Part shown: in pieces, positions 1-7,043 of the stretch
Numbering within the stretch: the first letter of the stretch is position 1
Layout of the letters: each line of letters starts with the position of its first letter
Origin: a virus
Taxonomy: Duplodnaviria; Heunggongvirae; Uroviricota; Caudoviricetes
IMG/VR virus record: IMGVR_UViG_2651869755_000013
Direction: 5' to 3' (one strand)
DNA: 7,043 bases
Notes under the pieces: model-generated
The model's input: the letters and a program-made list of their open reading frames with translations, nothing else
What the model was told of the DNA's origin: nothing
Database searches by the model: none
Program-made: the position numbers and the translations under genes

Positions 1-248
1 TTCGTGCAGTCTGTCTCGGAAAGAAAAACTTTATGTTCTTTGGCAGCGATCACGGCGGCGAGCGTGGAGCACTGTTGTACGGGCTGATCGGCACCTGCCG
101 TCTGAACGGTATCGATCCGGAAGCGTATCTGCGCCATATCCTGAGCGTACTGCCGGAATGGCCTTCCAACCGAGTTGACGAACTCCTGCCATGGAACGTA
201 GTACTCACCAATAAATAAGCGTCAATACGGTGCTCCGTTGACGCTTAC
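1..248 (+). mobile_element. IS66-family insertion sequence, right-hand terminal portion (partial; element continues upstream of the window)
   Basis: Transposase C-terminal ORF ends at 218. Sequence 242-248 is CGCTTAC, the reverse complement of the GTAAGCG terminus typical of IS66-family inverted repeats. Homology to phage gene C begins immediately at 249. A 9-bp hairpin (217-225 / 238-246) sits inside the terminal repeat. Confidence 0.7.
3..218 (+). CDS. IS66-family transposase (TnpC-like), C-terminal fragment; 5' end lies outside the window
   Basis: Open frame runs from the window edge to TAA at 216-218. The translation (FGSDHGGERGALLYGLIGTCRLNGIDPEAYLRHILSVL...VDELLPWNVVLTNK) matches the conserved C-terminal motifs of IS66-family transposases as I recall them (GSDxGGER, KLNGxDP, ELLPWN). 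Confidence 0.8.
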   Translation, partial: RAVCLGKKNFMFFGSDHGGERGALLYGLIGTCRLNGIDPEAYLRHILSVLPEWPSNRVDELLPWNVVLTNK

Positions 249-390
249 GTACCTGCTGTTGTGGTACCGAAAGACTTGCTGCCCCCATCTCGCGCCCGAG
301 CGCGCAAAAGAAAACCCGCGCATAGGCGGGCTCCAGAAGCAGCGGTTCATTGAATGCTGCGGCAATAATGTGTGAAAGATTACGTCTCAC
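249..390 (-). pseudogene. C: Head gene C (lambda gpC-like prohead protease/scaffold), 5' stub of about 47 codons truncated by the IS66-family insertion
   Basis: Translation from a GTG at 390 (RRNLSHIIAAAFNEPLLLEPAYARVFFCALG...) matches the lambda gpC N-terminus. Similarity ends near 250 and the frame then reads into the IS terminus and stops at 205. The start overlaps the portal gene 3' end as in lambda. Confidence 0.7.
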
Positions 391-1972
391 GTGGTGTTGT
401 CTCCTCTTCCGGCCTGCGACTCTCCGCTATCTGCTGCTGATACGCCTGCGCTATCCACACCGGACGTGAGAGTCCGGCTTTTTCCCGCTCTGCAGATTCC
501 CTGACCTGCTGGCGGAAAATGTCCTGATAATCCTCGCCCATCAGCGCCAGCTCTTTCTCATACGTGCTCAGTCCGGCCTCAATGCGCATCACTGATTCCT
601 GAACCTCCTTGAGCCCGTCAATGGCCATTCTTCCGGCTCCAATCCACTCAGCCCGTGACCAGGCTGATCGCGCCTGATAAAAATCAAAACGTGCCCGTGG
701 CGGACGAATAATCCCCCGAAGAAGTGCCTCTTCCAGCCAGCAGGAAAACATCTGCGTGGCCAGCCGGGACGCAATAAATTTTCGCCGCCCCATAAAATAG
801 CGCCACGACTCATTGGCGGATGCGCGGGCACTTGAATAACTGACCTTCGAGTAATCACGGGACAACTGTTCGTAGGAAACGCCAAGACCGGCGGCGATAT
901 ACCGCAGCAGCGCCTGTTCAAGCGCCGAAAATCCATTGTCTGAATCCTGCGCGGTCTGAAGTTTCAGATCATCACCGGGGAAAAGGTGCGGAATTTTGAC
1001 ACCGCCCAGCGTCACGCTATTCGTGTCATACCAGGTGGAGAACTTATCCAGAATATTAATAAGCGGATTATCCTTCTGCCCCTGCGGCGCACCGGCGATA
1101 TATTCAAAGGCCTTTTCGGTATCAAGGTCACTTTCAATCGTCGCTGCATACATCGCCTTCACTATGGCCGACTGAAGCTGTGTTGCCTGCAGGGAATCGA
1201 GCATCTTCAGCCGTTCCATTACGCTGTAAAACTGATTGGCTCCACGGGTCTGCCCGTCCTCCACCGGCTCGAAAATATGCAGCATGGCCGGACGCCCGGT
1301 GGGAAGTTCACGCGGGATCCGTTCCCATCGTCCACTCCCAGAGAACGGAAAATCATCCTCACAGATATGGTACGCAACGGCACGACCATATCGATCGACC
1401 TCCACACCGGCCCGCAGAAAACGGTTCCCCATACCGTGTCCTGGCGTGTCCACCCGTTTCGGACTCACGGCTTTAAAACGCGTACGAAACAGTTGCGTGC
1501 TCTCCGTATCCCAGACCGGCTGCACAAAGATTTCGCCGTTAAACGCATGAACGCCCACACCTTCACGGATAAATTCCGTAAACGTGCGTTTCCCTTCCAC
1601 GTCGATCTCGCCAAACATCCCTTCGGCGTATTCCGACCAGGCCGCCTCCACCTCATCGACAAAACTTTTTGCCGCAGTCTCCCGCATCCCCAGCCAGCGC
1701 CAGTTCGGACGGTAGCTGATCAGAAACATATGCCCGACAATATGATCCTTATGCAGGGCCACCGCATTAGCCGCTATCCCGTTATTGCGCACCAGATCAT
1801 CTGCCCGGGCATTCCCCAGACGCAACGCAGGCAGCAGGGCTGCATCGGCACTCTGCGCCGGTGGCAACCACTCCGCCATTTGCCCGCCAAATCCTGCGCC
1901 GCCCCCGTTGTAGCTGAGACTCTCACGAAGCGGAACGCCGTTCACATCAATCAGGACAGGCGTTCGTTTCAT
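380..1972 (-). CDS. B: Portal protein (lambda gpB-like), 530 aa, apparently intact
   Basis: The translation (MKRTPVLIDVNGVPLRESLSYNGGGAGFGGQMAEWLPPAQSADAALLPALRLGNARADDLVRNNGIAAN...) is near-identical to lambda gpB over the N-terminal region and of similar length (lambda 533 aa). The ATG overlaps the W stop (ATGA). Confidence 0.95.
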   Translation of the reverse strand: MKRTPVLIDVNGVPLRESLSYNGGGAGFGGQMAEWLPPAQSADAALLPALRLGNARADDLVRNNGIAANAVALHKDHIVGHMFLISYRPNWRWLGMRETAAKSFVDEVEAAWSEYAEGMFGEIDVEGKRTFTEFIREGVGVHAFNGEIFVQPVWDTESTQLFRTRFKAVSPKRVDTPGHGMGNRFLRAGVEVDRYGRAVAYHICEDDFPFSGSGRWERIPRELPTGRPAMLHIFEPVEDGQTRGANQFYSVMERLKMLDSLQATQLQSAIVKAMYAATIESDLDTEKAFEYIAGAPQGQKDNPLINILDKFSTWYDTNSVTLGGVKIPHLFPGDDLKLQTAQDSDNGFSALEQALLRYIAAGLGVSYEQLSRDYSKVSYSSARASANESWRYFMGRRKFIASRLATQMFSCWLEEALLRGIIRPPRARFDFYQARSAWSRAEWIGAGRMAIDGLKEVQESVMRIEAGLSTYEKELALMGEDYQDIFRQQVRESAEREKAGLSRPVWIAQAYQQQIAESRRPEEETTPRET

Positions 1973-2175
1973 AACCTCACTCCCAGCGGACGACGGCGAC
2001 GTCGGGTTGTCCCCAGTACCGACTCCGCATCATTGATCGCCCGGTTAAGCTCATCCAGAGAAGCCTCCGTATATTCAATTCTGCGACCATCTTTCTGGAC
2101 AGACACCACCCGTTTACCGGTTAATAAATCAAGGCGCGCCTGACGCAGCGCCTGCAGTTCAGCGACTGTAACCAT
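1969..2175 (-). CDS. W: Head-tail joining / head completion protein (lambda gpW-like), 68 aa
   Basis: A 68-aa ORF between terminase large subunit and portal, in the same position and of the same size as lambda W, with a GKRVxxVQKDGRR motif and Arg-rich C-terminus. SD GGAGGAG lies upstream of the ATG at 2175. It overlaps the A 3' end by 17 nt and the B start by 4 nt. Confidence 0.85.
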   Translation of the reverse strand: MVTVAELQALRQARLDLLTGKRVVSVQKDGRRIEYTEASLDELNRAINDAESVLGTTRRRRRPLGVRL

Positions 2176-4087
2176 TCACTCCTCCGGACAGCTTCGCTGC
2201 CAGTTCTTTAAGGGTTGGCCGGGTCGTCTCTTCTTCCCGGGATTTTGCCAGTACAGCCAGATCAAGCTGCCAGCGTTGCACGGACACACGTAATGCCGCA
2301 TAGGCATACACCAGGCAGTCCAGCGCTTCGTTACGCCGCTTTTTGTTATCCCACAGCAGACGCATCTTTCCTTTTTCCCACTTCTCCACAAGCTCTTCCG
2401 CGACCAGTTGCTGCGCCTCTGTCTGCGAAAAAATCTCCGGATCATCAGGAAAACGGATGGCATACGACGTGGCTTCATCCGCAGGAGTGGGATCGGCTTT
2501 CATACGGGCATAGAGAATTTCTTTTGCGGTGTCCGTCCCCACTTCACACAGATACACGCCCCGCTGATTGCGGGTTTTCGGCATGGTGATCACCGGCTTG
2601 CCATAGACAGATGCGCCTTTTACCGGCAGCACCCGGAAAACACCGTGTTTTTTTGACCTCTGATAGACAATTTCACCATCGATCCCCCCGGTGTCCCAGC
2701 AGACACGGGAAATGGTCATTTCGGTTCCGTCTGCATGGCAGTATTTTTTGTTGATCGCCGCATCCACACGTAACAGCGTCTCTTCCTCATCGGGACGGCC
2801 CATAATGATGATTTTATCCACCAGAAAAGCTTCCTCTCCCGGTGCCCATCCCCAGACATACATCTCAAAACGGTTTCGCTGCGAGTCAATGCCCGCCGTC
2901 AGATAAACCACCCGGGCTGGCACCGCCGCCGTGTAATGCACGACCTTATCCATCAGTACCTGGTGATCGAGTTTTTCGCCCACGGCCTCTTCCCAGGTCT
3001 CGCCCAGCGTGGTGTTCACAAAGGTTTTCAGGCCGTTGGGATCTTTCAGTGCATCCAGCCAGTCATAGACTATCTGTACCCAGGTGGTGAACGGACTGTA
3101 CGCCGTCCAGATATGGAACGTGATGGAGCGCGGCGGCGGAATTTCATTATCCGCGGCGCTGAAAAACGTCAGACCGTCACGGGTCCACATCCCCGTGTTT
3201 TCACAGATCCACCGCCCGTTGCTCTGGTCAAGCTCAGACTGATGGATCACGCAGCCATGATGTTCACAGAGGTAGAAAACGCTTTCGGGGCTGTCCTTCT
3301 CCCATTTAAGGCCAAAAGGCGTGGATTCATCGCCAAATTTCAGATACTGCTCCTCCCCACAGTGTGGGCAGGGCACATAAAAACGCATGAAATGCGCCGA
3401 CTCGTTGGCCGCTTTTTCGATCTGGCAGGTGCCTTTGATTTTAGGCGTCGAGCCGCGAATGGATTTGGGCCATACAGAGCCCTCAATACGTTTATCCCCA
3501 AGCAGGGTTGGCGACCCCTCTTTTTCGACATCCGGTTCGAACGAGGAAAGTTCGTCATAGCAGACCACGTCCACGGATTTTTCACGGTAGTTTTTAGCGG
3601 CAGCCCCGCCCAGGCACCAGAAGCCCACGCCCGATGAAAAACGTTTCAGCGTGAGGGTATTATCACGATGTTTACGCCCAAACCACGGTGCAAGATCGAG
3701 TAAAACCGGCACATCCCTGATCGTGGGTTCCACATGAGATTTCATAAAATCTTCAGCAGCAGAATCCGTGGGCTGGAAAAGAAGGCTGTTGCGTGATTTA
3801 TGCTCAATAAAATAAGCCTCCACTCCCAGCAACATCTTTGTATAACCAACACGGGCAGATTTAATCAGATTAACAGTGCGGATCCGGTCATTCCCCATGC
3901 TGTTCATGATGGCAACCTGAAACGGCAGTGTTTCCCACCGCCCCGGGGTGTAAGATGACTCTTTCGGAAGGTAATAATGTCGATCTGCCCACTGAACTGT
4001 CGTCAGAGGGACAGGAATTTTTAGCGCAAGGAGGCCGGTTGCTATCGCTCCTGCAGAATTAGCCGCCCTCAGTTCGTCTGAAATCAT
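2159..4087 (-). CDS. A: Terminase large subunit (lambda gpA-like), about 642 aa
   Basis: Strong lambda gpA similarity from [27 protein letters not shown] through the ATPase and nuclease regions ([74 protein letters not shown]). I place the start at ATG 4087 ([10 protein letters not shown]...), which has an AGGTGG SD 4 nt upstream and gives a 29-nt overlap with Nu1, close to the 26-nt overlap in lambda. The track's longer ORF to 4129 has no SD. Confidence 0.95.
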
Positions 4088-4607
4088 CAATCCACCTGCG
4101 CACATTCTCACCGGCTTCAGAAGCCACATCGGATGCTTTCGCGATTTCAGTTTTCACAGCATCAAGATGTACGGGTGATATATCAGGGTATTTACGCTGC
4201 AGTGTCTGAGGGACACGGACAAGGATCCCTGATATATTCTGTGCCACTCGCTGAAAGATGTAGGTAAATAACTCCGTCTCGAGGACAAGGCCTTCCTCAC
4301 GAGCATTTTTCAGCTCCTGTGCATCGGCCTGTGCCTTCGTCAGTCGGTAACGTTCGTAATCAATGGTGCAGGGCTGAAGGTCTGATTCGCTGGCAGCCCT
4401 CAAATCCTCGATCTCTTTACGGAGTTTTTCGTTTTCAATATCAGCTTCCCTCTGCGCATACCACTGAATGGCAGCAGTTGTATCAAAAACTGATTCAGTC
4501 CCTTTCCCTCCACCAGAAACTAGTGGTAACCCCTGACTCTGCCAGGCGGTGATGGTCCTGACATCAACGCCAAAAATATCGGCCAGTTTTTTCTTATTGA
4601 CGTTCAT
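4059..4607 (-). CDS. nu1: Terminase small subunit (lambda gpNu1-like), 182 aa
   Basis: The translation ([29 protein letters not shown]...GGGKG...[48 protein letters not shown]) matches lambda Nu1, including the N-terminal wHTH region and the ATP-binding segment. A GGGGGAG SD precedes the ATG at 4607. It lies about 170 bp from cosN, as in lambda. Confidence 0.92.
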
Positions 4608-4624
4608 ACACTCCCCCGGGAACC

Positions 4625-4745
4625 AGAAAGGATCTGAAAATGGCGTTTTCTAACAAAAACAGCCTTTGTCAGATCCTTTTATATTTTTAAAATTCTATTG
4701 ATAATCAATCAGTTAAAAAGAAGAAGAACGGATCTGATTTTTCCC
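4625..4745 (-). other. cosB-like region: three copies of a GGATCTGA motif (R1 4630-4637, R2 inverted 4669-4676, R3 4730-4737) with an IHF-consensus site (4703-4715) between R2 and R3
   Basis: The repeats are visible directly: GGATCTGA at 4630-4637 and 4730-4737, and TCAGATCC at 4669-4676. AATCAATCAGTTA at 4703-4715 fits the IHF consensus WATCAANNNNTTR. The arrangement (R3 and R1 direct, R2 inverted, IHF site between R3 and R2, all between cosN and Nu1) mirrors lambda cosB. Confidence 0.6.
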
Positions 4746-4776
4746 TAAAAATTTTCATAAATAGCGAAAACCCGCG

Positions 4777-4788
4777 AGGTCGCCGCCC
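4777..4788 (-). other. cosN: 12-nt cohesive-end sequence (minus strand GGGCGGCGACCT), the terminase nicking site; cosQ-like flank at about 4789-4823
   Basis: The reverse complement of 4765-4800 reads CGACCGGTTACGGGGCGGCGACCTCGCGGGTTTTCGCT. This contains the exact lambda left cohesive end GGGCGGCGACCT followed by CGCGGGTTTTCGCTATTTATGAAAATTTT, as at the lambda left end, and is preceded by ...GGTTACG as at the lambda right end. Confidence 0.85.
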
Positions 4789-4823
4789 CGTAACCGGTCG
4801 GATCGCCGGAAAGGACCCACGAA

Positions 4824-4840
4824 ATGATAATTATTATCAT
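4824..4840. promoter_or_regulatory. Perfect 17-bp palindrome ATGATAATTATTATCAT; its core TGATAATTATTATCA matches the Fur-box 7-1-7 consensus TGATAATnATTATCA
   Basis: The 8-1-8 palindrome was verified base by base. It lies about 35 bp beyond cosN on the right-end side of the phage and about 155 bp upstream of the plus-strand RHH ORF. The TGATAA/TTATCA motif recurs nearby (4852-4857, 4956-4961). Confidence 0.35.
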
Positions 4841-4994
4841 CTATATAAGGTTTATCACAACATGTGTGTACGCCATCAAACCACGAGAAATAATCAATTA
4901 TGACGCAGGTATCGTATTAATTGATCTGCGTCAAATTAACGTAAAAGCAACTTCAGATAATACAAATCAGCAACACTGAATATGGGGAAACATT

Positions 4995-5180
4995 ATGTCA
5001 TCAAAGAACAGAACCCGCAGAACAACAACCCGCAACATCCGATTTCCAAACCAGATGATTGAACAAATTAACATCGCTCTTGATCTGAAAGGTTCAGGAA
5101 ACTTTTCAGCGTGGGTTATTGAAGCCTGCAGAAGAAGGCTGTCAACAGAGAGTTCGGGTATGAATTACATAATTAAGTAA
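4995..5180 (+). CDS. Small (61 aa) predicted ribbon-helix-helix (CopG/Arc/MetJ-like) DNA-binding protein, transcribed opposite to the phage late genes
   Basis: ATG at 4995 has a GGGGAA SD-like sequence 6-7 nt upstream. The sequence pattern is a basic N-terminus (SSKNRTRRTTTR), a short beta-strand-like NIRFP, then two helices (NQMIEQINIALDLKG, NFSAWVIEACRRRL), typical of RHH folds. Fold assignment is by eye only. Confidence 0.5.
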   Translation: MSSKNRTRRTTTRNIRFPNQMIEQINIALDLKGSGNFSAWVIEACRRRLSTESSGMNYIIK

Positions 5181-5803
5181 CATGGTGTTCACAGAACACG
5201 CAGTTACCGGACACATCAGTTTTCCATTCGCTCCCTGGCAGTACAGGCTTCCCCTCTGACGGGATAGCCTGAAAAAATAACACAGAAAATTATTTGTTAT
5301 AATTAATATAACTTACTCAAAAAAAAGCGACGAGAAAATCAGCATCAACGAACAATAAGCGCCAATACGTGATAACAAATGGCAGCCATATTTATCTGCA
5401 GTATAAGCAATGGACAGGATAACCACTCCAGAAACCGTCAGCATAAAATCCATTTGAACTTCCCCGGACAAAATCGACTCATCTAAAGATTTACAGCTCT
5501 TTTTATTATCAATATGTTAAAAGTAAAATAAACAGATGTTCAATAACACGAATACAAAAACGTGCTGAAATTCAATGAATCCATTTCTGTGTCATCAATT
5601 AATAGTGATAAACATCCGGCTTCTTCCACCATCGCACCGGACAGGCGACTATGAGGGGACAACGCCGCGCTCCGTTAACGCGGTAAACCCCGGTGTGTGT
5701 CGTTTTTGATTATCCCCGCACACTCGCGCAGAGGAGTCTCCCTGTCGGGCTGCGGTCTCTGTTAATGCGGGGATACGGCGACAATACCGCGCATCAGCAA
5801 AAC

Positions 5804-6277
5804 CTATTTCAGGCACTGAGTGCGGATATAGTCCTGCGCCCCTTCCAGCTGCTTCTGCATCAGCATCAACCGTTCTCTGAGAGTGAAATAATCCCGTTCA
5901 GCGGTGTCTGCCAGTTGGGGGCCGGTTGCATTATCCACGCGGGCGGTGCCGGTGGCTTCACGCACGGGACCTGGACAGGTGGCGTTGATACGCAGGCGCT
6001 TACGACCAGCGGCAACGTCAGCGCGAAGAGTTTCATTTTCAGCTCTCGCATCGGCTAATTCCCTCGAGTATTTTGCATCGAGCGCAGCAACATCGCGCTG
6101 GCGCACCTGCATATCAGTAATGGTTGCGTTCGCCAGCTTCAGTTCACTGGCTTTGTTATCGCGCTGCGCTTTGTAGGTAATCGCGTTATCACGGTAATGG
6201 TCTGTTGCCATCCACAGCGCTCCACAGGCCACCAGCAGAATAACGATAAACGCGGAAAGCATTCGGTTTATGTTCAC
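5804..6277 (-). CDS. Rz: Rz i-spanin (inner-membrane spanin subunit), 157 aa from GTG at 6277 (alternative ATG at 6262)
   Basis: The translation (...[69 protein letters not shown]...[41 protein letters not shown]) is highly similar to lambda Rz, with an N-terminal TM segment. The GTG start overlaps the stop of the upstream small ORF (GTGA). Confidence 0.9.
5866..6051 (-). CDS. Rz1: Rz1 o-spanin (outer-membrane lipoprotein subunit), 61 aa, embedded in the +1 frame of Rz
   Basis: Lies entirely inside Rz in another frame. Signal peptide with lipobox (LPLVVSAC) followed by a Pro-rich mature region ([26 protein letters not shown]), closely matching lambda Rz1. Confidence 0.85.
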
Positions 6278-6405
6278 CCCAGCAGCCCCGACGAAGACAA
6301 CATCATCCAGGCCATGGAAAGAAAAAGAGCAACCAGCATTAGTGAAAATGAAATGCCGACAATTACACAGAGGATCTTCGCCAGCGTTATGAGTTTGTCT
6401 GACAT
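6274..6405 (-). CDS. Hypothetical 43-aa hydrophobic single-TM peptide ([43 protein letters not shown]), translationally coupled to Rz
   Basis: ATG at 6405 is preceded by a strong SD (AAGGGAGGA) at 7-nt spacing. The TGA stop overlaps the Rz GTG start. The gene occupies the position where a lambda-type cassette has its endolysin gene, but it is far too short and too hydrophobic to be one. The track's 73-aa version includes an N-terminal extension with no SD. Confidence 0.5.
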
Positions 6406-6419
6406 GCTTAATCCTCCCT

Positions 6420-6602
6420 TCACGATTTCAACGCAATGACCAGTTTTGCCAGCCCATACAGCATCGGGGACACAGCAACACCGACCGCCACCCACTTAAT
6501 GGCAAAAGCCAGTGCTCTGCTGATGTCATCAGTTACAGGCGCTTTCAGTTCAAGGCCGTTTTTCATAGTCAACCTCAACAGAATTCGTTTATACTTTTCC
6601 AT
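6420..6602 (-). CDS. Hypothetical 60-aa protein with a charged N-terminus and a C-terminal TM segment ([60 protein letters not shown]); candidate holin-like or lysis-regulatory membrane protein
   Basis: ATG at 6602 has an AGGGAGAA SD upstream and is the first gene after the terminator hairpin. Codon usage looks E. coli-like (CTG-rich). The stop is 14 nt upstream of the next ORF's start. I do not recognise similarity to lambda S or phage 21 S. Confidence 0.45.
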
Positions 6603-6636
6603 GTTCTCCCTTGCCTTATCCAAGGTCAGAAACACA

Positions 6637-6677
6637 AAACCCCGCTTGCAGCCAACAAACGGGGTTTTTACTTTTAT
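6637..6677 (-). terminator. Intrinsic terminator-like hairpin with U-tracts on both strands (tR'-like on the late-gene strand)
   Basis: Stem CCCCG (6640-6644) pairs with CGGGG (6660-6664) and extends by A/T pairs (6637-6639 with 6665-6667). On the minus-strand RNA the stem is followed by UUUUGUGUUUCUG; on the plus strand by UUUUUACUUUUAUU. It sits about 35 bp upstream of the 60-aa ORF. Confidence 0.5.
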
Positions 6678-6739
6678 TCACTTAGGTTTTGCCAGTTCTC
6701 AGGATTTCGTGTTATCCGTCCGCATTAGCCAACGTCATT

Positions 6740-6769
6740 TTTCAACAAAATATTCTGCTTATTTGTCAA
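6740..6769 (-). promoter_or_regulatory. Candidate remnant of the late promoter (pR'-like): consensus -35 hexamer TTGACA at 6764-6769 (minus strand), without a convincing -10
   Basis: A perfect TTGACA lies about 100 nt upstream of the terminator hairpin. Hexamers at 15-19 bp spacing (GTTGAA, TTGAAA) match TATAAT poorly. The IS629 end is only 27 bp upstream. Confidence 0.2.
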
Positions 6770-6796
6770 TTCCCCAGCACGCCAGCGCGCTCTCCT

Positions 6797-7043
6797 TGAA
6801 CCGCCCCGGGAATCCTGGAGACTAAACTTCCTGAGAAAGAGGTAAACAGGATGACTAAAAATACTCGTTTTTCCCCTGAAGTCCGTCAACGGGCAGTCCG
6901 TATGGTTCTGGAAAGTCAGGGCGAATATGACTCACAATGGGCGACAATTTGTTCCATTGCTCCAAAGATTGGCTGTACGCCGGAGACTCTGCGTGTCTGG
7001 GTTCGCCAGCATGAGCGGGATACCGGGGGCGGTGATGGAGGGC
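6797..7043 (+). mobile_element. IS629-like (IS3-family; IS629/IS1203 group) insertion sequence, left end (partial; continues beyond the window)
   Basis: The left terminus TGAACCGCCCCGGGAATCCTGGAGACTAAACTTCCTGAGAAAGAGGTAAACAGG begins at 6797 and is followed by orfA at 6851. The sequence matches IS629 as I recall it, and the terminal TG is typical of the IS3 family. Confidence 0.85.
6851..7043 (+). CDS. IS629-like OrfA (IS3-family transposase N-terminal HTH protein), 5' portion; 3' end outside the window
   Basis: ATG at 6851 with an AGAGGTAAACAGG SD. The translation [64 protein letters not shown] matches IS629 OrfA as I recall it. Confidence 0.88.

What the first reader, a model, noticed from the sequence alone, without database searches (positions are those of the whole stretch)
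1..390. IS66-family insertion truncates head gene C immediately downstream of an intact Nu1-A-W-B packaging block
Homology to lambda gpC stops after about 46 codons at 250-265, and the IS66-type terminus (…CGCTTAC, ending at 248) abuts it. The rest of C and, presumably, the downstream head and tail genes are displaced or lost. Without C-dependent prohead maturation the prophage cannot make heads, yet terminase, portal and cos appear intact. This is the usual picture of a decaying but partly functional prophage; such intact cos/terminase modules can sometimes still be acted on in trans by a helper phage.
Basis: partly seen in the sequence, partly recalled or inferred. Interest (0 to 1): 0.45.

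Follow-up and report, generated by a model that had tools for sequence, protein, structure and literature searches.

The report
ISEc23 insertion in prophage gene C
A common E. coli jumping gene (ISEc23, IS66 family) has landed in codon 48 of the head-protease gene C of a lambda-like prophage; this is an ordinary knockout by simple insertion, and the rest of the phage is not lost in the one genome where both IS ends can be read.

Summary
Bases 1-248 are the right end of ISEc23 (IS66 family). They are 100% identical to an annotated copy and end in ...CGCTTAC at 248. From 249 onward, on the minus strand, lie the first 47 codons of lambda-type gene C (start GTG at 390). Upstream in phage order come full-length B, W, A and Nu1, and a cosN identical to lambda's.

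The same junction occurs in 8 public contigs. Only one of them, a 4.99-Mb contig (L003), resolves both IS ends. It shows a complete 2532-bp tnpA-tnpB-tnpC element flanked by an 8-bp target duplication (GCAGGTAC). The remainder of C follows directly, then D, E, FI, FII and the tail genes. The exact empty site exists in strain ML35.

The window itself ends inside the IS, so its own linkage cannot be read.

Bases 6797-7043 are the left end of an IS3-family (IS629/IS1203-like) element that cuts endolysin gene R 38 nt before its stop.

Verdict: a routine, recent IS inactivation of a prophage. Low interest, already known in kind.

The parts
1..248 (+). Right end of ISEc23 (IS66 family): the 3' end of tnpC plus the terminal inverted repeat ending ...CGCTTAC
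   Evidence: 100% identical to L002 6001-6248, an annotated ISEc23 copy, with identity lost at 249. 100% identical to the corresponding part of the 2532-bp element in L003.
3..218 (+). Last 71 codons and the TAA stop of transposase gene tnpC
   Evidence: Pfam DDE_Tnp_IS66_C, E=2e-17. NCBIfam transpos_IS66, profile positions 338-385 of 387.
216..247 (.). Perfect 10-bp inverted repeat (TAAGCGTCAA / TTGACGCTTA, 12-nt loop) inside the IS terminal repeat, starting at the tnpC stop codon
   Evidence: the repeat finder pair I2. No function was tested.
249..256 (.). Proximal copy of the 8-bp target-site duplication (GTACCTGC on the plus strand, GCAGGTAC in gene orientation)
   Evidence: In L003 the same 8 bp flank both ends of the IS. 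They occur once in the empty site of ML35.
249..390 (-). 5' fragment of head protease/scaffold gene C: GTG start at 390, 47 codons plus 1 nt
   Evidence: 69% identity to lambda gpC residues 6-44. 100% nt identity to the annotated 'S49 family peptidase' 5' end in many E. coli genomes.
205..390 (-). Fusion ORF of 61 aa: 47 residues of C plus 14 IS-encoded residues (RKRQRSTVLTLIYW), then a stop
   Evidence: Translation. The exact protein is deposited as 'peptidase S49 domain protein', E. coli 2-222-05_S3_C2/C3, and as STP77265.1. No Pfam domain.
380..1972 (-). Portal gene B, 530 aa, full length
   Evidence: Pfam Phage_portal_2, E=3.7e-100. 61% identical to lambda B across residues 5-523.
1969..2175 (-). 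Gene W, 68 aa
   Evidence: Pfam gpW, E=4.9e-22.
2159..4087 (-). Terminase large subunit gene A, 642 aa, uninterrupted
   Evidence: Pfam GpA_ATPase and GpA_nuclease. 67.5% identical to lambda A. Same length as the RefSeq annotation of identical DNA.
4059..4607 (-). Terminase small subunit gene Nu1, 182 aa
   Evidence: Pfam Phage_Nu1, E=1.4e-85. 51% identical to lambda Nu1 over the full length.
4777..4788 (-). cosN, the 12-nt cohesive-end sequence GGGCGGCGACCT
   Evidence: Exact match. cosN plus the next 29 nt (41 nt in all) are identical to lambda bases 1-41, and cosB diverges after that.
6759..6796 (-). 3' remnant (last 38 nt) of endolysin gene R
   Evidence: Encodes ...ESALACWGIDK*, which equals the C-terminus of the L003 lysozyme. 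Identity to L003, L004 and L001 stops at 6796.
6797..7043 (+). Left end of an IS3-family (IS629/IS1203-like) element: IRL TGAACCGCCCCGGG..., orfA starting at 6851
   Evidence: 99.2% identical to an annotated IS3-family copy in L012, whose first base aligns with 6797 and which has a 3-bp duplication ACG. 96.7% identical to copies annotated IS629.

Best explanation
A copy of ISEc23 has transposed into codon 48 of gene C of a lambda-like E. coli prophage. ISEc23 is a 2532-bp IS66-family insertion sequence carrying tnpA, tnpB and the DDE transposase gene tnpC. It lies antisense to the phage late operon. The insertion was a simple one made by staggered cuts 8 bp apart, which left an 8-bp target duplication. 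It splits C into a 61-aa fusion peptide that lacks the whole S49 protease domain, and a distal part that lies just beyond the IS. C is essential for lambda head assembly, so the prophage can no longer make functional proheads on its own. Nu1, A, W, B and cos are untouched because the event is recent: the flanking DNA is still 100% identical to uninterrupted relatives. No selection need be invoked. In the window's own strain a second IS, of the IS3 family, also cuts endolysin gene R. Shown: the IS identity, the exact junction, the truncation, the target duplication and downstream genes in L003, and the empty site. Inferred: that the window's own genome still has the distal part of C next to the IS; that late transcription reads through the IS; and the phenotype.
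For: The junction is at 248|249 and bases 1-248 match ISEc23 at 100%. IS66 protein models hit the window fragment and all three ORFs of the full copy. In L003 the element is 2532 bp, its terminal repeats start with GTAAGCG (20 of the first 24 positions match), and the 8-bp duplication GCAGGTAC lies on both sides. A 200-bp reconstructed empty site is found exactly in ML35. The remainder of C (Peptidase_S49) and D, E, FI, FII, Z, U, V, G, T and H follow the IS in L003. An independent ISEc23 insertion in FII of a sister prophage also has an 8-bp duplication, GTATTGAA. In the intact allele the S49 domain lies at residues 146-293, downstream of the break. C is scored essential in lambda, and the late genes are expressed from PR' as one 27-kb mRNA (PMC10695390; PMC3224144). 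The same junction is present in 8 contigs from NCBI, ENA and Logan assemblies. Bases 249-6796 are 100% identical to several complete genomes. No intrinsic-terminator-like site lies in the late-transcript direction inside the IS.
Against: The window stops 248 nt inside the IS, so its own distal junction is unseen. Only one contig (L003) resolves both ends. Two short-read contigs with the same proximal junction (L006, L007) continue into unrelated DNA beyond the distal IS end. The window's strain is not L003 or L004, because it carries an extra IS in R. No complete genome, GTDB representative, phage record or plasmid record holds the junction. The metagenome contigs lack the distal junction, which is the only one scanned there. 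The phenotype is inferred from lambda genetics and was not tested for this phage, whose C is 53% identical to lambda C.
Confidence: 0.88

Rival explanations
1. In the window's own genome the IS marks a rearrangement. After the original insertion, recombination between ISEc23 copies (or an IS-mediated deletion or inversion) separated the cos-Nu1-A-W-B-C' segment from the rest of C and from the head and tail genes.
For: The window ends inside the IS and cannot exclude this. Contigs L006 and L007 share the proximal junction but have unrelated DNA past the distal IS end. The window's strain has accumulated a further IS in R, so it is a more decayed derivative. Sister prophages carry deletions, for example the C-E fusion in ML35.
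Against: L003, the only long contig, shows an intact duplication and collinear downstream genes. The distal junction of L006 is the ISEc23/transposase junction found in 45 complete E. coli genomes (all six records listed are 48-132 kb in length). A short-read assembly walking through a 2.5-kb repeat into another copy explains it at least as well. L007 is a metagenome contig with only 45 nt beyond the IS.
Confidence: 0.2
2. The junction is an assembly artefact: a chimeric join between a prophage contig and an unrelated IS copy.
For: Both window ends lie about 248 nt inside multi-copy IS elements, as expected for a short-read contig that stops at repeats.
Against: The identical junction occurs in 8 independently assembled contigs, one of them a 4.99-Mb contig. 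The IS is flanked by a perfect 8-bp duplication of the target, which a chimera would not create.
Confidence: 0.02
3. There is no real truncation. gpC homology continues in another frame, or the break is a mosaic recombination boundary between C alleles.
For: Many draft contigs from differing prophage variants end at C nt 140-142, which could hint at a boundary there.
Against: Bases 1-248 are 100% ISEc23 and encode the transposase C-terminus on the opposite strand. The sequence that follows in intact alleles (AGCTTGATGC...) is absent from the window. 1866 of 2036 matching records carry uninterrupted DNA across the site. The contig-end partial proteins form a continuum of 30-47 aa, with no peak at the junction.
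Confidence: 0.01

Closest known systems
ISEc23 (IS66 family insertion sequence of E. coli and enterobacterial plasmids)
   Same: The window's 248 bases, and the full 2532-bp element in L003, are 100% identical to a copy that RefSeq annotates as 'IS66-like element ISEc23 family transposase' with tnpA and tnpB. It has a GTAAGCG-type terminal repeat and an 8-bp duplication.
   Different: Nothing differs in the element. Only its location, codon 48 of prophage gene C, is particular to this lineage. The ISfinder reference sequence could not be consulted.
Lambda C amber/null mutants (gpC, S49 prohead protease; Nu3 nested in its 3' third)
   Same: Loss of the C product with B, Nu1, A, W and cos intact. 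The expected block is in prohead assembly and maturation (PMC3224144; PMC10695390; Medina et al. 2010, as cited there).
   Different: Here the lesion is a 2.5-kb insertion, not a point mutation, so it may also be polar on Nu3, D, E and the tail genes unless Q-antiterminated transcription reads through. This C is only 53% identical to lambda C and is 501 aa against 439 aa.
IS-inactivated, decaying lambdoid prophages of E. coli (for example IS629 insertions in O157 prophages; cryptic prophages DLP12, Rac and Qin)
   Same: Multiple IS hits in morphogenesis and lysis genes of an otherwise recognisable lambdoid prophage. Sister copies carry different lesions: FII::ISEc23, A::IS3 and a C-E deletion.
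   Different: Decay is at a much earlier stage. The flanking DNA is still 100% identical to uninterrupted relatives, and in L003 all late genes are present.

Membership tests
IS66 family insertion sequence | DDE transposase (TnpC) matching IS66 transposase models | tested here: met
   Window 3-215: Pfam DDE_Tnp_IS66_C, E=2e-17, above cut-off. The NCBIfam transpos_IS66 match covers the last 48 profile positions. Full copy in L003: NCBIfam transpos_IS66, 452 bits against a cut-off of 180, plus Pfam LZ_Tnp_IS66, zf-IS66 and DDE_Tnp_IS66.
IS66 family insertion sequence | Three-gene organisation tnpA-tnpB-tnpC (classic IS66; PMC12888890) | tested here: met
   Seen in L003 and L002, which carry the same element: TnpA 141 aa (NF047595, 83 bits against a cut-off of 74), TnpB 116 aa (IS66_TnpB, 120.9 against 50), TnpC 537 aa. 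Only the 3' end of tnpC lies inside the window.
IS66 family insertion sequence | Terminal inverted repeats of 20-30 bp beginning GTAAGCG (PMC11946415, citing TnCentral) | tested here: met
   Both ends of the L003 copy begin GTAAGCGT, and 20 of the first 24 positions match. The window's end reads ...ACGCTTAC at 241-248.
IS66 family insertion sequence | 8-bp target-site duplication (PMC11946415) | tested here: met
   L003 has GCAGGTAC on both sides, and the sequence occurs once in the ML35 empty site. An independent copy in L002 has GTATTGAA on both sides. The window shows only the proximal copy, at 249-256.
ISEc23 specifically | Near-identity to the ISfinder reference ISEc23 | not testable with these tools
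   ISfinder is not available. The name rests on the RefSeq/PGAP annotation of a 100% identical copy.
Lambda-type gene C (S49 family prohead protease/scaffold) | Position directly after and overlapping portal gene B, with N-terminal homology to lambda gpC | tested here: met
   The GTG at 390 overlaps the end of B (380) by 11 nt. 69% identity to lambda gpC residues 6-44, E=2e-18.
Lambda-type gene C (S49 family prohead protease/scaffold) | Peptidase_S49 catalytic domain present in the product | tested here: not met
   The 61-aa product has no Pfam hit. In the intact allele the domain lies at residues 146-293, beyond the break. The gene is therefore a truncated fragment and not a functional member.
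IS3 family (IS629/IS1203-like) element at 6797-7043 | Characteristic left terminal repeat, orfA, and near-identity to annotated copies with a 3-bp duplication | tested here: met
   IRL TGAACCGCCCCGGG starts at 6797. 99.2% identity over 247 nt to an annotated IS3-family copy in L012 that is flanked by ACG/ACG. 96.7% identity to copies annotated IS629. Only one end is in the window, so its own duplication is unseen.

The most novel reading that the evidence does not exclude
The 6.5-kb cos-Nu1-A-W-B segment, bracketed by two different IS elements and still 100% identical to active relatives, might be retained as a working packaging module. A co-resident or superinfecting lambdoid phage could exploit it: a helper supplies proheads while the resident terminase and cos package prophage-adjacent DNA. 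Alternatively, the ATG 32 nt inside the IS left end reads in frame into the rest of C (467-aa ORF, L003 12643-14046). It could yield an N-terminally shortened but active protease, so that the prophage is not in fact dead.
Probability: 0.04. Interest if true: 0.35.

Novelty: already known. Interest (0 to 1): 0.08.

Why it matters
It matters little beyond annotation. The result tells an annotator that this prophage should be scored as defective, with C::ISEc23 and, in this strain, R::IS3-family. It shows that the 61-aa 'peptidase S49 domain protein' in GenBank is an IS-fusion artefact. It also shows that the downstream head and tail genes should be looked for 2.5 kb away and not assumed lost. 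The junction could serve as a lineage marker for the few E. coli strains that carry it. Sister prophages with different lesions illustrate how quickly near-identical prophages are independently disabled, which is a well-documented pattern.

Tried and rejected
1. I searched for the exact junction in 5426 complete E. coli genomes, phage records, plasmid records and GTDB species representatives, and found none. The source genome could not be identified.

2. A metagenome scan for the distal junction gave 0 hits.

4. I looked up the 129-aa mechanical ORF spanning the R::IS3 junction (6436-6825 +) to recover the source contig. It is not on record.

5. I followed the 47-aa contig-end partial C proteins (P0011) as possible further carriers of the insertion. 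The contigs end at C nt 140-142 without any IS base. They come from differing prophage variants and belong to a continuum of 30-47-aa partials. They are not evidence for the IS. The site is not a general mosaic boundary either.

6. An apparent 23-bp extension of the IS3 match into R (6774-6796) turned out to be a mismatched BLAST extension against unrelated flank.

7. I scanned for an outward promoter at the IS end that could drive distal C and found none near that end.

8. The split A gene in L003 is caused by two homopolymer indels relative to the window. This is probably sequencing error and does not affect the window.

Full report
**What is in the window.** On the minus strand the window carries the late-operon start of a lambda-like prophage. 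Reading in phage order it contains:
- the last 38 nt of endolysin gene R (6759-6796);
- Rz (5804-6277; Pfam Phage_lysis);
- cosN (4777-4788);
- Nu1 (4059-4607), A (2159-4087), W (1969-2175) and B (380-1972);
- the start of C (GTG at 390).

Each of the four packaging and portal genes hits its lambda-family Pfam model along its length. Each has essentially the lambda length: 182/181, 642/641, 68/68 and 530/533 aa, at 51-67% identity. cosN plus the next 29 nt (41 nt in all) are identical to lambda bases 1-41. cosB diverges after that, in keeping with the diverged Nu1.

**Checking the observation.** Megablast of the window against 5426 complete E. coli genomes gives many 100% matches that all begin at 249 and end at 6796. 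No genome spans 248|249. Bases 1-248 are 100% identical to the right end of a copy annotated 'IS66-like element ISEc23 family transposase' in NZ_AP045810, and identity stops exactly at 248. Bases 3-215 encode the last 71 residues of an IS66 transposase. The stop is at 216-218 and the element ends ...CGCTTAC at 242-248.

On the other strand 142 nt of C survive, which is 47 codons plus one base. They align to lambda gpC residues 6-44 at 69% identity. The reading frame then runs 14 codons into the IS to a stop, giving a 61-aa fusion ORF (205-390).

An exact-protein look-up with the 61-aa fusion ORF found 8 contigs with the same junction. One of them, L003, is a 4.99-Mb contig of GCA_900450085.1 and resolves everything:
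- The IS is complete at 2532 bp, with tnpA (141 aa), tnpB (116 aa) and tnpC (537 aa). All three hit IS66-specific models.
- Its terminal repeats both start GTAAGCGT, and 20 of the first 24 positions match.
- The 8 bp GCAGGTAC flank it on both sides.
- Joining the two flanks with one copy of the 8 bp gives a 200-bp sequence that is found exactly in strain ML35. That is the empty site.
- Directly after the IS come the rest of C (Peptidase_S49 domain) and D, E, FI, FII, Z, U, V, G, T and H.

These features match the published family definition: terminal repeats of 20-30 bp starting GTAAGCG, 8-bp direct repeats, and TnpA/TnpB/DDE transposase (PMC11946415; PMC12888890). A second, independent ISEc23 insertion in FII of a sister prophage (L002) also has an 8-bp duplication, GTATTGAA. 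The event was therefore a simple transposition, and the downstream genes are displaced by 2.5 kb but not lost.

**Limits of that conclusion.** The window is not from L003 or L004, because it diverges from both after 6796. It ends inside the IS, so its own distal junction is inferred. Two short-read contigs with the same proximal junction (L006 from Logan, L007 from an ENA metagenome) continue into other DNA past the distal IS end.

The distal junction of L006 is an ISEc23/transposase junction present in 45 complete E. coli genomes (all six records listed are 48-132 kb in length). A cross-copy walk through the 2.5-kb repeat is therefore a sufficient explanation, although real IS-IS recombination cannot be excluded. 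I put about 0.2 on a secondary rearrangement in the window's strain.

Bases 6797-7043 are not phage DNA. They begin with TGAACCGCCCCGGG, the left terminal repeat of an IS629/IS1203-like IS3-family element, and orfA starts at 6851. They are 99.2% identical to an annotated IS3-family copy in L012 whose first base aligns with 6797 and which is flanked by a 3-bp duplication. This element cuts endolysin gene R 38 nt before its stop.

Both ends of the window therefore sit about 248 nt inside multi-copy IS elements. That is what a complete short-read contig bounded by repeats looks like, and it explains why the window cannot say what lies beyond.

**Consequences (inferred).** The 61-aa product lacks the S49 domain, which lies at residues 146-293 of the intact 501-aa allele. 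In lambda, C is essential. It works with B and Nu3 at the start of prohead assembly, and all late genes are made from one PR' transcript (PMC3224144; PMC10695390). The IS lies antisense to that transcript and shows no intrinsic-terminator-like site in the late-sense direction.

From general knowledge of Q antitermination, read-through to Nu3, D, E and the tail genes is likely. The specific defect would then be loss of gpC, plus a C-terminally altered endolysin in this strain. An ATG 32 nt inside the IS left end reads in frame into the rest of C, giving a 467-aa ORF in L003. It has no recognisable Shine-Dalgarno sequence, and I rate a functional product unlikely.

**Why the packaging block is intact.** Bases 249-6796 are 100% identical to several uninterrupted or differently damaged relatives. 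Intactness therefore reflects how recent the insertion is and is no evidence of selection. L003 differs from the window only by two homopolymer indels in A and one SNP.

Sister prophages carry other lesions: FII::ISEc23 in 23CRST038, A::IS3 in SW070919, and a C-E deletion in ML35. This is the familiar pattern of rapid, independent prophage inactivation.

**Novelty and verdict.** The IS is a known element at 100% identity, and the target is a well-known gene. The fusion ORF is already deposited as 'peptidase S49 domain protein' (E. coli 2-222-05_S3_C2/C3; STP77265.1). This is a correct but ordinary observation. Its main interpretive extrapolation, that the downstream genes are lost, is contradicted by the only genome that resolves the locus. 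Interest 0.08; already known.

Noticed in passing
window 6797-7043 (and the R remnant at 6759-6796): The left end of an IS3-family (IS629/IS1203-like) element interrupts endolysin gene R 38 nt before its stop codon. This second IS lesion is absent from L003 and L004, which share the C::ISEc23 junction.
   Followed up: yes
window 1-248 and 6797-7043: Both window ends lie about 248 nt inside multi-copy IS elements. The 7043-bp window therefore looks like a complete short-read contig that stops at repeats, and linkage beyond either end cannot be read from it.
   Followed up: partly
L002 3716-6248 (NZ_AP045810); L001 4665-6142 (ML35); L012 6222-7505 (SW070919): Near-identical sister prophages each carry a different inactivating lesion: ISEc23 in FII (duplication GTATTGAA), a C-E deletion fusion, and an IS3-family element in terminase gene A (duplication ACG). 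The same prophage has been disabled independently several times.
   Followed up: partly
L003 12643-14046: An ATG 32 nt inside the left end of ISEc23 reads in frame across the duplication into the rest of C. It gives a 467-aa ORF with an intact Peptidase_S49 domain. No obvious ribosome-binding site precedes it.
   Followed up: partly
window 216-247: A perfect 10-bp hairpin (TAAGCGTCAA, 12-nt loop, TTGACGCTTA) lies inside the IS terminal repeat and starts at the tnpC stop codon. Its role (terminator or transposase-binding structure) is unknown.
   Followed up: no
L014-L023, last 52 nt of each: Draft-genome and Logan contigs from several different prophage variants end at C nt 140-142, without any IS sequence. 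They belong to a continuum of 30-47-aa contig-end C fragments in the protein collection. These are probably assembly forks between co-resident prophages, but this is not explained.
   Followed up: partly
L006 2729-2955: A Logan contig joins the prophage-side ISEc23 junction to an ISEc23/transposase junction that occurs in 45 complete E. coli genomes (all six records listed are 48-132 kb in length). This is either a cross-copy assembly join or a real recombination between IS copies.
   Followed up: partly
window 4600-4800 (minus strand): cosN plus the next 29 nt (41 nt in all) are identical to lambda. cosB and Nu1 (51% identity) have diverged, which suggests a packaging specificity different from lambda's despite the identical nicking site.
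   Followed up: no
window 2428 and 3676, against L003: L003 differs from the window by single-base homopolymer indels (A6/A5 and C3/C4) that split its A gene into 138-aa and 512-aa ORFs. This is probably long-read sequencing error in L003, not a real frameshift.
   Followed up: partly

What the first reader, a model, noticed from the sequence alone, without database searches (positions are those of the whole stretch)
4824..4840. Perfect Fur-box-like palindrome (TGATAATTATTATCA) next to cosQ and upstream of the RHH gene
A 17-bp perfect palindrome whose 15-bp core matches the published 7-1-7 Fur-box consensus exactly is unlikely by chance, even in AT-rich DNA. It could make a moron promoter iron-responsive, be the operator of the adjacent RHH protein, or be part of the cosQ/packaging-termination signal. 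Its position, directly beside the terminase cutting site, is unusual for a transcription-factor site.
Basis: partly seen in the sequence, partly recalled or inferred. Interest (0 to 1): 0.45.

Follow-up and report, generated by a model that had tools for sequence, protein, structure and literature searches.

The report
Known Fur box beside lambda cosQ
The palindrome is a genuine binding site for Fur, the host iron-sensing repressor; it is the counterpart of the long-known "nohA/nohB" Fur sites of E. coli K-12, and comparison shows it is conserved right next to the DNA-packaging signal of many lambda-like phages, although its role there is still unclear.

Summary
ATGATAAT-T-ATTATCAT (4824-4840) is a perfect 8-1-8 palindrome, and its 15-bp core (4825-4839) matches the 7-1-7 Fur consensus exactly. 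It lies 6 bp from cosQ on a lambda-type right end.

It is not new. The sites at the same offset from cosN/cosQ in K-12 prophages Qin ("nohA") and DLP12 ("nohB") were captured by Fur titration assays (1994, 2000). The Qin site was gel-shifted with pure Fur (Chen 2007). In CFT073 a degenerate version at the same position has a Fur ChIP-exo peak, and genes on both sides rise in a fur deletion (Gao 2023).

My comparison adds three points:
- The box is present in lambda, phi80 and N15 and in 14 of 21 unrelated right-end modules.
- Within this module only the central "N" base varies.
- The box does not track the DUF3950 (YlcI/YnfO) gene.

It is absent from PICI cos sites that lambda and phi80 package, so packaging does not need it.

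Caveat: the lambda-type perfect boxes show no ChIP-exo peak in MG1655, W3110 or BL21(DE3), and their neighbours are not derepressed in K-12.

Most likely it is a Fur operator over cos-proximal promoters. Interest is low to moderate.

The parts
4825..4839 (.). Core 7-1-7 Fur box TGATAATTATTATCA. The full 17-bp palindrome is 4824-4840.
   Evidence: Exact consensus match and the only site with 2 or fewer mismatches in the window. Perfect 8-1-8 inverted repeat. Same offset from cosN/cosQ as the K-12 Qin and DLP12 Fur sites and the lambda site. Arm positions are invariant, or at least 90% conserved at the two cosQ-proximal bases 4825-4826, and only the central base 4832 varies freely across 63 unique relatives.
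4820..4845 (.). Extended array of GATAAT-like hexamers around the core (nAAAAT-GATAAT-n-ATTATC-ATTTAC in the class consensus). Probable footprint of two or more Fur dimers.
   Evidence: Conservation across one representative of each of 14 right-end classes extends from about -5 to +20 relative to the core. Chen 2007 report a second overlapping Fur site 6 bp to this side in Qin. The table was anchored on the best match, so conservation inside the core is partly circular.
4808..4818 (-). Invariant GGAAAGGACCC containing cosQ (AGGACCC, 4812-4818, read as GGGTCCT on the packaging strand).
   Evidence: Invariant in all lambda-type cos loci compared. Identification as cosQ rests on the lambda literature (7-bp, highly conserved) and on my recollection of the lambda sequence.
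4777..4788 (-). cosN cohesive-end sequence (reverse complement of lambda GGGCGGCGACCT).
   Evidence: Sequence reading. Identical in lambda, Qin and DLP12 and in 120+ viral contigs.
4833..4860 (-). Sigma-70-like promoter match pointing toward cos and Nu1: -35 TTGTGA (4860-4855), 16-bp spacer, -10 GATAAT (4838-4833) inside the box.
   Evidence: Consensus scan, 9 of 12 matches. Low specificity because the box itself looks like a -10 element. The -35 is not at a conserved distance in lambda, which has a 7-bp indel. phi80 has a comparable match by eye.
4059..4607 (-). Small terminase Nu1, first gene of the packaging/head operon. One possible target of Fur control.
   Evidence: Pfam Phage_Nu1, E 1.4e-85. 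In CFT073 the orthologous unit (TerL +1.34, a downstream gene +2.13 log2) is derepressed in a fur deletion.
4995..5180 (+). The other possible target, 163 bp from the box centre.
   Evidence: Pfam DUF3950, E 9e-19. RefSeq name YlcI/YnfO family. phrog_949, unknown function.

Best explanation
The palindrome is a high-affinity operator for the host ferric uptake regulator Fur. It sits at the extreme right end of a lambda-type prophage genome, 6 bp beyond cosQ.

With iron present, Fe2+-Fur dimers occupy the core 7-1-7 repeat and the flanking GATAAT-like hexamers (about 4820-4845). This blocks RNA polymerase at weak sigma-70 promoters that overlap or adjoin the box.

When iron is scarce, Fur leaves and low-level transcription starts from this spot. 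It runs leftward across cos into Nu1, the large terminase gene (lambda gene A) and the head genes, and/or rightward into the right-end accessory genes (here the DUF3950 gene).

What is shown:
- The sequence match.
- Orthology to sites that bind Fur in vitro and titrate it in vivo.
- In vivo occupancy and two-sided derepression at the same position in CFT073.
- Selection on the arms of the palindrome.

What is inferred:
- That this particular copy is occupied in its host.
- Which promoter(s) it controls.
For: Sequence: exact 7-1-7 match, about 0.01 expected by chance at 2 or fewer mismatches.

Orthology: the K-12 sites at NC_000913.3 1,636,593-607 (Qin) and 580,594-608 (DLP12) lie at the same offset from cosN/cosQ. 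They equal Chen 2007's coordinates 1634624 and 579824 after the version shift.

Published binding: the nohA site scores 22.3 bits and was gel-shifted with 150 nM Fur. It was also recovered by in vivo Fur titration selection (Vassinova and Kozyrev 2000). The nohB site scores 25.3 bits, third strongest cluster in K-12, and is credited to the 1994 Fur titration paper.

In vivo (Gao 2023): CFT073 ChIP-exo peak P53, 1,424,699-711, iron-replete. I mapped it onto TGATAATTATTCTCG next to GGGTCCTTTCC. The flanking units are in the CFT073 Fur regulon: C_RS26755 +2.95, C_RS07340 +2.33, TerL C_RS07355 +1.34, C_RS07370 +2.13 log2 in the fur deletion.

Selection: across 63 unique relatives of this module the arms are invariant and only the central N varies, while both flanks vary. 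A box with 3 or fewer mismatches follows cosQ in 14 of 21 unrelated downstream-sequence clusters, against about 0.5% of background windows. It is also present in lambda, phi80 (perfect) and N15.

Promoter: a -10 GATAAT inside the box with a -35 16 bp upstream on the minus strand.
Against: ChIP-exo lists no Fur peak at the lambda-type perfect boxes. This holds for MG1655 and W3110 (DLP12, Qin) and for BL21(DE3) (lambda DE3), which carry the same DUF3950-type module as this window.

In MG1655, nohD, nohQ, ydfO and ybcW do not change in the fur deletion. In W3110, ylcI, ynfO and nohD go down rather than up.

No convincing plus-strand promoter overlaps the box. The minus-strand match is weak and not conserved in lambda.

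A Fur-controlled start into terminase genes has no obvious benefit.

The strand of the CFT073 'TU53' genes is inferred, because their locus tags are gone from the current annotation.
Confidence: 0.6

Rival explanations
1. The site binds Fur in a test tube and on multicopy plasmids, but in the chromosome of a lysogen it is largely unoccupied or without consequence, for example because nucleoid proteins cover the AT-rich prophage DNA. Its conservation would then reflect a role only in the free phage (replicating, packaged or injected DNA), or mere inheritance with the cos segment.
For: No ChIP-exo peak at five or six perfect lambda-type boxes in three strains, and no derepression in K-12. The positive evidence for those sites comes from plasmids or oligonucleotides.
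Against: The CFT073 site, a weaker match, is occupied and regulatory. The arm-specific conservation with a free central base, and recurrence in 14 unrelated modules, indicate selection for dimer binding rather than drift. Missing peaks could be a thresholding or read-mapping effect.
Confidence: 0.17
2. The box is an accessory part of the cos architecture. Fur bound 3-8 bp upstream of cosQ is the last thing the translocating terminase meets before cosQ and cosN. It modulates termination or cos cleavage (as a brake or bend, like IHF at cosB), or it protects or marks the right DNA end, which enters the cell first.
For: The position next to cosQ is constant across lambda, phi80, N15 and 14 unrelated right-end modules. 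In at least 10 of these modules the nearest right-hand ORF in my scan runs in the late direction, so cos and Nu1 are the only constant neighbours. In L024-type relatives the deletion of the moron block stops exactly at the box edge. The phi80 record includes the box in its 'cosQ; aka R4 region' feature.
Against: Seven downstream clusters with intact cosN and cosQ have no box. The EcCICFT073 cos sites lack it, yet lambda and phi80 package them. The spacer to cosQ varies from 3 to 8 bp, so helical phasing is not kept. The Feiss-lab literature defines termination by cosQ (7 bp), cosN and I2 only.
Confidence: 0.12
3. The box works as a Fur sponge. When the phage genome replicates to a hundred or more copies, the high-affinity sites titrate Fur, exactly as in the Fur titration assay. 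This derepresses host iron uptake and related genes to the phage's benefit.
For: The orthologous fragments were isolated because, on multicopy plasmids, they titrate Fur in vivo. The site is among the strongest predicted in K-12. This role needs no adjacent target gene, which fits the varied neighbours.
Against: There is no direct evidence. From my own knowledge, Fur is abundant (thousands of molecules per cell), so one site per genome copy would titrate only part of it. This role does not explain the fixed position beside cosQ.
Confidence: 0.06
4. The palindrome is the operator of the adjacent DUF3950 ('RHH') protein.
For: It is a palindrome 163 bp upstream of the gene. Every locus with this gene next to cos has a box with 1 or fewer mismatches.
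Against: The box occurs without the gene in many modules and in phi80 and N15. The PICI copy of the gene family has no such box. The sequence is the Fur consensus, and Fur binds it. A better-placed conserved block with inverted repeats lies 60-100 bp upstream of the gene.
Confidence: 0.03

Closest known systems
Fur sites 'nohA' (cryptic prophage Qin) and 'nohB/nohD' (DLP12) of E. coli K-12 (Stojiljkovic et al. 1994; Vassinova and Kozyrev 2000; Chen et al. 2007)
   Same: Same position relative to cosN, cosQ, Nu1 (noh) and the YlcI/YnfO gene. Both arms of the 7-1-7 repeat are identical. The DLP12 15-mer is the reverse complement of the window's, so only the central base differs relative to cos.
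   Different: This copy is in a different, apparently intact prophage whose Nu1 is only about 51% identical to lambda/K-12 noh proteins, and it has a 7-bp insertion just right of the box. The K-12 papers treat the site as 'upstream of nohA/nohB'. In what I could read, they do not note that it abuts cosQ or that lambda itself has it.
Fur ChIP-exo peak P53 in a lambda-like prophage of E. coli CFT073 (Gao et al. 2023, Fur pan-regulon)
   Same: Same place, 5 bp from cosQ on the right end of a lambda-type cos. Fur-bound under iron-replete conditions, with derepression of flanking units in a fur deletion.
   Different: The CFT073 box is degenerate (TGATAATTATTCTCG, 2 mismatches). Its right-end module is unrelated: a small secreted-protein ORF and a TonB-family lipoprotein gene rather than DUF3950.
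Fur-repressed phage cargo promoters, e.g. the stx1 promoter of Shiga-toxin phages (from my own knowledge, not checked here)
   Same: A lambdoid prophage uses host Fur to make a lysogen-expressed gene respond to iron.
   Different: There the Fur box overlaps a defined toxin promoter far from cos. Here no promoter or target is established, and the site is tied to the packaging site.
IHF site I1 in lambda cosB
   Same: A host DNA-binding protein site built into the cos region of lambda-like phages.
   Different: I1 lies on the other side of cosN and has a demonstrated role in terminase assembly. No packaging role is shown for the Fur box, and cos sites without it are packaged.

Membership tests
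Fur box (Fe2+-Fur operator of Enterobacteria) | Match to the 7-1-7 inverted repeat TGATAATnATTATCA, or to the 19-bp consensus GATAATGATAATCATTATC | tested here: met
   14 of 14 specified bases match. 15 of 19 to the 19-mer in window orientation for this sequence (L012 is identical to the window).
Fur box (Fe2+-Fur operator of Enterobacteria) | Binding by purified Fur | not testable with these tools
   Published gel shift for the Qin orthologue, which has identical arms and central base G instead of T (Chen 2007; orthology shown).
Fur box (Fe2+-Fur operator of Enterobacteria) | Occupancy by Fur in living cells | tested here: inconclusive
   From published data. Positive by Fur titration for Qin and DLP12 fragments on plasmids. 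Positive by ChIP-exo at the CFT073 site, mapped here. No peak called at the DLP12, Qin or lambda DE3 boxes in MG1655, W3110 or BL21(DE3).
Fur box (Fe2+-Fur operator of Enterobacteria) | Overlap with a promoter and Fur- or iron-dependent expression of the adjacent genes | tested here: inconclusive
   Weak minus-strand sigma-70 match with its -10 in the box. Derepression on both sides in CFT073. None in MG1655, and decreases in W3110.
Fur box (Fe2+-Fur operator of Enterobacteria) | Evolutionary constraint fitting a dimer site: arms conserved, central base free | tested here: met
   63 unique relatives: arms invariant, central position variable, flanks variable.
lambda cos termination signal (cosQ) | Present at every functional lambda-type cos at fixed spacing from cosN | tested here: not met
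   GGAAAGGACCC is invariant but the box is not. It is absent from 7 of 21 downstream clusters and from both EcCICFT073 cos sites, which are packaged by lambda and phi80. The spacer to cosQ varies from 3 to 8 bp.
Autoregulatory operator of the neighbouring DUF3950/'RHH' gene | Co-occurrence of operator and regulator gene | tested here: not met
   The box occurs without the gene in phi80, N15 and many modules. A family member in the PICI has no box.

The most novel reading that the evidence does not exclude
The Fur box is a conserved functional subsite of the right end of lambda-type genomes. Host Fur bound a few base pairs before cosQ would act on the DNA itself rather than on a cargo gene. It could tune packaging termination or cos cutting, guard the first-injected DNA end, or couple expression of the terminase operon to iron. 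This would make iron status a hidden input to lambda-family DNA packaging that decades of cos genetics have missed.
Probability: 0.12. Interest if true: 0.7.

Novelty: already known. Interest (0 to 1): 0.3.

Why it matters
As a Fur site it adds nothing new. The orthologous K-12 sites have been in the Fur literature since 1994-2007, and one relative is in a 2023 ChIP-exo data set.

Two things may be worth a specialist's attention. First, one of the strongest Fur boxes in E. coli genomes is also carried by phage lambda, by phi80 and N15, and by most lambda-type right ends. It always sits immediately beside cosQ, and it persists through many exchanges of the neighbouring genes. In the papers I could search, this was not discussed.

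Second, these perfect boxes appear unoccupied in K-12 and BL21(DE3) ChIP-exo, while a degenerate one in CFT073 is bound and regulatory.

If the site links iron to prophage gene expression or to packaging, simple lambda genetics could test it. If not, it is a cautionary example of a perfect consensus site with no clear output.

Tried and rejected
(1) Chance occurrence in AT-rich DNA: rejected.

(2) Operator of the DUF3950 gene: rejected on distribution.

(3) Obligatory cos subsite: rejected.

(4) A conserved plus-strand promoter using the TTTACA-like hexamer just right of the box as a -35. No consistent -10 follows at 16-18 bp in the class representatives. The hexamer is better read as a further Fur half-site.

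(5) The 51-codon ORF that starts at the ATG inside the palindrome (4824-4979). It has no family hit. Lambda has a 7-bp indel inside it, so I treat it as spurious.

(6) A known RNA in the conserved non-coding block: no Rfam match.

(7) Other strain-specific Fur peaks as further cos-adjacent cases. The Sakai peaks are inside tape-measure genes. The 042 peak is near a different terminase type and has no strong box.

(8) Things that led nowhere:
- Literature searches for cosQ with Fur, or for Fur box with terminase, found nothing relevant.
- Vassinova 2000 and Panina 2001 are not held.
- The BL21 and CFT073 expression sheets were truncated in the stored supplement.
- The genome-contig scan with Nu1 gave only 8 loci.
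- A box-less right-end class had no match among cultured phages.

Full report
**What is in the window**

The window is a lambda-type prophage read on the reverse strand. On the minus strand lie the portal gene (380-1972), the lambda W-like head-tail joining gene (1969-2175), the large terminase gene (2159-4129) and Nu1 (4059-4607; Pfam Phage_Nu1, E 1.4e-85).

To the right of Nu1 lie, in order:
- the cosB repeats;
- the cohesive-end sequence AGGTCGCCGCCC (4777-4788), the reverse complement of lambda's GGGCGGCGACCT;
- the invariant GGAAAGGACCC (4808-4818), which contains cosQ (AGGACCC, 4812-4818);
- a 6-bp spacer ACGAAA;
- the palindrome ATGATAAT-T-ATTATCAT (4824-4840).

Further right, a DUF3950 / YlcI-YnfO-family gene lies on the plus strand (4995-5180). 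Rz and Rz1 lie on the minus strand (5804-6277, 5866-6051).

**Check of the observation**

The arms 4824-4831 and 4833-4840 are 100% complementary. The core 4825-4839 matches TGATAATnATTATCA without mismatch. It is the only site in the window with 2 or fewer mismatches, against an expectation of 0.01.

**It is an orthologue of known Fur sites**

The 601 bp around the site are 100% identical in many E. coli chromosomes. RefSeq names the two flanking genes 'terminase small subunit' and 'YlcI/YnfO family protein'. ylcI-nohD in DLP12 and ynfO-nohA in Qin are the K-12 counterparts.

In both K-12 prophages, and in lambda itself, a perfect 7-1-7 box lies at the same offset from cosN and cosQ:
- Qin and lambda: TGATAATGATTATCA
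- DLP12: TGATAATAATTATCA in the same orientation

Their coordinates (NC_000913.3 1,636,593-607 and 580,594-608) equal the 'nohA' site (1634624) and 'nohB' site (579824) of Chen et al. 2007, once the known insertions between genome versions are added.

That paper (PMC2189734) reports the following:
- The nohA fragment was selected in vivo for Fur binding by Vassinova and Kozyrev (2000).
- The site scores 22.3 bits, with a second overlapping site 6 bp away.
- An oligonucleotide carrying it is shifted by 150 nM Fur.
- nohB scores 25.3 bits, the third strongest cluster in the genome. It is credited to the original Fur titration paper of Stojiljkovic, Baumler and Hantke 1994.

**In vivo data (Gao et al. 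2023, PMC10164565)**

This paper reports Fur ChIP-exo and fur-deletion RNA-seq in nine strains.

In CFT073, peak P53 (NC_004431.1 1,424,699-711, iron-replete) is listed between a two-gene unit and a unit that starts with the small terminase gene. I fetched that DNA. The peak falls on gtaagTGATAATTATTCTCGttttcGGGTCCTTTCC. That is a 2-mismatch version of the box, 5 bp from cosQ.

Genes from both units are in the CFT073-specific Fur regulon and rise in the fur deletion:
- C_RS26755: +2.95 log2
- C_RS07340: +2.33 log2
- TerL C_RS07355: +1.34 log2
- C_RS07370: +2.13 log2

This is direct evidence that a box at this position can be an occupied, two-sided Fur operator in a lysogen.

The data for the lambda-type perfect boxes are negative:
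- The MG1655 list has no peak between 562,461 and 611,728, or between 1,608,737 and 1,655,538.
- The W3110 list has none between 562,538 and 594,929, or between 1,623,448 and 1,658,239.
- BL21(DE3) has none between 746,049 and 825,653. The lambda DE3 box, between ECD_RS03870 and ECD_RS03875 at about 768.4 kb, lies in that interval.

Expression agrees with this. In MG1655, nohD, nohQ, ydfO and ybcW are unchanged. In W3110, ylcI, ynfO, nohD, ybcV, ybcW and ydfO fall in the fur deletion rather than rise, while entC rises by 6-10 log2. This discrepancy is unexplained. It is the main reason I do not rate the regulatory explanation higher.

**Comparative anatomy**

I collected lambda-type cos loci in two ways. 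One used Nu1 similarity (80 viral contigs and 8 genomes).

cosN and GGAAAGGACCC are invariant, and homology can break immediately to the right of cosQ. In the cosN-based sample, 116 of 129 cores are followed by cosQ. In the 30 bp after cosQ, the best 7-1-7 match had 0 mismatches in 62 cases, 1 in 10, 2 in 16, and none at 2 or fewer in 28.

I clustered 99 unique sequences by what lies 35-200 bp beyond cosQ, which gave 21 clusters. Fourteen contain a box with 3 or fewer mismatches. The other seven have 6-9 mismatches, which is the background level. About 0.5% of random windows from the same loci reach 3 or fewer. The distribution is bimodal: the box is either present or absent.

Cultured phages agree. 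phi80 has the identical perfect 15-mer 5 bp from cosQ, and its record includes it in a 'cosQ; aka R4 region' feature. N15 has CGATAACTATTATCG, overlapping the stop codon of gp59.

Across one representative per class, the conserved footprint runs from about -5 to +20. It reads nAAAAT-GATAAT-n-ATTATC-ATTTAC, an array of Fur-type hexamers. That table is anchored on the best match, so it is partly circular.

An unbiased check used 63 unique relatives of this window's own module, chosen only by the presence of the DUF3950 gene. It shows that the arms are invariant, that the central base is the only freely varying column, and that both flanks vary. This is the pattern expected for selection on a dimer-binding palindrome.

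**What the box travels with**

The box does not travel with the DUF3950 gene. Every cos-adjacent copy of that gene has a box. However, the box also occurs in phi80, in N15 and in many modules that lack the gene.

In at least 10 of 14 box-bearing classes, the nearest right-hand ORF found by my ORF scan (not a gene caller) is on the late strand and ends 40-300 bp from the box.

In L024-type relatives the whole accessory block (window 4841-5614) is missing, and the left breakpoint is exactly the right edge of the box.

The PICI EcCICFT073 carries a member of the YlcI/YnfO family 7 kb from its cos sites, with no Fur-like box upstream.

**The box is not an obligatory cos element**

Seven clusters with intact cosN and cosQ lack the box. 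The two inverted cos cores of EcCICFT073 (NC_004431.1 1,387,569 and 1,388,297) also lack it. Those cores match the viral contigs in which I had noticed two inverted cosN cores. Published work shows these cos sites support packaging by lambda and phi80 (PMC6092414 and PMC6739421).

The spacer between cosQ and the box varies from 3 to 8 bp. The Feiss-lab description of termination needs only cosQ (7 bp), cosN and I2 (PMC4669245).

**Mechanism**

The best-supported reading is a Fur operator over weak cos-proximal promoters.

In the window, a sigma-70-like match on the minus strand has its -10 inside the box and points toward cos and Nu1 (TTGTGA, 16 bp, GATAAT). phi80 has a comparable match by eye. 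Such matches are of low specificity, because the box itself looks like a -10 element. The -35 is not at a conserved distance in lambda.

No convincing plus-strand promoter overlaps the box. A strongly conserved non-coding block with inverted repeats (4891-4994) is a better candidate for the DUF3950 gene's own control region.

I put 0.6 on 'Fur operator with regulatory output'. I am about 90% confident that Fur binds this DNA in vitro. I am much less sure which transcript it controls here.

The rivals are:
- a site that is silent in lysogens (0.17);
- an accessory role in cos architecture or end biology (0.12);
- Fur titration by replicating genomes (0.06);
- an operator for the DUF3950 protein (0.03).

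**Novelty and score**

The element is already known as the nohA/nohB Fur site, and this is another copy.

In the papers I could search, nobody has discussed the following: that lambda, phi80 and N15 carry the site; that it always abuts cosQ; and that it persists through exchanges of the neighbouring genes. Searches for cosQ with Fur, and for Fur box with terminase, found nothing relevant. The library is incomplete, and two key older papers are not held.

Interest is 0.3. The finding is real and tidy, mostly explained by prior work, with a modest open question about why the site sits where it does.

Noticed in passing
L003 1741-1935 (lambda, PV340536.1 20390-20584); also NC_012971.2 768082-768276 in lambda DE3: Phage lambda itself encodes a 64-aa YlcI/YnfO (DUF3950) ORF just inside its right end, on the strand opposite to late transcription. 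It is about 90% identical to the window's gene. As far as I recall, it is absent from the classic lambda gene list.
   Followed up: partly
window 4891-4994: A non-coding block upstream of the DUF3950 gene is as conserved as coding sequence across 63 relatives. It contains inverted repeats (4893-4905/4913-4925 and 4901-4908/4926-4933). It may be that gene's promoter, operator or leader. There is no Rfam match.
   Followed up: partly
window 4620-4737: The cosB region has its own repeat set built on GGATCTGA (direct copies at 4620-4637 and 4720-4737; inverted arms at 4627-4649/4657-4679). The Nu1 protein is only about 51% identical to lambda/K-12 noh proteins. Together these suggest a packaging specificity different from lambda's.
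   Followed up: no
window 4841-5614; compare L024, L088, L121: The accessory block is missing as a unit in close relatives. It comprises the DUF3950 gene, an AT-rich stretch, and a 52-codon hydrophobic ORF at 5313-5471 on the minus strand. The breakpoints fall at the right edge of the Fur box and at about 5615, just before the Rz end.
   Followed up: partly
L093, L100, L103, L118, L129, L164; NC_004431.1 1,387,569 and 1,388,297 (L219): Some viral contigs carry two lambda-type cosN+cosQ cores in inverted orientation, 500-870 bp apart. They match the cos1/cos2 pair of the phage-inducible island EcCICFT073, and neither core has a Fur box. The island's RefSeq annotation lists a YlcI/YnfO-family gene, a major capsid protein gene and a head decoration protein gene.
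   Followed up: yes
L212 1-281 (NC_004431.1 1423654-1423980); L032/L036 right ends: Several right-end modules carry a small TonB-family (C-terminal domain) lipoprotein gene close to cos. In CFT073 it lies about 700 bp from the Fur-bound box and downstream of iss. A phage-borne TonB-like gene beside a Fur site may be worth a look.
   Followed up: no
NC_002695.2 915,639-651 and 1,960,053-065 (L213, L214): Gao 2023 list Fur ChIP-exo peaks inside the tape-measure genes of the lambda-like prophages Sp3 and Sp10 of O157:H7 Sakai. Tail genes in those units rise in the fur deletion (ECs0835 +3.86, ECs1988 +2.59).
   Followed up: partly
NC_017626.1 2,252,594-606 (L215 745-757): In strain 042 a Fur ChIP-exo peak lies in the gap between an HNH endonuclease gene and a P27-family small terminase gene of a different phage type. 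The HNH gene rises +2.39 in the fur deletion. I saw no strong Fur box there.
   Followed up: partly
K-12 DLP12/Qin and BL21(DE3) lambda DE3 boxes (NC_000913.3 580,594-608 and 1,636,593-607; NC_012971.2 about 768.43 kb): Two of the ten strongest predicted Fur clusters in Chen 2007's K-12 table (DLP12 25.3 bits, Qin 22.3 bits), and the identical lambda DE3 box in BL21(DE3), have no ChIP-exo peak in the three strains examined. A weaker version in CFT073 does. The reason is unknown; it could be occlusion, thresholds or read mapping.
   Followed up: partly

What the first reader, a model, noticed from the sequence alone, without database searches (positions are those of the whole stretch)
4995..5803. 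Orphan RHH-type ORF followed by about 620 bp of AT-rich DNA with no ORF of 60 codons or more, in the Rz-to-cos interval
The interval between Rz and cos is a classic moron site in lambdoid phages (lambda carries bor here). Instead of a bor-like lipoprotein gene there is only a 61-aa RHH-like ORF on the anti-late strand, with no cognate toxin-sized partner ORF downstream, then an AT-rich stretch with no long ORF on either strand. RHH proteins are commonly antitoxins or small repressors, so this may be a solitary regulator, the relic of a toxin-antitoxin pair whose toxin gene decayed, or a region encoding a small RNA or a peptide under 60 aa.
Basis: inference. Interest (0 to 1): 0.45.

Follow-up and report, generated by a model that had tools for sequence, protein, structure and literature searches.

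The report
Conserved late-strand RNA beside ynfO gene
The seemingly empty DNA between the lysis genes and the packaging site of this E. coli prophage holds three things: a small gene of a known but unstudied family (ynfO), a probable 46-residue membrane-peptide gene, and a roughly 180-base structured RNA element that is conserved in hundreds of lambda-like phages, including lambda itself, and that I could not find described anywhere.

Summary
The 61-aa ORF (4995-5180, +) is real, but it is not an orphan. It belongs to the DUF3950 / YlcI-YnfO family, whose members sit next to cos on the anti-late strand of lambda-like phages. Lambda itself carries an unannotated copy at nt 48109-48303c.

An RHH fold is plausible but not proven. 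No toxin relic exists.

The 620-bp "AT-rich spacer" is really two modules.
- 5181-5611 (36% GC) is a moron-like insert. It carries a RefSeq-annotated 46-aa hydrophobic ORF (5313-5453, -) that stays intact in an 82%-identical relative, with dN/dS 0.28.
- 5614-5793 (59% GC) is a discrete ~180-nt element with sharp boundaries. It is always in late-gene orientation downstream of Rz. It occurs in lambda (46868-47034), in DLP12, and in over 160 of the loci fetched here.

The element is non-coding and shows strand-specific RNA constraint: 96-99% of cells are paired, 11-12 pairs carry compensatory changes, and G·U cells outnumber A·C cells 350 to 15. Rfam 15 has no match and the papers searched have no description. 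Some records label it "Rz-like spanin".

My best guess, inferred from placement alone, is a cis-acting 3'-end, processing or stability structure of the late lysis mRNA.

Lacking an ORF of 60 codons or more is not unusual by chance (31% of simulations).

The parts
4777..4788 (-). cosN cohesive-end sequence (anchor, not part of the finding proper)
   Evidence: Exact reverse complement of lambda GGGCGGCGACCT. Nu1 lies at 4059-4607 (-).
4995..5180 (+). ynfO/ylcI-family gene (DUF3950), 61 aa. It is a probable small RHH-like DNA-binding protein, transcribed away from cos on the anti-late strand.
   Evidence: Family matches: Pfam PF13132 9.2e-19, NCBIfam NF041551 above its cutoff, phrog_949 9e-32. 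There are 790 homologues. The N-terminal 50 aa are nearly invariant and the C-terminal tails are hypervariable. AF2 gives helices at 19-32 and 37-55 with pLDDT 83-87. An SD-like GGGG lies upstream.
5185..5199 (.). Short palindromic hairpin just after the ynfO stop. It is a possible weak bidirectional terminator between the convergent ynfO and the 46-aa ORF.
   Evidence: Flagged as terminator-like on the - strand. The number of such sites in the region is no higher than in shuffles, so this is weak.
5313..5453 (-). 46-aa hydrophobic small ORF (RefSeq WP_000347013.1), a probable small membrane protein on the late strand
   Evidence: Annotated in RefSeq. Only 13 close relatives exist, all in E. 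coli. The ORF is kept (45 aa) in strain SHP24 at 82% nt identity, with dN/dS 0.28 against 0.6-1.9 in the other frames. GRAVY is 1.11, with two hydrophobic segments. The sequence GGGGAA lies 7-9 nt before the ATG.
5497..5545 (.). Conserved block upstream of the 46-aa ORF, a possible promoter or 5'-UTR of the moron
   Evidence: 90% identity with SHP24, against about 70% in both flanks. No convincing sigma-70 match was found.
5614..5793 (-). Conserved ~180-nt structured RNA element, read in late-gene sense. Helices in window coordinates: P1 5781-5787/5697-5703; P2 5761-5775/5711-5723; P3 5750-5754/5727-5731 with a tip hairpin 5747-5749/5740-5742; a variable middle hairpin 5689-5691/5655-5657 plus 5680-5682/5666-5668; and a 3' hairpin 5636-5642/5614-5620.
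   Evidence: The boundaries are sharp and the flanks are varied. Covariation is shown, and strand asymmetry. The element is non-coding. It is present in lambda at 46868-47034 and in DLP12. Rfam gives no match. Coordinates were mapped.
5804..6277 (-). Rz (i-spanin) with embedded Rz1 at 5866-6051 (anchor). The RNA element starts 10 nt after the Rz stop.
   Evidence: Pfam Phage_lysis 5e-50; ORF list.

Best explanation
The cos-to-Rz interval of this lambdoid prophage is a mosaic of three independent modules, not a gene plus an empty spacer.

(1) ynfO (4995-5180, +) is a member of the DUF3950/YlcI-YnfO family. This family is a standard fixture next to cos on the anti-late strand of lambda-like phages. 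It most likely encodes a small dimeric RHH-type DNA-binding regulator that is made from the prophage (inferred).

(2) 5181-5611 is an AT-rich moron. It carries a 46-aa two-segment hydrophobic peptide gene on the late strand, convergent with ynfO.

(3) 5614-5793 is a discrete, non-coding, ~180-nt element that works as RNA on the late (pR') transcript. It folds into a long irregular 5' hairpin domain (P1-P3), a variable middle hairpin and a 3' hairpin with an invariant GGAAGAA loop.

The element has no promoter or terminator of its own. It always follows the lysis cassette, often starting within 0-50 nt of the stop codon of the last late-sense gene. Its distance to the next downstream gene is arbitrary. 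For these reasons I think it most likely acts in cis as a 3'-end, processing or stability structure. It would serve as an exonuclease barrier or an RNase III/E-type site, and it would delimit and protect the lysis-gene mRNA.

Shown: the anatomy, the conservation, the non-coding nature and the strand-specific pairing constraint. Inferred: the RHH function, translation of the 46-aa ORF, and the processing/stability mechanism.
For: ynfO family membership is established. Copies exist in lambda (48109-48303c; tblastn 92% over 50 aa; Pfam 1.9e-20) and in DLP12 as ylcI. ylcI appears in a convergent transcription pair (ybcW-ylcI) in K-12 RNA-seq (PMC12288877).

46-aa ORF: it is conserved, with dN/dS 0.28.

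RNA element, distribution. The region matches in 1888 of 5426 complete E. coli genomes, 398 phage records and at least 120 IMG/VR contigs. nhmmer finds it in 167 of the 176 loci held.

RNA element, structure.
- In 84 distinct copies, 98.6% of cells are paired. 11 pairs carry compensatory changes, against 4.7±1.4 in shuffles and at most 7 in slid controls.
- In 21 copies thinned to below 94% identity, 95.8% are paired and 12 pairs are compensatory, against 4.9±1.6 in shuffles.
- Pair 30-80 of alignment A4 appears as C-G, U-G, U-A and G-C; the G-C form is lambda's.
- G·U cells number 350 against 15 A·C. 17 pairs have G·U in 3 or more sequences, and none has A·C in 3 or more.
- The RNAalifold consensus energy is -37.7 kcal/mol on the late strand and -13.3 on the opposite strand.

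RNA element, non-coding and placement. No reading frame stays open across lineages, and lengths of 174-191 nt fall in all three classes mod 3. In 132 contexts the element is always co-oriented with Rz. It starts within 0-50 nt of the last late-sense ORF in about 50 contexts, while the downstream neighbours vary.
Against: - No transcript-end, processing or half-life data were available, so the cis 3'-end/stability role rests on placement alone.
- Single-sequence folding energies are not better than shuffles (z -0.4 to -1.0).
- The copies fall into a few clades, so part of the covariation is inherited rather than independent.
- Simple hairpins would suffice as exonuclease barriers. The invariant single-stranded stretches (AUAAUCAAAAACGAU, CACACC, GGAAGAA) suggest a more specific partner.
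- The RHH fold of YnfO is not statistically supported.
- The coding evidence for the 46-aa ORF comes from essentially one divergent comparison.
Confidence: 0.5

Rival explanations
1. The ~180-nt element is a trans-acting stable non-coding RNA cut out of the abundant late transcript. It would act as a decoy or sponge for a host RNA-binding factor or an anti-phage sensor, rather than as a cis mRNA element.
For: Both boundaries are sharp and the element is independent of its neighbouring genes. The single-stranded segments and the hairpin loop are invariant. The Rz-cos interval is already known to hold a defence-system activator, lambdap79 for Vulcan (10.64898/2026.09.04.749371).
Against: There is no conserved promoter or intrinsic terminator. 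No Hfq-type features are present. A lambda RIL-seq study reported only PreS, LPR2 and 6S as Hfq-bound lambda sRNAs, and none lies here.
Confidence: 0.25
2. ynfO is the antitoxin of a type II toxin-antitoxin pair whose toxin gene has decayed in the AT-rich stretch.
Against: tblastn with DUF1398, lambda p78, p79, Bor and hyp74 finds nothing in 5181-5803; all hits have E>0.4 and are scattered. The DNA downstream of ynfO is a distinct module that has its own conserved ORF on the other strand. The ynfO coding core is bounded by mosaic joints on both sides. DUF1398 is not a known toxin. PADLOC gives no hit.
Confidence: 0.06
3. The GC-rich element is a small protein-coding late gene, as annotated in some phages ("Rz-like spanin" or hypothetical protein).
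For: ORF 5649-5816 (-) matches phrog_6954 "Rz-like spanin" at 1.4e-14. PA2 gp73 and others are annotated across the element.
Against: Lambda, DLP12, 2G7b and ES18 have at most 29-38 stop-free codons in the sense strand. Element lengths differ by 1, 2 and 10 nt. The annotated ORFs use different frames and different ends. The substitution pattern preserves base pairs, not codons.
Confidence: 0.03
4. The element acts at the DNA level. It could be a conserved recombination linker that promotes module exchange at the right end of lambdoid genomes, or a protein-binding site (for example for YnfO).
For: The homology boundaries are sharp, and at least 10 different flank types occur on each side. ynfO abuts the element in about 19 of 132 contexts. 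Lambda escapers of Vulcan arise by recombination with Qin in this interval.
Against: DNA-level selection would not distinguish G·U from A·C, yet the observed counts are 350 against 15, and 17 pairs against 0. Compensatory changes keep the helices intact. The element also occurs without ynfO, in PA2, Stx2 phages and ES18.
Confidence: 0.08
5. The 46-aa ORF is not a real gene. On this view the AT-rich 430 bp is non-functional filler acquired by illegitimate recombination.
For: Only 13 close relatives exist and all are in E. coli. No family matches in Pfam, PHROGs, NCBIfam or PADLOC. No promoter stands out. ORF-free AT-rich DNA of this size is common by chance.
Against: The ORF stays intact with conservative replacements at 18% nt divergence, and dN/dS is 0.28 in this frame only. 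An SD-like GGGGAA is conserved. The upstream block is conserved. The module is retained with both Nu1-type and HK97-type packaging genes.
Confidence: 0.2

Closest known systems
YlcI (DLP12) / YnfO (Qin) family, Pfam DUF3950, NCBIfam NF041551
   Same: The 61-aa ORF is a member. The N-terminal 50 residues are nearly identical, and it has the same position next to cos/nohD on the anti-late strand.
   Different: Its C-terminal tail is specific to this lineage. The tail differs in every mosaic context, giving proteins of 61, 64, 66 or 77 aa. No function is known for any member.
Ribbon-helix-helix repressors and antitoxins (P22 Arc/Mnt, CopG, TacA/AtaR)
   Same: Shared features are the small size, a basic N-terminal arm, an N-[IL]-R-[FW]-P strand motif followed by two helices, and a G-x-S/N-x-S turn. 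The top structural neighbours are RHH antitoxins.
   Different: No significant sequence-profile or fold match was found. There is no partner toxin in the window. The dimer and DNA binding are untested.
Phage mRNA processing and retroregulation structures (T7 RNase III sites, lambda sib) - recalled from established knowledge, not tested here
   Same: These are long irregular hairpins embedded in a polycistronic phage transcript, placed directly after a gene block. They act in cis on mRNA ends and stability.
   Different: The present element is larger (~180 nt, three domains), has invariant single-stranded segments, and is conserved across phages with unrelated head and packaging modules. Cleavage by any RNase is not shown.
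Prophage sRNAs of E. coli in Rfam (AgvB RF02702, AsxR RF02703, Esr41, STnc100) and lambda PreS/LPR2/6S
   Same: They are non-coding RNAs carried by lambdoid prophages at moron sites.
   Different: Those sRNAs lie near Q/pR' or in the early region, are 50-200 nt, and have their own promoters and terminators. None matches this element in Rfam. The element lies after Rz and lacks its own promoter and terminator.
lambda bor / lambdap78 (DUF1398) / lambdap79 moron set in the Rz-cos interval
   Same: The window has the same genomic slot. Lambda and DLP12 have the order Rz, bor, RNA element, DUF1398, p79/ybcW, ylcI, cos.
   Different: The window has lost or never had bor, DUF1398 and p79. It carries the unrelated 46-aa ORF module in their place.
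Type I toxins / small hydrophobic prophage peptides (Hok, Ldr, ShoB etc.) - recalled, for the 46-aa ORF
   Same: Both are short, strongly hydrophobic, prophage-borne, and convergent with a neighbouring transcript.
   Different: There is no sequence match to any family. No antisense RNA has been identified and toxicity is untested.

Membership tests
DUF3950 / YlcI-YnfO family | Match to the family profile above the curated cutoff | tested here: met
   Pfam PF13132 scores 67.5 bits against a cutoff of 25. NCBIfam NF041551 scores 35.2 bits against 30.
DUF3950 / YlcI-YnfO family | Location beside cos or the packaging genes, opposite in orientation to the late operon | tested here: met
   In the window the ORF starts 207 bp from cosN, on the + strand against late genes on the - strand. 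The same holds in lambda, DLP12, 2G7b and HK97-type prophages.
Ribbon-helix-helix (Arc/MetJ/CopG) superfamily | Strand-helix-helix topology | tested here: inconclusive
   The AF2 monomer has an extended N-terminus plus helices at 19-32 and 37-55 (pLDDT 83-87; overall 70). The strand can form only in a dimer.
Ribbon-helix-helix (Arc/MetJ/CopG) superfamily | Significant sequence or fold similarity to solved RHH proteins | tested here: not met
Ribbon-helix-helix (Arc/MetJ/CopG) superfamily | Obligate dimer with an antiparallel beta-ribbon inserted in the DNA major groove | not testable with these tools
   Only single chains can be modelled here.
Type II toxin-antitoxin antitoxin | Adjacent co-directional toxin gene in one operon | tested here: not met
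   There is no co-directional ORF after ynfO in the window and no relic of one. 37 of 54 family contexts have none. 14 have a DUF1398 gene of unknown function.
Any Rfam 15 family (including AgvB, AsxR, Esr41, STnc100, ribozymes, riboswitches) | Covariance-model match | tested here: not met
   The whole window was scanned at E<=1. The element alone and the lambda right end were scanned at E<=10. Only noise hits appeared, far below gathering scores. ARAGORN found no tRNA or tmRNA.
Rz-like spanin / phrog_6954 protein | A conserved open reading frame across members | tested here: not met
   The window ORF hits phrog_6954. However, no frame is open in lambda, DLP12, 2G7b or ES18, and the indels are not multiples of 3.
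Intrinsic (Rho-independent) terminator | GC-rich hairpin followed directly by a U tract | tested here: not met
   No terminator-like site was found in 5614-5793 on either strand. The 3' hairpin is followed by variable sequence that is not U-rich.
Conserved structured RNA (general criterion) | Base pairs maintained by compensatory and wobble changes beyond the controls, on one strand only | tested here: met
   Shown. Caveat: the sequences are related and fall into a few clades.
Bor lipoprotein moron | Sequence similarity to Bor | tested here: not met
   The best tblastn hit with Bor has E 1.5 and lies outside the interval.
Type I toxin (for the 46-aa ORF) | A small hydrophobic toxic peptide with a cis-antisense RNA | not tested
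   Hydrophobicity is shown (GRAVY 1.11). Toxicity and an antisense RNA cannot be tested here. No family match was found.

The most novel reading that the evidence does not exclude
Phage lambda and most lambda-like phages of Escherichia, Shigella and Salmonella carry a previously unrecognised ~180-nt structured RNA in the late operon, directly after the lysis cassette. In lambda it lies at nt 46868-47034, between bor and lambdap78. It also occurs in E. coli K-12 DLP12. It would be a new RNA family with a dedicated function, either in late mRNA processing or as a host-directed decoy. It is currently unannotated, or mislabelled as a spanin.
Probability: 0.4. Interest if true: 0.75.

Novelty: new variant of a known kind. 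Interest (0 to 1): 0.58.

Why it matters
Lambda is the reference system for phage gene regulation, and its late operon is thought to be fully mapped. A conserved structured RNA sits in that operon, and the region that carries it matches in about a third of complete E. coli genomes, often in several copies. It would be a new and directly testable element of late gene expression or of phage-host conflict.

Lambda, K-12 DLP12 and abundant public lambda RNA data make the test cheap.

The work also corrects annotation in two places. The element is labelled "Rz-like spanin" in some phage records. Lambda's own DUF3950 gene (48109-48303c) is missing from the RefSeq record.

It further shows that the Rz-cos "moron slot" is built from exchangeable modules joined at fixed boundaries. 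That is relevant because this slot already holds a defence-system trigger (lambdap79).

Tried and rejected
- Rfam cmscan of the window, the element and the lambda right end gave nothing. ARAGORN also gave nothing.
- Known prophage sRNAs were checked in the papers. AgvB/AsxR lie at the pR' moron site. The Pas sRNAs lie near Q/holin. Lambda PreS, LPR2 and 6S are elsewhere. All were rejected on location and on the lack of an Rfam match.
- Paper searches for ynfO/ylcI/DUF3950, lambdap78/79, DUF1398 and phrases such as "downstream of Rz" found no functional study of the gene or the element.
- Promoter and terminator scans gave counts no higher than in shuffles.
- Single-sequence folding z-scores were not significant on either strand.
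- A candidate pseudoknot between CACACC and the GGUGG loop was dropped, because lambda lacks the loop sequence.
- Mutual information over all column pairs was dominated by a two-clade split, so it was not used as evidence.
- A 10-codon leader peptide at the element's 5' end was rejected, because the start codon is absent in ES18, lambda, 2G7b and L015.
- Resemblances to boxA/boxB (nut-like) and to ops were considered from memory. They were rejected because the hairpin loop varies or is deleted, and the ops-like bases vary.
- The genome-contig scan, meant to show host range, returned mostly lambda control-DNA contamination.
- tblastn for decayed bor, DUF1398, p79 and hyp74 genes in the spacer gave nothing.
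- PADLOC gave nothing for YnfO or the 46-aa ORF.
Full report
**Setting.** The window is a lambda-like E. coli prophage with its late genes on the - strand.
- Portal: 380-1972.
- Head-tail joining: 1969-2175.
- Terminase large subunit: 2159-4129.
- Nu1: 4059-4607 (Pfam 1.4e-85).
- Rz: 5804-6277 (Pfam 5e-50), with Rz1 at 5866-6051.

cosN is at 4777-4788, an exact reverse complement of the lambda cohesive end. The 1.3 kb around the finding is 100% identical in at least 18 complete E. coli genomes. So the finding does lie in the Rz-to-cos interval.

**Check of the observation.** The 61-aa ORF at 4995-5180 (+) exists. No start-to-stop ORF of 60 codons or more lies inside 5181-5803; the longest is 52. 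However, 31% of 1000 composition-matched simulations also lack one, so this alone is not remarkable. The stretch is also not homogeneous. 5181-5611 is 36% GC and 5612-5803 is 59% GC. Comparison with other genomes splits it at exactly that point. The AT-rich part is found with 80% or more coverage in 730 complete E. coli genomes and in one phage record. The GC-rich 180 bp is found far more widely, at 75-98% identity, in Stx phages, BP-4795, lambda-like phages and Salmonella phage ES18.

**The 61-aa ORF.** It is not an orphan.
- It matches Pfam DUF3950 (9.2e-19), NCBIfam YlcI/YnfO (above its cutoff) and phrog_949.
- It has 790 homologues.
- The first 50 residues are almost invariant, while the C-terminal tails differ completely between contexts.
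- The upstream DNA comes in two unrelated types, cos-adjacent or HNH-adjacent. Both have a Shine-Dalgarno-like sequence.

The conserved unit is therefore the coding core itself, bounded by mosaic joints.

Phage lambda has an unannotated copy at 48109-48303 (complement, 64 aa; tblastn 92% over 50 aa; Pfam 1.9e-20). K-12 DLP12 has ylcI in the same place. This means lambda has both bor and this gene, so the ORF does not stand "instead of bor". A K-12 RNA-seq study lists ybcW-ylcI as a convergent overlapping transcript pair, so the DLP12 copy is transcribed (PMC12288877). No functional study of the family was found.

**RHH or not.** The AF2 model, built from 22 sequences, has an extended N-terminus and two helices at 19-32 and 37-55 (pLDDT 83-87; overall 70). 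That is what one chain of an RHH dimer should look like.
- hhalign places NIRFP plus helix 1 on NLRWP plus helix A of Arc, but only at E 0.02 and 2% probability.
- phrog_497 (HicB-like) matches at 0.012.
- No Pfam RHH family and no PDB sequence match were found.

RHH is therefore the best guess, not a result.

**Toxin-antitoxin relic.** This reading is rejected.
- tblastn with DUF1398, lambda p78, p79, Bor and the 74-aa post-Rz protein finds nothing in the spacer.
- Across 54 distinct ynfO contexts, 37 have no co-directional ORF downstream.
- 14 contexts, of the Qin type, have a DUF1398 gene 16 nt after the stop.

DUF1398 has no known function. This recurrent pairing is worth testing, but it is not evidence of a toxin, and the window has no trace of such a gene.

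**The AT-rich module (5181-5611).** RefSeq annotates a 46-aa CDS at 5313-5453 (-). The protein is strongly hydrophobic (GRAVY 1.11) with two hydrophobic segments. It matches no family and has only 13 close relatives, all in E. coli.

In strain SHP24 the module is 82% identical over the ORF. Even so, the frame is intact (45 aa), the replacements are conservative, and dN/dS is 0.28 in this frame against 0.6-1.9 in the other five. An SD-like GGGGAA is kept. A 49-bp block upstream (5497-5545) is 90% identical where the flanks are about 70%.

The module occurs with both Nu1-type and HK97-type packaging genes, always between the GC-rich element and ynfO. I read it as a moron with a real small membrane-protein gene (about 0.7). 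It fills the slot that ybcW/lambdap79 fills in DLP12 and lambda, convergent with ynfO.

**The GC-rich element (5614-5793, late sense): distribution and placement.** This gave 84 distinct copies. Homology starts and stops at the same bases in all of them, while at least ten unrelated flank types occur on each side.

In 132 contexts the element is always co-oriented with Rz and lies 0-1700 bp downstream of it. In about 50 contexts it starts within 0-50 nt of the stop codon of the last late-sense gene (Rz or a 74-aa ORF). What follows varies: ynfO on the other strand, the 46-aa ORF, cos directly, or a 933W-type terminase gene.

A profile of the element finds it in lambda at 46868-47034, between bor and lambdap78 (E 2e-32). 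It also finds an intact copy in K-12-type DLP12 between bor and ybcV (E 9e-37).

**The GC-rich element: non-coding.** Lambda, DLP12, 2G7b and ES18 have at most 29-38 stop-free codons in the sense strand. Lengths range from 174 to 191 nt in all classes mod 3. A 10-nt deletion removes one hairpin tip in Stx2 phages. The "Rz-like spanin" labels (phrog_6954; PA2 gp73) are therefore misannotations.

**The GC-rich element: RNA structure.** RNAalifold predicts four parts:
- a long 5' hairpin domain (P1, P2, P3 and a tip);
- an invariant single-stranded AUAAUCAAAAACGAU / CACACC region;
- a middle hairpin whose sequence is replaced wholesale between lineages while pairing is kept;
- a 3' hairpin with a conserved ...GGAAGAA loop.

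| Measure | 84 copies | 21 copies thinned below 94% identity, including lambda, DLP12, ES18, PA2 and E. ruysiae |
|---|---|---|
| Cells paired | 98.6% | 95.8% |
| Pairs with compensatory changes | 11 | 12 |
| Same, in shuffles | 4.7±1.4 | 4.9±1.6 |
| Same, in slid controls | at most 7 | at most 9 |

One P2 pair occurs as C-G, U-G, U-A and, in lambda, G-C.

The constraint is strand-specific. G·U cells number 350 against 15 A·C cells, and 17 pairs show G·U in 3 or more sequences against none for A·C. The consensus folding energy is -37.7 kcal/mol in late sense and -13.3 on the other strand.

Caveats. The copies fall into a few clades, so the cell counts overstate the number of independent events. 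Single-sequence folding energies are not better than shuffles.

**Is the element known?** Rfam 15 gives no match at E<=1 for the window, or at E<=10 for the element and the lambda right end. There is no tRNA or tmRNA. The prophage sRNAs AgvB, AsxR, Esr41, STnc100 and the Pas sRNAs lie elsewhere, and all but the Pas sRNAs are in Rfam. Lambda PreS, LPR2 and 6S lie elsewhere too. The lambda RefSeq record annotates nothing at 46868-47034. Within the library I could search I found no description. Older subscription literature could not be searched.

**Mechanism.** The following is shown: a discrete, non-coding, strand-specific structured RNA; no promoter or terminator of its own; always after the lysis cassette; independent of downstream genes. 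From this I infer that it acts as part of the pR' late transcript.

The 3'-UTR-like placement favours a cis role at the 3' end of the lysis mRNA, as an exonuclease barrier or an RNase III/E-type processing site (about 0.35-0.4). The invariant unpaired segments fit equally well with a processed, trans-acting RNA that binds a host factor (about 0.25). A DNA-level role is unlikely given the G·U asymmetry. No tool here can decide between these. Lambda and K-12 make the experiments straightforward.

**Verdict.** The gene belongs to a large uncharacterised family that is a normal part of lambda's right end. The "spacer" holds a probable small membrane-protein gene and, more interestingly, a pan-lambdoid structured RNA element that appears to be undescribed.

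Noticed in passing
L132 2710-2904 (-) = lambda NC_001416 nt 48109-48303 complement: Phage lambda encodes a 64-aa DUF3950/YlcI protein about 200 bp from cos. It is not annotated in the RefSeq record (Pfam 1.9e-20).
   Followed up: yes
window 33-218 (+): An IS66-family transposase C-terminal fragment (Pfam PF13817, 1.3e-17) lies just beyond the portal gene, where the related prophage of strain 118UI has the S49 head protease gene. The prophage in the window is therefore probably disrupted by an IS element.
   Followed up: partly
loci L133-L175 (genome-contig scan): Many "genomes" of unrelated taxa (Cohnella, Flavobacterium, Pedobacter, Pseudomonas, Shewanella and others) carry ~3.5-kb or ~48.4-kb contigs holding the lambda right end. 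These look like lambda control-DNA contamination (a sequencing spike-in), not biology. Several ENA YnfO homologues on ~3.5-kb contigs probably have the same origin.
   Followed up: partly
window 5649-5816 (-); L007 1444-1647 (-): ORFs laid over the RNA element are grouped as phrog_6954 "Rz-like spanin" and are annotated as such in phage PA2 and others. The reading frames are not conserved, so this is probably a propagated misannotation.
   Followed up: yes
window 5699 / 5785 (helix P1 of the element): The window's lineage has an A·C mismatch in P1 (CGACAC instead of CGAUAC). Nearly all other copies pair here. This may be a slightly degraded copy in a defective prophage.
   Followed up: partly
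Qin-type contexts, e.g. L042 (ynfO followed 16 nt later by a DUF1398 gene): In 14 of 54 distinct contexts, ynfO (77-aa form) is followed directly by a co-directional DUF1398 (YdfO/YbcV/lambda p78) gene. This suggests a two-gene unit of unknown function. Lambda and DLP12 have the same two genes, separated by p79/ybcW on the other strand.
   Followed up: partly
window 4824-4840 and 4902-4932: A perfect 17-bp palindrome ATGATAATTATTATCAT lies about 40 bp from cosN. A 7-bp inverted repeat GACGCAG...CTGCGTC lies upstream of ynfO. In several IMG/VR phages the RNA element ends only about 15 nt from a similar palindrome, which places it almost against cos.
   Followed up: no
window 6274-6405 (-) and 6420-6602 (-): Two small ORFs lie between the endolysin and Rz (43 aa, phrog_4906; 60 aa, phrog_1115). 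Both belong to families of unknown function. The 43-aa ORF looks like a membrane peptide.
   Followed up: no
L015 5124 and 6074; L037: Two IMG/VR contigs carry two copies of the RNA element about 950 bp apart. This is consistent with a module inserted by recombination between element copies.
   Followed up: no
lambda lambdap79 (L132 2339-2545, +) / DLP12 ybcW: A 2026 preprint reports lambdap79 as the activator of the Vulcan NADase defence system, with escapers arising by recombination with Qin in this same Rz-cos interval. A K-12 study reports PdhR-dependent expression of ybcV and ybcW. The slot is therefore biologically active in lysogens.
   Followed up: partly

Follow-up and report, generated by a model that had tools for sequence, protein, structure and literature searches.

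In phage lambda, the endolysin gene and the spanin gene overlap directly, and the holin gene S combines a dual-start motif, with starts two codons apart, and the sdi stem-loop, giving holin S105 and antiholin S107. Morons of lambdoid phages were reportedly treated by Juhala et al. in 2000. The closest described counterpart of the locus analysed here is the lysis cassette of the phage 21/Stx type. Relatives of our locus have genes for a class II holin of the S21 type (71 aa; dual start, MYQMEK...), for a lysozyme of 177 aa whose N-terminal part includes a SAR-like segment, and for Rz, in which Rz1 is embedded, and a survey of Stx phages reports the same lysis-cassette layout (PMC8136144). The cassette of the Qin prophage in E. 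coli K-12 has the same gene order, essQ-ydfR-rrrQ, with rrrQ as a lysozyme gene of 534 nt. There, rrrQ and rzpQ overlap by 4 nt without an insert, and rzpQ encodes a spanin-like DUF2514 protein from a family different from that of Rz in our locus. Small accessory proteins are known from other phages. The 'releasin' gp25 of phage Mu, encoded a few genes downstream of the SAR endolysin, is a small, membrane-tethered and mostly cytoplasmic protein that controls endolysin release; it belongs to DUF2730, has 99 aa and combines a TMD at its N-terminus (N-out, C-in) with a cytoplasmic domain that is acidic (PMC9239132). The moron concept for lambdoid phages has been described by Cumby et al. (PMC3594210).

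The stretch of DNA analysed here, in the following called the window, is 7,043 nt long and represents a lambdoid prophage fragment with its lysis cassette read on the minus strand. In the direction of transcription, we delineated these features:

6797-7043, plus strand: left end of an IS3-family element (IS629/IS1203-like), delimited by homology break, identity and orfA translation
6759-6796, minus strand: 3′ remnant of the gene for a 177-aa SAR-type lysozyme (endolysin R), 11 codons plus TAA
6702-6718, minus strand: CGGATAACACGAAATCC, a non-coding element conserved in the R-hairpin spacer
6626-6673, minus strand: GC-rich hairpin with an A run on one side and a T run on the other (stem 6668-6636; terminator scan and fold)
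6420-6602, minus strand: ORF60, a tail-anchored small membrane protein of 60 aa (phrog_1115; PHROG E 1.4e-42)
6274-6405, minus strand: ORF43, a single-pass inner-membrane peptide of 43 aa (phrog_4906; PHROG E 2.1e-23)
5804-6277, minus strand: Rz, the i-spanin (Pfam PF03245, E 5e-50)
5866-6051, minus strand: Rz1, the o-spanin lipoprotein, embedded in the +1 frame of Rz (Pfam PF06085, E 1.3e-20)

In the window, unlike in the phage 21/Stx cassette, the IS element cuts off S and almost the whole of R, and the stretch from R to Rz includes a hairpin and two small ORFs. The alignment with intact relatives breaks off exactly at 6797, the first base of the terminal inverted repeat TGAACCGCCCCGGG. Membership in the IS3 family (IS629/IS1203 group) is indicated by this repeat (TGAAC...), by the translated N-terminus of orfA, a gene that in this group begins with an HTH region and that here starts at ~6851 and continues past the window end, and by the 96.7% identity of the left end over 270 nt to copies annotated as 'IS3-like element IS629 family transposase'. 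On the other side of the junction, positions 6796-6759 correspond to the last 38 nt of the lysozyme gene, 100% identical to the end of WP_001554972.1 from E. coli ML35 and 96% identical to the lysozyme R of phage PhiR5_2. This is all that the window holds of a lambdoid-cassette endolysin, and the full 177-aa gene is found in relatives. Judged from this junction, an IS3-family element interrupted the lysozyme gene 35 nt before the endolysin stop codon, which would set the bulk of R and the whole of S apart from the remaining cassette. The earlier note on this DNA had seen no recognisable endolysin in the late operon; it overlooked the lysozyme tail, but one of its readings, a lost endolysin, survives in so far as the IS element cut the endolysin off. 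Holin and endolysin appear to be missing for the same reason, the cut in the lysis operon. As one piece, the IS junction was found neither in 5,426 complete E. coli genomes nor in GTDB species representatives, and a protein-based scan of genome contigs gave no match either. IS-disrupted prophage lysis cassettes are common, and the locus does not suggest lysis without a holin or an endolysin.

The gene order of intact relatives is S21-type pinholin, in some cases YdfR, 177-aa SAR lysozyme, hairpin, ORF60, ORF43 and Rz/Rz1, seen in full in E. coli ML35 and phage PhiR5_2. A holin gene, lying outside our window and in these cases encoding the 71-aa S21-type protein, and a lysozyme gene precede ORF60-ORF43-Rz in 73 related loci for which the fetched DNA reaches far enough upstream. 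ORF60 and ORF43 had been described as sitting in the place of holin and endolysin, which these separate upstream genes contradict. From the R stop to the Rz start there are 482 nt, containing the hairpin and the two ORFs; as proposed earlier, no ORF of endolysin size exists between hairpin and Rz. According to these alignments, ORF60, ORF43 and the hairpin are an accessory insert between R and Rz in intact relatives, not a replacement of S and R. The comparison with related prophages suggested in the earlier note confirmed that the ORF60-ORF43-Rz arrangement is conserved, with the endolysin gene just upstream rather than elsewhere. At least 80% of positions 5700-6900 of the window, from the lysozyme tail to Rz, is present in 953 of the 5,426 complete E. 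coli genomes and also in phages such as PhiR5_2; the ORF60-ORF43 pair is present in about one-sixth of complete E. coli genomes. Within the spacer between R and the hairpin, CGGATAACACGAAATCC is kept between E. coli and Salmonella (locus L210) although its flanks diverge.

Downstream of the insert, the cassette encodes a two-component spanin, Rz with Rz1 nested in the +1 frame. We place the Rz start at GTG 6277-6275, supported by the alignment of its N-terminus (MNINRML) with that of other Rz alleles (MNRVL); the start assigned by PGAP differs (ATG at 6262). The TGA of ORF43 (6276-6274) overlaps this GTG, confirming the GTGA overlap reported before.

ORF60 follows the endolysin gene in three unrelated cassette types. 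One has the S21 pinholin and a GH24 SAR lysozyme, the next, from Salmonella, holin_2_3 and a lysozyme of 161 aa, and the last holin_3_7 and a GH108 endolysin. ORF43 accompanies ORF60 in both E. coli cassette types and is absent from the Salmonella type. The presence of ORF60 behind the endolysin in these three types speaks for a link to lysis. Relatives of ORF60 are also seen at other sites, namely behind tail-fibre genes, behind a SASA esterase gene and, in tandem arrays, behind the major capsid gene. In other phages, the slot between R and Rz holds unrelated cargo, namely Ant, a KilAC antirepressor or a Dam-like methylase. Because the slot accepts unrelated cargo, position alone is weak evidence of function.

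ORF60 starts with an ATG at 6602 behind the Shine-Dalgarno sequence AAGGGAGAA (6612-6604). A nested start at codon 13 (ATG 6566-6564 after GAGG) would give an isoform of 48 aa, and this internal Shine-Dalgarno site (GAGG-ATG) is retained in eight of nine contexts though the encoded residues differ. Across 42 alleles the dN/dS is 0.23, compared with 0.72 and 2.36 for the other two sense frames, and variable sites are distributed 22/17/44 over the codon positions, favouring the third. The low ratio and the concentration at third positions indicate that ORF60 is a real gene, and in these alignments purifying selection on it is clear. Synonymous divergence is 0.133 in codons 1-20 and 0.185-0.228 in codons 21-60. 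The AF2 model (pLDDT 76) has a helix at residues 2-14, a loop and a second helix at 23-59; the best 19-residue hydropathy window scores 1.88, with eight K+R in its N-terminal flank. A search with the ORF60 profile against 1.84 billion representatives returned only 21 clusters, all of them unannotated and made up of short peptides of this same type. By these comparisons, ORF60 belongs to a small family of tail-anchored peptides of enterobacterial prophages, whose predicted common traits are an N-terminus that is basic and cytoplasmic, a C-terminal helix of weak hydrophobicity, a nested internal start and an own terminator-like hairpin upstream.

In front of ORF43, the Shine-Dalgarno sequence AAGGGAGGA (6420-6412) is spaced 6 nt from the ATG. 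Both ORFs and their Shine-Dalgarno sites are real, and each ORF encodes a single hydrophobic segment, as described earlier. ORF43 is open in all 30 alleles, and its Shine-Dalgarno site and ATG are kept behind ORF60, Ant and the KilAC antirepressor. Its length (43-44 codons), hydrophobic profile and motif VG(I/L)SF...AW are preserved at 67-71% nucleotide identity. The family, phrog_4906, is found in 276 phage records, most Stx phages among them. At deep divergence, the dN/dS is 0.29-0.50 (p 0.008-0.04); the value pooled over alleles is 0.41, and variable sites are distributed 21/16/23 over the codon positions; the signal of selection in these alleles is modest. The antisense frame across ORF43 is likewise open in all alleles with a similar ratio (0.435), so that dN/dS alone cannot choose the strand. 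We favour the sense strand on account of the Shine-Dalgarno site and ATG in three contexts, the TM profile and RIBOseq data, and ORF43 is probably a real gene. The antisense ORFs at 6197-6439 and 6436-6825, both on the plus strand, had no PHROG match. In the first three scans, each of the 208 loci with sufficient reach has ORF43 immediately 5′ of Rz, whatever precedes it; the exception among the cassette types is the GH108 cassette, in which it precedes a lipoprotein gene instead. The Stx-phage allele seen most often provides Rz with a separate ATG and a GAGAG Shine-Dalgarno site 7 nt past the ORF43 stop.

The Stx-phage allele of ORF43 is XECs191 (MMGWLMISDKLITLVKSLCVLVGISFLVMLVAIFFSTAWRVLTLSGLVG), listed for E. 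coli O157:H7 Sakai as a 'novel small gene', for which Hücker et al. (2017) predicted one inner-membrane helix (PMC5597208). In LB, XECs191 had a translatome RPKM of 12.6 and an RCV of 0.43, a low RIBOseq signal from uninduced cultures (PMC5597208). This study and the PHROG families phrog_4906 and phrog_1115 are catalogue entries that do not describe a link to Rz, a hairpin module or ORF60 as a partner.

The hairpin upstream of ORF60 has a GC-rich stem of 14 bp with a T run (6668-6636 in the terminator scan), and the 111-nt stretch 6700-6590 containing it has a minimum free energy of -32.2 kcal/mol. It precedes the ORF60-family ORF in ten of ten family contexts, all with T runs on both strands; inner-stem pairs show compensatory changes between variants, and in some variants the homology starts at the hairpin itself. 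It looks like a bidirectional intrinsic terminator and like the 5′ boundary of the ORF60 module. The earlier note had taken it for the terminator tR′. The hairpin is real, but, going by its place downstream of the lysozyme gene R (tail at 6796-6759, and in the intact relatives), it sits 3′ of R and so is not a tR′ upstream of S. Only 33 nt separate it from the ORF60 ATG, and a consensus scan, which atypical promoters may escape, found no sense-strand promoter between them. Two further elements were predicted here:

6609-6625, minus strand: mini-hairpin CCUUG-N7-CAAGG (predicted fold), whose 3′ arm overlaps the ORF60 Shine-Dalgarno sequence AAGGGAGAA
6566-6595, plus strand: hypothetical sigma-70-like promoter match TAGTCA-18-TATACT, antisense to ORF60 codons 3-13 and facing the hairpin

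The 5-bp stem of the mini-hairpin recurs with a different 7-nt loop in three other loci (L210, L318 and L319-2). The antisense promoter match scores 9/12, and 1.1 such matches are expected by chance. If used, this putative promoter would yield an RNA of ~75 nt over the ribosome-binding site of ORF60. TATACT is identical in the window and in L210, L214, L216 and L317, and not in L318, where the promoter geometry is lost. A 48-nt stretch over TATACT is 100% identical between E. coli and Salmonella, compared with ~85% in the remainder of ORF60. There was no Rfam family match in the region, only a sub-threshold hit to the rimP leader on the plus strand (25.6 bits versus a gathering threshold of 47, E 0.16).

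Searches of Pfam, NCBIfam and PADLOC gave no match for ORF60 or ORF43, which form their own PHROG families of unknown function, in line with the earlier impression that they resemble neither the S proteins of lambda and phage 21 nor an endolysin. The searches revealed no homology to families of holins, antiholins, releasins or spanins, nor a PDB sequence match below E 0.1. A literature search returned no functional study on the ORF families, the R-Rz insert or the PhiR12/PhiR5 phages. Two described proteins share features with ORF60. Like lambda S, it has two nested in-frame starts, each with a Shine-Dalgarno site, and a longer product that is more basic, and a small stem-loop overlaps its upstream Shine-Dalgarno site; unlike in lambda S, the starts are 12 codons apart, and there is one weakly hydrophobic C-terminal helix without a charged tail. 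Like Mu gp25, it is a cytoplasmic peptide tethered to the membrane, and its gene closely follows that of a SAR endolysin, but it has 60 aa, a C-terminal anchor and a basic cytoplasmic part, a layout opposite to that of the releasin, and no DUF2730 match.

On balance, we lean towards a phage-21/Stx-type cassette that was cut by an IS element and carries an accessory insert of lysis-tuning membrane proteins made only late. Our best inference from sequence is that ORF60 and ORF43 are late-only accessory inner-membrane proteins modulating lysis. They would be expressed only when Q-modified late transcription passes the hairpin, given that the gap separating the hairpin from ORF60 seems to leave no room for a sense promoter. 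The upstream terminator, the hairpin occluding the Shine-Dalgarno site and the two nested starts suggest a product that would be off in the lysogen and dosed late, and translation of ORF43 may feed into Rz via the GTGA overlap. Both proteins would be non-essential and tune the envelope-disruption step, be it the triggering time of the pinholin, the SAR endolysin's release or the action of the spanins. A precedent is Mu gp25, in which a small membrane-tethered protein encoded close behind a SAR endolysin controls how that enzyme is set free (PMC9239132). Of the readings in the earlier note, that of an uncharacterised lysis-control module made of small membrane proteins also survives. We would not take them as lysogenic-conversion genes. 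Should the ORFs tune lysis timing or the action of spanins and endolysin, burst timing would be affected and, in Stx phages, the timing of toxin release. Against a lysis-tuning role, the ORF60 relatives outside lysis cassettes fit generic cargo equally well, and expression data come solely from XECs191, the homolog of ORF43. To our knowledge, phages lambda and 21 lyse without genes like ORF60 or ORF43, which also counts against it.

Among the alternatives, generic moron cargo appears unlikely, though it deserves consideration: the ORFs would encode host-benefiting inner-membrane proteins, for instance for superinfection exclusion, of which gp15 of phage HK97 is an example, and the R-Rz junction would merely tolerate insertions. 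Like morons, the ORF60-ORF43 block is inserted between otherwise adjacent genes, is bounded by a hairpin that delimits the module, and has family members at several late-operon junctions, including those where morons typically lie (behind tail-fibre genes, behind the capsid gene and at the end of the prophage). The Ant, KilAC and Dam cargo found elsewhere in the R-Rz slot points in the same direction, as does the transcription and translation of XECs191 to some extent in uninduced Sakai cultures. This low signal could, however, reflect spontaneous induction. The module also differs from morons in the absence of a sense promoter detectable by scan, with just those 33 nt from hairpin to ATG, and in having its terminator upstream of the ORF, not downstream, the reverse of the promoter-gene-terminator layout; PADLOC, moreover, gave no match, and a defence-system identity was rejected on this basis. 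More doubtful is the broader view that hairpin-leader-ORF60 units are undescribed 'locked' membrane-peptide cassettes, spread singly or in tandem arrays among the late operons of enterobacterial lambdoid phages. They would be silenced in the lysogen by the upstream terminator, the Shine-Dalgarno-occluding hairpin and possibly a cis-antisense RNA; the nested starts would make long and short isoforms acting as a holin/antiholin-like timer or as a toxin, and ORF43 would be a fifth, spanin-linked lysis gene in cassettes of the Stx-phage type. An arrangement resembling type I toxin-antitoxin systems seems improbable. In such systems, e.g., symE/symR, a cis-antisense RNA lies over the start codon; here, ORF60 would be a toxic peptide and the ~75-nt cis-antisense RNA would end at the bidirectional hairpin, in a SymR/SymE-like geometry. 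The small hydrophobic peptide, the opposite-strand promoter-like site in the 5′ codons and the terminator just upstream agree with this, as do the identity of TATACT in five otherwise diverged contexts, the invariant 48-nt stretch, the lower synonymous divergence in codons 1-20 and the T runs on both strands in all contexts. ORF60-family copies occur in tandem, like many type I toxins, and the sizes of 60 or 48 aa for ORF60 and 43 aa for ORF43 fit such toxins (under about 60 aa, one TMD). In contrast to symE/symR, the antisense RNA of ORF60 is putative, its promoter match is weak, about one being expected by chance, and not present in every member (lost in L318), and Rfam gave no match. The nucleotide conservation could be explained by the conserved KY codons together with the internal Shine-Dalgarno site alone.

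We consider it quite improbable that ORF43 serves mainly for coupling or as a leader, or is a remnant in slow decay, one that delivers ribosomes to the weak GTG of Rz and encodes a functionless peptide. The position immediately upstream of Rz in 208 loci, the overlap of its stop with the Rz GTG in the window allele and the moderate constraint on the peptide (pooled dN/dS and codon-position counts as above) would fit. Coupling is, however, unneeded in the commonest Stx-phage allele, where Rz has its own start signals; the length, the hydrophobic profile and the VG(I/L)SF...AW motif are kept despite nucleotide divergence, and in the GH108 cassette the downstream gene is not Rz. The earlier note had also considered a deletion-derived remnant for both ORFs, which conflicts with their conservation, with purifying selection and with the finding that they are not fragments of a holin or endolysin. 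Its further proposal, a compact holin/antiholin or pinholin-like pair standing in for S and R or acting independently of an endolysin, is hardly credible and, by sequence comparison, largely refuted. Both products are indeed small membrane peptides encoded beside Rz/Rz1 on the late strand, the nested starts of ORF60 recall holin genes, and its helix is weakly similar to TMD2 of the S21 holin (score 37 versus 21 ± 4 for shuffled sequences, p 0.008). However, the endolysin remnant and the IS junction lie directly upstream, and intact relatives carry a separate S21-type holin and SAR lysozyme. TMDs are present, but neither ORF belongs to a holin family by sequence or has the charged C-terminal tail of holins (ORF60 ends in ...ALKS, ORF43 in ...SSGLLG), and with a single hydrophobic segment per ORF and no PF04971 match they fall outside the S21 pinholin family.

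Two possible origins of the ORFs were considered as well. The idea that ORF43 is a duplicated N-terminal TMD of Rz was rejected, with an hhalign family-versus-family probability of 0.3%; a local alignment of ORF43 with lambda Rz gave p 0.006 against shuffles. Derivation of the ORF60 helix from TMD2 of the S21 holin is not supported, given the weak similarity and a longest shared DNA word of 8 nt. In the ENA, one contig of 554 bp (P0240) fuses the ORF60 helix and the S21 holin TMD2.

In minus-strand orientation, the window represents part of a lambdoid prophage with the following features:

7043–6797, plus strand: left end of an IS element (IS3/IS629-family identity)
6796–6759, minus strand: lysozyme gene remnant of 38 nt (megablast and alignment to relatives)
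Stem at 6668–6636, minus strand: 156-nt spacer with a strong hairpin (terminator scan, fold)
6602–6420, minus strand: ORF60, 60 amino acids (Shine-Dalgarno sequence AAGGGAGAA)
6405–6274, minus strand: ORF43, 43 amino acids (Shine-Dalgarno sequence AAGGGAGGA)
6277–5804, minus strand: Rz (GTG start)
6051–5866, minus strand: Rz1, embedded in Rz
Strand opposite to the lysis genes: YlcI/YnfO-family gene
Rest of the prophage piece: small and large terminase subunits, head-tail joining protein, portal protein
Start only: head protease gene, interrupted by an IS66-family fragment at 33–218

The coordinates in the earlier note proved correct on the sequence, as did both Shine-Dalgarno sequences, the hairpin and the GTGA overlap between the ORF43 stop codon and the Rz start. 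This GTG start is favoured by alignment, in which MNINRML pairs with MNRVL of other Rz alleles; the PGAP start lies 15 nt downstream. The head protease gene (205–390, minus strand) is broken after about 50 codons by a C-terminal fragment of an IS66-family transposase (…GIDPEAYLRHILSVLPEWPSNRVDELLPWN; 33–218, plus strand). With the IS3-family end on the other side, the prophage fragment is therefore IS-bounded at both window ends. A third small hydrophobic ORF of 46 amino acids (MDFMLTVSGVVILSIAYTADKYGCHLLSRIGAYCSLMLIFSSLFFE; 5313–5453, minus strand) follows downstream of Rz/Rz1 and equals the hypothetical protein WP_000347013.1 of E. coli ML35 (locus L001, 5344–5484); its 52-amino-acid form from an upstream TTG (5471–5313) had no PHROG match.

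The operon had been described as one without holin (S) and endolysin (R), but this apparent lack is the effect of an ordinary IS insertion. We searched positions 5700–6900 by megablast against 5,426 complete E. coli genomes. The matches were at 100%, all began at query base 105 (window position 6796), and the annotations beneath them read lysozyme, hypothetical protein (twice) and lysis protein; at least 80% of the 1.2-kb query was present in 953 of the genomes. E. coli ML35 carries, in this order, a class II holin (71 amino acids), YdfR, lysozyme (177 amino acids), the 60- and 43-amino-acid hypothetical proteins, Rz, YlcI/YnfO, terminase and portal, and in phage PhiR5_2 these two ORFs likewise stand between lysozyme R, preceded by holin S, and Rz. 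In a three-way alignment, homology to relatives stops at 6797, beyond which the sequence is 96.7% identical to elements annotated as IS3/IS629 family and its translation gives the N-terminus of orfA, so an IS3-family element has entered the gene 35 nt short of the endolysin stop codon. The window breaks off within this element, the far side of which lies outside. The exact IS/lysozyme junction, as one piece, was absent from the 5,426 complete E. coli genomes and the GTDB species representatives. Because the hairpin sits downstream of R, it is not the late terminator tR' upstream of S for which it had been taken.

We used tblastn to classify 209 related loci taken from phage records and from IMG/VR. 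The order ORF60, ORF43, Rz occurs in 83 of them, and both holin and lysozyme are visible in the 73 of these 83 that extend far enough upstream. About 100 loci, Stx-type phages among them, have the order R, Ant, ORF43, Rz, while 17 show R, a KilAC antirepressor, a 31–45-amino-acid transmembrane (TM) peptide, ORF43 and Rz; Rz follows ORF43 in every classified locus with long enough DNA. In the K-12 Qin prophage, which shares the essQ-ydfR-rrrQ gene order, rrrQ and rzpQ overlap directly by 4 nt with nothing in between; hairpin, ORF60 and ORF43 are therefore an insert and not a replacement. The idea that the two ORFs stand in place of S and R thus has next to no probability left, and we regard IS truncation together with insertion of the module as almost certain. 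ORF60 and ORF43 are accessory genes inserted in lambdoid late operons, a kind already known.

Further small TM ORFs occupy the slot between R and Rz in other loci (L005, 612–1175; L049, 2426–2646; L196, 1114–1374). They include a truncated ORF60 copy whose GTG start overlaps the ORF43 stop, a 28-amino-acid relative (MSAELIRAMAFAIRIVAIAVLVWAIRWW) and peptides ending in …LITAIKG; a second, truncated ORF60 copy lies between ORF43 and Rz in 2 of the 83 loci. L196 has, in addition, an inserted gene for a Dam-like methylase ahead of Rz.

ORF60 matches phrog_1115 (E 1e-42), a PHROG family annotated with unknown function, and had no relative in Pfam, NCBIfam, PADLOC or PDB. Its homologs are limited to prophages of E. 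coli, E. marmotae and Salmonella, and when 1.84 billion representative proteins were searched with a profile, only 21 clusters came up, all of similarly built short peptides. Across 42 distinct full-length alleles the pooled Nei-Gojobori dN/dS is 0.23, against 0.72 and 2.36 in the other two sense frames, variable sites are distributed 22/17/44 over the codon positions, and the ratio falls to 0.12 in the core (codons 21–40); ORF60 is therefore a real protein-coding gene. Its AF2 model (mean pLDDT 76) has a helix at residues 2–14, a loop and a 37-residue helix at 23–59. With 8 K+R among the N-terminal 37 residues and a moderate, G/A/S-rich hydrophobic stretch (best 19-residue Kyte-Doolittle window 1.88), the peptide is predicted to be tail-anchored, with its N-terminus inside and its C-terminus outside. 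Across the family an internal Met (codon 13 in the window) is almost invariant, and GAGG, GGAGG or GAGA precedes it by 5–6 nt in 8 of 9 contexts although the encoded residues differ (LRL, VEA, MRL). This conservation points to a nested second start, which would yield products of 60 and 48 amino acids. One protein from a 554-bp ENA contig, P0240, joins the first 36 residues of an S21-type holin (…DRVSPSQW) to the last 23 of ORF60; it is either a natural recombinant at a weakly similar W-A/V-A-I/V-G-V stretch or an assembly chimera.

ORF43 matches phrog_4906 (E 2e-23) and occurs in 276 phage records, mainly of Stx-converting phages, where its annotation is often missing. It is open in all 30 DNA alleles and keeps its Shine-Dalgarno sequence and ATG in three distinct upstream contexts. 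The pooled dN/dS is 0.41, versus 0.84 and 1.15 for the two remaining sense frames, and 0.29–0.43 (p 0.008–0.04) between the deepest clades (67–77% nucleotide identity). One antisense frame is just as open and has a ratio of 0.435, and variable sites show little bias between codon positions (21/16/23); taken together, these sequence comparisons give no more than moderate evidence of selection. Ribosome profiling of O157:H7 Sakai lends independent support: the homolog was reported there as a novel gene, XECs191, and predicted to have a single helix in the inner membrane (translatome RPKM 12.6 and RCV 0.43 in LB; PMC5597208). The 19-residue core is very hydrophobic (Kyte-Doolittle 2.89), with a weak positive-inside bias towards an N-in topology. 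Through the stop/start overlap, ORF43 and Rz would be translationally coupled in the window's allele; that ORF43 is a mere coupling ORF is very unlikely.

In 10 of 10 contexts a GC-rich hairpin, with an A run on one side and a T run on the other, precedes the ORF60-family start codon by 30–60 nt. These contexts comprise the R-Rz slots of E. coli and of Salmonella, a cassette with a GH108 endolysin, loci behind tail-fibre genes, one locus behind a SASA esterase gene, and three units in a row behind a major capsid gene. In the window the hairpin was also returned by a terminator scan, and the 111-nt stretch 6700–6590 that contains it has a minimum free energy of −32.2 kcal/mol. Some E. coli variants are homologous to the window only from the hairpin itself onwards, and its inner stem varies in a compensatory manner; by these comparisons it is part of the ORF60 module. 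A second 5-bp stem, CCUUG-N7-CAAGG, overlaps the ORF60 Shine-Dalgarno sequence and recurs in several members with different loops. Since only 33 nt separate the hairpin from the ORF60 ATG and a promoter scan found no sense-strand promoter, sense expression would need read-through of the hairpin. Q-antiterminated late transcription would provide this and make sense-strand expression late only.

The metagenome contig L319 (2940–3905), with lambda-like head genes, carries three near-identical tandem hairpins (AAACGCCCCGGCAG…CTGCCGGGGCGTT) right after the major capsid gene, each followed by a small TM ORF of 51–71 amino acids, and last a 32-amino-acid TM ORF ending in AVRWW. The spacer between endolysin stop and hairpin contains CGGATAACAC(G/A)AAATCC, conserved in E. 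coli and Salmonella (window 6702–6718, minus strand; Salmonella locus L210, about 3360–3385); the Salmonella version forms an inverted repeat, GGCGGAT…ATCCGCC.

On the plus strand, a promoter-like match, TAGTCA-18-TATACT (6566–6595), is directed at the hairpin. From it, a cis-antisense RNA of about 75 nt might cover the ORF60 Shine-Dalgarno sequence and start codon, as in a type I toxin-antitoxin-like unit. The TATACT hexamer is unchanged in five diverged contexts, E. coli and Salmonella are 100% identical over the 48-nt block around it, and synonymous divergence of ORF60 is somewhat lower in codons 1–20. However, the match is no better than regional chance expectation, the promoter geometry is lost in one member, Rfam gave no match, and the conserved KY codons and the internal Shine-Dalgarno sequence could explain the nucleotide conservation. 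We consider such a unit quite unlikely and the antisense RNA a testable lead, no more.

ORF60 and ORF43 are genuine genes for small membrane proteins, conserved and already catalogued but functionally uncharacterised, in lysis cassettes of the phage-21/Stx type and related ones. In three unrelated types of cassette, ORF60 comes after the endolysin gene: S21 pinholin with GH24 SAR lysozyme; in Salmonella, holin_2_3 with a 161-amino-acid lysozyme, where ORF60 stands directly before Rz and ORF43 is absent; and holin_3_7 with a GH108/PG_binding_3 endolysin, in which ORF60 precedes a diverged ORF43 (MSDSIVKLVRILCVVVGLSF...) that overlaps a 60-amino-acid lipoprotein gene, not Rz. This recurrence in three unrelated cassette types argues for a link to lysis, whereas the ORF60 relatives after tail-fibre, SASA esterase and capsid genes, and the unrelated cargo in the R-Rz slot, count against it. 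We tentatively propose that both products would be accessory inner-membrane proteins modulating lysis, which is possible but far from assured; a moron benefiting the lysogen seems rather unlikely. A further reading, in which the units form a family of membrane-peptide cassettes locked by hairpins and ORF43 is a fifth lysis gene linked to the spanins, is unlikely too. Lambda S has a dual start with the sdi stem-loop and is one of the two closest design precedents for the module. The other is the Mu gp25 releasin, a small membrane-tethered protein that is encoded downstream of a SAR endolysin and controls its release (PMC9239132); when tested, the module belonged to neither the lambda S nor the gp25 releasin family.

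The lipoprotein gene of the GH108 cassette (locus L283, 2340–2522) encodes the lipobox LVGC and belongs to phrog_7528 (unknown function); no Rz homolog was found in the next 1.6 kb. The string GCAGAATATTTTGYTGAAAAATG, which follows the lysozyme stop in the window (6733–6755, minus strand), also follows this unrelated gene (L283, 2535–2557) and may be a linker that recurs where mosaic modules meet.
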